DNA from: an uncultured Brevinematales bacterium
GTDB lineage: Bacteria; Spirochaetota; Brevinematia; Brevinematales; JAOACQ01
DNA length: 64,000 nucleotides
Direction: 5' to 3'
NCBI GenBank assembly: GCA_964413265.1
Contig: CAYPRX010000119.1
Span: 15,445-79,444 of the forward strand
Shown: in pieces, positions 1-64,000 of the stretch
Layout: each line of letters opens with the position of its first letter
How positions within the stretch are numbered: position 1 is the first letter of the stretch
The notes under the pieces: generated by a model
The model's input: only the letters and a program-made list of their open reading frames with translations
Databases searched by the model: none
What the model was told of the DNA's origin: nothing
Made by a program: the position numbers and the translations under genes

Positions 1-699
1 ATGCCTGTGATCATCAGGAGAAAGGTTTTCCATACGTTCCTTAGTAAAACTGCCACTTAGAAGGCCTTTATACATCGGGCTGTATGAGATGACCCCTATT
101 TTGGTTTTATAGCAGTAGCCTAAAATTTTATCTTCTATTCCTGGAACTATCATGCTGTAAGGCGGCTGAAGGCTTGTTATAGGATATATCTTCTCAGCCC
201 TTTCCATCTGTGAAACGCTGAAATTTGAAACACCACCATACCTTATTTTTCCCTCCTTTATAAGTTCCGAGATTGCCTGCCAACCCTCTTCGATTTCATT
301 ATCAGGATCAGGCCAGTGGATCTGATACAGGTCGATCGTATCTATACCCAGACGTTTAAGGCTGGATTCAGCTTCGTGTTTTATGCTATCCCTTTTCAGG
401 CTTCCGCCGAGATTACCCATACTGTCCCATACCCTTTCACACTTTGTAGCTATAATGGGTTTTTCCTTCATTCCCTTCAGGGCCTTTCCGACCATCTCTT
501 CTGAATGTCCCAGACCGTAAGCTGCTGCTGTGTCTATCCAGTTTATCCCGAGGTCAATTGCCTTAAAGATAGTCTGGATGGATAATTCATCATCCTGGGG
601 CCCCCATGAAAATTGCCAGCCGGCACCTCCGATGGCCCAGGTACCCAGGCCTACAGCAGTGATTTCAAGACTGCTTCTGCCCAGTTTTTTCGTTTTCAT
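1..699 (-). CDS. Aldo/keto reductase (3' end runs off the window)
   Basis: Not in the ORF track; translated by hand: MKTKKLGRSSLEITAVGLGTWAIGG...WIDTAAAYGLGHSEE...IATK...SLKRLGIDTIDLYQIHWPD...GVSNFS...LQPPYS. Has the AKR Asp/Tyr/Lys/His catalytic residues; AGGAG RBS upstream. Confidence 0.93.
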   Translation of the reverse strand, partial: MKTKKLGRSSLEITAVGLGTWAIGGAGWQFSWGPQDDELSIQTIFKAIDLGINWIDTAAAYGLGHSEEMVGKALKGMKEKPIIATKCERVWDSMGNLGGSLKRDSIKHEAESSLKRLGIDTIDLYQIHWPDPDNEIEEGWQAISELIKEGKIRYGGVSNFSVSQMERAEKIYPITSLQPPYSMIVPGIEDKILGYCYKTKIGVISYSPMYKGLLSGSFTKERMENLSPDDHRH

Positions 700-853
700 A
701 GAGTTCTCCTCTTAAATTATATTAACTTTACTTCATTAATATATCAATTTCAGCAATTTGTGTCCAGTCCAGCAGAGAATGTTCGCTGTATTGCATCTTT
801 TTTTCTTCATCGGTACTTAGATAAATATAAATTTAAGCACTTGGAGGTGCATT

Positions 854-1429
854 ATGAAAAGAGTATGCGCTTATGTAATAAGCATTGCGGCAATTCTTGT
901 CATAAACTCGGCAGGTTTCTCACAAATGTTTGATGATGGGCCGGGATTCTATCATCCTGGAGACGATCACTGGGGAATGCGCTTTTACCATCATAGGATG
1001 ATGTCTCCAGAACTCCGTGCTATTGTCGATAAACTAAATCTTGAAACCACTATTGAGACCTTCCGTGTAAACGTAGAAAAGGTAAGGCTGGATGCTGCTG
1101 AAAAAAAGATCCCCCTCAAAGAAAAAGCCAGGGTGACATTGGCGAATTTAAAAGAGCTCTTTAAAAAATACCAGAGCGATAAAACTGTTTCTAAGGATAT
1201 CGTCCAGGCCCTGAAAGATTTGAACAGTACGAGAATCGCCATACGTCAGATCAGTAAAGACAGTTTTACAAAGATTCGCGCCTTAAAGGAGGGACTTGAC
1301 AGCGATATAGACAAAGCTGTTGATCTTTATATACAGAAAATCTCTGCAGGGGGAAGTGAACTTGATGAACTCGCCAAGCACTTTAACGACTGGAAATTCG
1401 ACAGGGGCAGATTTCACATGGAACAATAA
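854..1429 (+). CDS. Exported helical protein with a His/Met/Gly-rich N-terminus (Spy/CpxP/ZraP-like architecture)
   Basis: GGAGG RBS, signal-peptide-like N-terminus, HPGDDHWGMRFYHHRMM segment, charged helical body, followed by a terminator. Confidence 0.6.
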   Translation: MKRVCAYVISIAAILVINSAGFSQMFDDGPGFYHPGDDHWGMRFYHHRMMSPELRAIVDKLNLETTIETFRVNVEKVRLDAAEKKIPLKEKARVTLANLKELFKKYQSDKTVSKDIVQALKDLNSTRIAIRQISKDSFTKIRALKEGLDSDIDKAVDLYIQKISAGGSELDELAKHFNDWKFDRGRFHMEQ

Positions 1430-1455
1430 ACAGTTTTCCCCAATAATACCCACTA

Positions 1456-1486
1456 CCCCGCCCCTCTGGATGGAGCGGGGTTTTTT
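1456..1486 (+). terminator. Rho-independent terminator
   Basis: ACCCCGC...GCGGGGT stem followed by a T-run, just after the stop at 1429. Confidence 0.75.
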
Positions 1487-1489
1487 AGT

Positions 1490-1648
1490 TTATGCAGTTT
1501 CATCAAAATTATTGCCGATTTCCGGTTCTTCCAGCCTGTGCTGCTGAACAGTATCTTCCTCCCTTTCAGCTTCCTCCGCTCTATTCTCCTCTCTTTGAAT
1601 CGGTTCCAAAACGATCTCAAGGGGCTGCTGTACCGGTGTGATAATCAT
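1490..1648 (-). CDS. Small acidic protein (52 aa), paralog of 6691-6894
   Basis: Below the ORF-track cutoff. MIITPVQQPLEIVLEPIQREENRAEEAEREEDTVQQHRLEEPEIGNNFDETA; AAGGA RBS; aligns in register with 6691-6894. Confidence 0.8.
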   Translation of the reverse strand: MIITPVQQPLEIVLEPIQREENRAEEAEREEDTVQQHRLEEPEIGNNFDETA

Positions 1649-1671
1649 ATAAATTTCCTTTTATTGTATAT

Positions 1672-1700
1672 AATCTAATGTCAAGACAGTAATATGTCAA
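1672..1700 (-). promoter_or_regulatory. Sigma70-type promoter for the small protein 1490-1648
   Basis: TTGACA-N17-TAGATT on the minus strand. Confidence 0.5.
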
Positions 1701-1710
1701 CGGTCAAAGG

Positions 1711-1739
1711 TTGAAATTTTATTACCAAGGCATTAAAAT
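1711..1739 (+). promoter_or_regulatory. Sigma70-type promoter for the MFS-polyprenyl synthase-menA-ndh operon
   Basis: TTGAAA-N17-TAAAAT. Confidence 0.55.
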
Positions 1740-1774
1740 ACTTATCAAATAGCGTCTTGATGGAGGAAAATACT

Positions 1775-3007
1775 ATGACTTCTCCAAAGATCAAAGTTTA
1801 TCCCTACAGGTGGATGATACTATTTTCGTTTATGGCATTGATGGCATTGCAGCAGCTTCTCTGGATAACTTTTGCCAATATCACGGTTGAAGCTGCAGCA
1901 TTTTATAATGTATCTGCAATCAATATTGGTCTTTTATCAATGGTATTTATGATAGCATATGTATTTATGTCTATACCTTGTTCCTGGTTAATCGACACCT
2001 TCGGGTTTCGCTTCGCTGTGGGCATTGGAGCTGTAATAACAGGTATTTTCGGCCTCCTCCGCGGAATATTCGCAAGAGATTTCATGATGGTTCTTCTCTG
2101 CCAGATGGGAATTGCAATCGCCCAGCCCCTGGTCATTAATGCTGTAACAAAAATTTCCTCGAGGTGGTTTCCAATTGATGAAAGAGCCACAGCGGGTGGT
2201 CTCTCATGGCTGGGGGCTTATGCTGGAATTATTATCGGGCTGACCTTAACGCCTTTTCTGGCAAAGAGTAATGGGATTGAAGGAATGCTTAACTACTATG
2301 GGGGTGCATCGGCAGCTATTGCCCTGTTATTTATATTGACTGCAAGGGAAAATCCCCCGACTTTGCAGAACCCTGTCGAACAGGAGGTAAGGACTTTAGT
2401 CTTTGACGGTTTGAGAAGGCTTGTGGTAAAAAAGGATTTCCTATTCCTTATGCTGATATTTTTTATCGGTCTGGGTATTTTTAATGCCCTGGCGACATGG
2501 CTTGAGGAGATCGTTAAACCCAGGGGTTTTACTTCTGAACAGGCTGGGATAATGGGAGGTCTGATGGTATTAAGTGGAATATTGGGTTCAGCAGTCGTTC
2601 CGATGCTATCGGACAAACTCAGGAACCGTTCTCGATTTATCCTGGTGGCGGTAGCGGGCTCTATCCCAGGGCTCCTGGGAATAGCTTTTTCTTCTAACTA
2701 TATTATTGTGCTTTTATCATCAGCAATTTTAGGTTTTTTCCTTCTCAGTACCGCGCCTGTCGGATTTCAATATGGTGCTGAAATAGCATATCCTTCTCCT
2801 GAAGGGACATCCACGGGGGTTCTAATGATGATGGGTCAGATTTCCGGGATCGCCTTCATTTTCGGAATGGACCTCTTAAAGTCGCCTAAAACCGGAGCTA
2901 TGACATTTCCGATGATATTAATGATCATTTTAATGATGATCTGTATTCTGTTATCTTTTTTCCTAAAGGAATCCAAACTTATTCAGAAGGAAGAAGGTGA
3001 ACACTAG
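1775..3007 (+). CDS. MFS transporter (FLVCR/SLC49-like N-terminal signature)
   Basis: About 12 hydrophobic segments, motif A-like WLIDTFGFR and MLSDKLRNR, N-terminal VYPYRWMIL. Start placed at ATG 1775 after GGAGG. Confidence 0.88.
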   Translation: MTSPKIKVYPYRWMILFSFMALMALQQLLWITFANITVEAAAFYNVSAINIGLLSMVFMIAYVFMSIPCSWLIDTFGFRFAVGIGAVITGIFGLLRGIFARDFMMVLLCQMGIAIAQPLVINAVTKISSRWFPIDERATAGGLSWLGAYAGIIIGLTLTPFLAKSNGIEGMLNYYGGASAAIALLFILTARENPPTLQNPVEQEVRTLVFDGLRRLVVKKDFLFLMLIFFIGLGIFNALATWLEEIVKPRGFTSEQAGIMGGLMVLSGILGSAVVPMLSDKLRNRSRFILVAVAGSIPGLLGIAFSSNYIIVLLSSAILGFFLLSTAPVGFQYGAEIAYPSPEGTSTGVLMMMGQISGIAFIFGMDLLKSPKTGAMTFPMILMIILMMICILLSFFLKESKLIQKEEGEH

Positions 3008-3019
3008 GGTCAAAGGCGG

Positions 3020-4033
3020 TTGAACTGTATGGTAATTCAGGAATTTTATGAAAATTACTGGGGACGGATCGAAAGCCGTTTTATCGATATTATAAATAAA
3101 GGAAATCCTCCACCTTCAGTCATTGAAATCGTACTTTACCATTTTAAGAATCCCGGAAAACGCATGAGGTCTTTTCTATCAACAGGATTATTATTATGCT
3201 TTAATCCCAAGATCAGTGAAGGTGAACTGGATTTTGCAGCCTCAGTAGAACTCCTCCATAACGCCTCATTGATTCATGATGATCTTGAAGACCAGGATTT
3301 TTACAGACGGGGAGAATTGAATGTCTGGAAAAAATATTCCCCTGTACAGGCAATTAACATAGGAGACCTGATTTTTATAAAGTCGATCGAGATTCTCCTT
3401 GCTTCTGAGATCTCAGAGAATATTAAACTGCAATTGATCAGGAGAACTATGTTAGCGATAAATGAACTCATTCTTGGGCAGATGCTTGAAATATCATTCC
3501 GGGACACAATGAATATGACATGGAATGATTGGGAAAATATAGCTGCTCAAAAAACCGGTGCATTGTTCCGATTAATTTTTGAGGGTGTATTTTTAATTTC
3601 GGGTATTGATATACAGACTTGCGGGGATGAATTGAAAGGCATAGGCAGAGTAATGGGAATTCTTTACCAAATGAGGGATGATCTAATTGACGCAATGGGA
3701 TTGAAAGAAGGAAGAAGACAGGGGAGCGATGTCCTGGAAGGTAAAATTACCTGCCTTTCTATTAAAGCAATAGAGAAGGGAGTGGAAAAAGCTCAAATAG
3801 TCCGGGAAATGCTGTTAAACTCAGAGCAATCGGATCATGATTCCCGGATAAACAGATTAATTGAATTATATGAAAGCCAGGGAATTTTATCCGAATTACA
3901 AAAGTTTTTTTCGGGGCTCCTTGATCAATGCCGGAGTCACCCAATAATAATAAAATTTCCTCAGATAAAGCCTGCTTACAATAATTTTTTGAATATGTTG
4001 GAGATACGGGATAAAAAAAGGGGAGAATCATGA
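3020..4033 (+). CDS. Polyprenyl diphosphate synthase
   Basis: GKRMR, FARM LIHDDLEDQD followed by RRG, KTG, SARM QMRDDLID, EGKIT. Confidence 0.92.
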   Translation: MNCMVIQEFYENYWGRIESRFIDIINKGNPPPSVIEIVLYHFKNPGKRMRSFLSTGLLLCFNPKISEGELDFAASVELLHNASLIHDDLEDQDFYRRGELNVWKKYSPVQAINIGDLIFIKSIEILLASEISENIKLQLIRRTMLAINELILGQMLEISFRDTMNMTWNDWENIAAQKTGALFRLIFEGVFLISGIDIQTCGDELKGIGRVMGILYQMRDDLIDAMGLKEGRRQGSDVLEGKITCLSIKAIEKGVEKAQIVREMLLNSEQSDHDSRINRLIELYESQGILSELQKFFSGLLDQCRSHPIIIKFPQIKPAYNNFLNMLEIRDKKRGES

Positions 4034-4935
4034 AAATAAAAAACCTGCTTGTGGCGGCAAGGATGCCATTTGTAACTGCCAGTGTTTTTCCGGCAATATT
4101 AGCCATTGTCTGGTGCGCTTTTGTAGCCGGAAAATTTAATCCCTGGTATGCATTATTATTAGTAATTGGGGTGTTTTTAGTTCATATCATGGCAAATACT
4201 ATTAACGATTATTATGATTGGAATGTTTCAGATGCATCAAATCCAAACGTCAGCCCTTTTAACGGAGGAAGCCGCAGTATAATAGGAGATCTGGTCCCCA
4301 GAAACCTGTTTTTATTGATCGCAATGGCTTGTTCTGTTATTCTCTTATGCATAGCATTGATTTTTATCTTAACAGGCAGATTTTTTGTACTTTATTTTTC
4401 TCTTGCTGGATTGCTTTTCGGATATTTTTATTCCTCTCCGCCTTTTAAAATGCATTCCCGAGGTCTGGGAGAATTATTTATTTTTCTGGCTTTTGGACCT
4501 GTTTTAAGTGCAGCCGTTTGCTATGTGATGACAGGAGTTGTCAGAAAGGAACATTTTTTAGTTGGGGTACCTGCAGGGTTAGCTACAGCAGCTATTTTAT
4601 GGATAAATCAGTTCCCTGATTATAACTCGGATAAATTTGCCGGGAAATGGAATCTAACCGTCAGACTTGGATTAAAAGCATCTCGTTATTTTTATTTACT
4701 ATTAATTATTTCAGTTTATATAGCTACTGGCCTGCTCATATGTTTTCAAATTTTCAGCATTTGGTCAGCTCTCATCATCATTTTGATTCCCGGAATAATA
4801 AAAGCCACTGGAATTCTTTTTAATAATTATAAAAATCCGAAAAAACTTCTCCCTGCACAGGGTTTTACAGTTCAATTCCAGATGCTGACAGTTTTACTTA
4901 CAACGGCCGGTATAATAATCGGGCATTGGATTTGA
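4030..4935 (+). CDS. menA: 1,4-dihydroxy-2-naphthoate polyprenyltransferase (UbiA/MenA family)
   Basis: NTINDYYD, GGSR, YSSPPF..GLGE, INQFPDYNSD..GK.NL.VRLG; multiple TM helices; ATGA overlap with the upstream gene. Confidence 0.85.
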   Translation: MKIKNLLVAARMPFVTASVFPAILAIVWCAFVAGKFNPWYALLLVIGVFLVHIMANTINDYYDWNVSDASNPNVSPFNGGSRSIIGDLVPRNLFLLIAMACSVILLCIALIFILTGRFFVLYFSLAGLLFGYFYSSPPFKMHSRGLGELFIFLAFGPVLSAAVCYVMTGVVRKEHFLVGVPAGLATAAILWINQFPDYNSDKFAGKWNLTVRLGLKASRYFYLLLIISVYIATGLLICFQIFSIWSALIIILIPGIIKATGILFNNYKNPKKLLPAQGFTVQFQMLTVLLTTAGIIIGHWI

Positions 4936-4936
4936 T

Positions 4937-6085
4937 ATGAAGATTATTATTGTGGGTGCTGGATTTGCTGGTGTAAAATGCGCAAAAAAACTGGCCTCTT
5001 TGAAGGGACATGAAATTACAATATTCAATAAAACTGATTATACGGCTATGCTTCCTTCACTGCCTGATGTTGCCGGGGGCAGGGTTAAAGAAAAGTTCCT
5101 TAAGGAAAAAATCGTCAGGCTCTTACCTGAAAATATCAGTTTTCTAGGAGAGACAGTCACTAATGTTGATTTAGATTCAAAAAATGTCTCTTCTGCTAAA
5201 AATATTTATCCGTATGATATATTAGTCCTTGCCAGCGGTGCTGAGGTAAATTATTACGGTTTTAATCAAAATCTGGATAAAATATATACTCTTGAAAATG
5301 TCGAAGACGCCTTGAAAATCAACAGGGAGATCTTAAAAAGGGCAAAGAATGGCAGTCTAAAAAATGTTGTTATATCAGGTGCGGGGTTCACTGGCCTTGA
5401 GGTTGGAGCGAACATACATGAAGCATTGAAATATTATCCTAATATAGCTATCAGGTTTATAGAAAAAACAAATATGGTCTTGAGTACTCAGGAGCCTCTT
5501 TTTGCATCTTATGTAAAGAAAGAGCTGGAAAGTATGGGACTTCTATTTTATATGGAAGACTATGTTAAATCCTTTGACGGCAATAAAGTCGTACTGGAAA
5601 GCGGAATGGAATTCGACAAGTCGGCCTTAATTTGGACAAGCGGCCTGAAGAGAGCCGTTCAAATCACCGGTAAAACAAAAGAACTGTCCAATGGCAGGCT
5701 TATTGTCAATAAGGACCTGAGAATTACGGGATACGATCATGTTTTTGCAATCGGGGATTGTTCCGCCTTTCTGGATCATGGGAATTATCTCAGAATGTCG
5801 GTAAATTATGCTCAAACAATGGGCACTATTGCCGGTGTGAATATAAAAAGACTCATCTATGATAAGCCTTTAAAAAATTACAAACCTTTTGATTTAGGAT
5901 GGATTCTGCCGGTTACTTATACAAGCGTAGGTTATGTCTTTAAACTAAGAATAAAGGGAAAGATTGGCGTAATAATGCATTATATTATTATGGGTTTTAA
6001 AAATTATAATTTGACCAATTTGATTGCATATTTTGGTTATTCATTAAAATTCTTTTTTTCCCGGAAGTTTTACAGAAATAAATAA
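4937..6085 (+). CDS. Type II NADH dehydrogenase-like NAD(P)/FAD oxidoreductase
   Basis: Two Rossmann motifs (GAGFAG, GAGFTGLE), YDILVLASG, VFAIGD. Confidence 0.85.
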   Translation: MKIIIVGAGFAGVKCAKKLASLKGHEITIFNKTDYTAMLPSLPDVAGGRVKEKFLKEKIVRLLPENISFLGETVTNVDLDSKNVSSAKNIYPYDILVLASGAEVNYYGFNQNLDKIYTLENVEDALKINREILKRAKNGSLKNVVISGAGFTGLEVGANIHEALKYYPNIAIRFIEKTNMVLSTQEPLFASYVKKELESMGLLFYMEDYVKSFDGNKVVLESGMEFDKSALIWTSGLKRAVQITGKTKELSNGRLIVNKDLRITGYDHVFAIGDCSAFLDHGNYLRMSVNYAQTMGTIAGVNIKRLIYDKPLKNYKPFDLGWILPVTYTSVGYVFKLRIKGKIGVIMHYIIMGFKNYNLTNLIAYFGYSLKFFFSRKFYRNK

Positions 6086-6546
6086 TCCGCAGGAATAGTA
6101 AGGATTTTGCTTTTAATTTCTTTAAGTATATTGAGTAACATGTTTATTTTATCATCCGGCAAATTTTTTAAAACACTTATGAAAATTGAATTCATCAAGC
6201 GATGTGATTCGTTATTTTGATTATATGCGCAAATACCTTTCGGCGTTAATTCTATGAATAATCTTGAACGGTTGCCAGGGTCGACAAATTTTGTTATCAT
6301 TCCCTTTTTTTCTAACTTTTTGACAATTTGAGAAACTGCTCCCTTTGTTATTCCTAGTTCTTTTGCGAGACCAATGATATAATGTTCATTTGATTCTGAA
6401 ATACATGTAATCATATTGATTTCTGAATTGTATAAAAGTGAATCTGTGCCAAAATACATAGCCTTTTTGTAGATATTCTGATATTTATCAAAAATATCCA
6501 TTAAAGTATTAATAATCAATTGATATTTATATTTTAAATTTTTCAT
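6070..6546 (-). CDS. MarR-family transcriptional regulator
   Basis: Winged HTH: LAKELGITKGAVSQIVKKLEKKGMI..DPGNRSR..LTPKG. Confidence 0.9.
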   Translation of the reverse strand: MKNLKYKYQLIINTLMDIFDKYQNIYKKAMYFGTDSLLYNSEINMITCISESNEHYIIGLAKELGITKGAVSQIVKKLEKKGMITKFVDPGNRSRLFIELTPKGICAYNQNNESHRLMNSIFISVLKNLPDDKINMLLNILKEIKSKILTIPADYLFL

Positions 6547-6549
6547 AAA

Positions 6550-6576
6550 AAAAGTGTATAGTAACTATACACTTTT
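6550..6576. promoter_or_regulatory. Perfect 12-3-12 inverted repeat, probable MarR operator
   Basis: AAAAGTGTATAG-TAA-CTATACACTTTT, overlapping the marR promoter. Confidence 0.75.
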
Positions 6577-6581
6577 GTCAA
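6553..6581 (-). promoter_or_regulatory. Sigma70 promoter of marR (probably leaderless mRNA)
   Basis: TTGACA-N17-TACACT; the -10 box ends 7 nt before the A of the ATG at 6546; no SD sequence. Confidence 0.65.
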
Positions 6582-6631
6582 GTTATTTTTTTACATATCA
6601 TGTCACGAAAATTAAAAGTTAGTCATCCCGC

Positions 6632-6660
6632 TTGACATTATATAAAAAAAAAAGTATATT
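6632..6660 (+). promoter_or_regulatory. Sigma70 promoter for 6691-6894
   Basis: TTGACA-N17-TATATT. Confidence 0.65.
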
Positions 6661-6690
6661 GAATGTAGAATTCCTGAAAAGGAGGATATC

Positions 6691-6894
6691 ATGTTAATAA
6701 CGCCTGTTCAACAATATAAAGAATTAACAACCGTCCAGAAACAAAGGGAAGAGATGAAAGCAATTGAAGAAAAAAAAGCAAACGAAACAGAAAGGCAGAC
6801 TAAGGCAAAAAAAGAGGAAGATTTAAAATTGCCCGAACAGAAACCTACAATGCTTAAAGAAAAGACCGGCAATATGGTTGATTTTACAGCCTGA
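6691..6894 (+). CDS. Small charged protein (67 aa), paralog of 1490-1648
   Basis: AGGAGG RBS; MLITPVQQ...QREE...GNMVDFTA. Confidence 0.85.
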   Translation: MLITPVQQYKELTTVQKQREEMKAIEEKKANETERQTKAKKEEDLKLPEQKPTMLKEKTGNMVDFTA

Positions 6895-6906
6895 TAATAA
6901 CAAACA

Positions 6907-7014
6907 TTATTTATTTTTCTCGTTTTCTTTTTTCTTTTTCGCTTTTCTTTTTTCTTTTAAAGTTTTCTGGGGGGGTTTTTTAGATTCTTTTTTCCCCTTA
7001 TTCTTTTCACCCAT
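6907..7014 (-). CDS. Small Lys-rich basic peptide (35 aa)
   Basis: AAGGAG RBS, then MGEKNKGKKESKKPPQKTLKEKRKAKKKKENEKNK. Explains the T-rich tract at 6907-7014. Confidence 0.65.
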   Translation of the reverse strand: MGEKNKGKKESKKPPQKTLKEKRKAKKKKENEKNK

Positions 7015-7087
7015 TAATTTCTCCTTTTAAAATATTATTTTAAAATAATGTAATACTATTTTTTAAAAAAAGCAAACGATTTCTTTT

Positions 7088-8965
7088 TTACTTTCTCATG
7101 GCGAGTATTACGCCTTCCTCTATTGATAAAAAGAGGGCCTCAAAGATATTTTCCCTTGACAGCTCCTCGTTGAAGAGCCTTATGAGCCTTGCACCTTTTT
7201 TCTCCTCTGCAAGACCGAAAAAGAAATTATCGGTGAATAAAATACCTCCTTTTATAATTCTTTTTTTCAAAAGGTCGAGATACTCACGATAATTCCTCTT
7301 TTGGGCATCAAGGATAACCAGGTCAAAAACATCTTTGCAATTCTTGAGATATTCCATTGCGTCACAATTAAAGATGGAGACAGAAGGATTGTCCCCGAAG
7401 AGCTTTTTAGCCTTATGAAACCTTTTCATATCCCTTTCAATCGTCGTTATTCTGGCGGCCGGACCAGCTCCTCTGATGATCCACAAAGTGGAATAGCCAC
7501 TCCCTGTCCCGATCTCAAGGATATTGGAAGGTTTGGCTATCATTGTAATAAGATAAAGAAGTCTGGCGGAAATCGGCCTCAATACAGGGATATTCTCATT
7601 CACGGCTTCTTCATACAGCTCTTCCCATTCCGGTATATCCATGAATCCGTTTAGAAAGGATGTGTAATCATCCCTTCCAATCAGGACTTTATCCAGCACC
7701 TTATCAATAATCTGAAAAGATCCTGTATAGACATTCAGTAATCCGTTTTCATGTGCAGCAACCGGTATGCCGCTCGAATATTCTGCACGGTCGAGAATTG
7801 ATATCAAATCGAATAATGGTTTTCCGCCGCTCAACCTCGGTGATGGAAAGTCAAAAACAATGATCCTTTCGAACAAATCAGCATATTCTATAATCTTTCC
7901 GGCAATCAGCCTTATTTCCTTGTCGGATAAAATTCCTATATAAAGCCTTACTCGTTCAGGTCTGAAATAGTCCCTTATTGTCTTAAAGAGGCTTTCCAGA
8001 GAACTGTCGTTATGAGCCACGTCTATCAGATAATCTCCCCGTTTTTCCATTCTGAAAGGTATTCGAATCCTCGCCGCGCTCCTGATCCCTTCTTCCGTGA
8101 AAACTAGACCTGCAGCAGTAAGTCCAAGCAAAGAAAGCAGGAAATTTTCGATAAAAACATCCCCCTGTTCTGATATATAAACATTTTCTAAGCAGTATTC
8201 CGTATCATGAAAGTGCAGGATGAAATTGAAAATTCCTCCCCGCTGATTTCTTTCCATAATTTCATAACTTATGTTTTCCGGGAAGTAATAGAAAGGGGAA
8301 TTTTTTAAAACAACCTCTTCTTTAATTCTTTCAAGAGCCTCACCTGGCAATAATGAAGCTACTGACGGTATCTTTTCTTTTATTATGCCAGCTTTTTCAC
8401 CTGCGATCTCTTTAAGAGTGTTGCCAAGAACGGCTGTATGATCGAAGCTTATCGATGTTATTATCGAGACTTCCGGTAAACAAAAATTTGTTGAATCAAG
8501 CCTACCTCCAAGCCCGGTTTCAAGTACTGCATAATCGCAGGTATTGCAGATAAAATATGTTATTGCCAGGAATGTCAGGATATCGAAATAAGTCGGTTTT
8601 TCAGTTTCCCCATATTTCATTATATAATCAGAGTATTTTTCAATTAGTAGAATGAATTCCCGATCGCTTATCTCTTCACTGTTTATTTTTATCCTCTCGT
8701 TGATTTTAAGAACATGGGGGGAGGTATAAAGGCCGACTTTAATATTTCCGAGAGATTCAAGAAGAGAGCTAGCATAATGTGCAGTACTGCCCTTACCCTT
8801 CGTGCCAGCAATGTGAACTATCTTGAGGCCTTTTGTATCTATACCGGCTCCGGCCAGCATTTTTTTTACCCTATCAGGGACATACCTTCCAGGTTCATAT
8901 TTCCTTGGTGTTTTTTCATGGTTTATGAAGGAATCCAGAAATTCAATGGCAGTATCCATGGTCAT
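7088..8965 (-). CDS. folC: Folylpolyglutamate synthase/dihydrofolate synthase fused to a C-terminal SAM-dependent O-methyltransferase
   Basis: HIAGTKGKGST, YTSPH, LETGLGGRLDSTN, EKAGIIK, IDVAHN; C-terminal ILEIGTGSGYST..FDLVILDAQK..DNFFF. Start placed at ATG 8965 after GGAG. Confidence 0.85.
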   Translation of the reverse strand: MTMDTAIEFLDSFINHEKTPRKYEPGRYVPDRVKKMLAGAGIDTKGLKIVHIAGTKGKGSTAHYASSLLESLGNIKVGLYTSPHVLKINERIKINSEEISDREFILLIEKYSDYIMKYGETEKPTYFDILTFLAITYFICNTCDYAVLETGLGGRLDSTNFCLPEVSIITSISFDHTAVLGNTLKEIAGEKAGIIKEKIPSVASLLPGEALERIKEEVVLKNSPFYYFPENISYEIMERNQRGGIFNFILHFHDTEYCLENVYISEQGDVFIENFLLSLLGLTAAGLVFTEEGIRSAARIRIPFRMEKRGDYLIDVAHNDSSLESLFKTIRDYFRPERVRLYIGILSDKEIRLIAGKIIEYADLFERIIVFDFPSPRLSGGKPLFDLISILDRAEYSSGIPVAAHENGLLNVYTGSFQIIDKVLDKVLIGRDDYTSFLNGFMDIPEWEELYEEAVNENIPVLRPISARLLYLITMIAKPSNILEIGTGSGYSTLWIIRGAGPAARITTIERDMKRFHKAKKLFGDNPSVSIFNCDAMEYLKNCKDVFDLVILDAQKRNYREYLDLLKKRIIKGGILFTDNFFFGLAEEKKGARLIRLFNEELSRENIFEALFLSIEEGVILAMRK

Positions 8966-9001
8966 TTTAATCTCCATTCATTAATTATTAATTGAATAGA
9001 T

Positions 9002-9030
9002 ATAATAAAAGGCTGTAAGGGTTTTATCAA
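9002..9030 (-). promoter_or_regulatory. Sigma70 promoter for the folC fusion
   Basis: TTGATA-N17-TATTAT. Confidence 0.5.
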
Positions 9031-9124
9031 ACGATAGAATCAGTAAATTTGCTTTATTTTTTATGAAAAATATGTTATACTGCAATTGTTTTGGATCGGG
9101 TGCGGCAAGGGGGAGGAGGAAAGT

Positions 9125-9535
9125 ATGAAAAAGGCCATCTTTTTTGGCGTTTTGTTCCTGCCTATTGCTCTATTATTATACTGTAGCATCACAAACGACA
9201 GTTCTAAAATCGAGGGTAATTGGTGGCAAAATAATCTGGCAGGTCCTAATGGGACTTATTCTGCCGATTCGAAGGACAGCTCATCTAACCAGGTTTCTTA
9301 TAACCCTGACAGAACTTACGTTTCAATAAATCCCTTCACTGGTGAACAGCAGACAGGAGTATGGACCTTGGATACAAAGATGCGTATAATAACTGTTTAC
9401 CTGAACCCGGTTGCAGGAAGCAGCAATTCGAACAATCTGATAATTTCTAACAAATATGATATGCCGGATGGCATGACGTTAAAACTTTTCAATCCCAGTA
9501 ATTTTTCCTATTTTACTTTGTTAAAACGTGACTGA
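9125..9535 (+). CDS. Exported hypothetical protein (lipocalin-like beta fold possible)
   Basis: GGAGGAGG RBS, N-terminal hydrophobic signal, IEGNW and GVWTL beta motifs. Confidence 0.6.
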   Translation: MKKAIFFGVLFLPIALLLYCSITNDSSKIEGNWWQNNLAGPNGTYSADSKDSSSNQVSYNPDRTYVSINPFTGEQQTGVWTLDTKMRIITVYLNPVAGSSNSNNLIISNKYDMPDGMTLKLFNPSNFSYFTLLKRD

Positions 9536-9539
9536 TCCC

Positions 9540-11243
9540 TCAGAAACCAAGACGCTTAAATTGTTTTTCTATATCATGCTTTGAAATACTGAAAACAACA
9601 GGTCTTCCATGGGGGCAGGAATAACGGTTTGGTGTAACTTCCCAATCCCCAATGAGCATCAGTGCTTCTTCTTTGGAAAGTGATTCATGAGCTCGGATCG
9701 ATCTTTTGCAGGCCATCTGCTTTATTGCCCTGTCTGCGAAATCGAGAGGTTTCGCACCAGGATTTTCCTCCAGGGTCTCTATGAATCCAGTAAGAGCCTC
9801 AGCCGCATCCCTGAAATCAATGAAAAGCGGAGCACCGCTGATTATAAAACCTGTCCCTCCGAAGTGCTCAACTGAGAAGCCCATTGATTTTAAAAAAGGA
9901 AGATTCTCTATAATGTCGTCAACGATTCCAGCCGGGACCTCAATACTGATGGGGTTATGAAATTCCTGAGTTTCAAGAAATTTTTTTTCATAACCATCCT
10001 TTAATTTTTCATAATTGATTCTCTCATGTGCTGCATGCTGATCGACCATTATCATTGAGTCTTCATTTTCAAAGAGGAGGTATGTCATAAAAACAGTTCC
10101 AATATAACGACATTCGGAAATTTTTATCATATTGTCTTGTTTAAACAGGCTGCCACCTGGTGAGTCTTTATTTATCATGAATGAAGTAATAGCAGTGCCT
10201 ATTCGCTCTTCAAAAGGCGTGAAGGAGACCTTTCCTTCGTCGCTTTCACTAATACCCGTATTGGATTCAACAGATCTTTTTATTGCTTCAACAGCGGCCT
10301 TTGTTATCAGAGCCTCATCCCTGAAGCGAACCTCTTTTTTCATCGGGTGAACATTCACATCGACATATGAAGGGTTGATTGTAAGGAATAGAAAAACTGC
10401 AGGATTGTATCCCTTCGGGATAAGATTACCATAAGAATTATTAATAATGAAATAGAAATTTTTCCACTCAACGGCTCTTCTGTTGACGAAGAGGACCTGG
10501 TACATTCTATTGGGACGCAGGAAAACAGGCTTTGTAACAAAACCCGACATGCTGAAATTTTCACCCATGCCCTCGACCGGGATAAGGTATTCTGTGGTGT
10601 CGGAATAAAAATCTGCTATTCTCTCAAGGCTGGTTGACTTTTTTGGTGAAATAAATTTTCTTTTTCCCTCAGTGATGAATTCAAAGCTTATCTCAGGAAA
10701 AGCTAGTGCTTTTTTCACTATTTCTCTTTCAAGCTGTTTTTGTTCTGCCTGAGCGCCGGATAGAAACTTTTCTCTGGCCGGAAGATTATAAAACAGGTCC
10801 TTAACTATAACGGTTGTTCCAACATTCATACCCGTCTCAGTTACTTTAAGCTTCTCGCCGTTCCTGATCTCAGACCGGAACCCTTCAGGCGATCCTTTCT
10901 GCCTGGAGAGTATAACCATCTGTGAAACTTCAGCTATGCTTGAAAGGGCTTCTCCCCTGAAGCCTAGAGTCTTTAGAATATCAATATCCTTGAAACTCGA
11001 TATTTTACTTGTTGCGTGATTTTTTGTACATATAACAAGATCATCCTTATCCATACCCATGCCGTTATCCTGGACTTCGATGTAGGTTTTACCCCCATTT
11101 GAGATTCCGACAGAAATCCGGTCAGCTCCGGCATCTATCGAATTATCGAGGAGTTCCCTGACAACCGAAGCAGGCCTTTCAATTACTTCACCTGCAGCTA
11201 TTTTTACGATGGTATCATAATCAAGTTCATGGATCAGGCCCAC
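9540..11243 (-). CDS. mutL: DNA mismatch repair endonuclease MutL
   Basis: IAAGEVIERPASVVRELLDNSIDAGA, TLGFRGEAL, DQHAAHER endonuclease motif, CPHGRP. Confidence 0.97.
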   Translation of the reverse strand: MGLIHELDYDTIVKIAAGEVIERPASVVRELLDNSIDAGADRISVGISNGGKTYIEVQDNGMGMDKDDLVICTKNHATSKISSFKDIDILKTLGFRGEALSSIAEVSQMVILSRQKGSPEGFRSEIRNGEKLKVTETGMNVGTTVIVKDLFYNLPAREKFLSGAQAEQKQLEREIVKKALAFPEISFEFITEGKRKFISPKKSTSLERIADFYSDTTEYLIPVEGMGENFSMSGFVTKPVFLRPNRMYQVLFVNRRAVEWKNFYFIINNSYGNLIPKGYNPAVFLFLTINPSYVDVNVHPMKKEVRFRDEALITKAAVEAIKRSVESNTGISESDEGKVSFTPFEERIGTAITSFMINKDSPGGSLFKQDNMIKISECRYIGTVFMTYLLFENEDSMIMVDQHAAHERINYEKLKDGYEKKFLETQEFHNPISIEVPAGIVDDIIENLPFLKSMGFSVEHFGGTGFIISGAPLFIDFRDAAEALTGFIETLEENPGAKPLDFADRAIKQMACKRSIRAHESLSKEEALMLIGDWEVTPNRYSCPHGRPVVFSISKHDIEKQFKRLGF

Positions 11244-12061
11244 AGGTCATTCCTTTTGTTTAGCTTTAGAGAATAGTAGATTCCTGCTGCCCCGATAAGA
11301 ATCATCGGGATGCATAGAACCATTCCCATAGTGAGCCAGCTTCCGGCAAGGTATCCTAGCTGGACATCCGGCTCCCTGAAAAATTCAACGAAAGATCTTA
11401 AAATGCCGTACCCTGCAAAAAAGGATGAAATGATAAGACCTCTGGGTTTATGCTTGAGGCTGGCTAAAAGCAAAAGGATAATGAAAAGAAGGAGACCCTC
11501 AAGTGCCATTTCATATATCTGTGAAGGGTGCCTCGGGAGATTCCCAGGGGCGTTCCGGAACAGCATACCCCATGGAACATTTGTCGGCCTGCCCCACAAT
11601 TCGCCGTTTACAAAATTCCCCCACCGACCCATCATAAGACAGAAGGGGATAGGGATGCAGAAAACATCAAGATAATTCACATAATTCTTTTTTAACACTG
11701 AGATGTAAATCCATTCGGAGATGATCACGCCTATCAATGCTCCATGGAAGGAAAGCCCTCCCTCCCAGATTTTAATAATGTCTACAGGGTTCTGCATATA
11801 ATAACCTAAATTGTAAAACAGAATATAACCGAGCCTTCCACCGATTATTAAACCGAGAAAAGCGTAGAAAATTATATCTGAAAGTTCAGTTTCTGTAACC
11901 TTTATTTTACCCTTTTTTATCAGAATATAAATAAAAAAGTAAGAGAAGAGGAAACCCAATACATACATCAGACTGTACCAGCGTATGGCAAAAGGTCCCC
12001 ATATCTGAAGTATAAGGGGGTTGATATCGGGATGGATTAAAAAAGCCTCTACCGGATTCAT
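11234..12061 (-). CDS. lgt: Prolipoprotein diacylglyceryl transferase
   Basis: IRWYSL, GGRLGY, GGLSFHG, RWGNFVNGELWGR, HPSQIYE, RSFVEFFREPD. Confidence 0.97.
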   Translation of the reverse strand: MNPVEAFLIHPDINPLILQIWGPFAIRWYSLMYVLGFLFSYFFIYILIKKGKIKVTETELSDIIFYAFLGLIIGGRLGYILFYNLGYYMQNPVDIIKIWEGGLSFHGALIGVIISEWIYISVLKKNYVNYLDVFCIPIPFCLMMGRWGNFVNGELWGRPTNVPWGMLFRNAPGNLPRHPSQIYEMALEGLLLFIILLLLASLKHKPRGLIISSFFAGYGILRSFVEFFREPDVQLGYLAGSWLTMGMVLCIPMILIGAAGIYYSLKLNKRNDLWA

Positions 12062-12211
12062 AGCTTTCTCCTAGTATTATTAAATTACTGATCTAATTTT
12101 AATTAATATCCAGTTATAAAGTCAAAATTTGTTGGCTTGTAATTATTCGATATTACCGGTGAATCTTTATTTTTCTTCTCATATATGCTAACATAATATG
12201 CAGGTGGTTTA

Positions 12212-13948
12212 ATGAATAAAGTTATATCTATCATCTTTATATTTGTATGTTTTTCGTTTTCATGCGCACAGAGCTTTATGGATGTTTCAGATGTCAAGCC
12301 AGGAATGAGAGGCTACGGTCTTTCGGTATTCAAAGGCTGGGAACCTGAAAAATTCGGTGTCGAAATAATAGATGTCATCAGAAATACGAATCCAAAAGGT
12401 GATATCATTCTTGCACGTCTATCAGGTCCAGATATTGAAAAGAGCGGCGTCATTGCTGGAATGAGCGGCAGCCCTGTTTATATCGATGACAAGCTTTTAG
12501 GCGCCGTAGCTTACACCTGGACATATACGAAAGAGCCTATCTGCGGTATTACCCCCATAAAACAGATAGTGGCTGAAAAGGACAACTCCGGTGGTTTGAA
12601 CTCTAAAAAGGTATCCTCAGGGCCCTTGAATTTTAAAAAAATCGGGACCCCGGTTCTTTTAAACGGTTTTTCAGCGGATGGTGAAGCAAATGTCAGAAAG
12701 GTTCTGGATGACGGCACAGGTGACAGGTTTCTCGTTATGAATTCAGGAGATTCAATCAAAAGCCCTGAAGGCGCACAGTACAGCAACTTAAAAGCCGGTG
12801 ATTCAGTTGCAGTGAACCTTGTCGACGGTGATTATCATGTCGAGGGGATCGGGACAGTGACATATGTTTCAAACGACGATATTTATATATTTGGACATCC
12901 GATGGACCTTGCAGGAAGAGTATCCATTCCTATATCACGTTCGTATATTTACACTGTTGTGCCTTCAAACTATTTTTCCTTTAAAATCGGCACTTCCACT
13001 GCCCCGATTGGAGCGGTCGTTTATGACGGACAAAACGGGGTTTATTGCCGAAAAGGCGCCGAACTTGGCATGGTACCTGTCAGTGTGGATATCAGTAATA
13101 ACGGGGATGTTCATCATTATGATTTCCGTGTTGCTGACAACCGGTTTTACTTCCCATCACTATGTTCAGGTGCGGTTTCCTCATCGCTTCTAAATCATGC
13201 AGGTTACCTTGATGATAAAACCATAACCCTGAGTTATGCTATTGATATAAATTACAATGAGAAACATTATCTGGCGCAAAATGTCTTTAATTATGCATTC
13301 AATCCTTCTTATTTAAGTATTTACGGATTGATATCTGATCTGAATATTCTTTTTGCCTCATTTTATGATAATAATATCGGGGGAATAAAGCTTTCCAGGA
13401 TTACTATTGGAATTGATATAAGGAAGGGTTTAGATTATTATATAATGGATAATTTGACAGTGGACAGAAGCAGCTATTATCCAGGAGATATTATCCGCTG
13501 CAGCGTGCTCTTAAAGAAATACGGGTCTAAATATGAACAGAGAGATTTTGAGCTGAAGATACCGCAAAATGCAAAGGCCGGGCAGTACTGGCTTCTTGCA
13601 GGAAGCGAGCCTTTTTTCTACAGCGAAGCCGCAAAATTATTCCCGAAATATTATACTATCAACAACATCGAGGATCTGATAAGCGATGCAGGTCAGAAGC
13701 AGGATATAACCCGCCTTGTTGCCGGGATCACTTTTGCACATCAGGGAGTTATGGTCAACGATAAAAAAATGGAGAAGTTCCCGGAGAATTATCAGTTCTT
13801 ATTCGGGTTTAATAAGCCCTGGGACAAGACAAATCCGATGCTTTTTCCAGGCTGGATAAAAGTCGAAATGCCAGTTGAAAAAGCAGTGTTCGGCATATTC
13901 AAAATCAATATCAATGTTGCAGAAAAACAATCAACAAATCCGGAGTAA
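12212..13948 (+). CDS. Exported SpoIVB/peptidase S55 domain protein
   Basis: Signal peptide; DVKPGMRGYGLSVF, GVIAGMSGSPVYIDDKLLGAV, FGHPM. Confidence 0.85.
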   Translation: MNKVISIIFIFVCFSFSCAQSFMDVSDVKPGMRGYGLSVFKGWEPEKFGVEIIDVIRNTNPKGDIILARLSGPDIEKSGVIAGMSGSPVYIDDKLLGAVAYTWTYTKEPICGITPIKQIVAEKDNSGGLNSKKVSSGPLNFKKIGTPVLLNGFSADGEANVRKVLDDGTGDRFLVMNSGDSIKSPEGAQYSNLKAGDSVAVNLVDGDYHVEGIGTVTYVSNDDIYIFGHPMDLAGRVSIPISRSYIYTVVPSNYFSFKIGTSTAPIGAVVYDGQNGVYCRKGAELGMVPVSVDISNNGDVHHYDFRVADNRFYFPSLCSGAVSSSLLNHAGYLDDKTITLSYAIDINYNEKHYLAQNVFNYAFNPSYLSIYGLISDLNILFASFYDNNIGGIKLSRITIGIDIRKGLDYYIMDNLTVDRSSYYPGDIIRCSVLLKKYGSKYEQRDFELKIPQNAKAGQYWLLAGSEPFFYSEAAKLFPKYYTINNIEDLISDAGQKQDITRLVAGITFAHQGVMVNDKKMEKFPENYQFLFGFNKPWDKTNPMLFPGWIKVEMPVEKAVFGIFKININVAEKQSTNPE

Positions 13949-13951
13949 TTT

Positions 13952-14563
13952 ATGCCAGATAAAGAAATTGTTTACAGTGATAAGTTCTGGACAATCCCGA
14001 ATGTACTTACTATAATCCGCATAATCCTCGTTGTTCCGATTGTCGATCAGATGCGAATCAATACACCTGAAGCGAATTTTATTGCATTTATCCTGTTCAT
14101 CATTGCTTACCTGACAGATTTTCTGGATGGTTTCCTGGCCAGGGCAATGAAATCTATGAGCAAGATCGGCCAGATTATTGATCCTATGGGCGATAAGATC
14201 CTGACCATAACTGTTTCAGCTCTTCTCTATTTCAGCCACAAGACAGGAATTTATTTTTTCCTGCTGATCCTGATGAGAGACCTGGTTATATCAATGGGCG
14301 CTATATATGCGTTGAATTCCAGAAAAAAACTTGTCCAGCCATTGCTCAGTGGTAAAATAACAACAATGGTTCTCGGTTTTGTCCTGGCAATGTACCTGTT
14401 GAAAGATTCTCTTGTCCCGATGCTGGTAGATTTCCATCAAACTCTTTGTTTGATTGTGAAGTACGGCACTTATTTAGCATCCCTGATGCTGATCATTTCA
14501 GGCCTGCATTACTCGGTCGATTACTATCGGGGATTTCTTATGCAGAAATCAGCTTCCAAATGA
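13952..14563 (+). CDS. CDP-alcohol phosphatidyltransferase (PgsA-like)
   Basis: TIPNVLT..R, TDFLDGFLAR..G..IDPMGDK. Confidence 0.9.
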   Translation: MPDKEIVYSDKFWTIPNVLTIIRIILVVPIVDQMRINTPEANFIAFILFIIAYLTDFLDGFLARAMKSMSKIGQIIDPMGDKILTITVSALLYFSHKTGIYFFLLILMRDLVISMGAIYALNSRKKLVQPLLSGKITTMVLGFVLAMYLLKDSLVPMLVDFHQTLCLIVKYGTYLASLMLIISGLHYSVDYYRGFLMQKSASK

Positions 14564-14579
14564 TTTTTTAAGGCTTTTT

Positions 14580-15806
14580 ATGAAATTTGTTGTGTTTTTG
14601 ATTGATGGAATGGCCGATTACCCTCTCTCTGAGCTGGGTAATAAAACTCCGCTCGAGGCAGCGAAAACGCCTAATATCGACAAGATGGCGAAAAAAGCCG
14701 TTTTCGGGACATTTTTATCACTTCCAGATAAATTTCCAACTTCTTCCGATGTTGCAAATATGTCCATCCTTGGATGGGATGTCGAGAAATGTTACACTGG
14801 GAGAGGTGCGATAGAGAGCTATGGAATGGGAATACCTCTCGGGCCTGATACTGTGGCATTCAGACTTAACCTGATCACAGTTCAAAATGGAATTCTGATC
14901 GATTACTCGGCCGGCCATATTGAAACCAGCGAATCAGAGGAAATAATCGCCGGTCTGGAAAAAGAATTCGGCTGCGAAAAAATCGAGTTCAGGAGCGGTG
15001 TAAGCTACCGTAATCTTCTGTATCTCAAAGGGAAGGAATTCAGTACTGAGGTTGTTTATGAAAAACCGGATTCTTCATACGGCAAGTCCTGGGAGAATCT
15101 GCTGCCCAGACCCAGGACAAAATCAGGAGAAATAACCTCCAAGGCCCTTGTAGACCTTATCTACACAACCCGGAGTTATCTTGAGAGCCACAGGGTGAAC
15201 ATCAGAAGGATCGGAGAAGGGAAAAATCCTGCAAACATGATATGGCCATGGTCGGGCGGGAAAAAGCCGAACATGCCGTCATTTAAAGAATTATATGGAC
15301 TTGATGGAGGGATTATTTCCGCTGTTGATGTTGTACTCGGCGTGGGAAGACTCGGAAAAATGGAGGCTGTAAGGCCGGAGGGAGCAACGGGGTATATTGA
15401 TACTAATTATGAGAACAAGGCTAAGGCAGCAGTCGATATTCTAAAAAATAATGATTTTGTCTACATCCATGTTGAAGCGGCGGATGAATGTTCTCACCTC
15501 GGAGATCTTGCAAACAAGATAAAGGTCATCGAGGACTGCGACAGGAGGCTTATCGGGACTTTTATTAAAGAATTCGAAAGGAGGATTGGCGGTGATATCC
15601 GGTTCGCAGTTATACCGGACCATCCAGTTCCTATAAGTCTTCGCGATCATACAAGGGATGAAGTTCCATTCATTATATCCGGTACCGGAGTTTCATCAGA
15701 TAAAAATATCCTTAAGTATAGTGAAAGGACCTGTCTTGAGGGTAAATATACCCATCTAAAGGGGAGGGAGTTCATGGACCTTCTGTTTAAGGATAAAGTA
15801 GGTTAG
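14580..15806 (+). CDS. apgM: Cofactor-independent phosphoglycerate mutase (ApgM type)
   Basis: IDGMAD..TPLEAAKTPNID, SDVANMSI, YTGRG, HVEAADECSH, PDHPVP. Confidence 0.88.
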   Translation: MKFVVFLIDGMADYPLSELGNKTPLEAAKTPNIDKMAKKAVFGTFLSLPDKFPTSSDVANMSILGWDVEKCYTGRGAIESYGMGIPLGPDTVAFRLNLITVQNGILIDYSAGHIETSESEEIIAGLEKEFGCEKIEFRSGVSYRNLLYLKGKEFSTEVVYEKPDSSYGKSWENLLPRPRTKSGEITSKALVDLIYTTRSYLESHRVNIRRIGEGKNPANMIWPWSGGKKPNMPSFKELYGLDGGIISAVDVVLGVGRLGKMEAVRPEGATGYIDTNYENKAKAAVDILKNNDFVYIHVEAADECSHLGDLANKIKVIEDCDRRLIGTFIKEFERRIGGDIRFAVIPDHPVPISLRDHTRDEVPFIISGTGVSSDKNILKYSERTCLEGKYTHLKGREFMDLLFKDKVG

Positions 15807-15816
15807 GAGAATATTA

Positions 15817-16608
15817 ATGAGGAATTTACATAAATTTCTTGATTTTGCATTTCTATGCGCTTTGAAGGCAGGTAATATAATTAAAAAGGGGTTTTATGCT
15901 GAAAAGAATATATTTTTTAAGAGTTTCGCGAATCCTGTTACTCAGTTCGATAGAGCATCAGAAGAATTAATAGTGGGGATGATACGGGAAAAATTCCCCA
16001 CGCATTCCATACTCACAGAGGAAAATCTCTCAATGCAGAGAGATTCCTCAATCAAATGGATTATCGATCCTCTGGACGGAACGGTCAATTTCACACACCG
16101 TATTCCATTTGTCAGCGTATCCATCGGGCTCGAAATTGAAAATGAAATCGTTCTTGGGGTTGTTTATAACCCTATGCTTGATGAATGGTTCTGGGCCGCA
16201 AAAAACAGCGGAGCTTTTTTCAACAGAAAGAGGATACATGTTTCGGATGTCAGGGAAGTATCTAAAGCCCTGGTTGTAACCGGCTTTCCCTATGAATCCA
16301 TCGGAAGGGTTGAATTTCTAATGAAGCCTCTGGCACGGATCAGTCATAATTTCACCGGTTTCAGAAGGTTTGGATCGGCCTCCATAGATATGTGTTATGT
16401 AGCCCGAGGAAGTTTCGAGGCCTTCTATGAGGAAAACCTGAAACCATGGGACACAGCCGCGGGCAAGATCATTGTAGCTGAAGCAGGAGGAACTATGTCG
16501 GATTATTCCGGAGAAATCTACAATATCTACAAGAATACAATCATAGCGGACAATGGCCTGATCCATAATTCAATTCTTGACATACTCAAAGATATTCCTG
16601 TTCCTTAG
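15817..16608 (+). CDS. suhB: Inositol monophosphatase family protein
   Basis: WIIDPLDGTVNF, RRFGSAS, WDTAAG. Confidence 0.9.
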   Translation: MRNLHKFLDFAFLCALKAGNIIKKGFYAEKNIFFKSFANPVTQFDRASEELIVGMIREKFPTHSILTEENLSMQRDSSIKWIIDPLDGTVNFTHRIPFVSVSIGLEIENEIVLGVVYNPMLDEWFWAAKNSGAFFNRKRIHVSDVREVSKALVVTGFPYESIGRVEFLMKPLARISHNFTGFRRFGSASIDMCYVARGSFEAFYEENLKPWDTAAGKIIVAEAGGTMSDYSGEIYNIYKNTIIADNGLIHNSILDILKDIPVP

Positions 16609-16620
16609 CATCATTTAAGC

Positions 16621-16649
16621 TTGAAATTATATCAAATTTGATATATTAT
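16621..16649 (+). promoter_or_regulatory. Sigma70 promoter with an 18-bp perfect palindrome over its spacer
   Basis: TTGAAA-N17-TATTAT; TATATCAAATTTGATATA at 16628-16645. Confidence 0.5.
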
Positions 16650-16758
16650 AATTGATTATATTGAATTTTTTTTGCTTATTCTGCCTTGTCGCAATTGATA
16701 ACTTCTTTCAATAATCAGTGGTATGAAATTTGCTTAAATAATATAAAATGGAGCTTAT

Positions 16759-17292
16759 ATGAATGGCATCGGTAATCAATTTGCAGAATCTTTTAAAATC
16801 ATTCTGACCGTGCTGGGAATAATAAGCGCATATCCTGTCGTGTCCAGTGATAATTTTTTTGTTTACAGGAACCTTAAAGATCCTACGATTATTAACGGCC
16901 AATTCCGCTGCGGAAATCTGATAAACAGTTCTCTTCAGGGCATTATTGACAGCGGAATACCGGTCTATATCGTTTATGACTTGAAATCTGACGCCAATAG
17001 AAGGGAAATTTATAAGATGTCCATTATTAAAAATATTCATTATGACGGTACTAATTATTTTTTAAACAGCGCCGGTCCTTATACCTTCAATATTATGACG
17101 AACATTCTCTCGGTTCAGGAATTTGTTTTTCTGACAAACGCTGATCTCTATGCCGGCATTGATATTGAAACTGAGGTTAAAATCCTTATCAGCTGCGATA
17201 TGGCACCTGAGATAGTGAATCTATGGGGCAATAAGCCAAAGGTTGTCCTGAATTATAATTTCGGTTCATCAGAAAAAAAGGAAGGAAAATGA
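16759..17292 (+). CDS. Exported hypothetical protein coupled to the sensor kinase (DUF4390-like position)
   Basis: Hydrophobic N-terminus; ATGA overlap with the kinase. The DUF4390 label is inferred from gene context only. Confidence 0.5.
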   Translation: MNGIGNQFAESFKIILTVLGIISAYPVVSSDNFFVYRNLKDPTIINGQFRCGNLINSSLQGIIDSGIPVYIVYDLKSDANRREIYKMSIIKNIHYDGTNYFLNSAGPYTFNIMTNILSVQEFVFLTNADLYAGIDIETEVKILISCDMAPEIVNLWGNKPKVVLNYNFGSSEKKEGK

Positions 17293-18371
17293 GAGTACGC
17301 TTTATTATTATTTTCATATCGGCGTTGATTTTTATTCTTTTGACATCCCTTCTGGCAAGCTATACCATTATTTCAAACACCCAAAAGGAATTTGAGAATG
17401 AACTGGTCAATATAACGAAATCTTCTGCTCAAAGCCCGGAGGTATCGCAGAAAGTTTCCATATTCAGGGCTTTTTCCAAACAAAGGGTCGTTGAGATAAC
17501 ACGCTCCGTCCTGGGAATATTTTTCTTGGAAGCCGTGGTTATGTCGCTCTTATACATTTTTTTTATTTTCGGGGTCACCAAACCGATCGGAAAGTTATCA
17601 AGTGCCGTAAGGTATGTTTATTTCGGAGGAAATGAGGAGGATCTTTTATTAAAAGAGACGGGAACTGAGGAGATCAGGACTCTCATCAGAGCGTTTAATG
17701 ATATGATAATTAAACTCAAAAATTATGAAAAAATTCTTGGAAATATCCAGAAATACAGGGGATGGAAGGAAATCTCAAGAATAATAGTGCATGAGATCAA
17801 TAACATCATTTCACCCATACAGACATATATGGAATATCTTGCAGACAAGGGGAATGAAAAAGATAAAGTATCTTTTATACTCAATAAGCTCAATGAAATG
17901 AAAATGATTTTGAGTAAGTTCCGGGAGATATCCCATTTTCCCGATGCAAATCTTGAGGAAAGGGATGTAATCCCTATCATAGAAGAGGTATGCAGGGAAT
18001 TTAAAAATGCGAAACTCTCACATGGAATTGAGCCTGTGTTTATTCTGAAAATCGATACAATCCTGTTCAAGGAAACAATAAGAAACTTGATCAAGAATGG
18101 CATAGAGGCGGGGGAAGGCTCAAGAGTTGAAGTAATATTAAAAAATGACGGGAATGAAAAAGTCATTCTGATCAGAGACACCGGGTGCGGGATGAGCCCG
18201 GATACAGTAAAAAAGATATTTGAGCCAGGCTATTCAACAAAAAAAGGAAATATCGGGATAGGACTTACAATTGTAAAGAGCCTTACTCAGGAACAGAACG
18301 CCCGGATAGAAGTTGAGAGTGGAATAGACAAGGGCACGACCTTCGCGCTTATCTTCCAGGAGGGAATATGA
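17289..18371 (+). CDS. HAMP-domain sensor histidine kinase (NtrY-like)
   Basis: Two TM helices, HAMP, H-box VHEINN, N-box NLIKNG, DTGCG, FEPGYSTK, GIGL. Confidence 0.92.
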   Translation: MRVRFIIIFISALIFILLTSLLASYTIISNTQKEFENELVNITKSSAQSPEVSQKVSIFRAFSKQRVVEITRSVLGIFFLEAVVMSLLYIFFIFGVTKPIGKLSSAVRYVYFGGNEEDLLLKETGTEEIRTLIRAFNDMIIKLKNYEKILGNIQKYRGWKEISRIIVHEINNIISPIQTYMEYLADKGNEKDKVSFILNKLNEMKMILSKFREISHFPDANLEERDVIPIIEEVCREFKNAKLSHGIEPVFILKIDTILFKETIRNLIKNGIEAGEGSRVEVILKNDGNEKVILIRDTGCGMSPDTVKKIFEPGYSTKKGNIGIGLTIVKSLTQEQNARIEVESGIDKGTTFALIFQEGI

Positions 18372-19705
18372 AATTGCTTATTGTTGACGATAATGAAGAC
18401 GTTATATCCAGTTTAAAAGGTGTATTCGGGGAATATGATATCATAGGCGCGGATTCTATAAAGAACGCGAAAAAATACCTTGCTCTGGAGGACGATTCAA
18501 TAGAAATAGCCGTTATCGATATGAAACTTGGTGATGAGGATGGGCTTGAACTTTTAAGCGACATCAAGCAGAGATATCCCTTCATAGAATGCGTTATGAT
18601 ATCCGGGTATTCGAGTGTTGAAAAGGCTGTCCTCTCTATAAAGATGGGTGCATTTGATTTTGTCGAAAAACCGATTTCCTATCAAAAGATGAAGGTGGTA
18701 ATCAACAATGCGATTGAACATAAAATGTTTTCGAGCCTTCTAAAAAAGGAATTGGAAAAGTACGAAATTGTAGGAGAATCTTCCGCAATAAAAAAGATGA
18801 ACAATTTAATAGAAAAAGCCTCACATATTGATTTCCCGGTACTGATAACCGGTGAAAGCGGGGTGGGTAAGGAGCATGTGGCTCACCTGATACATCTTAA
18901 GAGTAAACGCGGCAAGAATGAAATGATAAAACAGAACTGCGCAGCTATTCCTGAAAACCTCTTTGAAAGCGAACTTTTCGGCCATGAAAAGGGAGCTTTT
19001 ACAGGAGCCTCAAGTGTGAGAAAGGGGAAAATTGAACTTGCGAGTCAGGGCACTCTTTTCCTTGATGAAGTGGGGGAGATGCCGCTTTCACAGCAGGCCA
19101 AGCTGTTAAGAGTCCTTGAGGACAGGGAAATTACCCGTGTGGGGGGTGAAAACAAGATAAAGGTTGATTTCCGTCTGATCTGTGCGACCAACCGGAACCT
19201 TAAAGAGGCGGTCAGTGAAGGCAAATTCAGAGAGGATTTTTTTTACAGGATAGGGGTTATTGTCGTCAATATTCCGCCCCTGCGAGAGAGAAAAGAGGAT
19301 ATAAAAAATCTGGCCGAACATTTTTTAAAGCAGGCCTGTATTGAAAACGGTTCCTTTATAAAATCGATCAGCAATGAAGCGATGAAACTTATCTGTGAAA
19401 TTCCTCTGAAAGGAAATATCAGGGAACTGAAGAACCTCATGCAGAGGCTTTACGCTTTTTCAGAGAATGAGGTGATACTTCCAGGGGATGTAAGGAATAC
19501 AATGGTTTCACAGAATAAAAACGGTGTGGACTTCATTTTTCAAAATACAATGCAGTACAGCGAAGCAAAAAAAATGCTTGAAAAAAAGTATATAATTACC
19601 CAGCTTTCAATGAACGCCAACAACGTGTCACGGACTGCTATCAGTCTTGGAATCTTGCCGAATAATCTTTTGAGGAAGATGAAGGATCTTGATATCGTGC
19701 TCTAG
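18368..19705 (+). CDS. Sigma54-dependent response regulator (NtrX/NtrC family)
   Basis: REC domain, GESGVGKE, ELFGHEKGAFTGA, LFLDEV, C-terminal HTH. Confidence 0.95.
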   Translation: MKLLIVDDNEDVISSLKGVFGEYDIIGADSIKNAKKYLALEDDSIEIAVIDMKLGDEDGLELLSDIKQRYPFIECVMISGYSSVEKAVLSIKMGAFDFVEKPISYQKMKVVINNAIEHKMFSSLLKKELEKYEIVGESSAIKKMNNLIEKASHIDFPVLITGESGVGKEHVAHLIHLKSKRGKNEMIKQNCAAIPENLFESELFGHEKGAFTGASSVRKGKIELASQGTLFLDEVGEMPLSQQAKLLRVLEDREITRVGGENKIKVDFRLICATNRNLKEAVSEGKFREDFFYRIGVIVVNIPPLRERKEDIKNLAEHFLKQACIENGSFIKSISNEAMKLICEIPLKGNIRELKNLMQRLYAFSENEVILPGDVRNTMVSQNKNGVDFIFQNTMQYSEAKKMLEKKYIITQLSMNANNVSRTAISLGILPNNLLRKMKDLDIVL

Positions 19706-19706
19706 A

Positions 19707-19735
19707 TTGCCAAAAAACCCCTCCTATGATAGAAT
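19707..19735 (+). promoter_or_regulatory. Sigma70 promoter (extended -10)
   Basis: TTGCCA-N17-TAGAAT with TG upstream of the -10. Confidence 0.6.
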
Positions 19736-19765
19736 TATCGAAGGTTTTAATTCCGGAAGGTCTTT

Positions 19766-20488
19766 ATGAAGGGTCTGGTGATCATTCCCACATATAACGA
19801 GGCTGAAAATATAAGGCTAATCATACCCGAAGTACTTAAACAGGGAAGGTCATTTGAAGTTCTGGTTGTTGATGATAATTCACCGGACGGTACTGGCCGG
19901 ATAGTAAAAAAAATGGTGCAGTCTAATGAGCGGATACATCTGATAGAGCGTAAACAAAAAGCAGGACTTGGAAAGGCATATGTCGCAGGATTTAAATGGG
20001 CCCTGAAACAGGATAAATCATATGATTTCTTCTGCGAAATGGATGCTGATTTTTCCCATGATCCCTGTGAACTTCACCTGTTTACCGAGGCATTAAAGGA
20101 GGGATATGATGCTGTCTGCGGGTCCCGTTATATCAGGGGTGTCAGGGTCCTTAACTGGGATCTGAAAAGATTGCTCATCAGCTTGATCGGGAATATTTAT
20201 GCGCGAATTTCAACAGGTGTGAAACTTACAGATCTAACCGGCGGATACAACTGTTATACACGCAGGGTGCTTGAACAGCTAAACCTTGACGGGATAAGCT
20301 CAAGCGGGTATTCCTTTCAAATTGAGATGAAGGTCAAGACAACATGGAAAGGCTTCAGGATCAAGGAAGTCCCAATAATTTTCCGCGACCGTTATGAAGG
20401 CACAACTAAGATGAGCGGAGGGATTGTAAACGAAGCCATTCTCAAGTGCTGGAAATTCCGGATCGATAAATGGCTCAAAAGAATATAA
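19766..20488 (+). CDS. Polyprenol monophosphomannose synthase (Ppm1/DPM1-like GT2)
   Basis: IIPTYNEAENI, VDDNSPDGT, GLGKAY, MDADFSHDP, GSRY, YSFQIEM. Confidence 0.85.
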   Translation: MKGLVIIPTYNEAENIRLIIPEVLKQGRSFEVLVVDDNSPDGTGRIVKKMVQSNERIHLIERKQKAGLGKAYVAGFKWALKQDKSYDFFCEMDADFSHDPCELHLFTEALKEGYDAVCGSRYIRGVRVLNWDLKRLLISLIGNIYARISTGVKLTDLTGGYNCYTRRVLEQLNLDGISSSGYSFQIEMKVKTTWKGFRIKEVPIIFRDRYEGTTKMSGGIVNEAILKCWKFRIDKWLKRI

Positions 20489-21744
20489 AGGTCAGATTCG
20501 CACCATCGCCGACAGGGAAGCTTCACCTTGGCAGCGCGCGAACCGCTGTTTTCAACTGGCTATATGCCAGGCATATGGGCGGTATCTTTGTTCTGAGGAT
20601 AGAAGATACTGACCTTGCCCGTTCGGAAGAATCATATACTGAATCCATTATCGAAGATATGGCCTGGCTTGGGATGGATTACGATGAGTTTTACAGGCAA
20701 AGCGATAGGTTCGATATATACAGGTCCTATGCAGAAAAGCTTCTTTCGACTGGCATGGCTTATTACAGCGATGAGAGCTTACGCATCAGAATCGGAAAAC
20801 CCAGGGTTATAGCTTTTAATGATATTGTAAAAGGTGGCATTTCGGTAAATACTACTGAACTTGATGATTTTGTCATAATGAAAGGCACCGGTACACCAAC
20901 TTACAATTTTGCCGTAGTAATTGATGACGCCTTGATGGGCATTACCCACTGCATCAGGGGTGAAGATCATATAACCAATACAATAAAACAGATAATCGTT
21001 TATGAATACCTTTCTTTAGGGGTTCCCATTTTTGCTCATCTTCCTCTTGTAATGGACATTGATAAAAGCAGGTTATCTAAACGTAAAGGTTCTAAAGAAA
21101 TAGATTATTACCGTTCTTCAGGGATACTTCCTGAGGCTCTTCTCAACACAATAGCGAGGCTCGGATGGTCATACGGCGATAAAGAGGTCTTCACCAAGGA
21201 AGAGCTCATCAGCCTTTTTGATATTTCAAAAATAGCCAGATCCAGTGCTGTTTATGATGAGGGAAAGATGGAATGGTTAAACGGCAGACATATGAAAATA
21301 CAGGATATCGACAGGATTTATTCACATTTCATGGAATTCACGGCGGCTGCTGGTCTTGAAATGAAGGGGAGGATGTCCGACAGCACCTGGCTTAAGAAAG
21401 CAGTAGAACTGCTTCGCGGAAGGCATAAGACAATGAAATCACTCTATAATGAAGTGTCTCTTTATGCCGGTGATATTCCGGATTTGAAAGAGATCAAGAT
21501 TGAACCTGCTGTGGAAAAGGCCTTCAAGGAGGCAGCGGAATATATCTGCTCTATCCCTCCGGATGAAGACACAGAGGAAATTGAGAAGGGGTTAAGGCAT
21601 ATAGCCCAAAAAAATTCATTAAAATTCGGCGAACTTGCCGGTGCGCTTCGCCTTACGCTTACGGGAAGGAAGGAAAGCCCAGGATTGACTGTTTTATTAG
21701 CCCTGCTGGGAGAAGAGGCCAGGAAGAGGCTTATATGCAGCTAA
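20470..21744 (+). CDS. gltX: Glutamate--tRNA ligase
   Basis: RFAPSPTGKLHLG, RIEDTD, IRGEDH, LSKR. Confidence 0.95.
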   Translation: MAQKNIKVRFAPSPTGKLHLGSARTAVFNWLYARHMGGIFVLRIEDTDLARSEESYTESIIEDMAWLGMDYDEFYRQSDRFDIYRSYAEKLLSTGMAYYSDESLRIRIGKPRVIAFNDIVKGGISVNTTELDDFVIMKGTGTPTYNFAVVIDDALMGITHCIRGEDHITNTIKQIIVYEYLSLGVPIFAHLPLVMDIDKSRLSKRKGSKEIDYYRSSGILPEALLNTIARLGWSYGDKEVFTKEELISLFDISKIARSSAVYDEGKMEWLNGRHMKIQDIDRIYSHFMEFTAAAGLEMKGRMSDSTWLKKAVELLRGRHKTMKSLYNEVSLYAGDIPDLKEIKIEPAVEKAFKEAAEYICSIPPDEDTEEIEKGLRHIAQKNSLKFGELAGALRLTLTGRKESPGLTVLLALLGEEARKRLICS

Positions 21745-21794
21745 GACACATAGATTACCTTGACATATTTTTGGTTAAGACTTAACCTTTTAAA

Positions 21795-23717
21795 GTGAAA
21801 AAGAATATATTATTAGTATATCCCGAATTTCCTTCCACATATTGGGGTTTTGAGCACAGTCTGAAATTTATCGGGAAAAGGGCGGCTTATCCACCTCTTG
21901 GTCTGATGACGATTGCTGCTCTCATTCCCCCTCAATATGACCTTAAACTTGTAAATATGAATGTAGAAGCATTAAAAGAAAGTGATATTGAATGGTCGGA
22001 TTATGTTTTTCTTTCCGCTATGATCGTTCAAAAGGATTCCTTTGACGATGTAGTCAGGCTATCCCATAAACATAATAAAACTGTTGTCGCAGGCGGGCCA
22101 TACCCGACCATGTCATATGCGAATATTGCGGGGGTTGATCACTTTGTACTTGATGAGGCTGAAATGACATTGCCGGATTTTTTCAGGGACATTGAAGAGG
22201 GAAAAGGAGCGAAGATTTACAGATCCAGTCTTAAGCCGGAGATGTCTATGGCCCCTTTACCGCGCTTTGACCTGATAGATATTAATGCGTACGCCTCCAT
22301 GGCTTTGCAGTTTTCACGAGGGTGTCCTTTTGATTGTGAGTTTTGCGATATTATAGAGCTTTTCGGCCACAAACCGAGGACAAAATCGCCCCAGCAATTC
22401 ATCAATGAACTTGAAAGCCTTTATAAAACAGGGTACAGGGGATCTGTCTTTATTGTTGATGATAACTTCATCGGGAACAAATTTGCTGTAAAAGAACTGC
22501 TGAGGACCATATTAGAATGGCAGAATGAGAAAAGATATCCGTTTACATTTATGACTGAAGCAAGTATAAATCTTGCAGATGATGAAGAACTGCTGAATCT
22601 TATGGCTGAGGTCAGATTTAACGGGGTATTTCTAGGCATTGAAACCCCCTCGGAAGAATCGCTCAAGCTTGCTAACAAACTGCAGAATACAAAAATTAAA
22701 ATGCTTGAAAGCATACATAAAATACAGAGCAAGGGTCTGGAAGTATCAGGCGGATTTATTTTAGGTTTTGACAGTGATGAAGATGATATTTTTGACCGCC
22801 AGATCAAATTTATAAACGATGCCGCTATACCAATGGCAATGGTCGGGCTCCTTACAGCACTTGAACAGACGAGGCTTTATAAAAGGCTCTCGGATGAAAA
22901 GAGGATTATCAAAGGGGTATCGGGAAACAATACCCATACCCTTGAATTGAATTTTATTCCCAGAATGCCGGTCGACAAGCTCATTGAGGGTTATAAAAGG
23001 GTAATTTCGACAGTATATGAACCAAGGGTATATTTCAAGCGCTGTTATGATCTTATAAATATCCTTCCCAATAAATACCATTCTTCTGTGAAAAAATTTT
23101 CGATATCCAATATAATTATATACTTTTATGCCCTTATAAGGTCGATTTTTCTCCAGGGCTTCAGCTCATACGGTCATATATACTTAAAATTTCTTGCCAA
23201 GGTTTTGATATCCAAGCCCGCAAGGTTCCCTCAAGCAGTAAAGTCTGCTATCTTCGGTTATCATTTCTTCTTATTTACAGACAGGCAGATCAATAAAAAG
23301 ATGGCGCTTCTGGATAACTTCAAGGTCTATATCAATATGCTTATAAAATTTTTTCAGGAAAAGATTGCTTTTGCCCATAACCTGAATTGGAAAAAAGCCG
23401 TCAATGAACTCTTTAATCTCAGAGAAAAGGTGCTTCCAGATGTGAACAGGAAATATAAAAGGGCATCAAAACTTTCGAATCAATATACGGAAAGTGCTAT
23501 GGGAAGACTTGAAGAGAGTATTTTTGATTATATAAATAGAATCAGTTATTTTTTAAAGAAAGCGATGGACAAAACAGGCAGTGATAAGCACCGGTATATA
23601 AACCGCGTGAAGAGCGCAATAAGCTCTAACCTACCTGATTCAATGAGGTTCGGTAAACTCGCAAAAATTATCGATAAAGTATTGCTTGATTTCTGTACTG
23701 CAGGTGTTACGCGCTAG
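21795..23717 (+). CDS. B12-binding radical SAM protein (DUF4070/HpnP-like) with a C-terminal extension
   Basis: YPPLGL, VAGGPY, QFSRGCPFDCEFC, VDDNF, GFILGFD. Confidence 0.88.
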   Translation: MKKNILLVYPEFPSTYWGFEHSLKFIGKRAAYPPLGLMTIAALIPPQYDLKLVNMNVEALKESDIEWSDYVFLSAMIVQKDSFDDVVRLSHKHNKTVVAGGPYPTMSYANIAGVDHFVLDEAEMTLPDFFRDIEEGKGAKIYRSSLKPEMSMAPLPRFDLIDINAYASMALQFSRGCPFDCEFCDIIELFGHKPRTKSPQQFINELESLYKTGYRGSVFIVDDNFIGNKFAVKELLRTILEWQNEKRYPFTFMTEASINLADDEELLNLMAEVRFNGVFLGIETPSEESLKLANKLQNTKIKMLESIHKIQSKGLEVSGGFILGFDSDEDDIFDRQIKFINDAAIPMAMVGLLTALEQTRLYKRLSDEKRIIKGVSGNNTHTLELNFIPRMPVDKLIEGYKRVISTVYEPRVYFKRCYDLINILPNKYHSSVKKFSISNIIIYFYALIRSIFLQGFSSYGHIYLKFLAKVLISKPARFPQAVKSAIFGYHFFLFTDRQINKKMALLDNFKVYINMLIKFFQEKIAFAHNLNWKKAVNELFNLREKVLPDVNRKYKRASKLSNQYTESAMGRLEESIFDYINRISYFLKKAMDKTGSDKHRYINRVKSAISSNLPDSMRFGKLAKIIDKVLLDFCTAGVTR

Positions 23718-26091
23718 CTTTTGACCTGCCGGCTTTTGACATTCCGGTCTTCTTCACTGGCTTATTTTTCTCAATCATTACAATCTTAAGAACTTCCTCT
23801 ATTTTTTCCACATAATAAATAGTTAGATCTTTGAGTATCTGTTCGTTCATCTCGCTTATGTCTTTCTCATTACTTTTTGGAATTATCACTTTGAATATTC
23901 CGCCTCTTTTTGCAGCCAGGAGCTTTTCCCTGAGCCCTCCTATTGGCAATACATCACCTTTAAGTGTTATTTCGCCTGTCATAGCAAAGTCGTTACGGGC
24001 TTTTTTACCTGAAAAAGTTGAAATGATGGAGCTGATCATCGTTACACCAGCCGAGGGTCCGTCTTTGGGTATTGCCCCTTCAGGTACATGGATGTGAAGA
24101 TCGTTCTGTCTGAAGAGCACCGGATCAATTCCGGACTTTTCAGCCACTGACTTGGCGTATGAAAAGGCAATCTTTGCTGATTCCTGCATGACCTCTCCAA
24201 GCTGGCCTGTAAGTATGAGATCACCCTTACCCTTGAAGATTGAACTCTCTATATAAAGAACATCACCGCCGTTCTCAGTCCATGCCAGTCCGGCAATCAC
24301 GCCGACCCTCGGTTCCTTCTGACCGCGGGTAAAATCGAATTTCCTTACACCGAGGTGCTTTGAGATTTTTTTCGAGTCTATTCGTATCGAATTTACATCA
24401 AGGCTAACCTTGTCCCTGGCGATTTTTCTGATCACCTTTCCGATGTTTCTCTCAAGGCTCCTGACCCCGGCTTCCTTGGTATAAAATCTTACAATATCGA
24501 GAATGGAATTATCTGTAAAGTTTACCTTAATGTCTGTCATACCATTTTCTGTCATCTGCTTCGGTATTAAAAATTTCTTCGCAATCTCTTTTTTTTCGAG
24601 TTCCGTATAACCCGGAATTTCTATTATTTCCATTCTGTCTCTCAGGGGTATGGGTATATTGTAGAGATTATTTGCCGTTGTGATGAAAAAAACATAGGAC
24701 AGGTCAAAATCAAGTGACATATAATGGTCATTAAATGTGTTGTTCTGCTCCGGATCAAGAACCTCCAGAAGAGCGGAACTCGGATCTCCCCTGAAATCCG
24801 TACTCATTTTATCGATTTCATCCATAAGAAACACAGGATTCATTGAACCTGCTTTTTTCATCATTTGTACGATCTTACCTGGAAGCGCGCCTACATAAGT
24901 CCTTCTGTGACCTCTTATTTCGGCTTCATCCCTCACGCCTCCTAATGATACGCGGATAAAATTACGATTCAGAGCATGGGCGATGGATTTGGCGAGGGAA
25001 GTCTTCCCTGTTCCCGGAGGGCCTACGAAACAGATTATCGGACCCTTTGACTTCGGATTGAGCTGGCGTACCGCTATAAAATCTATGATTCTTTCCTTTG
25101 CCTCTTTAAGTCCGTAATGTTCCTTTTCAAGGATGTCTTCCGCCACCTTCAGGTCTTTATTATCGACTGTATATTTTCCCCAGGGAAGATCTACCAGCCA
25201 TTCTATGTAGTTGTAAAGAACAGTGTATTCCGGTGACATATTGGGTATTTTTGAAAGCCTGCCAAGTTCGCTCTCAAATTTCTCTTTTACCGCTTCAGGC
25301 ATTTCCCGTGATTTCGCCCTTTCTCTCAGTTCCAGTATGCCTTCATCCTGTGATTCTCCCTCATCGAGTTCCTTTCTGATTTCTTTAAGCTGTTCGTTTA
25401 AAAAGTACTTTTTCTGCATTTTCTCCATTCTATCCTGAACACGTTTGTTGATATCATCCTCAATTTTAAGAACGTCTATCTCTTTGTGCACAAGAGCAAG
25501 TGTTTTTGTGAGCCTTTCGTTAATATCATTTTCTTCAAGGATTGCCTGTTTGTCCGAAACCTGGGATGGTATGTTCGCCATTACCGCGTCAATTAATTTT
25601 TCAGAATCATCGATCGATACTATGGAGGCTGCCGTATCTTTCGGAATCTTGGGATTAAGCGATATATATTCGACAAATTTATCCTTTAAAGTCCTGATAA
25701 GTGCCTCAAGCTCATTACTGTTGTTTACTTTAGAAACAAGATCATCGACTTCAGCCATTGAAAAACCGTCATCCTGAATAAATCTGGAGATTTTGCTTCT
25801 TTTAAGCCCCTCTACAAGGATCCGCACCATGCCGTTAGGCATATTTATCAGTTCCAGGATTGTAGAGACACATCCTACGTCAAAAATATCATCATCGGAT
25901 GGGTTTTCAACATCCTTGCTTTTTTGAGCGGAAAGTAAAAGAGGGAGATTATTTTCAAAGGCATGCATTACCGCCTTTACTGAAGTATTGCGGCCAATAA
26001 TAAGCGGTACAACCATATATGGGAAAACAACTATACCGCGAAGCGGTATCAGAGGGAATTTTTCTTTTTTTTTATTGTCGGATTCGCCCAT
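23707..26091 (-). CDS. lon: ATP-dependent protease La
   Basis: GPPGTGKTS, HRRTYVGALPG, LMDEIDK, PKDGPSAG. Confidence 0.98.
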   Translation of the reverse strand: MGESDNKKKEKFPLIPLRGIVVFPYMVVPLIIGRNTSVKAVMHAFENNLPLLLSAQKSKDVENPSDDDIFDVGCVSTILELINMPNGMVRILVEGLKRSKISRFIQDDGFSMAEVDDLVSKVNNSNELEALIRTLKDKFVEYISLNPKIPKDTAASIVSIDDSEKLIDAVMANIPSQVSDKQAILEENDINERLTKTLALVHKEIDVLKIEDDINKRVQDRMEKMQKKYFLNEQLKEIRKELDEGESQDEGILELRERAKSREMPEAVKEKFESELGRLSKIPNMSPEYTVLYNYIEWLVDLPWGKYTVDNKDLKVAEDILEKEHYGLKEAKERIIDFIAVRQLNPKSKGPIICFVGPPGTGKTSLAKSIAHALNRNFIRVSLGGVRDEAEIRGHRRTYVGALPGKIVQMMKKAGSMNPVFLMDEIDKMSTDFRGDPSSALLEVLDPEQNNTFNDHYMSLDFDLSYVFFITTANNLYNIPIPLRDRMEIIEIPGYTELEKKEIAKKFLIPKQMTENGMTDIKVNFTDNSILDIVRFYTKEAGVRSLERNIGKVIRKIARDKVSLDVNSIRIDSKKISKHLGVRKFDFTRGQKEPRVGVIAGLAWTENGGDVLYIESSIFKGKGDLILTGQLGEVMQESAKIAFSYAKSVAEKSGIDPVLFRQNDLHIHVPEGAIPKDGPSAGVTMISSIISTFSGKKARNDFAMTGEITLKGDVLPIGGLREKLLAAKRGGIFKVIIPKSNEKDISEMNEQILKDLTIYYVEKIEEVLKIVMIEKNKPVKKTGMSKAGRSKASA

Positions 26092-26103
26092 TTACTTACC
26101 TCA

Positions 26104-27399
26104 TTATGCTATTTTGGGCTCTTTACCCAGGGTTACCACATCTTTGTCTATGATGCAGTGTTTTACATTTTTCATCGATGGAATTTCATACATTATATCT
26201 AGCATAACTTCCTCAATAACAGATCTTAATCCCCTTGCTCCTGTTTTCTTTTCTTTTGTCTTATTTACAATCTCGCTTATGGCGTCGTTGGTGAATTCCA
26301 GTTCAACATTTTCAAGACCCAGGAGTTTTTGATACTGTTTGATTAAAGCATTTTTAGGATCAGTAAGAATCCGCTTTAACTCGTCATCTTTGAGTTCATG
26401 GAGTATAGCTGTAATAGGAAGCCTTCCGACCAATTCGGGAATAAGTCCATATTTGATAAAATCATGCGGTATTATATCTTTCAGCACCCTTTCAGTATCA
26501 GTTCTGGAATGTGTCTGAGCACTTTTAAATCCGACTTCTTTTTTCCCCAACCTTGATTTTACTATCTCCTCAAGTCCAACGAAAGCTCCACCAACTATAA
26601 ATAAAATATTGCAGGTATTAACCATGATATTTTTCTGCTGGGGGTGCTTCCTGCCTCCGTATGCCGGTACCGACGCATCCGTACCCTCTATCAGTTTTAA
26701 AAGTGCCTGCTGAACACCCTCTCCCGATACATCCCGGGTAATGGATACGTTTTCGCTCTTTCTTGCTATTTTATCGATTTCATCTATATAAACGATTCCA
26801 ACTTCCGCCCTTGAAATCAAGTTTTCAAGGTCTTTGGATTCCGGATCGAAATAACCTCCGGCCGCATTCTGAAGAAGCCTTAAGAGAACATTTTCAACAT
26901 CATCACCTACATAGCCGGCTTCTGTCAGGGTAGTGGCGTCAGCTATGGCAAAAGGAACGTCAAGCATCCTGGCAAGTATCTTGGCAAGAAGTGTTTTACC
27001 GCTGCCGGTGGGACCTAAAAGAATTATATTGCTTTTTTCGATCTCGACATCATTTTTTTCATCATCAAATGAATTTGAAAAAATTCTCTTGTAATGATTG
27101 TAAACAGCCACTGAGAGTATTTTTTTTGCGTTATCCTGTCCGATTACATAAGAATCGAGAAATTCTTTCATCTCTTTAGGCCTCGGGAGTTTGTGTACAG
27201 TGCTGATAGTGTTGCTTCTATGCTCAGCCTGGATAGCCTGATAAGAATTGTAAAGGCAGTTATCGCATATATAAACGTCACCCTCCCCCTTTATCATTCT
27301 GTAAACTTCGCTGGAAGAAGCTCCGCAAAAACTGCATTGAACATTTTTTTTAAACCTTGTCAGACTGTTTTCTATATTTTCTTTTTTGTTCACGGACAT
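26104..27399 (-). CDS. clpX: ATP-dependent Clp protease ATPase subunit
   Basis: CSFCG..CDNC zinc domain, [35 protein letters not shown]. Confidence 0.98.
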
Positions 27400-27402
27400 C
27401 TT

Positions 27403-27984
27403 TTATTTCCTTTTATCTATTATTTCATCGATAATTCCGTATTTTTTCGCTTCATCACTGGACATAAAGAAATCTCTATCAGAATCGGCTTCAATCTTAT
27501 CCAATGGCTGACCTGTATGCTTTACCAGTATTGAGTCCAGCATACTCTTTGTTCTGAGCATTTCTTCTGCCTGTATTTTTATATCTGTCGCCTGTCCCTG
27601 GGTTCCTCCGGAAGGCTGGTGAATCATAATGCGAGAATGAGGAAGTGTGAAGCGTTTTCCATGTTTACCGGCAGCCAGGAGTACTGCTCCCATAGAGGCG
27701 GCCATGCCTATGCAGATAGTGGAAACATCGCATTTTATATATTGCATAGTATCGTAAATTGCAAGCCCTGATGTAACAATTCCTCCCGGTGAATTTATAT
27801 AGAGATTGATGTCCCTTTCAGGATCTTCAGCCTCTAAGAATAAAAGCTGCGCAATCACAAGATTGGCAATATCGTCATCAACTGCGGAACCTAAAAAAAC
27901 GATCCTGTCTTTCAAGAGCCTTGAATATATATCATAAGCTCTTTCCCCCCTGTTGCTCTGTTCAATAACCATTGGAATCAGCAT
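27403..27984 (-). CDS. clpP: Clp protease proteolytic subunit
   Basis: [27 protein letters not shown]. Confidence 0.98.
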
Positions 27985-28086
27985 AAATAACCTCTTTATT
28001 CAAATATTATAATTAGATCCTTTAAAATTCCCGTATAAATATAATTAATATATTATATAAAGTAAAATAACGGTAATGTTGGTTGC

Positions 28087-28839
28087 TCAGGCAACAGTAT
28101 TAACAAGATCTTCCAGACCTTCAATCCTTATAATAATCTCGTCGCCTCTCTTCATTTCCCCTATGCCTTCTGGTGTACCTGTTGCTATGACATCACCGGG
28201 GCAAAGAGTCATCACAGTGCTGATGAAGCTCAAAAGCTCAAATATATCGAAGATCATCTCGGCAGTTCTGGCATCCTGCCTGATTTCACCATTAAGTATA
28301 GCCTGTATCCTGAGATCCTGAGGATCAGAGATTTCAGTATCAATAAAAGGTCCAAAAGGTGCGAATGTATCGAAACTCTTCGCCCTTGTCCACTGTCCGT
28401 CAGTTGCCTGAAGGTCCCTTGCGGTAACGTCGTTAAAGGCAGTATAACCCAGTATATAATTAAAAACATCTTGCCGTGAGACATTTTTAGCCCTTTTTTT
28501 TATTACAACGGCGAGTTCGGCCTCATAATCAACACGCGCGGACGAAGCGGGATAAATGATTTTACCATTATTGGGAAGGACACTTGAGGCTGGTTTTAAA
28601 AATATGATGGGGGTTTCAGGAATTTTGAAATCCATTTCCTCTGAGTGGCGTCTGTAATTAAAACCTACTGCTACTATTTTAGAAGGATTAGAAGGTGCCT
28701 GTATCTCAAGTCCTGAAAGTTTTTCCTCGCCGTCCCCTGCCCTCTTAAAATCATCGTTGAGTTTTATTACGTATTCCCCCTCAACTTCTCCGTAAAAACC
28801 GCCGCTATCACCCTTTCGATTGAAAAAACCGATTTTCAA
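28087..28839 (-). CDS. Fumarylacetoacetate hydrolase family protein
   Basis: VGFNY..H, FLKP, DYEAEL, NDVTARD, KSFDTF, GDVIATGTP. Confidence 0.92.
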   Translation of the reverse strand: MKIGFFNRKGDSGGFYGEVEGEYVIKLNDDFKRAGDGEEKLSGLEIQAPSNPSKIVAVGFNYRRHSEEMDFKIPETPIIFLKPASSVLPNNGKIIYPASSARVDYEAELAVVIKKRAKNVSRQDVFNYILGYTAFNDVTARDLQATDGQWTRAKSFDTFAPFGPFIDTEISDPQDLRIQAILNGEIRQDARTAEMIFDIFELLSFISTVMTLCPGDVIATGTPEGIGEMKRGDEIIIRIEGLEDLVNTVA

Positions 28840-28867
28840 GATTTTCTCCTGAATTTAGAGATAAATG

Positions 28868-29206
28868 TTAATCAAATGGTTCTCTTGTGCTTCGACCGGA
28901 CTGGAGTATCAAAGTCGTTACAAATTGCTCGAGTTTTTCAATATTTTCATTTGATATTTCTTCATATCTTATTCCAATTATGCTTCCGTTAACACTTCTC
29001 ACTATGCCCCAGAAATCTATTTCGTCGTTCGTTGCGTCAGGAAGGCGGAAAATAATCCTAACAAGATCGCCTACCACAAAGATCTGCCTGACCTCGATTG
29101 CTATGCCACCAGTTGAAATATCAACAATATTTCCTTCACCCCCGCAGTTCTTAAGGTAATAGCTGGCTTTAATATTTACTGAGATCCTTGTCGGCCTTAA
29201 ATGCAT
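28868..29206 (-). CDS. Single-domain PilZ protein
   Basis: DISTGG motif, GIRY strand; ATG 29206 after CAGGAGG. Confidence 0.8.
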   Translation of the reverse strand: MHLRPTRISVNIKASYYLKNCGGEGNIVDISTGGIAIEVRQIFVVGDLVRIIFRLPDATNDEIDFWGIVRSVNGSIIGIRYEEISNENIEKLEQFVTTLILQSGRSTREPFD

Positions 29207-29233
29207 GAAAACCTCCTGCAATATATCATTGTC

Positions 29234-29485
29234 TTATTTAAAAAGGCCGATATCAGGCTCAGTATCTTGGCCGTTATCCAAGCGGGAAACATTTCTTACT
29301 TCGTAAACTTTTTTTTCAATGTCAGATAGCTTTAATTCAAGTTTTCCGGAAAGTTTCATACCCTCTTCGTATAGAAGAAGCGCTTCCTCGATCTGGACAC
29401 CACTTTCGAGTTTCCCGACGATCTCCTCCAGGCGCTTCATATCGTCTTCAAAACTCCGGCTGCTTTTTTCAATTCTTTTTGGCAT
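29234..29485 (-). CDS. xseB: Exodeoxyribonuclease VII small subunit
   Basis: SFEDDMKRLEEIV.KLESG..EEALLLYEEG; start placed at ATG 29485. Confidence 0.9.
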   Translation of the reverse strand: MPKRIEKSSRSFEDDMKRLEEIVGKLESGVQIEEALLLYEEGMKLSGKLELKLSDIEKKVYEVRNVSRLDNGQDTEPDIGLFK

Positions 29486-29588
29486 TATTTCCCGCCGACA
29501 GTCAAACTTTAAAACCATTATAAGATATAAAAAATAAAAAATAAAGAAAAGGAAGTAATTAATCATGATCCCTTATACTGTCTGCCGG

Positions 29589-29617
29589 TTGACATGGAAT
29601 CCGGGCTATGATAAAGT
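29589..29617 (+). promoter_or_regulatory. Sigma70 promoter
   Basis: TTGACA-N17-TAAAGT. Confidence 0.5.
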
Positions 29618-29636
29618 TTTCAGGAGGAGAAATAAG

Positions 29637-30038
29637 ATGAAAAATATTTTTGAGTTGTCGATATCCACAGGAAGGAGAAATGAATTAATCAATATTACTT
29701 CATCTGTTCAAAAATGCATTTCGGAATCCGGCATAGAAGACGGTCTTTGCCTTGTTTTTATTCCTCATACTACAGCCGGGGTGACTATCAATGAAAACGC
29801 CGATCCCGATGTAGCTTATGATATAGTCAATCATCTTACAAGGATTGTTCCCCCCGGAGGCTATGCCCACTCTGAAGGGAATTCTGATTCACACATCAAA
29901 TCAAGCCTGACAGGTCCTTCTCTTACTCTTATAATTTCCGGCGGAAGGGCTGTTCTTGGAACATGGCAGGGGATTTATTTCGCAGAATTCGATGGTCCAA
30001 GGCACAGGAAATATTTTGTTAAATGCCTTGAGGGATGA
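29637..30038 (+). CDS. yjbQ: YjbQ/UPF0047 family protein
   Basis: PHTTAG..INENADP, GNSDSHIKSS, LGTWQG..EFDG; AGGAGG RBS. Confidence 0.9.
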   Translation: MKNIFELSISTGRRNELINITSSVQKCISESGIEDGLCLVFIPHTTAGVTINENADPDVAYDIVNHLTRIVPPGGYAHSEGNSDSHIKSSLTGPSLTLIISGGRAVLGTWQGIYFAEFDGPRHRKYFVKCLEG

Positions 30039-30602
30039 CTAACGGCTGAAGCTCATAAACGAAGAGTCCTCCCCGAAGAAATAATAAATTGTGCTTTCAT
30101 TAAAACGGTATTGTGCGCTTAAACCCTGCGGTCCGAAGCCCTGGAAATAGGAAAGATCCATTATATATTTACCTCTGGCGAGAAAGATTGTGTACAGGTT
30201 GGAGTTATAAGACCTGTCCGAAATAAATTCCCCGATAAGACGACCGTTCAGCTTTAGGCGGAAACCGTCGTCTGACGCTATCATAAAAGTGTAAAGTCCT
30301 TCTTTATTTACATGTATAACAGAATTAAAAAAAAGAAAAAAATTCTGGTCGTAAGCAAAGTCTCCAAGATCGTTATGATAAAGAATATAACCCGGCCTGA
30401 AGTTTATTGTATTAATATAATATTTTGCTGTAAAATCGGTAAGAACAGGAGTATCCAGCGTCCTGATAATCCCTTTCTGTTTGATAATTGTCATACTTAT
30501 ATTCCTGTGTAAAACAATTGGAGATACCAGGCGGTAAATAAAAAAAATTCCGAAAAGAAGAGTAAAAGCAAGAAATATCAGTTTACTGCCTGAATGTTTC
30601 AT
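30039..30602 (-). CDS. Membrane-anchored PA14 domain protein
   Basis: N-terminal TM; YTFMIASDDGFRLKLNG, YFQGFG are typical of PA14. Confidence 0.8.
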   Translation of the reverse strand: MKHSGSKLIFLAFTLLFGIFFIYRLVSPIVLHRNISMTIIKQKGIIRTLDTPVLTDFTAKYYINTINFRPGYILYHNDLGDFAYDQNFFLFFNSVIHVNKEGLYTFMIASDDGFRLKLNGRLIGEFISDRSYNSNLYTIFLARGKYIMDLSYFQGFGPQGLSAQYRFNESTIYYFFGEDSSFMSFSR

Positions 30603-30621
30603 ATATACTCCTAACTTTAAT

Positions 30622-32151
30622 TTATAAGTTTACAGGAACCAGTCCCCAGACCTTAAACCATGACCTTTTAATAAAACTAATGCTGTCCATCGGTATAAAG
30701 TAACTCAATGGGGAAAAGAAAAGAAAAACACAGAATATCTCAATGAAAAAAATTATCGATATGTTACGGAGAATTCTGTCATTTGTCTTCATTTCCTTCC
30801 TGAAAAAATGCTGGAAAATCATAAATGCGAGGATAAGGGAGAATAGCAGAGGGATAAAATAATGGTATAAATACATCACTCTTTTTATGGTCAGCATTAA
30901 TCCCATATATGCAAAATAGAGTACGGTGAAATAAAAGATCATTCGAAAATCCATCCTGTCTTCTGCCGGGGTCTTGAATAAGAACACCCCTGAGACGAAG
31001 ATTGTGGCCATGAAAATCCCGAATAATCCTGAAAACCAGATGAGGGGATTACCCTGGAGATAAAGATACGCGACACTTCCCCCTGATTTGCTCCAGCGGT
31101 AATTAATGCTTTTGTAACCGAAAGGCCAGGCATAAGGAGGGCTTCCGTTTTCATTGATCTTGGCAGGGTCCCATTGCGGGACTCCCTTTTCGTAATTCTC
31201 TATATAGGCGAAAGAATCCCTCAGCATCATGAAGAAATGAACGGGGTTTGCAGTTGTTTTTGATTTAAGGATAGATTGGTATTGGGCTGACGCGAAATAA
31301 AGCCTGTTGCCTTCCACGTGTGATGCAACAGAAAAATGGATGTAATATGATATGAAAAAAACAAGCAGAACTCCAGAAGCCGATAAAACGGCTTTAGTGA
31401 AAAAATCTATTCTACTTTTCCAGGTAAACCTGAGTTTCATTATGATCGGCCTGAAATCTTCAAATGCAAGAAAAATAAATAATAAAAGCAAAATTGCACC
31501 GTTGAATTTTACTGAAATAGCGGAGCCGATCAGAGATCCAAGAATAAAATATTCCATCGGGCTTCTAATACCTCTTTTTTGCACAATTATCAAAAAGTAT
31601 AAAATGGACAAAAGTATGAAAAAAATCTGTATGCCGTCTATCATTGCTCCCCTGAAATGGACAAGAAGGGCGTTATCGAAGAGGTAAAGGGAAGTGAATG
31701 CAAATGCATAATGTATGGAAACTGACAGCCTGCTAAGAATAAGGAAAAAAAGCACGGATGATAAAGCCCCGAAAAGCACAGGGAAAAAACGCATACCGGC
31801 AAATGAATAATTATCAGGGAAGGTATGGATAAAATCGGTTGTAAGAAAAGATGAAGTGTCGATATTTTCATTCGGATTTATTAATACCTCGCCCAGCGAC
31901 ATGATCAATTTTCCAAGGGGGGGATGGTCCGACATGAAGAAAACTCCGTTAATGTACTTCTGCGCCGCAGGTATATAGCCGTTCTCGTCCCAGAAGGGAC
32001 CATCCGGGTAACTATACCCGCCTTCATACTCTATTTTTCCGGTTGACGGTTCTTTAATGATAATCACAGGCATGAGAAAATAACATACCAGAGAGCAGGC
32101 CAGAATTAAGCAGGAATATAAAGGGATATAATATTTTTTTTTATTTTTCAT
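30622..32151 (-). CDS. Protein O-mannosyltransferase-like GT-C glycosyltransferase (GT39/PMT)
   Basis: FWDE acidic motif, DHPPLGK, VKFNG, SPPYAWP, GNPLIW, YLYHYFIP; polytopic membrane protein. Confidence 0.8.
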   Translation of the reverse strand: MKNKKKYYIPLYSCLILACSLVCYFLMPVIIIKEPSTGKIEYEGGYSYPDGPFWDENGYIPAAQKYINGVFFMSDHPPLGKLIMSLGEVLINPNENIDTSSFLTTDFIHTFPDNYSFAGMRFFPVLFGALSSVLFFLILSRLSVSIHYAFAFTSLYLFDNALLVHFRGAMIDGIQIFFILLSILYFLIIVQKRGIRSPMEYFILGSLIGSAISVKFNGAILLLLFIFLAFEDFRPIIMKLRFTWKSRIDFFTKAVLSASGVLLVFFISYYIHFSVASHVEGNRLYFASAQYQSILKSKTTANPVHFFMMLRDSFAYIENYEKGVPQWDPAKINENGSPPYAWPFGYKSINYRWSKSGGSVAYLYLQGNPLIWFSGLFGIFMATIFVSGVFLFKTPAEDRMDFRMIFYFTVLYFAYMGLMLTIKRVMYLYHYFIPLLFSLILAFMIFQHFFRKEMKTNDRILRNISIIFFIEIFCVFLFFSPLSYFIPMDSISFIKRSWFKVWGLVPVNL

Positions 32152-32181
32152 TTCACTTCTTTCTTCAGCCGATGCGGGGAA

Positions 32182-32210
32182 ATTTTAATTTTCACCTGCA
32201 GAAAAGTCAA
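32182..32210 (-). promoter_or_regulatory. Sigma70 promoter for the PMT-PA14 operon
   Basis: TTGACT-N17-TAAAAT. Confidence 0.55.
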
Positions 32211-32356
32211 AAATATACTTTACAAAGAACAATTTTTGCCTATTTTTATCAATAGTGGTACTTTGTACAATTCTTCCTCTAGTTAAGAAATACTTGACAA
32301 ATTCCGAAAATAAATCAAAATATGAGTAGCTTTAGAGTTACTTTTAGGAGTCGCCT

Positions 32357-33073
32357 ATGAAAAATTCACCGATTTTATTACTTGTGCTTTCATTTTTATT
32401 TTCCAGCGGGTTGTTCTACGGTGCTCATAATATTACAGAAGATGCGGTAAGTACGGTAGGCCCTGACGGAATACCCCAGCTTATAGATGTTATACGGTCA
32501 ACAGACCCTGCCGATGATGAAATCAGGATGAAGGCAATGCAGAGACTCGGCGAGCTGAAAGCCAAGGAAGCTACCGATATGCTTATCGAAATGCTCCAGA
32601 CAAAAAGGCTTGTGCTCGGCGGGGAGGAAATATATAATTGGAGAGTGAAAGTTGAGGCGGCAAAAGCACTTTCAGCGATAGGCGACGAAAAGGCAAGCAC
32701 GTATCTTGTTGAAATGCTTAGATATGAAAATGACGATATTGTCAAAAGAGGGATTGCACAGGCACTGGGAGACATGGGAGAAGCTGCGAGGAAAAAGCCA
32801 GTCCTTGATGTTATGCACAGCCAGCTTGAGATCGCCAGGGATAATGGCCTTGTGGCGGACCTATGTTATGCTCTCGGGAAAATAGGTGATAAATCGTCTT
32901 TTGTTTATCTGCTTCGAGTGACGCAGGGACCATGGCTTAATTATGTTAAGGAAACGGGTCAGAAAGCTATTACAATGATTAAGTGGGATAAAGCTTCTGT
33001 ATTTGAGGAAGAAAATGCTGCCAGTGAAAGTTCTTCAACCTCAACAAAAAATGTCACGAATACCCGTAAGTAA
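32357..33073 (+). CDS. Exported HEAT-repeat protein
   Basis: Signal peptide; repeats like RMKAMQRLGELK, KVEAAKALSAIG, RGIAQALGDMG, CYALGKIG; Ser/Thr-rich tail. Confidence 0.85.
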   Translation: MKNSPILLLVLSFLFSSGLFYGAHNITEDAVSTVGPDGIPQLIDVIRSTDPADDEIRMKAMQRLGELKAKEATDMLIEMLQTKRLVLGGEEIYNWRVKVEAAKALSAIGDEKASTYLVEMLRYENDDIVKRGIAQALGDMGEAARKKPVLDVMHSQLEIARDNGLVADLCYALGKIGDKSSFVYLLRVTQGPWLNYVKETGQKAITMIKWDKASVFEEENAASESSSTSTKNVTNTRK

Positions 33074-33108
33074 TAGTTCTTTTAATCCAGGCTCATATTA
33101 AAGAAGCT

Positions 33109-33151
33109 GCCTGTTCCTGCCCCAAAAAGGGGGAAGGAACGGGCTTTTTTT
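33109..33151 (+). terminator. Rho-independent terminator
   Basis: GCCTGTTCCT.CCCC...GGGG.AGGAACGGGC stem followed by T7. Confidence 0.85.
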
Positions 33152-33168
33152 ATAGAGGGAGGGGAGTA

Positions 33169-33873
33169 ATGAAAAAAAATTCAAAGCTTGTGAACAAGCT
33201 CGATAATATTCTGGACACATTTATCCTCAAGGGGAAATATAAACCCGCTATTGAGGATCTGCAGGCGATGGAAAAGGAGTCCGGAAGCAATGACCTGATA
33301 TCCTATTATCTCGGCATCTGCTTTTTAAATGTTGATAATTATCATAAAGCAGCTGATTGTCTCAAAAACATCTCAACTTCCAGGGAACTTTCCATCATGC
33401 AGATTATTCAGTGCAATATGCTTTTGGGAATTATTTATACTGAGCTTGGGACTTATTCCAAAGCCGAGAAATTCTTTAAAAAATCACTCGAGATCAATCC
33501 GGAAAGCTCAATGTCGTTTTCTGCCCTCGGTTATGTCTATTATTTGACTAAAAAGTTTGATATGGCGATATTCAATTTTAAAAAGGCTTTACAGTGCGAT
33601 CCGAACAATGCGAGTGCTCATAATAACCTCGGCTATACTCTTGCCGAACTCGGCATAAACCTCAACGAAGCGGTAAATGAATGCAGGAAAGCAGTGGCTT
33701 TAAATCCCGATTCCGCAGCTTACCGGGACAGCCTTGGATGGGCCATGTACAAGACTGAGGATTACAAAGCAGCCGTGGCTGAACTTGAACAGGCACTGAA
33801 ATTTCCTACTAAAAACCAGGAATTAATATATGAGCATTTGAATACAGCTATCAAGAAGAGGGACAGGCTATAA
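33169..33873 (+). CDS. TPR repeat protein
   Basis: Consecutive 34-aa repeats (LG..Y..A...F.KAL..DP). Confidence 0.9.
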   Translation: MKKNSKLVNKLDNILDTFILKGKYKPAIEDLQAMEKESGSNDLISYYLGICFLNVDNYHKAADCLKNISTSRELSIMQIIQCNMLLGIIYTELGTYSKAEKFFKKSLEINPESSMSFSALGYVYYLTKKFDMAIFNFKKALQCDPNNASAHNNLGYTLAELGINLNEAVNECRKAVALNPDSAAYRDSLGWAMYKTEDYKAAVAELEQALKFPTKNQELIYEHLNTAIKKRDRL

Positions 33874-33876
33874 AGG

Positions 33877-34824
33877 ATGAAAAAAATTTTTGTTGACGGG
33901 CAGCATGGAACTACAGGGATAAAGATCTTTGAAATGCTGAAAAATCATGAGGGGATAGAATTAATAGAAATCCCGGAACAGGATAGAAAAAATTCAATAG
34001 AAAAATCTGAAAGGTATGGGAGGGCAGACCTGGTTATACTCTGTCTGCCTGACAAAGCTTCAAGAGAAGCTTTTTCCCATTTAATGCATGTTAAGGCTAA
34101 GGTTATTGATTCGAGCACAGCCTTCAGAGTGGATACTGATTGGGTTTACGGGTTACCGGAACTGGGAAAAAGCAGCCGTGAAAAAATCAAAAATGCAAAA
34201 TGGGTAACAAATCCCGGATGCTATTCGACCGGGTTTTTGCTTGCCCTCGAACCACTGGTGAAAAGCGGCGTAATTCCAGAAGATTATCCTGTAACTTCAT
34301 ATTCCATTACAGGTTATAGCGGAGGCGGCAGGACCATGATATCGGAGTTTGAATCTTATGGAGAAAAACGCAGCATGGATGTCTGCTGCAGGCCTAAAAA
34401 CCTTGATCTCAAACATAAACACCTGCCTGAAATGAAAAAATATGCACATTTAAAATATAATCCCAGTTTTATACCTATTGTTGGTAATTTTTATAACGGG
34501 ATGCTGGTTTTTTTGCCGATCCATTCATATTTACTTCCAAAGAAAATTACACCGGACGATATGAGGAAAATTCTCAAGGAAAATTATGAAAGGGAGCCTT
34601 TCATATCTGTTATTTCAAAAGAAGAAACTGATGCGATAGGCAGCGGCTTTATATCACCTACGGCTCTGAACGGGACAAACAGGGTTGAAATATTCGTTAC
34701 GGGGCATAAAGACCAGATCATGCTGATATCAAGACTTGATAACCTTGGCAAGGGCGCCTCCGGAGCAGCAGTGCAGAATATGAACATTATGCTGGGTTTT
34801 GATGAGCTTGAAGGTCTGCTATAG
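33877..34824 (+). CDS. argC: N-acetyl-gamma-glutamyl-phosphate reductase (short type)
   Basis: DGQHGTTG, NPGCYSTG, SGGG, DNLGKGASGAAVQNMN. Confidence 0.95.
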   Translation: MKKIFVDGQHGTTGIKIFEMLKNHEGIELIEIPEQDRKNSIEKSERYGRADLVILCLPDKASREAFSHLMHVKAKVIDSSTAFRVDTDWVYGLPELGKSSREKIKNAKWVTNPGCYSTGFLLALEPLVKSGVIPEDYPVTSYSITGYSGGGRTMISEFESYGEKRSMDVCCRPKNLDLKHKHLPEMKKYAHLKYNPSFIPIVGNFYNGMLVFLPIHSYLLPKKITPDDMRKILKENYEREPFISVISKEETDAIGSGFISPTALNGTNRVEIFVTGHKDQIMLISRLDNLGKGASGAAVQNMNIMLGFDELEGLL

Positions 34825-36537
34825 GCTTGCCTGGATATTAAACAGCTTTTTATAGATACCGCCCTGACTGAGGAGTTCAGCATGAGTTCCTATCTCGATG
34901 ATTTTACCATTTTCCAGGACGACTATCCTGTCGGCGTTCATAATGGTTGAAAGCTTGTGGGATACTATAAGCGTTGTTTGATTTCCAAGGATTCCTTTCA
35001 TTGCCTTTTGTATAAGCTGCTCTGACTTGGCATCCAGTGAACTGGTAGCCTCGTCAAGTATCAATATTTTTGGTTTTCTCAGAACAGCCCTTGCCAGAGC
35101 GATCCTCTGCTTTTCCCCTCCTGATAGCTTGACCCCCCTCTCACCAAGGATTGTTCCGTATCCCTGAGGCAATTCGCTGATGAACTGATCCGCATTTGCG
35201 ATTCTTGCCGCCTCTATTACTTCCTTTTTCCCTGCCTCAGGTTTCGAGAGCCTGATATTTTCAATGATTGATCCTGAAAAGAGTATACTTTCCTGAGTAA
35301 CCAGGCTTATCTGGGAACGGATGGAACCGGGATTATAGTGAGAAACGTCTTTCCCGTCTATTAAAAATTCTCCCCTGACAGGATGATAAAAAACTGGAAC
35401 AAGGGATATAAACGTTGTTTTTCCTGCCCCGCTTGGACCAACGATGGCCACAGTTTCTCCATGCCTTACTGACAGGTTTATTTTGCTTAGCGCTGTCCTG
35501 TCATTCTCATACTGAAAATAGAGCCTTTTCCATTCCAGGTCTCCCCTGATAGTACCAAAATCGGGGAAGTCCGTATTCTCTTTTTCCCTGGAATCGATCA
35601 GCTCGAATACCCTTGCACCGGCAGGCTGGAGTTTACGCAGCACCATTAAGATGTCAGAAATCCGGCTGAAAGGTTGTGAAAGCACCATAACCGCGAAAAA
35701 GAAATTAATTATATCCTGAGGCGTGGCTATACCCCTCTGGACACTGAGAGCTCCAAGAAAAAGGATAAGGAGGACGGCAATAACCCCGAAAAATTCAGAA
35801 GACGGCGTTCCCAGAAACCTAATTCTCATCTCCCTCTTTACTGCATTTAAATGAGAGTCGTTGGATTCAGAGAATTTCAGCTTTATGGATTCCTCGACGC
35901 CGTATCCCTTAATGATATCTATACCGTAAATGGCTTCCTCGATTCCAGATGTGATGTCCGATATATTTTTCTGAACACTGAGGCTGAGCCTCTGGACAAT
36001 AGCACCGAGGCTGGCAATTACAATGGCGATAACCGGGCCTATAGATAAAAAATACAATGATAATCTTGTATTAAGCACGAACATATAAATAATTACAGAT
36101 ATGAAAATCATCGGCTGCAAAAATAGGTCCATAGCAATATTCATGAAAAAGTTTTCTATAATACCGACATCATTCAAAATTCTAGACATAATTTCGCCAC
36201 TTTTGTTCTTTTTATAATAAAATACGGGCAAGTCTATGAGTTTCCTGAAGACATCAAACCTTATATCATGCATGACATTTACAGCCAGAGTATTGGATAA
36301 GAGGTATATGAAATAGTGGGAAAAAGCCCAGATAAAGCCAAGCCCCAGCAGCCCTGCGATTACCGTAAGGTTCACTTTTTCGAAATTCCTGCCGATAAAA
36401 GCGTTTGAAAAAAAATTACCTATTCCCAGGATACCGGCAATCTGAGCTCCAGTTATAATTATGACAAAAAAAAGATAAAACGCAAAATGAAATTTGTATT
36501 TAAAAGCGTAGCTCGAAAGACGTGAGTAGACTTTCAT
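34819..36537 (-). CDS. ABC exporter, fused permease/ATPase (MsbA-like)
   Basis: Six-TM domain, GPSGAGKT, LSGGEKQR, LILDEATS. Confidence 0.92.
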   Translation of the reverse strand: MKVYSRLSSYAFKYKFHFAFYLFFVIIITGAQIAGILGIGNFFSNAFIGRNFEKVNLTVIAGLLGLGFIWAFSHYFIYLLSNTLAVNVMHDIRFDVFRKLIDLPVFYYKKNKSGEIMSRILNDVGIIENFFMNIAMDLFLQPMIFISVIIYMFVLNTRLSLYFLSIGPVIAIVIASLGAIVQRLSLSVQKNISDITSGIEEAIYGIDIIKGYGVEESIKLKFSESNDSHLNAVKREMRIRFLGTPSSEFFGVIAVLLILFLGALSVQRGIATPQDIINFFFAVMVLSQPFSRISDILMVLRKLQPAGARVFELIDSREKENTDFPDFGTIRGDLEWKRLYFQYENDRTALSKINLSVRHGETVAIVGPSGAGKTTFISLVPVFYHPVRGEFLIDGKDVSHYNPGSIRSQISLVTQESILFSGSIIENIRLSKPEAGKKEVIEAARIANADQFISELPQGYGTILGERGVKLSGGEKQRIALARAVLRKPKILILDEATSSLDAKSEQLIQKAMKGILGNQTTLIVSHKLSTIMNADRIVVLENGKIIEIGTHAELLSQGGIYKKLFNIQASL

Positions 36538-36569
36538 TTTAAACCATCCCGGTCCGATCAGGTGGAATA

Positions 36570-36598
36570 ATAATAAATCAATGCGTTGTTTTTGTCAA
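36570..36598 (-). promoter_or_regulatory. Sigma70 promoter for the ABC exporter
   Basis: TTGACA-N17-TATTAT. Confidence 0.65.
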
Positions 36599-36629
36599 AA
36601 TGAACTTCTGTAAGTCTTCATCACTATTA

Positions 36630-36858
36630 ATTCCCCTTTTTCCTAGCGCCTTGAATCAGTAAGCTTGATTTACTAAGGCTCAAAACCGCTGCAAGTTGAA
36701 CTCACACAAACCCTGAAAGATATTAACTTTTTAAATGTTATTATTTTACGATTAACTTGATTGATTAACAGGGTCTGTGCTCGGACAACAACTTGCTTTT
36801 CGCAGTTATTCGCCTTGCAAATCTACACTTACTTCATATGTTGCGGAAAAAGGGGAAT
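36630..36858 (-). ncRNA. Candidate rod-shaped structured ncRNA (6S-like geometry, family unassigned)
   Basis: Seven or more nested helices, including a 14-bp terminal stem. Three positions are G-U on the minus strand but A-C on the plus strand. Confidence 0.6.
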
Positions 36859-36884
36859 AGGTGACTATAATCGTCATAAAACCA

Positions 36885-36912
36885 TTGAATTTTTAAAAAA
36901 ACAAAGTACAAT
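36885..36912 (+). promoter_or_regulatory. Sigma70 promoter upstream of the structured leader and hydrolase gene
   Basis: TTGAAT-N16-TACAAT. Confidence 0.5.
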
Positions 36913-36929
36913 ATTAACGTTCTGAGGAT

Positions 36930-37103
36930 ATCAGGCCGAATTTTAGTTTTAACCGAATTCCTGGAAGTAAATTAGGGTCGATGCTTCAGCAAAGATGATC
37001 CAATACGGGATATCGATGCATGGCATGGCAAGCCTGATTGCCGAGGCGAAAAACGTTGTTCACAATCTGCCAGCGTTTTTTGGCTATTTCTCTCGCCTCG
37101 GCA
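36930..37103 (+). other. Two abutting stem-closed domains in the ~210-nt region upstream of the hydrolase (candidate cis-regulatory RNA)
   Basis: ATCAGGC/GCCTGAT (36930-37038) and TGCCGAGGCGA/TCGCCTCGGCA (37039-37103). Confidence 0.45.
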
Positions 37104-37128
37104 GGGCTACCATTGGGGAAGAATACAA

Positions 37129-38025
37129 ATGATGATATACTTAATTATTTTTGCTTCATTATTTATTGTTTTATTATTACTGGTTAATAATACCCCGCTC
37201 TTTTATTCAGAGCCTTCGGCGTACGACAGGAATAATGAGCCGACCCTATTTGACTCCAGGGCAGAAGAGGCATTTTACGAAAACAGTAAATCGTCTTCAC
37301 TCATTATACTGGTTCATGGCTTTCCGGGTTCTCCATTCGAATGGGAGAGGGTTGGAAGATTGCTGTCAAAAGATTATAATGTCCTGATCCCGCGCTTATA
37401 TGGTTTCGGCACGACAAGAGAATTTTTTAGGAGAACCTATTTTTCACAATGGTACAAGAGTCTAATAGACATATACCTGGAATACAGGGAAAGATATGAG
37501 AAAGTAACAGTATGCGGTCTGTCGTTCGGCGGGATGCTGACCCTGAGACTTGCCGAGGATTTCGGGGATTCAAGAGAACTGGCGATGGAAAGGATTGTTG
37601 TCATATCGGCACCTGTATTTATAAATGACCCTCTTCATTATCTGGTCAGATCAATTTCATGGTTCATTCGCGACATCCCTTCATTCAGCTCTGCCGGGGA
37701 TAATATAGATAATGATGGGGCTGATTGGGTTGGTTTTTACGGGAAATTTCCTGTCCAGATCTACAGCCTTCTAATGGGTATGAGGACTACCAGGAAGAAT
37801 CTGGCAAGGGTCAGAATTCCAGCTCTCTTAATGCATTCTTCCGGAGACAAAACGGTCCCTTTCGCGAATATGGATTATATATATGATCATATATCTTCCC
37901 GGGTGAAGCATAAAATAGTTTATAATCTGGAAGGATGGAAACACAGGAAACACCTGCTGACGATGTTCAATACTACTTTTGAAGATGTCTACCGGAATAT
38001 TTTGAGATTCATCAAGGAGGAGTGA
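37129..38025 (+). CDS. Membrane-anchored alpha/beta hydrolase (carboxylesterase/lipase-like)
   Basis: N-terminal TM, VHGF, nucleophile elbow GLSFGG, GDKTVP, C-terminal His. Confidence 0.88.
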   Translation: MMIYLIIFASLFIVLLLLVNNTPLFYSEPSAYDRNNEPTLFDSRAEEAFYENSKSSSLIILVHGFPGSPFEWERVGRLLSKDYNVLIPRLYGFGTTREFFRRTYFSQWYKSLIDIYLEYRERYEKVTVCGLSFGGMLTLRLAEDFGDSRELAMERIVVISAPVFINDPLHYLVRSISWFIRDIPSFSSAGDNIDNDGADWVGFYGKFPVQIYSLLMGMRTTRKNLARVRIPALLMHSSGDKTVPFANMDYIYDHISSRVKHKIVYNLEGWKHRKHLLTMFNTTFEDVYRNILRFIKEE

Positions 38026-38090
38026 GGCTAAATAATTTAACCAAATTGATTTTCTTCCGATGTTTAATACATAAACGGAGGAAGAAAATT

Positions 38091-38885
38091 ATGATGAGAG
38101 CTTTATGGACAGCTGCTTCAGGAATGATCGGTGAGCAGTTTCATATCGATACGATTGCAAATAATCTATCGAATGTAAATACGACGGGATTTAAAAAAAC
38201 AAGAGCTGAATTTGAAGATCTGCTTTATCAAACCCAGAGACTTGCAGGGACCCCTTCTTCTGAGATCAGCCAGTATCCGATCGGCATACAAACGGGTCTT
38301 GGAGTGCGAGCCGCTGCTACCCAGAAGTTTTATACTCAGGGAAGCCTCCAGAACACGGGGAACAAATTTGACATAGCACTTGAAGGGGAAGGATTTATCG
38401 GAGTTACCCTTCCTGACGGGAGCAGCGCTTATACAAGAGACGGGTCACTTAAAATTGACAGTAATATGGAAATAGTGACCTCACAGGGATACAGGCTCAG
38501 CCCTCCAATCGTTCTTCCTGAAAACTTCGATGTCGGGACCCTTTCAATCGGAAAGGATGGCCGGGTGACCGTGAAAGTAGCCGGCAGCGACGAAGACACT
38601 GAAGTTGGAACTATCTCACTATACCGGTTCATCAATCCGGCAGGTCTGACCAATATCGGAGAAAATTATGTTAAAGAAAGCCCGGCTTCCGGCCCTGCTG
38701 TCGAGGGGACAGCATCATTAGCCGGCTATGGTATGATCCACCAGGGTTTTCTTGAAATGTCAAATGTCAATGCAGTCCAGGAAATGGTGGATATGATAGT
38801 AGCACAGAGGGCTTACGAGTTCAACTCCCGCGCAATTCAGACAGCGGATTCGATGCTTGGTACTGCGAACAGCCTGAAGAGATAG
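38091..38885 (+). CDS. flgG: Flagellar basal-body distal rod protein FlgG
   Basis: MMRALWTAASGM..Q...IANNLSNVNTTGFKK, GIQTGLG, LEMSNVNAVQEMVDMIVAQRAYE; ATG 38091 after GGAGG. Confidence 0.96.
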   Translation: MMRALWTAASGMIGEQFHIDTIANNLSNVNTTGFKKTRAEFEDLLYQTQRLAGTPSSEISQYPIGIQTGLGVRAAATQKFYTQGSLQNTGNKFDIALEGEGFIGVTLPDGSSAYTRDGSLKIDSNMEIVTSQGYRLSPPIVLPENFDVGTLSIGKDGRVTVKVAGSDEDTEVGTISLYRFINPAGLTNIGENYVKESPASGPAVEGTASLAGYGMIHQGFLEMSNVNAVQEMVDMIVAQRAYEFNSRAIQTADSMLGTANSLKR

Positions 38886-38907
38886 GCCTGATCTTAAAAA
38901 ACTTCCA

Positions 38908-39984
38908 TTAAGGGAAGAGCAGAAGCCTGTCATCCGGTTTTGCTTTGACTTCCTTTTTACCGAAGTTTGACATTGATATTCCCACAAGACGGATTTTCTT
39001 TTTCCCAGCTTCGGTTTTATCAAGAAGCTGAAGTACTGTTTTAAAAATATCCCGGGATTTAAATAGGGGAAAGGGAAGGGTGATACTGCGGGTGATAAGC
39101 TTGAAATCATAATATTTTATTTTAAGGGTAACAGTCCTGGCACCATTTTCTTCCCCTATAATTTTAAGTATATCTTCCTCTTCATCAGATATGCTTTTCA
39201 ACAACTCTCTTATTTTATCAATATCGAGTATATCCCTGGGGAGGGTTATTTCCCTTCCTGCCGAAAGCCTTTTATGGTAAGGCATCACAGGTGAGTCGTC
39301 GATCCCCCTTGCAAGGTTATAAAACCATTCGCCGCTTTTTCCGAAGTTACTGGCCAGCTCGGCTAAACTCCTCTCAAATAAATCGGCGCCTGTTCTGATA
39401 CCCAGATAATGCATTCTTCTTTCTGTGACCCTGCCGACTCCGATAAATGACCCGATAGGCAGTCTCTTGATAAAGCTCTCCGCATTCTCCGGTAAAACAA
39501 TAGTGAGTCCATCAGGTTTTTTATATCCTGAAGCTGCTTTAGCCAGAAACTTATTGAAAGAAACTCCGGCGGAGGCTGTTAACCCTGTCTTCAAAAAAAT
39601 TTTAATCTTGATCTCTTTGGCGATCCTGTAAGCAGTTAATCCTGTATAATTATCGGTTACATCTAAATATGCCTCGTCAAGGGAAAGGCTTTCCACCAGA
39701 TCTGTGTATTCATGAAAGATTGAATTTATCTCTTCCGAAACCTTAACATATAACTCAAAATGAGGTTCGACAAGTATTGCCTGGGGGCAGAGTGAAAGAG
39801 CCCTTGAAGTCGCCATAGCGGAATGGATCCCGAATTTACGGGCTTCGTAAGAACAGGTGGCGACCACACTCCTGTCCTCTGGCCTGCCTCCGACAATTAC
39901 CGGTTTTCCCATTAACTCAGGATGTTCCCTCTGCTCAACTGAAGCGAAAAAAGCGTCCATGTCTATATGTATTATTTTCCTCAT
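38908..39984 (-). CDS. dinB: DNA polymerase IV
   Basis: HIDMDAFFASVE, SYEARKFG, SLDEAYLD. Confidence 0.96.
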   Translation of the reverse strand: MRKIIHIDMDAFFASVEQREHPELMGKPVIVGGRPEDRSVVATCSYEARKFGIHSAMATSRALSLCPQAILVEPHFELYVKVSEEINSIFHEYTDLVESLSLDEAYLDVTDNYTGLTAYRIAKEIKIKIFLKTGLTASAGVSFNKFLAKAASGYKKPDGLTIVLPENAESFIKRLPIGSFIGVGRVTERRMHYLGIRTGADLFERSLAELASNFGKSGEWFYNLARGIDDSPVMPYHKRLSAGREITLPRDILDIDKIRELLKSISDEEEDILKIIGEENGARTVTLKIKYYDFKLITRSITLPFPLFKSRDIFKTVLQLLDKTEAGKKKIRLVGISMSNFGKKEVKAKPDDRLLLFP

Positions 39985-41084
39985 TTTCCAACACTGATAA
40001 GCTCATAATCCTGTGTACCCAAACCTAGTTTCTGTGCGTAATCGAGACAGGATTTCCATTCGCTTCCGGGGTATAAGGCAGTGAATTTGTCGATCCCTTC
40101 TTTTATTCCGCCGATAACGCTATCTTTATTGACAGGAGCCTTATTTACAAGATCTACGCTTGCCCTGTCAAGCGCTACTGGATCGAATGATGCAAGAATT
40201 CCTATATCAGGCACAATCGGTATTTCATTGAAATCCCAGCAATCACAATTGGGGGAAACATTCATAACGAAATTCACATGGAACTGCTGTTTTCCATGCA
40301 AGACTGCATAAGAGTATTCTGCAATCTTTTCCAGGGTATTTGTAGAACCCCAGACTACATGGGCAGCATCATAACAGCAAACCGCAATACACTGCCCGCA
40401 GCCGACACATTTTTCATAATTGATGACTGCCTTTCTATCACCGTTGATATGAATGGCATTTTGGGCGCAATTAATAACACACTGTCCGCATGAGGAACAG
40501 TTTTTCCTGTTAATCTGCGGTTTATTACCAGAATGCATTTCAAGCTTTCCGGCGACTGATCCCGAACCCATTCCGATATTCTTCAGTGCGCCTCCGAAAC
40601 CTGCGAGGTCATGGCCTTTAAAATGGTTCATGGATATAATAATATCGGCATCGGCTATGGCAGTTCCTATCTTGGCAGTTTTACAGTTTTTCATATTCAA
40701 TTTGATTTCCCTGAAATCTGTCCCTTTAATCCCGTCGGCAATTATTACATTGCATCCAAGTGTAATAGTGTTAAAACCGTTCTGCGAAGCGCTAGTCAAA
40801 TGGTCAACCGCGTTGCCTCTTCCGCCCTTGTACAATGTATTAGAATCTGTCACGAAAACGTATGAACCGGCAGCCTGAAGTATCTTTACAACTCTTGCGA
40901 CATAGTTCGGCCTTATATATGCAAGGTTACCCGGTTCCCCGAAATGAACCTTAACTGCGGAAAATTTCTTGTACAGATCAAGATTCTGAATCCCCGTTCT
41001 TTTGACGAGAGTTTCCAGTTTATCAAGAAGGTTTTTTCCCGGTGAAGTCCTTAAATCCGTGAAATAAACACGGGATTTTGACAT
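39981..41084 (-). CDS. DUF362-family protein with a 2x[4Fe-4S] ferredoxin domain
   Basis: KVHFGEPG, HFKGH, CSSCGQC..C, CVGCGQCIAVC. Confidence 0.85.
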   Translation of the reverse strand: MSKSRVYFTDLRTSPGKNLLDKLETLVKRTGIQNLDLYKKFSAVKVHFGEPGNLAYIRPNYVARVVKILQAAGSYVFVTDSNTLYKGGRGNAVDHLTSASQNGFNTITLGCNVIIADGIKGTDFREIKLNMKNCKTAKIGTAIADADIIISMNHFKGHDLAGFGGALKNIGMGSGSVAGKLEMHSGNKPQINRKNCSSCGQCVINCAQNAIHINGDRKAVINYEKCVGCGQCIAVCCYDAAHVVWGSTNTLEKIAEYSYAVLHGKQQFHVNFVMNVSPNCDCWDFNEIPIVPDIGILASFDPVALDRASVDLVNKAPVNKDSVIGGIKEGIDKFTALYPGSEWKSCLDYAQKLGLGTQDYELISVGK

Positions 41085-41103
41085 GAATTGACACCTTCCT
41101 CTG

Positions 41104-42549
41104 TTAATAAGCCCCCTTTCTCCTTAGAACAGCCCCTATTGTCTTAAAAAGAATAATGAGATCAAGCCAGGCCGACCAGTTTTCGACATACCATGTCTCG
41201 AGTTTCATCCTCTCGGAAAATATAAGTTCGTTCCTTCCTGATACCTGCCATAAGCCCGTTATACCGGGCTTTGTCATGAAAATAATGTCCTTGTAGTCGC
41301 CGATTTCATGTTTTTCAGAGGGGAGGTAAGGCCTGGGACCTATAATGCTCATCTCGCCCCTCATTACATTGATAAGCTGGGGGATTTCATCAAGCGATGT
41401 TTTTCGGAGAAATGCACCGATCCTGGTAACCCTTGGATCGTATACTCTTAATTTTTTATAAGTTTTCCATTCTGTTTGCGCTTCTTTATTTTTTGTTAAA
41501 TGATCGTTTAGTATCTTCTTTGATTCTTTATACATTGTTCTGAATTTAATGCAATTAAAGACTTTTCCCCTATATCCCAGTCTGCCCTGAATTATGAAAA
41601 TCGGGCCTTCCGAGTCGAGTTTTATCAGTATGCTTATAACGGCCAAGGATATTATGAAGAAAGGTAAAACCAGCAGAATAATTGCAATGTCAGAGATGGT
41701 TTTTACAAAACGGTTGGCCAGAGAGTGCAGATTGTTTTTTATTTTCAGCAGGAATAATTTCTGCATGAAAAGGTAGTGCAGTTCAGTATTAATTTGAGCT
41801 ATCCCTACAATATCCGGAACAAGGACCACGTTTTTAACATTTTTCTGGACATGATTGGTCAGCCTGGTCAGTTCTTCAGGAGGAAGGCCGGGCATTGATA
41901 TTATCACAGTTGAAATCTCAAGCATGGAAACAAATTTTGTGAAATTTTTTATTCCGCAGAACACCGGGTATTTTGTTCCTTCTACCTCAATTTCATTTAT
42001 TCCTTTTATATCATCCAGGAAGCCCACCACACTGTAACCCATCTGCTTATCATTTATCAGGCCCCTGACCGTACTTACCGCACTGGGACCGGTACCCAGA
42101 ATAAGGGCTTTTTCCTTCCAGAGCCCAATATAGTAAAGGACTCTTTTACCCCAGTATCTGAATAGGATCGTTAATAATGAAAGGTATAACCATGTGAAGA
42201 TCAGGACAAGCCGGGAGATATTACCATACATACTCCTTACAGTGATCATGAAAAAAATAAAGAGAACCGTAATTGTAACAGCTTTCAGGATAGATCTTAT
42301 TTCTTCCCAGAAGGGATAACGTTTAGTGTAAAGTCTTTCAAATATGAGGATGGTTATAAAAATAACCGGCATCCACCAGATAGACAGGTAGTATTGATAG
42401 GAAAAGAAATAATAGGGTTTGCCCCTCGTGATAAAGTAAACGAAATTTTCTCTGGTAAATACGGCGACCAACAAAGAAGAAAAGTAGGAGATAAGGTCGA
42501 TACAGAGAAGGCCGGTTATGCGGCCTATTCCTATCCATCTTTCTTTCAT
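41104..42549 (-). CDS. wbaP: Undecaprenyl-phosphate sugar-1-phosphate transferase (WbaP-like)
   Basis: N-terminal TMs; KFRTM, DPRVT, LRKTSLDEIPQL, GPRP, PGITGLWQVSGR. Confidence 0.88.
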   Translation of the reverse strand: MKERWIGIGRITGLLCIDLISYFSSLLVAVFTRENFVYFITRGKPYYFFSYQYYLSIWWMPVIFITILIFERLYTKRYPFWEEIRSILKAVTITVLFIFFMITVRSMYGNISRLVLIFTWLYLSLLTILFRYWGKRVLYYIGLWKEKALILGTGPSAVSTVRGLINDKQMGYSVVGFLDDIKGINEIEVEGTKYPVFCGIKNFTKFVSMLEISTVIISMPGLPPEELTRLTNHVQKNVKNVVLVPDIVGIAQINTELHYLFMQKLFLLKIKNNLHSLANRFVKTISDIAIILLVLPFFIISLAVISILIKLDSEGPIFIIQGRLGYRGKVFNCIKFRTMYKESKKILNDHLTKNKEAQTEWKTYKKLRVYDPRVTRIGAFLRKTSLDEIPQLINVMRGEMSIIGPRPYLPSEKHEIGDYKDIIFMTKPGITGLWQVSGRNELIFSERMKLETWYVENWSAWLDLIILFKTIGAVLRRKGAY

Positions 42550-42567
42550 AATGAAATCCCGTCTTTA

Positions 42568-43707
42568 TTACCTGAAAAAGGATTTTATCTTTTTCTCGAC
42601 AAAAGAACTGTATTTTCTTTGAAATTCTTCCTTTGAGAACCTTAAAGCATTTTGCCTGATTTCTGAATAGTCGAAGACTTTTTCCATCTTTTCAAATCTT
42701 TTTACAGCCTCAATCAGGCTATCCTCATCCTGTGAGTAAAAAAAAGTGCCGGTTTTACCTTCAATTACTGTTTCTGAAGTACCTCCCCTTCCGAAAGCGA
42801 TTACAGGTGTCCCGCATGCCTGGGCTTCTACAGGCATGAGCCCGAAGTCTTCTTCCGCAGCGAAGATGAAGGCTTTCGCCTTTTGAAGGAAATCCTTCAG
42901 AGATTCCGGGCTCTGATAACCGATAAATTCAATATTCGGGCACTTTAACGCCAGGTTTTTTATCTTTTTTTCTTCAGGACCCCTCCCAATGACAGTGAGT
43001 TTCCTGCCTTTCATCCTGACGAAAGCCTTAACGATCAGGTCCATCCTCTTATATGGGACCATCTGTGAGGCAGCCAGGTAATTTTCTCCCTTTTTCTCAA
43101 AAAGGGTATAATAATTCGTATCAGCAGGGCCATATATTACCTCAGCCTCCCTGTTGTAGATTTTTTTTATCCTTTTAGCTACATATGCCGAATTTGTTAG
43201 ATAATAATCGACCCTGTTCGCAGAAATAATATCCCAGGTCCTGATCTCATGCAGTATATTTCTCACTATTTTCCCTATCAAACCCCTCTCATAGCCGGAT
43301 TCCCTGAGGTATTGAAAGGTTAAATCCCATGCATATCTCATCGGCGTGTGCATGTAACAGATATGGAGCTGATTCGAGTTTGTCAGAACTCCTTTGGCCA
43401 CAGCGTGGGAGCTGGAAAGCACAACGTTATACCCAGAAAGATCGAATTCCTCGATTGCTCTAGGGAAAAGAGAAAGGAGTTTCTGATAGAATTTTCCTGA
43501 AAAAGGCAATTTCTGGATAGAAGATGTTATTATTTTAGAGTGATCGATAATGCTGCTTTGAAAATTTTTCGTACATAAAAGAGTATATACAGGTGATGGA
43601 TAGAGTTCGTAAATTGCTTCCAGGGCCCTTTCACCCCCTCTCATTCCGGTAAGCCAATCGTGAACGATGGCTGTTTTTACTTCAAAATGACTCTCCGATC
43701 TAGCCAT
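42568..43707 (-). CDS. GT4 glycosyltransferase (WbaZ-like)
   Basis: HDWLTGMRGGER, EEDFGLMPVEAQACG. Confidence 0.9.
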   Translation of the reverse strand: MARSESHFEVKTAIVHDWLTGMRGGERALEAIYELYPSPVYTLLCTKNFQSSIIDHSKIITSSIQKLPFSGKFYQKLLSLFPRAIEEFDLSGYNVVLSSSHAVAKGVLTNSNQLHICYMHTPMRYAWDLTFQYLRESGYERGLIGKIVRNILHEIRTWDIISANRVDYYLTNSAYVAKRIKKIYNREAEVIYGPADTNYYTLFEKKGENYLAASQMVPYKRMDLIVKAFVRMKGRKLTVIGRGPEEKKIKNLALKCPNIEFIGYQSPESLKDFLQKAKAFIFAAEEDFGLMPVEAQACGTPVIAFGRGGTSETVIEGKTGTFFYSQDEDSLIEAVKRFEKMEKVFDYSEIRQNALRFSKEEFQRKYSSFVEKKIKSFFR

Positions 43708-43784
43708 GTTTAATTCATACTCCTCAATCTAATAATCATAACATCATTTCAAAAGATTGTAAAATCATTGTTGATGACAGCCTG

Positions 43785-45506
43785 TCATTCGTAGTGGCGC
43801 AGGGCTTCGGAAGGAGGAAGCCTTGCAGCTTTTTTTGACGGAAAATAGGCTGAGAAAAGAGCTATAATAAGAAGTATCACGATGTAAAAAAATATTTTAA
43901 CGGGGAATGTAATAAAATGCAGGTGATTATAAAGCACAAAAATTGAAAATGCCTCACTGGTTGTATTTATATAAATGGAAGATAATAATCCCATCACTGC
44001 AAATGCCAGGCAAATTCCCAGTATTGAGGCGAAAAAGGTCAGAAGCAATGTTTCGCTTATGAAAAGGTCCCTGATCCCGTTTTTTTGCATTCCGATGGAG
44101 CGCATCGTCCCTATTTCTCTGGTCCTTTCCCTGACAGACATCCTCAGGGTGTTGAGAACGCCTATCTGGGTTATGAGAAATAGGATAATTACACTTGCCA
44201 CGCTTATAATCTTGGCAATAGATGCCCACTGAAGCATTCCATAATTATCTTCATATACAGTGGTGAGTATCAGATATGCTCCCTTTTTTGCACTCTTGAT
44301 AATGTTGTCGTACATTTCCTCAATTTCATCAGAAGTTTTGACCCTGGGCATCAGCGTCCACTCCCTGACAAGAGCCGGCAGAATTGGGGATTTTTTCCAT
44401 AATGGATTAAAGCCTTTCAAGCTTTCCTCAGGCATATTTTTATAATAAATGTTTTTGAAATCGTTTTCATTGAGCAAAATTACATTATCAAGCTGCCGGT
44501 CTGGCTGTTTAAAAATCCCTCCAATTCTGAAGGAAAAATTTTTTACCGTTTTATCAAGCCCTGTATATGAAAAATTCAGTGTCATTCCTGGAACAAGCCG
44601 CATTTCCGAAGCTGATTTTTCTCCGACGAGGATGATGTTCGTCTCTGCAAGTTTTTCCCAGTCACCCTTTAATAAATCCAGGTTGCCCTTTAAAAGAGTC
44701 AAATCCGATTCGTTTGTCGAAAATCCAAGCAAAGAGTAATTAGAATATCTGCCTGAAAGGGGTATGAAAGCCGAATCTGGTATCAGGGCTTTATAGAGTG
44801 TATCAGCCTGTTTCCGTGTAGTATCCAGGTCTTTTAAGATAACCCTGAAGGTTGATGTTTCATAATCCATATATCCCATAATCCGTTTTAAATCAAGTGA
44901 TTTGATGTAAACAGAGAAGGTATTCCAGATGGTTCCTGCTGCACTGTTTATACCGGTAACCCGTAATTTTGCCGTCTGGACCTGACCGTTTACCGTCTTA
45001 AGCTCGACACTGATAAAATCGTTGACTTTGACCCTCAGTTTTTTTGCATAGGGTTCGCTGAGTATTACAGCGTTTTCTATTTTAGAATTTGTGAAATCCG
45101 AAGGATCGCCGCTTGACAGCCGTAAAGTTGCAAAAAATTCCTTTGACGGTTCGACACTTGCCAGATATAAATCTGCAGCTCTTCCATTTCCAATAACTCT
45201 TGGCCAGAGATCGAAGCTCTCTTTTAAAGTTTTTACATCATGAAGGTTTTTCATCAGAATCCGGGTTAATTTATCCCTGTTCCTTATGATATTTCCGTTT
45301 TTATCAAGTTTTTCAAAAATAGTCACCTGGATGTGACCAACCCAGTTTACAAGCATGTTGTTAAGCATTATATCCATCATTCCGTCGCTAATAGATCCCG
45401 ACATGATAAGCACTGCCATACCAAATGATATTATAAGTGCCAGCAGAAAATTTCTTCTCTTTTGGCGGAAGATGTTGCGAAGGCCTAAGAGTAATGTGAT
45501 TTTCAT
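43785..45506 (-). CDS. FtsX/LolE/MacB-type ABC permease with a duplicated periplasmic domain
   Basis: RNIFRQKRR start, ERTREIGTMRSIG, four-TM architecture. Confidence 0.85.
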   Translation of the reverse strand: MKITLLLGLRNIFRQKRRNFLLALIISFGMAVLIMSGSISDGMMDIMLNNMLVNWVGHIQVTIFEKLDKNGNIIRNRDKLTRILMKNLHDVKTLKESFDLWPRVIGNGRAADLYLASVEPSKEFFATLRLSSGDPSDFTNSKIENAVILSEPYAKKLRVKVNDFISVELKTVNGQVQTAKLRVTGINSAAGTIWNTFSVYIKSLDLKRIMGYMDYETSTFRVILKDLDTTRKQADTLYKALIPDSAFIPLSGRYSNYSLLGFSTNESDLTLLKGNLDLLKGDWEKLAETNIILVGEKSASEMRLVPGMTLNFSYTGLDKTVKNFSFRIGGIFKQPDRQLDNVILLNENDFKNIYYKNMPEESLKGFNPLWKKSPILPALVREWTLMPRVKTSDEIEEMYDNIIKSAKKGAYLILTTVYEDNYGMLQWASIAKIISVASVIILFLITQIGVLNTLRMSVRERTREIGTMRSIGMQKNGIRDLFISETLLLTFFASILGICLAFAVMGLLSSIYINTTSEAFSIFVLYNHLHFITFPVKIFFYIVILLIIALFSAYFPSKKAARLPPSEALRHYE

Positions 45507-45516
45507 CGATTTCTCC

Positions 45517-47028
45517 CTATTCTTTTGAGAAAGCTTCCAGCAGCTTTACTCTCATGGCAAGCCTTGCCGGGAGGATCACTGCGATTAATAAGAAAATAAA
45601 AAGTTCGGCTGCCGAGATTAATATTCCAAACAGGCCAACAAAGGGCCTGAAATGATCGGAAGCAAAAAACATCGGTGCAACTTCACCTGTAGTAATTGTG
45701 ATATTCAAATGTGATAAGATGTTGACGGCGATCACTCCGAACAGGATACCCAAACCTCCAAAAGCTATGGTCAGCAAAAAGGTTTCAGCATAAAAAATGT
45801 ATGCGATAAGCCCTTTTTTTGCTCCGATGGAGCGCATCATAGCGATCTCACTGGCCCTTTCTATGACTGACATATTGAGAGTGTTCATAATCACAATTAT
45901 TACAACAAAAAACATGAAAAAGACAAATACCGAAATGATATTCTTGAAGATATTTGTACCATCAAAAAGCTGGCCTGAGATTTTCTGCCATGGCACAGCC
46001 TTTGCGTCAAGACCGGCGTTTGACATGGCTGCATTCAAGCTTTTTATAGTCTGTAACTGGTCCGAACCCTTTCTGATTTTTAATGCTATGTAGTTGTAAG
46101 TGCCATTATCGGGGTCCTGAACAGCAGTTTCCGGGTTTTTCTTTTTCTTTAGCTCCTTTATTATTTCCTTATTGTCTGAAGCTGTATTTGATTCGGCGGT
46201 CAGAGTTGAAGAGAATAAATTGTCAAGATTCGTTTCGCTCATATTGAGGATTTTTTTATTTTCCGCAGATACCCTTGCTGCCGAATCCTCTCCGGTGAGG
46301 TAATTCAAGCATTCTCTGAATGATTCTATATCCATTATTGAAAAATAACCCCAGTTGTAGTTGTAATCCTTAAAATGCATTATTCCCCTTACCGGCACTC
46401 TGATATCATTTCCCATTTCTTTTGAGTATCCTATAAATACCAGGTTAGTTTTTATTATAACGTCTACAGCGTTTTTGTTTAGAAAATGAACAGGATAACC
46501 TGCTGGTGAAATCCAGTAACCCGTTCTGTCAAAGACATGTTCCCGCCATCTATCTGAAAAAATTATTCCGCCATCCCTGGTGTTATTCTTAAAGCCTTCA
46601 CCCTCAGTTATTATTACATTGGACCCAAAAAACTTCTGATAATCCTCAAATTTTACACCAACTAGAAGGCAGTCAACCGGATGGTCCTCTTCTATAATCG
46701 AAGACGCACCTATTGCCATAGGCATGAAAGCCGCCACGTCATCCCTTTTTTCAAGAAAGTTTCTGATATTTGTATAAGAACTTATAATTTCCATACTGGA
46801 TATGTTGTCGTATAAAAGATCCTCAGCCTCCTGATTTGTCGATAAAAGGGCTATATCTCCGAGAAAAGAAAGTGCGAGATTCTGATACAGGCCTTTGTTT
46901 ATACCGTTTATAACACCGTTTCCCATAGTCATGAAAAATGAGGCAATGAGAAGTATTACTCCTATTATAAGGCTTTTACCCCTGTGACGGAAAAGGTTAC
47001 GCCAGGCCAGTTTAATGATAAAAAACAA
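45517..47028 (-). CDS. FtsX/LolE/MacB-type ABC permease
   Basis: LAWRNLFRHRGKS, ERASEIAMMRSIG. Confidence 0.85.
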   Translation of the reverse strand: MFFIIKLAWRNLFRHRGKSLIIGVILLIASFFMTMGNGVINGINKGLYQNLALSFLGDIALLSTNQEAEDLLYDNISSMEIISSYTNIRNFLEKRDDVAAFMPMAIGASSIIEEDHPVDCLLVGVKFEDYQKFFGSNVIITEGEGFKNNTRDGGIIFSDRWREHVFDRTGYWISPAGYPVHFLNKNAVDVIIKTNLVFIGYSKEMGNDIRVPVRGIMHFKDYNYNWGYFSIMDIESFRECLNYLTGEDSAARVSAENKKILNMSETNLDNLFSSTLTAESNTASDNKEIIKELKKKKNPETAVQDPDNGTYNYIALKIRKGSDQLQTIKSLNAAMSNAGLDAKAVPWQKISGQLFDGTNIFKNIISVFVFFMFFVVIIVIMNTLNMSVIERASEIAMMRSIGAKKGLIAYIFYAETFLLTIAFGGLGILFGVIAVNILSHLNITITTGEVAPMFFASDHFRPFVGLFGILISAAELFIFLLIAVILPARLAMRVKLLEAFSKE

Positions 47029-48444
47029 TCAGACCTCCTGCTCATTATATTTGAATTCCTGCACGAATTTTCCAAGTTTCGAGTAAATGAAGGCGCGGTT
47101 GTTTTTTTCAGCAGCTTCGGCAAGTTCTGTTACCATAGCAATGATTTCTTCACGGCTTAGTGGCGTGAAGTCCTCCTGTGACAGGAAAAGTTTTTCAAAT
47201 GCTGAAGGCTTCAGCTTTTCCCTTGAATAACTGAGTTCCTCATGCATCTTTTCACCCCTGCGCAGGCCTGAGAATTCTATATGGAAATTGCTTTCACTGT
47301 AGCCATAGACAGATAAAAGGCTTTTCGCCAGGTCAAGAATACGAATAGGCCTTCCCATATCCATCACGAAAATCTTTCCCTGAGGTTCGGTGGCAGCCTT
47401 AATAACAAGACGGGCAGCCTCTGAAATTGACATAAAGTACCTTGTAATGTCCGGATGGGTAACAGTGATTTTTTCTCCTTTTTCAATCTGCCTGGCGAAA
47501 ACAGGGATAACGCTTCCCCTTGAACCGAGTACGTTCCCGAACCTTGTCAGCCTGAAGTTTGTGACATTCTGCATTTTATTAAGAGAAAGAACGATTTTCT
47601 CTGCAGCCCTCTTGGTAGCGCCCATTACGGAAGTCGGGTTAACAGCCTTATCGGTGGATACGAAAATAAAATCGCGCACTGCTGCCTGTATAGACGCAAG
47701 GGAAGTATAATATGTGCCTATAATGTTGGTTTTCACTGCCTCGTCCGGATAATCCTCCATAAGCGGAAGATGTTTATGGGCAGCCGCGTGGAATATGATA
47801 GCTGGACGGTAACGTCCGAATTCATAGATGAGCTTTTCAATGTCCCTGACATCGCCTATGCAGTAATCAAAACGGCTGTCCTGGCTTATATCGACTATCA
47901 AGGAATGAATTGAATTTTCGCCATGGCCGAATGCAATAACTTTTTTTACCGGAAGTTTGAACAGATGCATGAATATCTCCCTGCCTATCGAACCGCCTGC
48001 TCCAGTGACGAGCACGGTTTTTCCTTCATAGAAAGGAGAAATCCTATCAAGGTCAAAACCAACTTCCTCCCTGCCGAGAAGGTCAGACGGCTGAATACTC
48101 CTGATCTGAGAATAGCTTACTTTACCTTCAATAATCTCAAATATTCCAGGGACAATTTTAACTGCCGCTTCAGTGCCTGAAAGTTCAAGAAATATTTTCT
48201 GAATAACATCCTTTCCGGCGGAAGGTATTGCTATTATAACTTCATCAATGCCCTGTGATTTGATCGTATCCTTTGCGCAGGACAGCGGGCCAAATACCGG
48301 AAGCCCCATGCATGAGGTGAGCTCATTATTATCGTCCAGGAAACCGGCCACGCTGAATTTCAGAGAAATATCCCTTTTGTTTAAAATTTCGGAAGCAACC
48401 ATCTTTCCTGCGCTGCCTGCCCCGATTATAAGGACCCTTTTCAT
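47029..48444 (-). CDS. Nucleoside-diphosphate sugar 4,6-dehydratase (CapD/PglF family) lacking the N-terminal membrane domain
   Basis: [56 protein letters not shown]. Confidence 0.9.
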
Positions 48445-50324
48445 AAAAAATGCCTTCCTTTCATATAGATCATCAGTGTCTGGAGGGCGGCCGGGGTTAC
48501 ACCGGAAATGCGGGAAGCCTGCCCAAGACTTGCAGGCCTTATACGGGAAAGTTTTTCAGTTTCTTCTTTTTTTAGGCTGCCCACGCTCTTATAATCAAAA
48601 TCATCTGGTATTTTTATCTTTTCCATATCTTCAAACTTCATAACCATCTGCCTTTCATCGCGCATGTACCCCTCGTACTTTATTTCAATCTCAACCTGTT
48701 CAATTTCTTCAGGAGAAAGCCCCTTAACAGAGGTGTAGAAGGGAGCCAGTTTATCGTAGCTTATCTCCGGCCGGCGAAGAATTTCGGCCAGGGATACAGG
48801 TTTTGCGATCGGAGAACTGCCTGCTTTTTTAAGGATTTTCAGTATTTTTTCCGATGGCTGGATCCTTACAGACATAAGCCTTCCGATCTCTTCATTGATA
48901 TTTTTTTCTTTGCTTTCAACGCGTCTGTAAAATATACCGGGAAGGAGTCCAAGTTCGTAACCCTTCTTTGAAAGCCTCCTGTCTGCGTTGTCTTCTCTCA
49001 ATAAAAGTCTGTATTCCACCCTTGATGTAAACATCCTGTATGGCTCATTTGTACCCTTTGTTGTAAGATCGTCAAGTAAAACCCCTATGTATCCTTCTGA
49101 CCTGTTTAATATGAAATCAGGCTTTCCCGCTGCCCTGACAGCAGCGTTAATGCCGGCTATAAGTCCCTGGGCTCCGGCTTCCTCGTAACCCGTGGTTCCG
49201 TTGATCTGTCCGGCAAGATAGAGATTTTTCAGGAGTTTTGTCTCCAGGGTTGGTTTGAGTTCAGTGGGATCAACATAATCGTGCTCTACCGCATATGCAG
49301 GACGCATCATTACAGCCTTCTCCAGGCCGGGAATACTATGGATAATATCAAGCTGGATATCGATCGGAAAGCCGTTTGATAGGCCGTTAGGGTAATACTC
49401 GCTGGTATTCCTGCCCTCGGGTTCAATAAATATATGGTGTCCAGTCCGGTCGGGGAATTTCATTACCTTGTCCTCTACTGAGGGGCAATAGCGTACGCCT
49501 GTAGCTTTTATCCTGCCTGAATACATAGGGGCAAGTTTTATATTATCGCGGATTATTTTATGGGTCTGTTCGGTTGTATGGGTAATGTAGCAGGAAAGCT
49601 GTTCCCCGTTTATAAATTCGTCTGTTTTATCAGTCCAGAAGGAAAAGGGCTTAATGGGTGCATCACCCTTCTGTTCTTCCATTCTGCCGAAATCTATTGT
49701 TCTGCCATCAAGGCGGGCTGGAGTGCCTGTTTTAAAGCGTCCCATCCTGAAGCCATATTCTCTTAGTTTTATTGAAATAGGGACAGCCGGGCTCTCTCCA
49801 AGTCTGCCGGCCGGAAAACTCCTCAAGCCGATATGAATCATTCCGTTTAAAAATGTTCCCGGCGTTAAGATAACTGTATCGGAGTTATAGCTTATTCCGA
49901 GAGCGGTAATGACGCCGGAAACGCTTTTACCACTTACTAAAATATCATCGACCATGTCCTGCCTGAGTTCCAGGTTCTTCTCTTTAAGGACAGTTTTCTG
50001 CATATAGGATCTGTAGAGGGGTTTGTCGCACTGGACTCTTGTTGATCTGACCGCAGGACCTTTTCTCATATTCAGAGTCCTGAATTGAAGGAGGGTGGTA
50101 TCTGCTGCGCGGCCCATCTCACCTCCGAGAGCATCCAGCTCTTTAACAAGCTGTCCCTTGCCTATGCCGCCGATAGATGGATTGCATGGCATCTGGCCGA
50201 TCAGATCTATATTGGGGGTGATGAGGAGAGTTCTGGCACCCATGCGGGCAGCAGCCAGAGAAGCCTCTATGCCGGCATGGCCGCCCCCGGCAACAATTAC
50301 ATCGAATTTTACCGGATAAACCAA
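48441..50324 (-). CDS. mnmG: tRNA uridine-5-carboxymethylaminomethyl modification enzyme
   Basis: [37 protein letters not shown]. Confidence 0.98.
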
Positions 50325-50396
50325 GAGAATCCTCCAATATCAGGGTTATTCTATATTATAACATAAAAGGTCTATTTTGTATGCTTAATGATTATT

Positions 50397-50425
50397 TTGC
50401 CGAAAAGGTGAAAAAATAATAAAAT
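50397..50425 (+). promoter_or_regulatory. Sigma70 promoter
   Basis: TTGCCG-N17-TAAAAT. Confidence 0.5.
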
Positions 50426-50506
50426 ATTCAAGTAGAAAATACAGATACGCTCATGGCTTTCCCGCATGTCGGCAACTGCAGCTTTTCAAATAAAAAGGAG
50501 GTGGAT

Positions 50507-51469
50507 ATGAAAGCAATAGTTGTCCATGAATTCGGCGGACCTGAGGTATTGAAATACGAGGAAACAGCATTGCCGGAGGTATCAGAGGGTCAGGTGCTGG
50601 TTAAGATCGGAGCCGCAGGCGTGAACCCCTCCGATACATATAACAGGGCCGGAAATAGTGCCGTCAAACCCCAATTGCCGTTTACGCCCGGTACAGATGG
50701 CGCCGGAGTGATTGAAAGGGTCGGGATCGGGGTCTCAAAATTCAAGGCAGGCGACAGGGTTTACCTTGCACGTTCTATCTCAGGAACCTACGCTGAATAT
50801 ACACTAGCCCTTGAAAATCAGGTGCATCATTTGCCTGAAAATGTGACATTTTCGCAGGGGGCCGGTGTTTTTGTCCCCTATGGTACCGCCTTTCATGCAT
50901 TAAAGCATGTCGCTAAGGCTCAAAGGGATGAAAAGGTTTTAATTCATGGAGCAAGCGGAGGTGTTGGAACAGCTGCCCTCCAGATAGCATCTTTCATGGG
51001 TTTAAAAATTTTTGGTACAGCGGGAACCTCAAAGGGTATGGAGCTTGTAAAAAGGGAAGGAGCGCAGCAGGTTTTCGATCATACTAAAGAAAGATATCTT
51101 GATGATATTATAAATGCATCCGGAGGAGAAGGTGTTGACATAATCCTTGAAATGCTTGCTAATGTGAATCTCGGTAAGGACCTGAAACTTCTGGCTATGA
51201 ATGGAAGAATCATAGTAATTGGCAGCAGGGGCGATGTTATGATCACCCCTCGTGATCTGATGGCAAAAAGAGGAAAGATTATGGGGATAATGCTCTGGAA
51301 TATAACTCAGAATGAGTCATATGAAATTCATGAGTTCGTCAGGGCCGGACTTCGCAACGGCAGCCTGAGGCCGATAGTAAGAAGCGAAATACCTCTCTCC
51401 GAAGCAGTTCGTTCGCATGAAGAAGTAATGTCTCCCGGGTCATATGGAAAGATAGTTCTAATACCATAA
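50507..51469 (+). CDS. NADPH:quinone reductase (zeta-crystallin/MDR family)
   Basis: GGPEVL, GVNPSD, HGASGGVG; AGGAGG RBS. Confidence 0.92.
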   Translation: MKAIVVHEFGGPEVLKYEETALPEVSEGQVLVKIGAAGVNPSDTYNRAGNSAVKPQLPFTPGTDGAGVIERVGIGVSKFKAGDRVYLARSISGTYAEYTLALENQVHHLPENVTFSQGAGVFVPYGTAFHALKHVAKAQRDEKVLIHGASGGVGTAALQIASFMGLKIFGTAGTSKGMELVKREGAQQVFDHTKERYLDDIINASGGEGVDIILEMLANVNLGKDLKLLAMNGRIIVIGSRGDVMITPRDLMAKRGKIMGIMLWNITQNESYEIHEFVRAGLRNGSLRPIVRSEIPLSEAVRSHEEVMSPGSYGKIVLIP

Positions 51470-51580
51470 GATAAGATTCTATGCTCTGTTTTTCTGTGCC
51501 GGATTTTTTAATTTTATTAATAATAGAAAATGCAGGCAAAGGGATTTATAATATTGCTGATGATATCGGGGAGGATTTAT

Positions 51581-53254
51581 ATGCGCAGTGATCTGACCAA
51601 GAAGGGATTTCAAAGGGCACCAAACAGGTCTCTATTCAGAGCTATGGGTTTCGATGACTGGGAGACAAAAAGGCCGATAATCGGGGTCGCAAATTCTTTT
51701 AATGAATGTATTCCGGGACATATCAATTTAAATAAACTGGCTGACTCAGTAAAACGCGGCATATATGCAGCGGGGGGAATGCCAATGGAGTTCAATACCA
51801 TAGGTATTTGTGACGGCATAGCCATGGGACATATTGGCATGAAATATTCCCTTCCATCCCGGGAATTGATCGCAGATTCTGTGGAGTGCATGGCCCAGGC
51901 CTACCAGTTTGACGGCCTTGTCCTCATTTCCTCCTGTGATAAAATAATACCGGGAATGATGATAGCTGCCATGAGACTCAATATTCCTTCTATTTTCCTT
52001 ACCGGAGGCCCTATGCTTCCGGGTAATGTCGGTAAAAAAGATGAAATGGATCTCAATGATGTTTTCATAGGCGTCGGAAAGAAGGCGATAAATTCGATTT
52101 CTGATGAAGAACTTTACCGCCTTGAATGTGAAGCATGTCCGGGTGAAGGATCATGCGCCGGTATGTTTACGGCCAATACAATGTCGAACCTCAGTGAGGC
52201 GCTCGGTATAGGCCTGTTTTTAAACGGTTCCATTCCAGCAGTTTTTTCGGAGAGGCAGATGCTTGCAAAAAAAGCCGGCTTTAAAATCGTGGAACTTGTT
52301 GAAAAAGATATCAAGCCCCGTGATATTATGACGCGGAAAGCCTTTGAGAATGCCATAACACTTGATATGGCGCTTGGCGGTTCTACTAATACTGCGCTTC
52401 ATCTTCCTGCCATCGCATATTACGGTGATGTCAAACTCGAGCTGAAAGACTTTTCAGAATTCTCGATGAAGGTTCCTCATCTTACGAACATGGTCCCTGC
52501 GGGTCCCTACAGGATCCTCGATCTTTATTATGCCGGCGGGGTACCTGCTGTACTTTCAGAGCTGGCCAAAAAGAAAATGCTGCACCTTGACGCTATGACG
52601 GTATCGGGAAAATCACTTGGCGATACCCTTAAAGAATGTAAATCAGCTGTAAAAGATTATGATGTTATACATTCCGTCGCTAATCCTGTTCATGAGGCAG
52701 GCGGTCTTGCAGTTTTAACAGGGAACCTTGCGCCGGACGGAGCAATAGTCAAACAGGCCGCAGTTGCTCCTGAAATGATGAAGCATAGCGGTCCGGCGAG
52801 GGTATTTGATGGTGAAGAAGAGTGTACCAAAGCAATATTTGCCAATAAAATAAAAAAGGGCGATGTTATAGTGATAAGATATGAAGGCCCCAAGGGCGGG
52901 CCTGGAATGAGGGAAATGCTTTCACCTACTTCTTCAATAGCAGGAATGGGGCTTGACAAAGATGTGGCACTGATCACTGACGGTCGGTTCAGCGGAGCCA
53001 CGAAGGGCGCCTCGATAGGCCATATATCCCCTGAAGCAGCAGCAGGCGGACTTATCGGACTGGTGGAAGAGGGCGATATAATAGAGATCGATATTCCGGC
53101 AAAGGCTGTAAAACTGAAGGTTTCCGATTCTGTTATAGAAGGAAGGAGGAAAAAATGGTCTCCCCATCCCCCGAAGATCCTGACCGGTTACCTTGCGAGA
53201 TATTCAAGGATGGTAACTTCCGCCAGCAGGGGTGCAGTTTATGATTCGAAATAG
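51581..53254 (+). CDS. ilvD: Dihydroxy-acid dehydratase
   Basis: [49 protein letters not shown]. Confidence 0.96.
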
Positions 53255-53299
53255 CTTAAGGGAGCCATGCGCACGTTTTCAATGAAGACAGTTCCCAGT

Positions 53300-54583
53300 T
53301 TATTTTTCATGAATAATCCCTGAATGTTTTTCCAGATCCCCGATCAAATTTTTAATGCTGCCGGATGACTGCTCGCCTGTTGAAAGATCTCTAAGCGTGA
53401 AGTTTCCGCTGGATACCTCTTCAGAGCCTACGAACAGTGCGTACCTGGCCTTCATCGAATCAGCGGATTTAAGGTGTTTTTTCAGCGATGAATACCTGTA
53501 TTCAGCTACTGACGGCAGACCCCTGGCTCGTAGTTCAGCAATTATTTTTACAGCAAACTTACGGTTCTCCTCTCCGATAAAAGCTATATAGATCATTGGA
53601 GGCTTATAATAATCCATTTTCGGTTTTCCCGTAGCTTCGAGGACGGCCGCAAGCCGTTCCATGCCGAATGCGAAACCCGCCGCAGGAGTTTCGGGGCCGC
53701 CAAGTTCCTTTACCAGGTAATCATATCTGCCGCCGGCAGAAATGGTATTCTGTGCTCCAAGTATCGGCGATTTAATTTCAAAAACAGTCCGATTGTAATA
53801 ATCGAGGCCCCGCACAAGCCTTTCATCGAGCTTGTAATTTATACCGGCTGTTTTGAGCCCCGATATGACATCATTAAAGTGTGAGGAGCATTCTGAGCAG
53901 AGATAATCAAGGGCTGACGGTGCCCCGGATATGAGTCCTGCGCAATCCTCTTCCTTGCAGTCCAGTATGCGCAGTACGTTTTTTTCATAGCGTTCCTGGC
54001 AATTTTTGCACATCCCGGATATTCTATGACTGAAATAATCTTTAAGGGCATTGAGATAAACAGGTCTGCAGGTCCTGCATCCAATCGAATTAAGATAAAT
54101 TGAAATATCAACTATGCCGAGGGAACTGAAAAAGTCGTTATTCATACATATCAGTTCAACATCGGCTTCAGGTCTGCCGTCGCCTATGTATTCAGCCCCA
54201 TACTGGACAAACTGCCTGTATCTTCCGGCCTGAGGGTTCTCTGCCCTGAACATGGGTCCGCTATAATACATCCTGGCCGAGTAACCCTGCATCGAAAGCC
54301 CGTTTTCAATATAGAGTCTTACTGCGCAGGCAGTTCCCTCCGGCCTGAGCGCTATGGTTCGTTTACCCCTGTCCTTGAAAACATACATTTCTTTATTGAC
54401 TACAATATCAGATGAATCGCCCGCCACTCTCGTGAAAAGATCAGCATATTCGATTATGGGAAATTCTATGTTTTTATACCCATAAATATTGAGGATCTTT
54501 TCCACAGTGTTCTTAATATAAGAGTAAAAATCTGACTCAAGCGGTACTATATCGTAGGTTCCTTTTAGTTTTGAATAATTCAT
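53300..54583 (-). CDS. hisS: Histidine--tRNA ligase
   Basis: LRPEGT, FRAENPQAGRYRQF, LVRGLDYY, GGRYD. Confidence 0.97.
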   Translation of the reverse strand: MNYSKLKGTYDIVPLESDFYSYIKNTVEKILNIYGYKNIEFPIIEYADLFTRVAGDSSDIVVNKEMYVFKDRGKRTIALRPEGTACAVRLYIENGLSMQGYSARMYYSGPMFRAENPQAGRYRQFVQYGAEYIGDGRPEADVELICMNNDFFSSLGIVDISIYLNSIGCRTCRPVYLNALKDYFSHRISGMCKNCQERYEKNVLRILDCKEEDCAGLISGAPSALDYLCSECSSHFNDVISGLKTAGINYKLDERLVRGLDYYNRTVFEIKSPILGAQNTISAGGRYDYLVKELGGPETPAAGFAFGMERLAAVLEATGKPKMDYYKPPMIYIAFIGEENRKFAVKIIAELRARGLPSVAEYRYSSLKKHLKSADSMKARYALFVGSEEVSSGNFTLRDLSTGEQSSGSIKNLIGDLEKHSGIIHEK

Positions 54584-54704
54584 AATGATTTCTCCTGCTT
54601 AATAATGAAGCATATTATTAATGAGAGATATTATAACTAAAATAATTCAATTTACAAAATTTTTTGTTCCGGTTTCGGAATTAAAGCCCGGACGCTATAA
54701 TTTG

Positions 54705-54733
54705 TTGAATTTTTTAACATAATTTTTTATAAT
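54705..54733 (+). promoter_or_regulatory. Sigma70 promoter for aroF-tyrA
   Basis: TTGAAT-N17-TATAAT. Confidence 0.65.
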
Positions 54734-54768
54734 TACAACTACCTCGAAGGTAAAGGGTGGGGACACAT

Positions 54769-55791
54769 ATGATAATTGTACTTAAGCCAACCGCCTCGAA
54801 AGAGGAAATCGATCATATTGTTTCAATGATTGAAAAGGTCGGTCTCAGGACGAATATTTCAGTGGGAGAGACGCAGACTATCATTGGTGTGATCGGCGAT
54901 AAGACAAAGCTCACAAATACTCCAATTGCATCGCTTGCCAGTGTTGATTCCATCGTTCAGGTTTCAAAACCATATAAACTTGCAAGCAGGGATTTTCACC
55001 CCCCTGATACAATTATAGAGATAAAAAAAGTCAAGATAGGCGGAGGCAACCTCGGCATTATAGCCGGTCCCTGCAGCATTGAAAGCGAATATCAGCTTAT
55101 GACCATTGCTGAATCAGTCAAAGAATCCGGAGGTAATATTCTTAGAGGCGGTGCTTATAAACCGAGAACATCGCCTTACTCTTTTCAGGGCATGGGCGAG
55201 GAAGGGCTGAAATTATTGAAAAAGGCCGGCGCCGAGTTTGACATGCCTGTTATAACTGAAATAATGGATTCTTCAATGGTCAGTATCATAGAGGAATACT
55301 CAGATATTCTGCAGATAGGAACTCGAAATGCTCAAAATTACAGCCTGTTAAAGGAAGTCGGGAAATCAAGCAAACCGGTCGTATTGAAACGAGGAATGGC
55401 TCAGACTATCGAAGAATGGCTTATGTCTGCAGAATATATTATGTCTGAGGGTAACCGCGAAGTGGTTTTGTGCGAAAGAGGCATAAGAACATTCGAAACG
55501 GCGACAAGGAACACCCTGGATCTGATTGCAATTCCTGTGGTGAAAGAAAAAACGCATCTGCCGATTATTGTCGATCCCAGCCATGCAGCAGGAAAGTGGC
55601 AGTATGTGATGCCAATGGCGCTGGCCGCTGTTACAGCCGGGGCTGACGGTATTATGGTTGAGGTTCATAATGAACCAGAAAAAGCCATCTCTGACGGTGC
55701 CCAATCCCTAAAAATGGAAAAATTCTCAATTCTGATGGGTGAGATAAAAAAAATAGCGCCTGTTATCGGTGTGGGGTTTAATCTTAATTAA
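54769..55791 (+). CDS. aroF: DAHP synthase (class I-beta with N-terminal regulatory domain)
   Basis: IAGPCSIE, KPRTSPYSFQG, LKRG, CERGIR, DPSH. Confidence 0.93.
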   Translation: MIIVLKPTASKEEIDHIVSMIEKVGLRTNISVGETQTIIGVIGDKTKLTNTPIASLASVDSIVQVSKPYKLASRDFHPPDTIIEIKKVKIGGGNLGIIAGPCSIESEYQLMTIAESVKESGGNILRGGAYKPRTSPYSFQGMGEEGLKLLKKAGAEFDMPVITEIMDSSMVSIIEEYSDILQIGTRNAQNYSLLKEVGKSSKPVVLKRGMAQTIEEWLMSAEYIMSEGNREVVLCERGIRTFETATRNTLDLIAIPVVKEKTHLPIIVDPSHAAGKWQYVMPMALAAVTAGADGIMVEVHNEPEKAISDGAQSLKMEKFSILMGEIKKIAPVIGVGFNLN

Positions 55792-55805
55792 GGTATGAGG
55801 ATCAA

Positions 55806-56654
55806 ATGAAGAGAAAAATATTCGGAATATATGGACTTGGATTGATAGGAGGATCCATTGCTCTTGCAATCAAGAGTTTTATACCGGGATCAAAAATAGT
55901 CGGTTTTGGAAGGAATTTGGAAAAGCTTGATTCGGCAAAAAGATTAGGAATAATCGATAAAATTGCCCCGGATGATTCGGAGATCATCGGGGAACTGGAT
56001 TGTTTTATTATAGGGACACCCATAGAGATGGTGGCCAGTATATTTGGCAAGTATATGAAAATCCTCCCAGAGAATGTTATAGTCATGGATGTAGGTTCGG
56101 TTAAAAGGACTGTAATTAATGAAATAGCCAAAATTAATTCGAGGGGCCTTCATTTCGTCAGCACTCATCCGATGGTAGGCGGTGAAAAATCAGGTTTGGA
56201 ATTTGCTAGGGCCGACCTTTTTGATAAAAAAATAGTAGGCGTAATCGGGGAAGGACCTGAGGAAATTCTCGATGAAGTCAGAGAGTTCTGGAAAATTCTT
56301 GGGGCTCAGATTGTCCTAGTTTCGGCTGATTTTCATGATGAAATTGTTGCATCTACCAGCCATGCTCCGCATCTGATCGCTGCTGCAATTTCACGCTGTC
56401 TGGAAAAAGACGGCTGGGCTGATGTCCGTTTTTTTGGTCTGTATGGAAAAGGTCTGCTTGACACTACCAGGATTTCACAGGGTAATCCTGAAATGTGGGC
56501 GGGAATAACTATTATGAATGCCGATAATATTGAAAGGTCTTTAATTGATTTTTCCAGGGAGATCGACACGCTGATCCATATCATCAGGAATAAAAAGAGA
56601 AATGAGCTCGTAGAATATCTCGAGAAAGGCAAGGAATTCAGAGAAAAATTGTGA
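55806..56654 (+). CDS. tyrA: Prephenate dehydrogenase
   Basis: GLGLIGGS, DVGSVK, THPMVG, HD..VA.TSHAPH, TRI..GNPEMW. Confidence 0.92.
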   Translation: MKRKIFGIYGLGLIGGSIALAIKSFIPGSKIVGFGRNLEKLDSAKRLGIIDKIAPDDSEIIGELDCFIIGTPIEMVASIFGKYMKILPENVIVMDVGSVKRTVINEIAKINSRGLHFVSTHPMVGGEKSGLEFARADLFDKKIVGVIGEGPEEILDEVREFWKILGAQIVLVSADFHDEIVASTSHAPHLIAAAISRCLEKDGWADVRFFGLYGKGLLDTTRISQGNPEMWAGITIMNADNIERSLIDFSREIDTLIHIIRNKKRNELVEYLEKGKEFREKL

Positions 56655-56707
56655 AAATATACATATAGCCGAATGAGGGGTTTGTAATTGATGGGGAAAC
56701 GGGTATA

Positions 56708-57652
56708 ATGAAAAAGATATGCCTTTGTTTAGTGCTGGCTTTTTTTGCATACCCCTGTCATGCCAGGATGAATTACACCTATCAAGTCGGAAGTTTCGAG
56801 ATTAGAAAAGAAACAAATTTTTATATAATGGACGAGTTTACAAACTGCCTCTTTAAGGAACTCGCCGTGAAGAAATTTTATCTAACGGAATCCGGCACTT
56901 CAATTCAACCCGATTTTATAATTAGCGGATGGATGGATTCAATTCCGGGAAGATATGAATTTCATATTATAGTCGCCAGTTATACGAATAAATTCAATGA
57001 AAAAGCCGACGATCTTTACACGGAAGATCTTTACGGGCTTTCCGGTACCAGGGATGCGGCAAAGGCTGCTGCAGGCAGGATCGTCATCATGGCAGGAAAT
57101 GGCTATCTTCCTCCTTACAGGGAGAGACATAATTATAATCTGGATCATACACCAGAAGCATCTGAATCTGGCAGCCCGGAATCAGCCTTCATACTCAATT
57201 TTGTTGATGTCCCGATGAGGTATCCATACGGGTTTATGTATAATTTTCCCCTTGCTTTCAGCTTTGATTTATTCGAGTGCGGATATACTTTGTTTTTGCC
57301 GGGGACAGGCTTTGGCATAGGAGCAGGGACAAAGGCTGTTGATGTCCACGGTCCCACTGCCGGCTCCATTCTTCCTGTAATTTTATATCTTCCGGTATAT
57401 ATTTCCCCCGGTAATTACAGCTATAGCAGGCATGATCTGTATTTCAAAGCTGAATATGGTTTTTTACTGCCGCAGTACAGTTATATTGATTTGAGCCTTA
57501 ATCTCATACTTAACGGTATTTCATTTTCAGCCGGCTGGCTCGATCTTCCGGCTTATTCCTACGTCTCTTATAACAGGGCTTACTACAGTACCTTCTATGC
57601 GGGTTTGAAATTCAGCTTCGGGGAATACATTATCAAGCTCCAGGAAAAATAA
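56708..57652 (+). CDS. Exported hypothetical protein, possibly outer-membrane
   Basis: Signal peptide; aromatic alternating strands in the C-terminal half. Confidence 0.55.
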   Translation: MKKICLCLVLAFFAYPCHARMNYTYQVGSFEIRKETNFYIMDEFTNCLFKELAVKKFYLTESGTSIQPDFIISGWMDSIPGRYEFHIIVASYTNKFNEKADDLYTEDLYGLSGTRDAAKAAAGRIVIMAGNGYLPPYRERHNYNLDHTPEASESGSPESAFILNFVDVPMRYPYGFMYNFPLAFSFDLFECGYTLFLPGTGFGIGAGTKAVDVHGPTAGSILPVILYLPVYISPGNYSYSRHDLYFKAEYGFLLPQYSYIDLSLNLILNGISFSAGWLDLPAYSYVSYNRAYYSTFYAGLKFSFGEYIIKLQEK

Positions 57653-57743
57653 AAGCTGTTATTAAATTGACAGTAATTCCGACAATAATAATAGCGTTCC
57701 ATGGCTTGAAAAAAGGGGCTTTCATAATCGGAGGGATATTTAA

Positions 57744-59273
57744 ATGATTAAAACTTTTACTGCGTCAGCATTTTTATTTTTTATCGGACTGTCTGCTGCA
57801 TTTACTGAGGAGGCCGGAGTAGCGGGATCGGTCATCTGGACTTATAATTCAGATAAATCCGTGACAGGAAGTCTCTCCGTTGTTAATGACCGGCTGTATT
57901 TCGGAGTATTATCTGATAATTTGTACTGTCTTTCAGCAGAAAAAGGTGAAAAAAACTGGATATTCAATTCTGGAAATAACAGCAGCAGCTTCGTTTCCAG
58001 TCCATTCTCTGCAAGCGGAAAAATATTCATCGGTGCCAACCAGGCTAAAACGATGTACTGCATAGACGGATCAAGCGGATTAACTATCTGGAGCTTTACT
58101 GCCGGCGGCGGGATTGAGTCAAGTCCCCGTGTTTTCGGAGGGAGAGTATATTTCGGGGCCGATGATAATAAGGTTTACTGCCTGGATGCCGGAAACGGCG
58201 TCAAGATCTGGGATTTTACGGCAAAAAACGTAGTCAGGGCAAGTCCGCTTATAATAAGCGGAAGGGTTTACATCGGGTCTGAAGACGGAAACTTTTATTG
58301 CCTTGATGCCGCCAGCGGGAGCACTAATTGGGTCTTCAAGGCAGGGGGGCCGGTTAATTCGAGCGCCGCGTTTTTCTTTGGAAGAGTTTGTTTCGGAACA
58401 GGGAACGGGAAATTGTTCTGCCTTGACAGTGTATCCGGAAGTAAATTCTGGGATTTCATGGCCAGGGGTGGGATTGTATCAAGTCCTGCTGTTGTTGACG
58501 GCAGGATATTTTTTGGGAGTCTCGATAATAATTTTTACTGCCTTGATTTTACTTCAGGACGGAAGATCTGGATTTTCAGGACAGGTGGAGTAATAGTTTC
58601 TTCTCCAGCAATAGCGGACAGCAGAGTATATTTCGGCAGCCTTGATAAGAAATTTTATTGTCTGGATGCCGGCTCGGGCACCAACCTCTGGGAACTGGAG
58701 ACCAGCGGTCAGGTAAGGTCAAGTCCATCAGTCTCTGACGGCAGAGTATATTTTGGCAATGATGCCGGAAATGTTTATTGCCTTGATTCCGGTTCGAGGG
58801 ATGTTGAAGGAGGCAATTCACTTGGAGGACAGGAATATTTTGTTTCAGAAATCATTCTTGCAACAAACGCTCCTGAAAAGCCTGCTGAAGAAATGGCAGA
58901 AAATACCAATGCAACAAATATCAACATCACAGTTGAGAGTAATACGGAATCTGCCATTACAATAACCAACTATGTTACAAATTATATTACAATTACAAAC
59001 AGTCAGCAGGGAGCGTTTTCTATTAACCCTTCCCATAATTTTAAATACACAATACAGGCAGGCTCTTTCAAAAGTTTGAAAAACGCGAAAAAACTTTATA
59101 ATTCACTCAGAGAAAACGGTTACAATGCTTTCTATACCAATATAAAAATCGGAAGTACCAGGTATTACAGAGTCAGGGTTGGAAAGTTATTTACACTCCC
59201 CGATGCGCAGTCATTATTGGATAAACTAATGGAAGAAGGATACAAGCCGGTACTTGTAAAAATAATCAATTAA
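57744..59273 (+). CDS. Eight-blade PQQ-like (BamB-type) beta-propeller, Thr/Asn-rich linker and C-terminal SPOR domain
   Basis: Eight ~40-aa repeats W.F......SSP....RVYFG.....YCLD..SG; SPOR YTIQAGSF..NA..L..G..YRVRVG. Confidence 0.88.
   Translation: MIKTFTASAFLFFIGLSAAFTEEAGVAGSVIWTYNSDKSVTGSLSVVNDRLYFGVLSDNLYCLSAEKGEKNWIFNSGNNSSSFVSSPFSASGKIFIGANQAKTMYCIDGSSGLTIWSFTAGGGIESSPRVFGGRVYFGADDNKVYCLDAGNGVKIWDFTAKNVVRASPLIISGRVYIGSEDGNFYCLDAASGSTNWVFKAGGPVNSSAAFFFGRVCFGTGNGKLFCLDSVSGSKFWDFMARGGIVSSPAVVDGRIFFGSLDNNFYCLDFTSGRKIWIFRTGGVIVSSPAIADSRVYFGSLDKKFYCLDAGSGTNLWELETSGQVRSSPSVSDGRVYFGNDAGNVYCLDSGSRDVEGGNSLGGQEYFVSEIILATNAPEKPAEEMAENTNATNINITVESNTESAITITNYVTNYITITNSQQGAFSINPSHNFKYTIQAGSFKSLKNAKKLYNSLRENGYNAFYTNIKIGSTRYYRVRVGKLFTLPDAQSLLDKLMEEGYKPVLVKIIN
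57825..58800 (+). repeat. Intragenic ~120-bp tandem repeats (propeller blades)
   Basis: Recurring TTTTACTGCC/TTGATG-like units about every 120 bp. Confidence 0.8.
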
Positions 59274-59305
59274 ACACAAGCCAGGCTGCTACCGGAAAGG
59301 GATCT

Positions 59306-59887
59306 ATGAGCATTTTTAAATCTGATAAGATGAGCGGGCAGCTTTTAGCTGCTGTAGAGGGTAAAGAAGAAAAACGGGCATGTGAACTGGTATCAAAGGG
59401 AGCCAATGTAAATATAACAGATGAAGAGGGAGAAACACCTCTAATTAAGGCTTCCCGCTTTTCAAAAAATTTGGTTGAATTTTTTCTGAATAATAAAGCC
59501 GATATCAATGCAAGGGATAAGGACGGATGGTGCGCTCTGATGTGGGCCTCTGAGACCGGTCACAGGGATATAGTATTATTTCTGCTCGGGAAGGGCGCAT
59601 TTGTTGATAATCCCAATAATGACGGGTGGACTCCCCTTATTGAAGCTGTAATAAGCAGACATATTGATATGGCAGGTCTTTTTATTAATTGGGGGGCTGA
59701 TATTGAACATGCTGACAGCGACGGCAAAACAGCAATATTCCATGCGGTTGAGAACAGGAATATTGAAGCCGTCAAGCTTCTTATCAATAAGGGTGCTGTC
59801 CTGGATAGAATGGACAATGACGGCAGAACACCCATTTCAATTGCAGTGGAAAATAACGACATGAGAATGGCCGAGATTTTGAAGTAA
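59306..59887 (+). CDS. Ankyrin repeat protein
   Basis: GETPLI, GWCALM, GWTPLI, GKTAIF, GRTPIS repeats. Confidence 0.93.
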   Translation: MSIFKSDKMSGQLLAAVEGKEEKRACELVSKGANVNITDEEGETPLIKASRFSKNLVEFFLNNKADINARDKDGWCALMWASETGHRDIVLFLLGKGAFVDNPNNDGWTPLIEAVISRHIDMAGLFINWGADIEHADSDGKTAIFHAVENRNIEAVKLLINKGAVLDRMDNDGRTPISIAVENNDMRMAEILK

Positions 59888-59921
59888 TCTTAATCATTAT
59901 CAGGTTAGCAGATTTTATGTT

Positions 59922-59950
59922 TTGACAAAATTTGAGATTATATTTATAAT
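59922..59950 (+). promoter_or_regulatory. Perfect consensus sigma70 promoter
   Basis: TTGACA-N17-TATAAT. Confidence 0.8.
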
Positions 59951-60020
59951 TAGGCAAGTTTTAACAATTCTCAGTCGATAATTATGTGGCTTTGCATTTT
60001 TTTGTCCTGGAGGTTAAATT

Positions 60021-60650
60021 ATGGTCGTTCAAGACCTATATAAATATGAAGAAAAGGGCTGGAAAAACGAGAACACTCTCCTTATCAAGATTGATGAAAA
60101 TAAGGAGATCCAGATAAAACAAGCAGCCAGGGTTGATGATGATCATATTCTTTTTAATACTCATGGTATGTATTACAAGGAATTTCCAAGCGATTTTTCT
60201 AAAGTCAGAGCGTACACATCCTATGTAATCCAGTATGCCCCTGAATTATATAAGGAAATAAACCTGCTGGAGCAGCAGATAAGCGAGATTGTTAAGAATG
60301 GCATTGAACATGGAAACAAAATGGACGCGAATAAAAAAATAAGAATCTGGTTTGATTTTAATAAAAGGGCAAAAATTATTGTTGAAGACGAAGGAAAAGG
60401 TTTCAACATAATGGCCGATTGGAACAAATTTTCGCTGAACAGAACCATCTGCATTGTAAAGCAGGATTTTGAACATTTCGCTGAAATGATTGCATGGTAC
60501 GGTCCGGATTCAAATGAAATGGACGGCGGTAATGCTCTTTTTGCAGCCCTGGAATTCTGGAACGGCGGATTTCTTTACAATAGTAAAGGGAACAAAGTGG
60601 CTGCCGTAAGGTATTATCCGGATAATGCTGAATATAAAAATTACATTTAA
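60021..60650 (+). CDS. GHKL (HATPase_c) protein, RsbW/SpoIIAB anti-sigma kinase-like
   Basis: EIVKNGIEHGN, IVEDEGKGF, GGNALF, YNSKGN. Confidence 0.75.
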   Translation: MVVQDLYKYEEKGWKNENTLLIKIDENKEIQIKQAARVDDDHILFNTHGMYYKEFPSDFSKVRAYTSYVIQYAPELYKEINLLEQQISEIVKNGIEHGNKMDANKKIRIWFDFNKRAKIIVEDEGKGFNIMADWNKFSLNRTICIVKQDFEHFAEMIAWYGPDSNEMDGGNALFAALEFWNGGFLYNSKGNKVAAVRYYPDNAEYKNYI

Positions 60651-61696
60651 CCAAGAACTTCAAATCCTATAATTACAACATCATCCATGACAGGTGAAAT
60701 GCCACGTCGTATTTTAAGTTTTTCTGTTATATTTGTCAGCATTTCTCCCAGCGGCAGGGAGCTCTCCTCAGCCATTATTTCACAAAGATTTCTGATCCCA
60801 AGAAGATGATTCTCAGGATCTATCATTTCATATGCGCCATCGGTATAAAGAAAAAGCCTGTCTCCCTTCTGCATGTAAAATTCATATTCCTTGTAGACCA
60901 TTTTACTGGAAGCTCCGAGTATTCCTCCGCTGGCGTTAAGTATTTCTATCTGCGAAGTGTTTTTTCTAAATAAAATGGGGGGAGGATGCCCGCCGTTTGT
61001 AAAGTTAAAAATTACACCCGGATCTTTAGGATTAAAATGGAAATGCCCATAAACCGCGGTCAGGAAATGTGTTGTCATATTATTGAGCAGGCTGGAGTTA
61101 AGACGGTTCATAAACTCTCCGGGTTTTAGCCCGTACTGGCGGCAGGTCCTGTCCGCAAAGGCTTTGACAAGGGCCAGGAACAGAGCCGCTGAAACCCCAT
61201 GACCCATTATATCTCCCAGAAATACACCGAGGCCCCCTTCCCTGAAAAGCGTAAATGAGAAATAATCTCCGCCGACCGTTTCAAGCGGCATATACCTGTA
61301 ATCTATTTTCAATCTCTCAAAATGGGGTATATGTGCGGGAAGGAGAGCATTCTGTATAAGCTGTGCATTTTTAAGGTCCTGCTCAATCATCGCCGATCTG
61401 CGCCTGAGTTCTTTTTCACTTCTGAGCAGTGCTTCTTCGATCGATTTGCCGGAGCAAAAAGCAGTAATAAAGGATTCACCGCTGTTTTCCGTTCCGAGAA
61501 CCAGGATATCGGAATCGCCGTTCTTTATTTTATCCAGGGCCTCCGAATAGTTTTTAACCTTTTCCACCTTTCTTATTCTGTCGGTTAATGGAGGCAAAAG
61601 AAGGCTTTCAGCCAGGGTATCACCATCAAAGTATAAAACCGATACTTTCTTTATCGATTTATCCTGTTCAGACATAACTTTCTCCCGGACTTTCAT
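60647..61696 (-). CDS. PP2C/SpoIIE-type protein phosphatase with a degenerate REC-like N-terminus
   Basis: VGGDYF, GDIMGHG, NGGHP, LYTDG, DDVVI. Confidence 0.9.
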   Translation of the reverse strand: MKVREKVMSEQDKSIKKVSVLYFDGDTLAESLLLPPLTDRIRKVEKVKNYSEALDKIKNGDSDILVLGTENSGESFITAFCSGKSIEEALLRSEKELRRRSAMIEQDLKNAQLIQNALLPAHIPHFERLKIDYRYMPLETVGGDYFSFTLFREGGLGVFLGDIMGHGVSAALFLALVKAFADRTCRQYGLKPGEFMNRLNSSLLNNMTTHFLTAVYGHFHFNPKDPGVIFNFTNGGHPPPILFRKNTSQIEILNASGGILGASSKMVYKEYEFYMQKGDRLFLYTDGAYEMIDPENHLLGIRNLCEIMAEESSLPLGEMLTNITEKLKIRRGISPVMDDVVIIGFEVLG

Positions 61697-61746
61697 AATT
61701 CAGCATTGTAAAATTATAATTTATTTTAATGGATAATCCAATCCAT

Positions 61747-62340
61747 TTAATAAATATTTAATTGTTCCCTGCAAGTACGGGAAAGGCGAACTTGAGAGGC
61801 ATATATTTCAATGCCGCTTTTATTGATATTCAGGCAAACCCTTTCTTTTTTTTCATCCCCATTGAAAGAAACCCTGACCTGCTCCTCTCCAAGATCGAAT
61901 AACTGGTCTCTGTAAAGGCCTTCGACTCCCTGCGTATTTCCCGAGACGAGTTTGTAAAAACCGGGAACATATCTCTCTTCATGCTGACTTACAGTATCTT
62001 CTATGTATGCAATATCAGCAGGAGGGGCGAAGAATCTAACCTTTTTATTTCTGTACTGAATTATCGAATTGAGCCCGATATGCTCAGGGCATGAGGACAT
62101 ATTAACGACATAATCCAGGTCTGAAAAATTCAACCCTGCGATATTGAAGAGGGCTTCAAGATCACTCTGGCTTTCAATTACACCTGTGTTGACGAGCATT
62201 TTTTTTCCATAATCAAGCAGGACAAAATAAGAACTTCTTGACAATGATTTCCCATAGGGAAGAATTATCCTGTAACTGAATACTGTGTAAAAGACTCCTC
62301 CATTTAGACCGGATCTCAGGTAAACCATAAGGGCCTCCAT
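61747..62340 (-). CDS. Degenerate metallo-beta-lactamase-fold protein
   Basis: MBL-like topology (LVNTG, LDYVVN, FFAP) but SSCPEH in place of HxHxDH. Confidence 0.55.
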   Translation of the reverse strand: MEALMVYLRSGLNGGVFYTVFSYRIILPYGKSLSRSSYFVLLDYGKKMLVNTGVIESQSDLEALFNIAGLNFSDLDYVVNMSSCPEHIGLNSIIQYRNKKVRFFAPPADIAYIEDTVSQHEERYVPGFYKLVSGNTQGVEGLYRDQLFDLGEEQVRVSFNGDEKKERVCLNINKSGIEIYASQVRLSRTCREQLNIY

Positions 62341-62358
62341 TCGAAATTAAAATAAGGC

Positions 62359-62397
62359 AAAAAAAAACCCGCGGGCTTTAAGCCTGCGGGTTTTTTT
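62359..62397. terminator. Bidirectional Rho-independent terminator
   Basis: A9-CCCGCGGGC-TTTAA-GCCTGCGGG-T7. Confidence 0.88.
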
Positions 62398-62411
62398 ATA
62401 TTTTAAGCCTT

Positions 62412-62525
62412 TTACGGGCATAAAATATCGTTAGCCGGGAACAGGCCGCCCCTATTGAATTCGACATAAATAAGCACTGACTTGCAGAAAAGAGACATTA
62501 TAGAAATTCTGTTCTCGGAATTCAT
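62412..62525 (-). CDS. Possible 37-aa small ORF (or non-coding RNA body)
   Basis: MNSENRISIMSLFCKSVLIYVEFNRGGLFPANDILCP; AGGGG upstream; lies between promoters and a terminator. Confidence 0.3.
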   Translation of the reverse strand: MNSENRISIMSLFCKSVLIYVEFNRGGLFPANDILCP

Positions 62526-62542
62526 TATAAACCCCTAAGATT

Positions 62543-62582
62543 ATATCGGAATGATTTTAGCATCTATTAAGAGCTTTGTCAA
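62543..62582 (-). promoter_or_regulatory. Overlapping sigma70 and sigma28-like promoters
   Basis: TTGACA-N17-TAAAAT (62582-62554) and TAAT-N15-TCCGATAT (62569-62543). Confidence 0.55.
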
Positions 62583-62626
62583 ATTTAAAATTAAAAAACT
62601 CGATAAACCTGAATAATTCTTATTGC

Positions 62627-62655
62627 TTGACAATTAAGCTTTTAGGAATTAGAAT
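62627..62655 (+). promoter_or_regulatory. Sigma70 promoter
   Basis: TTGACA-N17-TAGAAT. Confidence 0.7.
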
Positions 62656-62684
62656 AAAATCAAGGAGATCTGAGCGGAGGTTAG

Positions 62685-63056
62685 ATGCACAGGATTCTCG
62701 CTGTTGATGATTATCAGGAGATTCTCAATATAGTTAAAACCAAACTCACAAGGAGCGGATACGAGGTTGAAACTACGAGTGATGCTTCTGAAGTCCTGGA
62801 ATTGATAAAAAATTTCAATCCTGAAGTTATACTGATGGATATAATGATGCCGAGAATAACAGGCTTTGAGCTGTGCAAAATGATTAAGGCCGATGCCGGT
62901 ATGAAGCACATCAAAATTATTTTTTTAACTGCGAAGGACCTTGATTTCGCACGCAAAAAGGCGGAAGAAGTAGGTTCCGACGGATTTATCGCAAAGCCCT
63001 TTTCACCCAATGAGCTTGCCGAATATATTGACTCACTCTTCAGTAATGTGAAATGA
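62685..63056 (+). CDS. Single-domain response regulator
   Basis: VDD, LMDIMMP (phospho-Asp), LTAK, FIAKPF. Confidence 0.92.
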   Translation: MHRILAVDDYQEILNIVKTKLTRSGYEVETTSDASEVLELIKNFNPEVILMDIMMPRITGFELCKMIKADAGMKHIKIIFLTAKDLDFARKKAEEVGSDGFIAKPFSPNELAEYIDSLFSNVK

Positions 63057-63928
63057 CGGGGAAACGTCATAAAAATCTTATGATAGATGCTTCGACAAAA
63101 GTGTACTGTATTATAGGCAAACCTGTGAGGCACTCTTTTTCTCCGGCAATGCAGAATGCCGCCTTTAGAGAAAAGAGTATAAATGCAGTTTACACTGCCT
63201 TCGAAGTAGAAGATGCGGGCAGAGCCGTAGCGGCCATAAAAACGCTTGGCATTGCCGGTGCAAGCGTTACTATTCCATACAAAGTCGATATAATTCCATT
63301 TCTCGATGAGATTTCTGATATAGCCGGTATGATAGGGTCGGTGAATACTATTGTATCAAGGGAGGGGAAGCTGTTCGGTGATAATACCGATGCTCCGGGA
63401 TTTTACAGGGCCATTACGGGGAAAACAGTTATCGAGGGTAAAACAATAGTGCTGTTCGGGGCTGGCGGAGCAGGAAGGGCCATACTTTTCGCACTTTATT
63501 ATTACTCCAGGCCGGAGATAGTTTATCTTATTGATTCAAATAAGAAGAGATCGGCTGATCTTGCCTGTAATATCAGGAAAACCTTCAAGGAGAGCAGTGT
63601 CAGTGATGCAGCGCATATAGTATCAGAAGATAGTGAGAACTGGCAAAAAATAAAAAAGGGCATCGACATAATAATAAATGCCACCCCTGTAGGCATGGAC
63701 CCCCATACAGGATCATCTGTCCTTACGGAAGAAGAAATCCCGTATGGAACTGTCCTGATGGACATAGTATATCATCCGCATGAGACGGCACTTATAAAGG
63801 CCGCTATACGAAGGAATTGCGATATAGTTTACGGATCAGATATGCTTCTGTTCCAGGGGGCCCTGCAGTTCGAATTATGGACAGGCATTGAAGCACCGGT
63901 CGATGCAATGCGGAGAGTGATACTATGA
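63053..63928 (+). CDS. aroE: Shikimate dehydrogenase
   Basis: HSFSP.MQN, SVTIPYK, SVNT, NTD, GAGGAG, NATPVGM, QGALQF. Confidence 0.95.
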   Translation: MTGKRHKNLMIDASTKVYCIIGKPVRHSFSPAMQNAAFREKSINAVYTAFEVEDAGRAVAAIKTLGIAGASVTIPYKVDIIPFLDEISDIAGMIGSVNTIVSREGKLFGDNTDAPGFYRAITGKTVIEGKTIVLFGAGGAGRAILFALYYYSRPEIVYLIDSNKKRSADLACNIRKTFKESSVSDAAHIVSEDSENWQKIKKGIDIIINATPVGMDPHTGSSVLTEEEIPYGTVLMDIVYHPHETALIKAAIRRNCDIVYGSDMLLFQGALQFELWTGIEAPVDAMRRVIL

Positions 63929-64000
63929 GGGCTTTTTTAAAGTCATCCAAGCTTGAAAACGTTCTATACGACATCAGGGGGCCTGTTTCTGACGAGGCAC
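63925..64000 (+). CDS. alaA: PLP-dependent aminotransferase, AlaA type (5' fragment)
   Basis: MRAFLKSSKLENVLYDIRGPV resembles the AlaA N-terminus; ATGA overlap with aroE. Confidence 0.75.
   Translation, partial: MRAFLKSSKLENVLYDIRGPVSDEA

Follow-up and report, generated by a model that had tools for sequence, protein, structure and literature searches.

A conserved polyprenyl synthase, MenA-type prenyltransferase and NDH-2 gene trio in a Brevinematales-like spirochaete suggests respiration with a salvaged quinone

The DNA analyzed here (64,000 nt, termed the window) harbors three adjacent genes with conserved order in relatives, which are assigned to a polyprenyl diphosphate synthase, a MenA/UBIAD1-type prenyltransferase and a type-2 NADH:quinone oxidoreductase (NDH-2). 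We consider it rather probable that they belong to a two-enzyme respiratory chain, auxotrophic for heme and quinone, whose quinone would be made by adding a tail to an imported naphthoquinone head.

Results

Organization of the locus

Four co-directional open reading frames were confirmed: an MFS transporter gene (1775-3007), the synthase gene (3020/3029-4033), a UbiA family gene (4030-4935) and a gene for a Pyr_redox_2 flavoprotein (4937-6085). Direct reading of the junctions located the MFS stop codon TAG at 3005-3007, an ATGA overlap of the synthase and UbiA genes at 4030-4033, and a 1-bp gap between the UbiA gene and the ATG at 4937. This confirmed the tight packing described in an earlier reading of the letters alone (the sequence-only reading). 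The gap of 12 bp that it gave between the MFS and synthase genes applies only to a start at TTG 3020. Since the ATG at 3029 better matches the spacing to AAGGCGG and agrees with the N-termini of the relatives (MIIQEFYE...) and with a 334-aa gene call on a 93%-identical contig, this gap is probably 21 bp.

Ahead of the MFS gene, a promoter-like site (TTGAAA-17-TAAAAT, 1711..1739, plus strand), found by consensus scan and a consensus match only, is followed by the ribosome binding site GGAGGA (1762-1767, plus strand). The terminator of the next gene upstream lies at about 1455-1485. A single promoter for all four genes is plausible. A MarR family regulator gene on the minus strand (6070..6546; PF01047 at 1.7e-11) converges with the NDH-2 gene, overlaps its 3' end by 16 bp and possibly encodes a local regulator. 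It is linked to the trio in close relatives only: it is present in the 93%-identical relative L193 and does not adjoin the trio in relatives L001-L004.

The first gene (1775..3007, plus strand) codes for a predicted FLVCR family MFS transporter of 410 aa with about 11 TM-like windows (PF07690 at 5e-34), which matched the human FLVCR1/2 structures at 8.5e-37 over residues 6-398. It is probably co-transcribed with the trio. Its inclusion in a four-gene module by the sequence-only reading could not be upheld: homologues with 54-77% identity are spread over many phyla next to unrelated or housekeeping genes, a DoxX gene takes its place directly before the trio in all three genus relatives, and its GC content is 0.43 versus 0.36-0.38 for the trio.

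The trio and its predicted products

The synthase gene (3029..4033, plus strand; longest reading frame from TTG 3020) encodes a trans-polyprenyl diphosphate synthase of 334 aa (PF00348 at 5.6e-45) with both DDxxD motifs, DDLED and DDLID. Positions -5/-4 before the first motif are occupied by Ala/Ser, while IspA has Tyr at -5. We take the 'LHNASLIHDDLED' motif to be like that of eukaryotic type-III GGPP synthases. The genome has a second polyprenyl synthase on contig C41, which is short-chain-like and of the housekeeping type. We assign the synthase of the locus as the dedicated tail supplier.

The UbiA family protein (4030..4935, plus strand; 301 aa, 8 TM-like windows) matched PF01040 at 1e-26. 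Its best NCBIfam models were all MenA and every score was under the cut-off (80.5 bits for TIGR00751, with a cut-off of 102.15 bits). Alignment to E. coli MenA by hhalign reached a probability of 99.8% over 299 columns. The profile of its clade matched UBIAD1 at 2.8e-35, chlorophyll synthase at 5.6e-11 and DGGGPS at 8e-7, and the AF2 model (pLDDT 91.4) had its best TM-score with UBIAD1. Both Asp-rich motifs are invariant within the clade. By HMMs and profiles the protein thus belongs to the MenA/UBIAD1 branch, as proposed in the sequence-only reading, and DGGGP synthase, the alternative considered there, was rejected. Because the protein stays under all MenA cut-offs and its branch is long and distant from E. 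coli MenA, DHNA is not established as its acceptor. Among seven sister-clade genomes with a homologue, none had MenB and only two had MqnA/D; in one of these two, a separate UbiA family gene adjoins MqnA/D. A naphthoate substrate thus receives no independent support from co-occurrence.

The flavoprotein (4937..6085, plus strand; 382 aa) is assigned by sequence and AF2 model (pLDDT 95.1) as an NDH-2, a monotopic membrane flavoprotein. It matched S. aureus NDH-2 (5NA1) at 6e-33 over residues 2-351, and all of the top 15 Foldseek matches were bacterial NDH-2 (TM 0.81-0.86); TM values for FSP1 were 0.70-0.75. Two GxGxxG motifs and the glutamate of the GLE motif, the invariant E155, are present, and hydrophobic helices are found toward the C-terminus (342-354 and 359-373). 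The protein has no TM-like windows and no CoADR-type cysteine. We conclude that it is a genuine NDH-2 of ordinary length, with NDH-2 activity being predicted. The absence of the C-terminal extension of NDH-2 from extracellular electron transfer (EET) systems, stated in the sequence-only reading, was borne out, as no transmembrane region is added.

Conservation of the trio in relatives

The order synthase-UbiA-NDH-2 was found in three genus relatives at 65-72% identity and also in L193. On three of four metagenome contigs (52-63% identity) it is extended to synthase-UbiA-NDH-2-CydA-CydB; the fourth (L189) lacks the synthase and has UbiA-NDH-2-CydAB, and a MAG of the Chitinispirillaceae has synthase-UbiA-Rrf2-CydAB. 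In one relative a UbiE-like methyltransferase gene and DoxX are located upstream of the trio. The UbiA-synthase pairing recurred in 33 of 88 loci of the wider family, with UbiE added at one locus. Thus, of the four-gene synteny suggested earlier, the linkage of synthase, MenA-type and NDH-2 genes is conserved, while the MFS and MarR genes are linked only in L193. Judged by this comparison, the conserved unit comprises the trio only, and MFS and MarR are lineage-specific additions. The trio seems to have been acquired horizontally as part of a larger module, synthase-MenA-NDH-2-CydAB, that is intact in uncultured relatives.

Ring, heme and respiratory genes in the genome

We screened the genome of the Brevinematales-like spirochaete (a MAG with 95.4% completeness and 0.08% contamination) and four relatives. 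Within the window, the first 38 kb lack men and mqn genes, in agreement with the sequence-only reading, and the genome-wide search that it proposed detected no de novo menaquinone pathway. MqnA/D were missing from the whole genome and the four relatives, and MenB, MenD, MqnC and MenG/UbiE gave nothing above the cut-off in the same set. In the own genome, tblastn did not detect MenC or MenH, and no isochorismate synthase was found; a MenF-like match was TrpE. Chorismate synthase and the shikimate pathway are present. The men and futalosine pathways, the two established sources of the naphthoate ring, are therefore missing from the genome and four relatives, although the absence of a pathway from MAGs is never absolute. 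HemB was absent from the genome and three spirochaete relatives.

The search for terminal enzymes, also proposed earlier, revealed cytochrome bd genes (CydAB at C3:1389-3777) on a contig separate from the trio. The CydA protein shares only about 36% identity with the one that accompanies the module in relatives. A Nuo-like cluster was rejected as complex I, since it represents a group-4 NiFe hydrogenase, and an FrdA-like match was rejected as fumarate reductase, since it is NadB; neither complex I nor fumarate reductase was found in the genome. NDH-2 and cytochrome bd therefore remain, by sequence assignment, as the sole recognizable quinone-linked respiratory enzymes of the genome. Two of four trio-bearing genus members (G024 and G025) have no cytochrome bd, so that the trio must also serve another electron sink or another role.

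Discussion

In the chain that we favor, the synthase would supply the isoprenoid tail (its length, like the identity of the head, is presumed), and the MenA/UBIAD1-type prenyltransferase would join it to a naphthoquinone head group. As both the men and the futalosine routes are missing, the head is most likely taken up. It may come from neighboring microbes as DHNA or as a short-chain or tail-less naphthoquinone; no importer for it was identified. Of the earlier proposal of a scavenged head, the lack of ring pathways stands, and the scavenging of DHNA itself is deduced from this absence. The product is probably demethylmenaquinone, because no MenG/UbiE was recognizable. NDH-2 would pass electrons from NADH to the membrane quinone, and cytochrome bd would re-oxidize the quinol with O2 (electron path: NADH, NDH-2, (demethyl)menaquinone, cytochrome bd, O2). 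The oxidase must be loaded with imported heme, given that the genome has no tetrapyrrole synthesis. In an otherwise fermentative, H2-producing anaerobe, the chain would restore NAD+ and remove O2 whenever heme and quinone head are both available.

Among precedents, the operon of S. agalactiae is the closest, nearer than Listeria EET. There, cydAB(CD), ndh and menA form one operon without other men genes, and DMK-10 is made from exogenous DHNA or MK-4 with heme also being exogenous (PMC6030563). Both systems combine a genetically linked MenA-type prenyltransferase and NDH-2, cytochrome bd as the only oxidase, the absence of heme synthesis and of the rest of the menaquinone pathway, and NDH-2 as apparently the sole electron entry point; in the metagenomic relatives cydAB also lies within the cluster. 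In contrast to the Firmicute, our organism is a diderm of the Spirochaetota, known here from genes alone. Its prenyltransferase is from a divergent clade that scores under the MenA HMM cut-offs, its cluster includes a polyprenyl synthase, its cydAB is unlinked and of other ancestry, and two sister genomes lack any cytochrome bd. The view of the locus as a stripped-down EET-like module of a different kind had to be given up, as it matches menA, ndh and cydAB of S. agalactiae and lactic acid bacteria (PMC6030563).

Listeria-type flavin-based EET, in which the trio would act as DmkA, DmkB and Ndh2 and deliver electrons to an extracellular acceptor, is very improbable. The EET loci of Listeria monocytogenes and Lactiplantibacillus plantarum do group the same three enzyme types, a study of the latter includes an account of quinone-dependent EET and use of exogenous DHNA (PMC10746273), and genus members without cytochrome bd need another sink. 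However, the NDH-2 is not extended, PplA, FmnB and EetA/B-like genes do not flank the locus in the window or in relatives, as already noted for pplA/fmnB in the sequence-only reading, and relatives pair the module with a quinol oxidase rather than an extracellular reductase. The host is also a diderm. We know of no description of the Gram-positive EET route in diderms.

Two other explanations were weighed. NDH-2 could keep a membrane naphthoquinol reduced with NAD(P)H as an antioxidant or electrophile buffer, with cytochrome bd being incidental. The eukaryotic analogue would be the UBIAD1/FSP1 pair: human UBIAD1, which converts menadione to MK-4, likewise tails a head of outside origin and is, among solved structures, the best match to the prenyltransferase clade, and FSP1, an NAD(P)H:quinone reductase, has the NDH-2 fold in common with the flavoprotein. 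The trio without cytochrome bd in two genus members, the DoxX gene before it in all three genus relatives and the flanking MarR gene in the window also fit. Against such a protective role, which we judge unlikely, the flavoprotein is nearer to bacterial NDH-2 than to FSP1, cydAB is clustered with the module on the four metagenome contigs and in the Chitinispirillaceae MAG, and this bacterial membrane system, unlike the human pair, has a respiratory partner in its own genome. Alternatively, the head might be made in the cell, by an unrecognized ring pathway or as another chorismate-derived aromatic, so that the cell would produce its own, perhaps unusual, quinone. In favor of this, the genome has chorismate synthase and TrpE, the prenyltransferase clade is divergent, and it would be odd if all the sister-clade genomes lacking MenB and MqnA/D, the majority of those tested, were auxotrophs, which could mean another route. 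But candidate ring-forming genes were linked to the module at 0 of about 170 loci examined, the profile similarity is specific to the MenA/UBIAD1 branch, the same gene set and auxotrophy are experimentally established in S. agalactiae (PMC6030563), and the missing heme synthesis is consistent with a general scavenging lifestyle. We therefore see little likelihood of synthesis of the head within the cell.

Group B Streptococcus and lactic acid bacteria are already known to respire with scavenged cofactors. If the salvage reading of the trio is correct, such respiration would occur here in a new phylum.

Organization of the locus

The four ORFs proposed in the sequence-only reading as one compact operon were all recovered in the same direction, and their junctions were read directly. 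They are called as an MFS transporter gene (1775-3007), a polyprenyl synthase gene (3020 or 3029 to 4033), a UbiA-family prenyltransferase gene (4030-4935) and a gene for a Pyr_redox_2 flavoprotein (NDH-2, 4937-6085). A MarR gene (6070-6546) runs toward the NDH-2 gene on the minus strand, and the two genes share 16 bp at their 3' ends. At 4030-4033 the ATGA overlap is exact, as is the 1-bp gap ahead of 4937, but the 12-bp gap proposed between the MFS and synthase genes holds only for a TTG start at 3020. The ATG at 3029 fits better, as judged from the spacing to AAGGCGG, the N-termini of the relatives and the gene of 334 aa called in a 93%-identical contig, and the true gap is therefore probably 21 bp. 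A terminator is present at the end of the gene upstream of the MFS gene (about 1455-1485), followed by a promoter-like site (1711-1739) and GGAGGA. A single transcript across the four genes is plausible.

The genes flanking the locus encode an AKR, a 191-aa protein, MarR, a FolC-methyltransferase, MutL and Lgt. The FolC-methyltransferase is a fusion of 629 aa (7088-8977, minus strand) of folylpolyglutamate/dihydrofolate synthase (TIGR01499, 258 bits) with a C-terminal class-I O-methyltransferase (PF01596). Two small acidic ORFs of 52 and 67 aa (1490-1648, minus strand, and 6691-6894, plus strand) point outward and bracket the block from the MFS to the MarR gene. Both start with M[I/L]ITPVQQ and end with (F)D(E/F)TA, share 36% identity (pairwise E 4e-7); the genome has no further ORFs of this kind, and neither of the two matched any NCBIfam model. 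For each, there is a sigma-70 promoter close to the consensus (1700-1672, minus strand, and 6632-6660, plus strand), and these two similar promoters were all that a DNA-level search for inverted repeats flanking the block retrieved.

The flavoprotein is a type-2 NADH dehydrogenase

Sequence comparison and structure prediction identify the flavoprotein as a type-2 NADH:quinone oxidoreductase. Its best solved relative is S. aureus NDH-2 (5NA1, E 6e-33, alignment of residues 2-351), followed by B. subtilis YjlD (1e-21) and C. thermarum NDH-2 (4NWZ, 1e-21), and then by FSP1, Ndi1 and PfNDH2. The AlphaFold2 model, built with 44 homologs, reached a pLDDT of 95.1, and bacterial NDH-2 structures occupied Foldseek ranks 1-15 (TM 0.81-0.86), while CoADR and Nox aligned over fewer columns with a TM of about 0.7. 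Two GxGxxG motifs are present (GAGFAG, residues 7-12; GAGFTGLE, 148-155), and G7, G9, G12, G148, G150, G153 and E155, the Glu following the second motif, are invariant in the 44 homologs. The only cysteines, C15 and C275, leave no CoADR-type cysteine at the position equivalent to Cys43. Residues 291-297 read YAQTMGT, so that the AQ of the quinone-site motif AQxAxQ is retained and the remainder is not.

No 19-residue window of the 382-aa protein reached the threshold for a transmembrane segment. The C-terminus is modeled as strands (321-340), two helices (342-354 and 359-373, with mean hydrophobicity of 0.65 and 0.48) and a basic tail, which predicts monotopic membrane anchoring by a C-terminal beta-sheet and hydrophobic helices. 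Ndh2 of the Listeria flavin-based extracellular electron transfer (FLEET) locus, in contrast, carries an extra C-terminal membrane region, and the proposal that the present protein lacks this region was confirmed.

The prenyltransferase belongs to the MenA/UBIAD1 branch

The UbiA-family prenyltransferase (4030-4935; PRENYLTRANSFERASE) scored 94 bits against PF01040 (cut-off 34.2). The ten top NCBIfam matches were all MenA or MenA-type prenyltransferase models, followed by ChlG (40 bits) and GGGP transferase (21 bits), but none of the curated MenA equivalog cut-offs was reached (TIGR00751, 80.5 versus 102.15; TIGR02235, 115.6 versus 225; NF004751, 111.6 versus 264). A profile of the clade matched human UBIAD1 over its full length (2.8e-35, 125 bits), compared to 5.6e-11 and 45 bits for chlorophyll synthase and 8e-7 and 32 bits for DGGGP synthase. 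The alignment to E. coli MenA by hhalign ran from end to end with 99.8% probability, and the AlphaFold2 model (pLDDT 91.4) showed the UbiA fold with the top TM-score to UBIAD1. The residues of the Asp-rich motifs NDxxDxxxD and DxxxD (N56, N59, D60, D63, D68, N193, D197 and D201) show no variation within the near clade. Taken together, the NCBIfam ranking, the clade profile, the hhalign result and the predicted fold place the protein in the MenA/UBIAD1 branch, as a member of a divergent clade. By the profile scores, identity as a chlorophyll synthase was rejected, and a DGGGP synthase, which the sequence-only reading had named as an alternative that would refute it, is likewise not supported.

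In the tree, the protein groups with a Chitinispirillaceae sequence at 100/100 support, adjoining a large clade of Desulfobacteria and far from E. coli MenA. A scan of the genome collection with the clade alignment added no further named genomes to the near clade. Several homologs within the MenA-like clade (P0023, P0032, P0036-P0038 and others, and P0104-P0120) have architectures that are unusual for membrane prenyltransferases: they carry either N-terminal PAS domains (P0037 being annotated as Anaerolineales) or an FMN domain of the pyridoxamine-phosphate-oxidase-like type (P0104 and P0114 annotated as Marinimicrobia). Identical UbiA proteins of a Bacteroidales MAG (L054) and an Anaerolineales MAG (L057) fall inside a mostly Desulfobacteraceae clade, for which a binning error is more likely than transfer. 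The genome under study also harbors a second UbiA-superfamily gene (C88:64311-65180, 289 aa), which has only weak matches to archaeal-type prenyltransferases and is flanked by genes for a SixA-like phosphatase and a CxxC membrane protein.

The substrate of the clade, including prenylation of DHNA, is putative. We asked whether DHNA-producing genomes have their only MenA in this clade, but seven sister-clade genomes gave no support for this, because they also lack MenB (0/7 over cut-off). The futalosine pathway (MqnA/D) is present in just two of the seven, and in one of these a separate UbiA-family gene adjoins MqnA/D. Co-occurrence thus lends no independent support to DHNA as the substrate.

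Conserved linkage to NDH-2 and, in some relatives, to cytochrome bd

The synthase, UbiA and NDH-2 genes occur in identical order in three Spirochaetota/Brevinematales MAGs with 65-72% identity. In all three of these genus relatives (loci L194-L196), a DoxX gene (about 5570-5990) lies immediately upstream of the trio, at the place taken here by the MFS gene, and in one of them a UbiE-like methyltransferase gene is found just ahead of DoxX. Three metagenome contigs (L190-L192) show the order synthase-UbiA-NDH-2-CydA-CydB and a fourth (L189) UbiA-NDH-2-CydA-CydB, with 56% identity for UbiA and 61-63% for NDH-2, and a Chitinispirillaceae MAG has synthase-UbiA-Rrf2-CydA-CydB. Of the contextual evidence, this linkage to a quinol oxidase speaks most strongly for a respiratory quinone as the product of the prenyltransferase. 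Next to the Desulfobacteria homologs, the conserved neighbors are uninformative housekeeping genes. Among the 43 genomes of the class, only those of the genus studied here have the MenA-like gene (four of its five). Together with the position in the tree, this suggests that the trio was acquired horizontally.

The polyprenyl synthase has both DDxxD motifs, with Ala and Ser at positions -5/-4 before the first motif, unlike the FPP synthase IspA; the -5/-4 rule shows here just that the enzyme is not FPP-synthase-like. Its HMM scores lean to short-chain families. The second synthase of the genome, on contig C41, has Phe at -4 and is presumably the housekeeping enzyme.

The MFS protein is an FLVCR-family transporter (human FLVCR1, 8.5e-37 over residues 6-398). 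Members of its family with 54-77% identity occur in Bacteroidota, Chloroflexota, Bacillota and other phyla, next to housekeeping genes, and in a Brevinematales relative the MFS gene is on a separate contig from the trio. At 0.43, the GC content of the MFS gene exceeds that of the trio (0.36-0.38) and of the genome (0.403). Neither the gene order of 80 loci nor that of the genus relatives supported the MFS protein as a conserved head-group importer. The MFS and MarR genes adjoin the trio only in the 93%-identical contig, and with DoxX in that place in the relatives, the proposed membership of the MFS protein in the module could not be demonstrated. Both genes are non-core to the module.

Respiratory partners in the genome

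The genome (95.4% complete, 0.08% contamination) encodes CydA and CydB of cytochrome bd at C3:1389-3777, on another contig than the trio, and thereby a terminal enzyme of the kind to be sought according to the sequence-only reading. An FrdA-like match was rejected as fumarate reductase, since it passes the NadB cut-off (477 versus 453 bits) and FrdB, FrdC and FrdD are missing. A Nuo-like cluster (C13:163644 to C18:2528) was likewise rejected as complex I: the NiFe-ligand motifs RVCGICSHSH and DPCFSCTDR and a maturation protease identify it as a group-4 NiFe hydrogenase. With both candidates reassigned, NDH-2 and cytochrome bd are the only recognizable quinone-linked respiratory enzymes found in this targeted audit.

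The hydrogenase is membrane-bound and has three Mrp/NuoL-like antiporter subunits; as its cluster is split over C13:163644-171094 and C18:1-2528, these contig ends must adjoin. Another cluster (C23:782-6068) comprises genes for MerR, an EmrB-like MFS protein, a dienelactone hydrolase, pirin, an aldo-keto reductase and DoxX, and resembles a unit for quinone or electrophile stress; DoxX is encoded once more at C6:39620-40009.

Absence of known ring-synthesis routes and of HemB

Family searches covered this genome and those of four relatives, two of them assembled in Mb-scale contigs. MqnA/D were found in none of the five, and MenB, MqnC, MenG/UbiE and MenD gave nothing over cut-off; tblastn with the E. 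coli proteins did not find MenC or MenH in the genome under study. The MenF-like match is TrpE (582 versus 518 bits) and not isochorismate synthase, and the MenB-like matches (50 bits) lie inside a 765-aa FadB-like ORF. The absence of men and mqn genes noted for the window extends to the genomes, in which neither route was found. HemB, the sole marker behind the absence of heme synthesis, was missing in the four spirochaete genomes.

Discussion

A two-enzyme chain is the most likely reading of these data: NDH-2 would pass electrons from NADH to (demethyl)menaquinone, made by attaching a tail to an imported head group, and cytochrome bd, loaded with imported heme, would pass them on to O2. In S. 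agalactiae, cydAB, ndh and menA form one operon and the remaining men genes are missing; exogenous DHNA or MK-4 is converted to DMK-10, and heme is also exogenous (PMC6030563). As in S. agalactiae and lactic acid bacteria, our genome encodes a MenA-type prenyltransferase together with NDH-2 and cytochrome bd and lacks naphthoquinone ring synthesis and HemB, and we suggest cofactor-scavenging respiration here by this analogy. The arrangement in one cluster is seen in L189-L192 but not in our genome, where cydAB is on another contig. The sequence-only reading had set the locus beside the Listeria EET locus, as a different, stripped-down module. Indeed, PplA, FmnB and EetA/B are encoded neither in the flanks of the locus nor in the loci of the relatives, but the respiratory cluster of S. 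agalactiae and lactic acid bacteria is the right comparison. Of the original interpretation, the core of quinone tailing with NDH-2 and the missing ring synthesis stand, while the membership of the MFS protein and the EET comparison do not.

The scavenging of the head group is suggested by the failure to find men or mqn genes; less probably, an unrecognized ring pathway inside the cell would supply it instead. The coupling to cytochrome bd is backed by the gene order of the metagenome contigs, but two genus members with the trio (G024 and G025) have no cytochrome bd, and the CydA of our genome shares only about 36% identity with the CydA linked to the module. The trio can evidently work with other partners or in another role, for example in keeping a membrane quinone pool reduced. 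In the bd-less genus members with DoxX, synthase, MenA and NDH-2, and perhaps here, it could be a non-respiratory module, in which a scavenged naphthoquinone is tailed and kept reduced by NADH as a membrane radical-trapping antioxidant of a strict anaerobe, a bacterial counterpart of UBIAD1-FSP1; as a "starter kit" that moves horizontally, the module could also plug into unrelated oxidases. We regard this speculation as improbable.

The principle of cofactor scavenging itself has already been established experimentally in Streptococcus agalactiae and lactic acid bacteria, and the conceptual gain is therefore modest. New here are the phylum and the divergent MenA-like clade to which the analysis points, with putative substrate specificity. 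A compact five-gene module of tail synthase, prenyltransferase, NDH-2 and CydAB appears to travel between phyla. If the two-enzyme chain is correct, respiration by scavenging of heme and quinone would reach beyond the Firmicutes to an uncultured lineage of Spirochaetota, and DHNA or menadione together with hemin under micro-oxic conditions would be a hint for its cultivation.

Follow-up and report, generated by a model that had tools for sequence, protein, structure and literature searches.

In the genome of an uncultured bacterium of the order Brevinematales (G000), the hairpin under study lies within the window, the 64,000-nucleotide stretch of contig C119 analyzed here, in the divergent spacer between an ABC-transporter gene on the minus strand and an alpha/beta-hydrolase gene on the plus strand, the latter being followed by flgG, also on the plus strand. 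This gene order is kept in three congeneric genomes (G001, G002, and G003), where the spacer between the transporter and the hydrolase genes measures 144-215 nt and contains no such element, as against 591 nt here. The short element-free spacers of the three congeners indicate that the window copy is a lineage-specific insertion, which left the promoter of the transporter gene intact: the left end of the element is situated 26 nt from the predicted promoter, upstream of its -35 box, and the same promoter-like site is conserved in G001 and G003, both lacking the element at this locus. For the neighboring genes this means that the predicted ABC-transporter promoter is outside the insertion and undamaged. 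No joint skipping the element was present in contigs of three DNA runs, and no polymorphic empty site was found in the reads.

Two other features of this spacer deserve mention. On the plus strand, at 36841-36871, the hexamer TTGCGG at the right end of the element is followed 19 nt downstream by a perfect TATAAT in the flank; this combination points toward the hydrolase gene and could work as a weak hybrid outward promoter, its spacer being too long for listing by a consensus promoter scan. A second imperfect hairpin (37031-37110, about -38 kcal/mol, arms TGCCGAGGCGA/TCGCCTCGGCA), single-copy in the genome and absent from the shorter spacers of the congeners, is located just upstream of the hydrolase start (37129) and embeds the terminator-like GCCAGCGTTTTTTGGC; it may represent a leader or an attenuator.

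All nested pairings that the original prediction had listed between 36630 and 36858 are present in the sequence, among them those involving GCAAGTTG (36691-98) and CACAAACCCTG (36705-15). The outer 14-nt arms (36630-43 and 36845-58) are 100% complementary, and the inverted repeats extend to about 25 nt. The preference for the minus strand was borne out by RNAfold, run on both strands: the minus strand folds with a minimum free energy of -82.0 kcal/mol (z -8.46, none of 200 shuffles being as good) and the plus strand with -70.5 kcal/mol (z -7.34), so the hairpin structure is far beyond chance. The claim that plus-strand A-C mismatches become G-U pairs on the minus strand holds as well, since the window copy, taken as the minus strand in the model alignment, has five G-U cells and no A-C cells. 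The consensus fold is one continuous rod ending in an AT-rich loop of 50-60 nt. The element has no conserved open reading frame, the sole one (54 aa) running out into the unique flank. As to the supposed -10 box in front of the 5' end, the TATAGT hexamer does exist, but it belongs to the flank outside the homology-defined end at 36863; TATA-like hexamers occur 2-7 nt upstream in the flanks of three of the six full-length copies, which agrees with a preference for AT-rich targets.

The whole assembly (2.40 Mb, 125 contigs, 40% G+C) was searched with BLAST and nhmmer. The search yielded six full-length copies and about five truncated copies or solo ends (Table 1), so the hairpin is no single-copy gene. 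The copies are 79-97% identical, the window copy being 95-96% identical to C41a and C6, and the family thus holds young subfamilies (95-97% identity) together with decayed and truncated members, including an internal-deletion derivative (C86) and the solo ends. A profile search additionally revealed a diverged sister family of three to four copies, which shares the inner hairpin arms with the first family and has different outer stems. The rod core, described by a covariance model (R1: 203 positions, 48 pairs, in the window's minus-strand orientation), is common to the sister family and to copies in six other genomes; in G000 itself R1 gives at least nine matches. A tRNA gene (L161:1327-1402, G000:C67) lies about 100 nt from the sister-family copy at C67:78565-78766.

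Table 1. Coordinates of the element, of its parts and flanking signals in the window, and of the other copies in the same genome.
Feature	Position	Strand	Remarks
Whole element, 239 bp, TATTAATTCCCC...GGGGAATAGGTG	36625..36863	.	Non-autonomous terminal-inverted-repeat (foldback) element, family 1; window copy (C119)
Left terminal inverted repeat TATTAATTCCCCTTTTTCCTAGCGCC	36625..36650	+	Family consensus TAATAATTCCCCTTTTTMCGCGCC
Right terminal inverted repeat ATGTTGCGGAAAAAGGGGAATAGGTG	36838..36863	+	
Conserved rod core, 203 model positions, 48 base pairs	36643..36845	-	Model R1, 217 bits; G000:C119:52087-52289, minus strand
AT-rich apex, 53 nt	36716..36768	.	Length kept between subfamilies, sequence variable
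GUAG of the near-invariant (C)GUAG internal loop, helix 1/helix 2	36823..36826	-	30-copy consensus; UGUAG in the window copy
Conserved asymmetric internal loop UUGUCCGAG, 5' arm side	36780..36788	-	Opposite GAGUU at 36699-36703
TATAGT (minus, 36869-36864) / TATAAT (plus, 36866-71)	36864..36871	.	Flanking DNA directly outside the right end
Promoter-like TTGACA-17-TATTAT of the ABC-transporter gene	36570..36598	-	11/12 consensus matches; outside the element
Full copy C41a	C41:680-906		
Full copy C6	C6:10222-10444		C6:10217-10449 up to the abutting 9-bp repeats
Full copy C53	C53:19510-19735		
Full copy C86	C86:19751-19948		Apex partly deleted
Full copy C41b	C41:97026-97254		
Sister-family copy	C70:1670-1934		
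Sister-family copy	C67:78536-78797		
Sister-family copy	C67:48680-48913		
Sister-family half copy	C67/C98 contig ends		

Repeats of this kind interrupt assemblies and are liable to be taken for sRNA genes. The GenBank MAG contig DASPQI010000009.1 (L047, positions 1-5739), deposited as a 'Syntrophales bacterium,' is 98-99% identical to G000 and joins pieces of contigs C80, C41, and C119, the C41/C119 junction falling exactly at the repeat; it is probably an assembly chimera formed through the element. The 'Syntrophales' label looks doubtful, as the flagellar genes (flaA, flgG) suggest a relative of spirochaetes. A 17-mer pattern scan of contigs gave chance matches, the query being too short.

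The ends of the element could be set owing to two copies that retain target-site duplications. C6 is bounded on both sides by the exact 9-bp direct repeat GTTGATTAC and C86 by GTACAGATG, in both cases at identical offsets, 5 nt outside the ATTCC.../...GGAAT anchors. When the right flanks were shuffled, repeats of 8 bp or more in at least two of six copies arose in 0.07% of the trials (P = 0.0007). These duplications place the ends of the element at TATTAATTCC...GGGGAAT(A/T)AG(G)TG and, by homology, the borders of the window copy at 36625 and 36863. C41b is flanked by a degenerate repeat, and no duplication is seen around the window copy, C41a, or C53.

Model R1 detected the core in relatives of G000 with very different copy numbers: 42 copies in G002, 14 in G003, seven in G004, and five in G001, all of the same genus, as well as seven copies in G009, representing a second genus, and four in G007, representing a third. 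It found no copies in five of the 11 other genomes of the taxonomic family, nor in 23 genomes belonging to other families of the order. Plain BLAST missed nearly all of the copies in relatives that were detected with R1. To judge from this distribution, the repeats have spread through this uncultured peat bacterium and other members of its taxonomic family.

Every copy that was examined lies between genes. With the elements taken in the orientation of the model, the neighboring genes are divergent in nine cases, convergent in six, co-directional on the same strand in five, and on the opposite strand in six, and such a mixture means that there is no orientation rule. No neighboring gene or protein recurs among the 25 loci of G002 or the 50 loci overall, and the local GC skew gave no sign of a replication-strand bias. 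The 3' end of an LpxL-like acyltransferase gene (loci L148, L143, and L178) is a site where the element is present in G001, G002, and G003; in G000 the corresponding place (C5:18150-18200) is taken instead by a canonical bidirectional terminator, GGGGCTGCAGTAAAAAGCAGCCCC flanked by T-runs. The three copies at this site are 72-80% identical, no closer to each other than paralogues are (the divergence being saturated), and the occupancy may be a result either of long retention or of repeated insertion at a hairpin-rich hot spot.

Several other observations were made around copies in the relatives. The locus L163 (G003:C3:583000-602571) consists of segmentally duplicated units, each made up of a DUF3467 gene, the element, and a LysM gene, with identical copies of the element; it also encodes a NADase_transloc-domain protein and an IS1380-like transposase (DDE_Tnp_1_4), and looks like a variable surface or toxin-related locus. 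The intergenic DNA of G002 is rich in repeats, and a further interspersed repeat, or repeats (..GGTCCTCGAAATGACATTAC TGCCATCGAAAA.., ..TAGTCGACAATCAT..), lies approximately 60-120 nt upstream of many of its elements (L165-L184). A cobalamin riboswitch (118 bits; L138:892-1067) was recognized about 430 nt upstream of one copy in G007.

The rod itself is supported by the pattern of substitutions. In an alignment of 30 copies from seven genomes, 94.1% of the pair cells are standard pairs, and both partners vary in 46 of the 48 pairs; covariation is scored at 0.694, as against 0.196 for column shuffles and at most 0.141 when the partners are slid by one to three columns. Figures of this kind are inflated by the fact that the alignment was fitted to the model. 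An independent MAFFT/RNAalifold analysis of ten copies found 21 of the 48 pairs compensated. The covariation supports the predicted structure very strongly. The asymmetric unpaired bases are conserved too, namely (C)GUAG between helices 1 and 2, a GA bulge, the loop UUGUCCGAG with GAGUU opposite to it, and CAAG near the 3' foot; homogenization of a palindrome at the DNA level would erase such features. On the model strand there are 48 G-U-type cells vs. 21 A-C-type cells, 15 of the 48 coming from two columns. This strand, corresponding to the minus strand of the window, folds better in 39 of 51 distinct copies, with a mean difference of -5.2 kcal/mol (Wilcoxon p = 1e-5, the copies not being independent of each other). 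The strand preference together with the conserved loops suggests that what is constrained is a folded single strand, either RNA or ssDNA, of the window's minus-strand polarity. Judging by these alignments, compensatory changes have preserved the rod fold in three genera, and it is under strong selection.

As for the termini, they differ between genomes, while the core is conserved across genera. In G000 the first family ends in the inverted repeats TAATAATTCCCCTTTTT and the sister family in CCGGAGGGTAATT.../ATAATAT; in G002 the stem extends to CCGGATTCAAAACAATAT.../...ATGTTGTTTGAACGG; and in G004 another 70 nt or so of stem adjoin the core at either end. In G003, G007, and G009, GTTTTCTTT and a hairpin of 15 bp, ..CTTTCTTTTG-loop-CAAAAGAAAG.., come after the rod on its 3' side. 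This short hairpin (e.g., L138:1715-1760 and the minus strand of L137) occurs 16 times in G003, six times in G007, and 11 times in G009, and is absent from G000, G001, G002, and G004. In G003, 14 of the 16 are directly 3' of a rod; over the three genomes most short hairpins are joined to the 3' side of the long rod, and several stand alone. The short hairpin may be either an independent REP-like unit or the insertion target of the rod.

We looked for an element from which the copies could be derived. A scan for matching inverted repeats accompanied by a transposase revealed no parent element in the genome; the same scan of JGI metagenomes returned two real matches, both from the same organism, the rest being due to chance; and no match to the element was found in plasmids, phages, or IMG/VR viral contigs. 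The missing parent IS is weak evidence, because the bin is 95% complete and copies of insertion sequences are often lost from bins. Among the repeats of the genome, self-BLAST found only an rve-type (IS481/ISNCY-like) insertion sequence with two diverged copies (G000:C103:4110-5430 and C105:3003-3971), ends TGTGTC...GACACA, and internal AAATGTCC repeats; it proved to be unrelated to the element. The same is true of the IS1380-like transposase from the G003 cluster, considered as a mobilizer. A tblastn probe with an IS200-type TnpA (Y1) protein gave only hits with E>=0.7, this being a weak test. As to expression, the organism occurs in peat metagenomes; the only metatranscriptome holding any part of the 3-kb region, also from peat, covers flgG alone, and none of the RNA runs was found to hold the element.

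The original prediction had offered two readings of the hairpin, a divergent 6S RNA or a new rod-shaped non-coding RNA. The former is refuted by the copy number and the empty sites: R1 matches the genome at least nine times, and in the congeners the site of the window copy is unoccupied. In addition, Rfam 15 at gathering thresholds gave no match in the whole 64-kb window; at E<=10 the region 36400-37150 gave only noise, with no RF00013 hit; and in twelve loci carrying related copies from other genomes the element matched no family, RF00013 included. The likeness consists in the overall rod shape and in arm lengths that are similar by eye, as had been pointed out originally, 6S RNA being a rod-like fold of approximately 180-200 nt. 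However, 6S RNA is single-copy and has a two-sided bubble that mimics an open promoter, whereas the center of the present rod is a one-sided terminal loop. The element thus lacks every testable defining feature of 6S RNA (RF00013 match, single copy, two-sided central bubble), and we regard this identification as having practically no chance of being right. Of the second reading, the rod-shaped fold with its strong covariation stands, but the hairpin is a dispersed multi-copy repeat and not a unique non-coding RNA gene. Many dispersed copies with target-site duplications (a MITE) had been named beforehand as the outcome that would refute the prediction, and dispersed copies were indeed found, two of them, C6 and C86, bearing exact duplications. 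The hairpin is thereby struck off the list of candidates for new regulatory RNAs or 6S genes.

We consider it probable that the hairpin is one copy of a MITE-like, non-coding, non-autonomous mobile family of about 240 bp, inserted in trans by 9-bp staggered cuts, and that its rod fold is constrained. The copies would be inserted by a DDE-type transposase producing such cuts, the enzyme being absent from the bin, and the rod, either as ssDNA or as read-through RNA, would be the feature that a protein recognizes; recognition of this kind would explain why the core outlasts the termini. By analogy with ERIC, Correia, and bcr1, the effect on the host would probably be a passive one, the hairpin hindering transcription or RNA decay in whichever orientation it lies. 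Counting against the MITE-like origin are the failure to find an autonomous parent, the lack of a clear duplication at the window copy and three other copies of the first family, the LpxL-like site occupied in three species, which may point to long retention, and the reads, which gave no polymorphic empty site as direct evidence of mobility. A further point is the asymmetry of the elements in G003, G007, and G009, which suggests a polar RNA or single-strand unit rather than two paired sites for a transposase. Ordinary MITEs, moreover, are conserved at their termini, whereas here it is the internal rod that is conserved across genera. The polarity, together with a core that outlasts the termini, is atypical of a MITE and constitutes the main reason why we keep the readings based on RNA or on an ssDNA ligand. 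The most far-reaching of these assumes that a protein confined to this lineage, either a domesticated transposase or one that binds RNA or ssDNA, has the rod of about 200 nt as its specific ligand, the repeat being a long-lived partner of its host in this spirochaete-like family after the fashion of REPIN-RAYT; this we think possible, if rather unlikely. The repeat would then differ from REPIN-RAYT in its much larger rod, in its invariant loop bases (GUAG, UGU..GA/AGUU, and CAAG), and in a mechanism that duplicates 9 bp, and its conserved core would have acquired different terminal modules from one genome to another. Were a dedicated protein partner real, the element would be a second persistent, structurally constrained mobile repeat besides REPIN-RAYT and would lend itself well to studies of the recognition of hairpin DNA or RNA.

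Another explanation would be a multi-copy family of independently transcribed rod-shaped sRNAs, encoded on the window's minus strand by genes that were duplicated or carried along and acting as protein sponges or regulators. The very strong covariation, the invariant unpaired bases, the consistent strand preference with its excess of G-U, the polar architecture with the 3' hairpin in three genomes of three genera, the TATA-like hexamers upstream of half of the six copies, and the LpxL-like site occupied in three species all agree with it. However, the copies share no conserved promoter or terminator and have unrelated flanks, the upstream hexamers belong to target DNA outside the duplications, truncated copies are common, the orientation to neighbors is random, the element has terminal inverted repeats and 9-bp duplications, and neither Rfam nor the RNA data (with the sole metatranscriptome restricted to flgG) contributed a match; we therefore hold this explanation to be improbable. 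Still less credible, in our opinion, is a giant REPIN-like element, that is, an ssDNA rod excised and reinserted by an enzyme inherited vertically, HUH/Y1 (RAYT-like) or otherwise specific for structure, element and host being associated over a long time. The near-invariant (C)GTAG at the inner hairpin foot (located between helices 1 and 2, inside the element and not at its end), the strand asymmetry, and a core persisting across genera with copy numbers from 0 to 42 speak for it; yet the length of the element is 5-10 times that of a REP, the TnpA probe (a weak test) was empty, the 50 loci share no recurrent neighbor gene, and no local GC-skew bias is seen. Moreover, Y1 transposition makes no target-site duplication, whereas two copies have exact ones of 9 bp. 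Finally, an integron-type attC site or a similar structure-specific site, although resembling the element in being an imperfect palindrome with conserved extrahelical bases, a variable apex, and strand-specific folding, and although the G003 copies are clustered between short genes, is very unlikely: that cluster is a segmental duplication of DUF3467-element-LysM units, the other copies are dispersed singly and in both orientations, no R''/R' GTTRRRY boxes are visible, and attC sites are shorter than an element of about 240 nt.

With the MITE-like family as the preferred explanation, the gain is a well-defined repeat family, provided with a covariance model, for an uncultured peat lineage, and it can be compared with known repeat systems. 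REP and REPIN-RAYT systems, which are lineage-persistent hairpin repeats functioning as a single strand (PMC3733652, PMC3337134), are resembled by the element in its persistence, its strand asymmetry, and a GTAG motif: REPs are tagged with GTAG at the hairpin foot, where RAYT cleaves (PMC3733652), and persistence with varying copy number has been described for REPIN-RAYT (PMC3337134; bioRxiv 10.1101/2022.05.22.493013). However, REPs are only 20-40 bp long, leave no target-site duplication, and need a RAYT gene, whereas the present element has 9-bp duplications and one weak tblastn probe detected no Y1 gene. REPINs measure about 100 bp.

The ERIC/IRU sequences and the Correia elements of Neisseria are intergenic imperfect palindromes as well, found in either orientation, and their parent transposase is likewise unknown. 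They come from a different phylum and are shorter than the present element (ERIC 127 bp, Correia 100-155 bp); Correia elements duplicate TA. Both are co-transcribed with neighboring genes and alter mRNA stability or processing (PMC3184786).

In general, bacterial MITEs are up to about 400 bp long, have terminal inverted repeats and target duplications, contain no transposase gene, and form a long stem-loop; some of them are transcribed, and bcr1 shows compensatory changes (PMC3184786; PMC11602168). MITEAba12 of Acinetobacter, related to ISAba12, is an AT-rich non-coding MITE that also makes 9-bp target-site duplications, only 40% of its copies keeping them, as against two to three of the six copies here (PMC6382973). 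It differs in its size of 113 bp, its 16-bp inverted repeats, its known parent IS, and the lack of an extended rod, whereas the present element forms a conserved hairpin over its entire length and the search for its parent was unsuccessful. Another parallel is bcr1 of the Bacillus cereus group (about 155 bp), also non-autonomous, dispersed, not conserved in distribution between strains, flanked by short direct repeats, and possessing a long stem-loop kept by compensatory changes (PMC3184786). The two have no sequence similarity; bcr1 has 5-bp duplications instead of 9-bp ones and was shown to be transcribed, and the present rod is longer and has a core conserved across genera. All in all, this is a MITE-like element whose near counterparts in kind are bcr1, ERIC, Correia, and MITEAba12.
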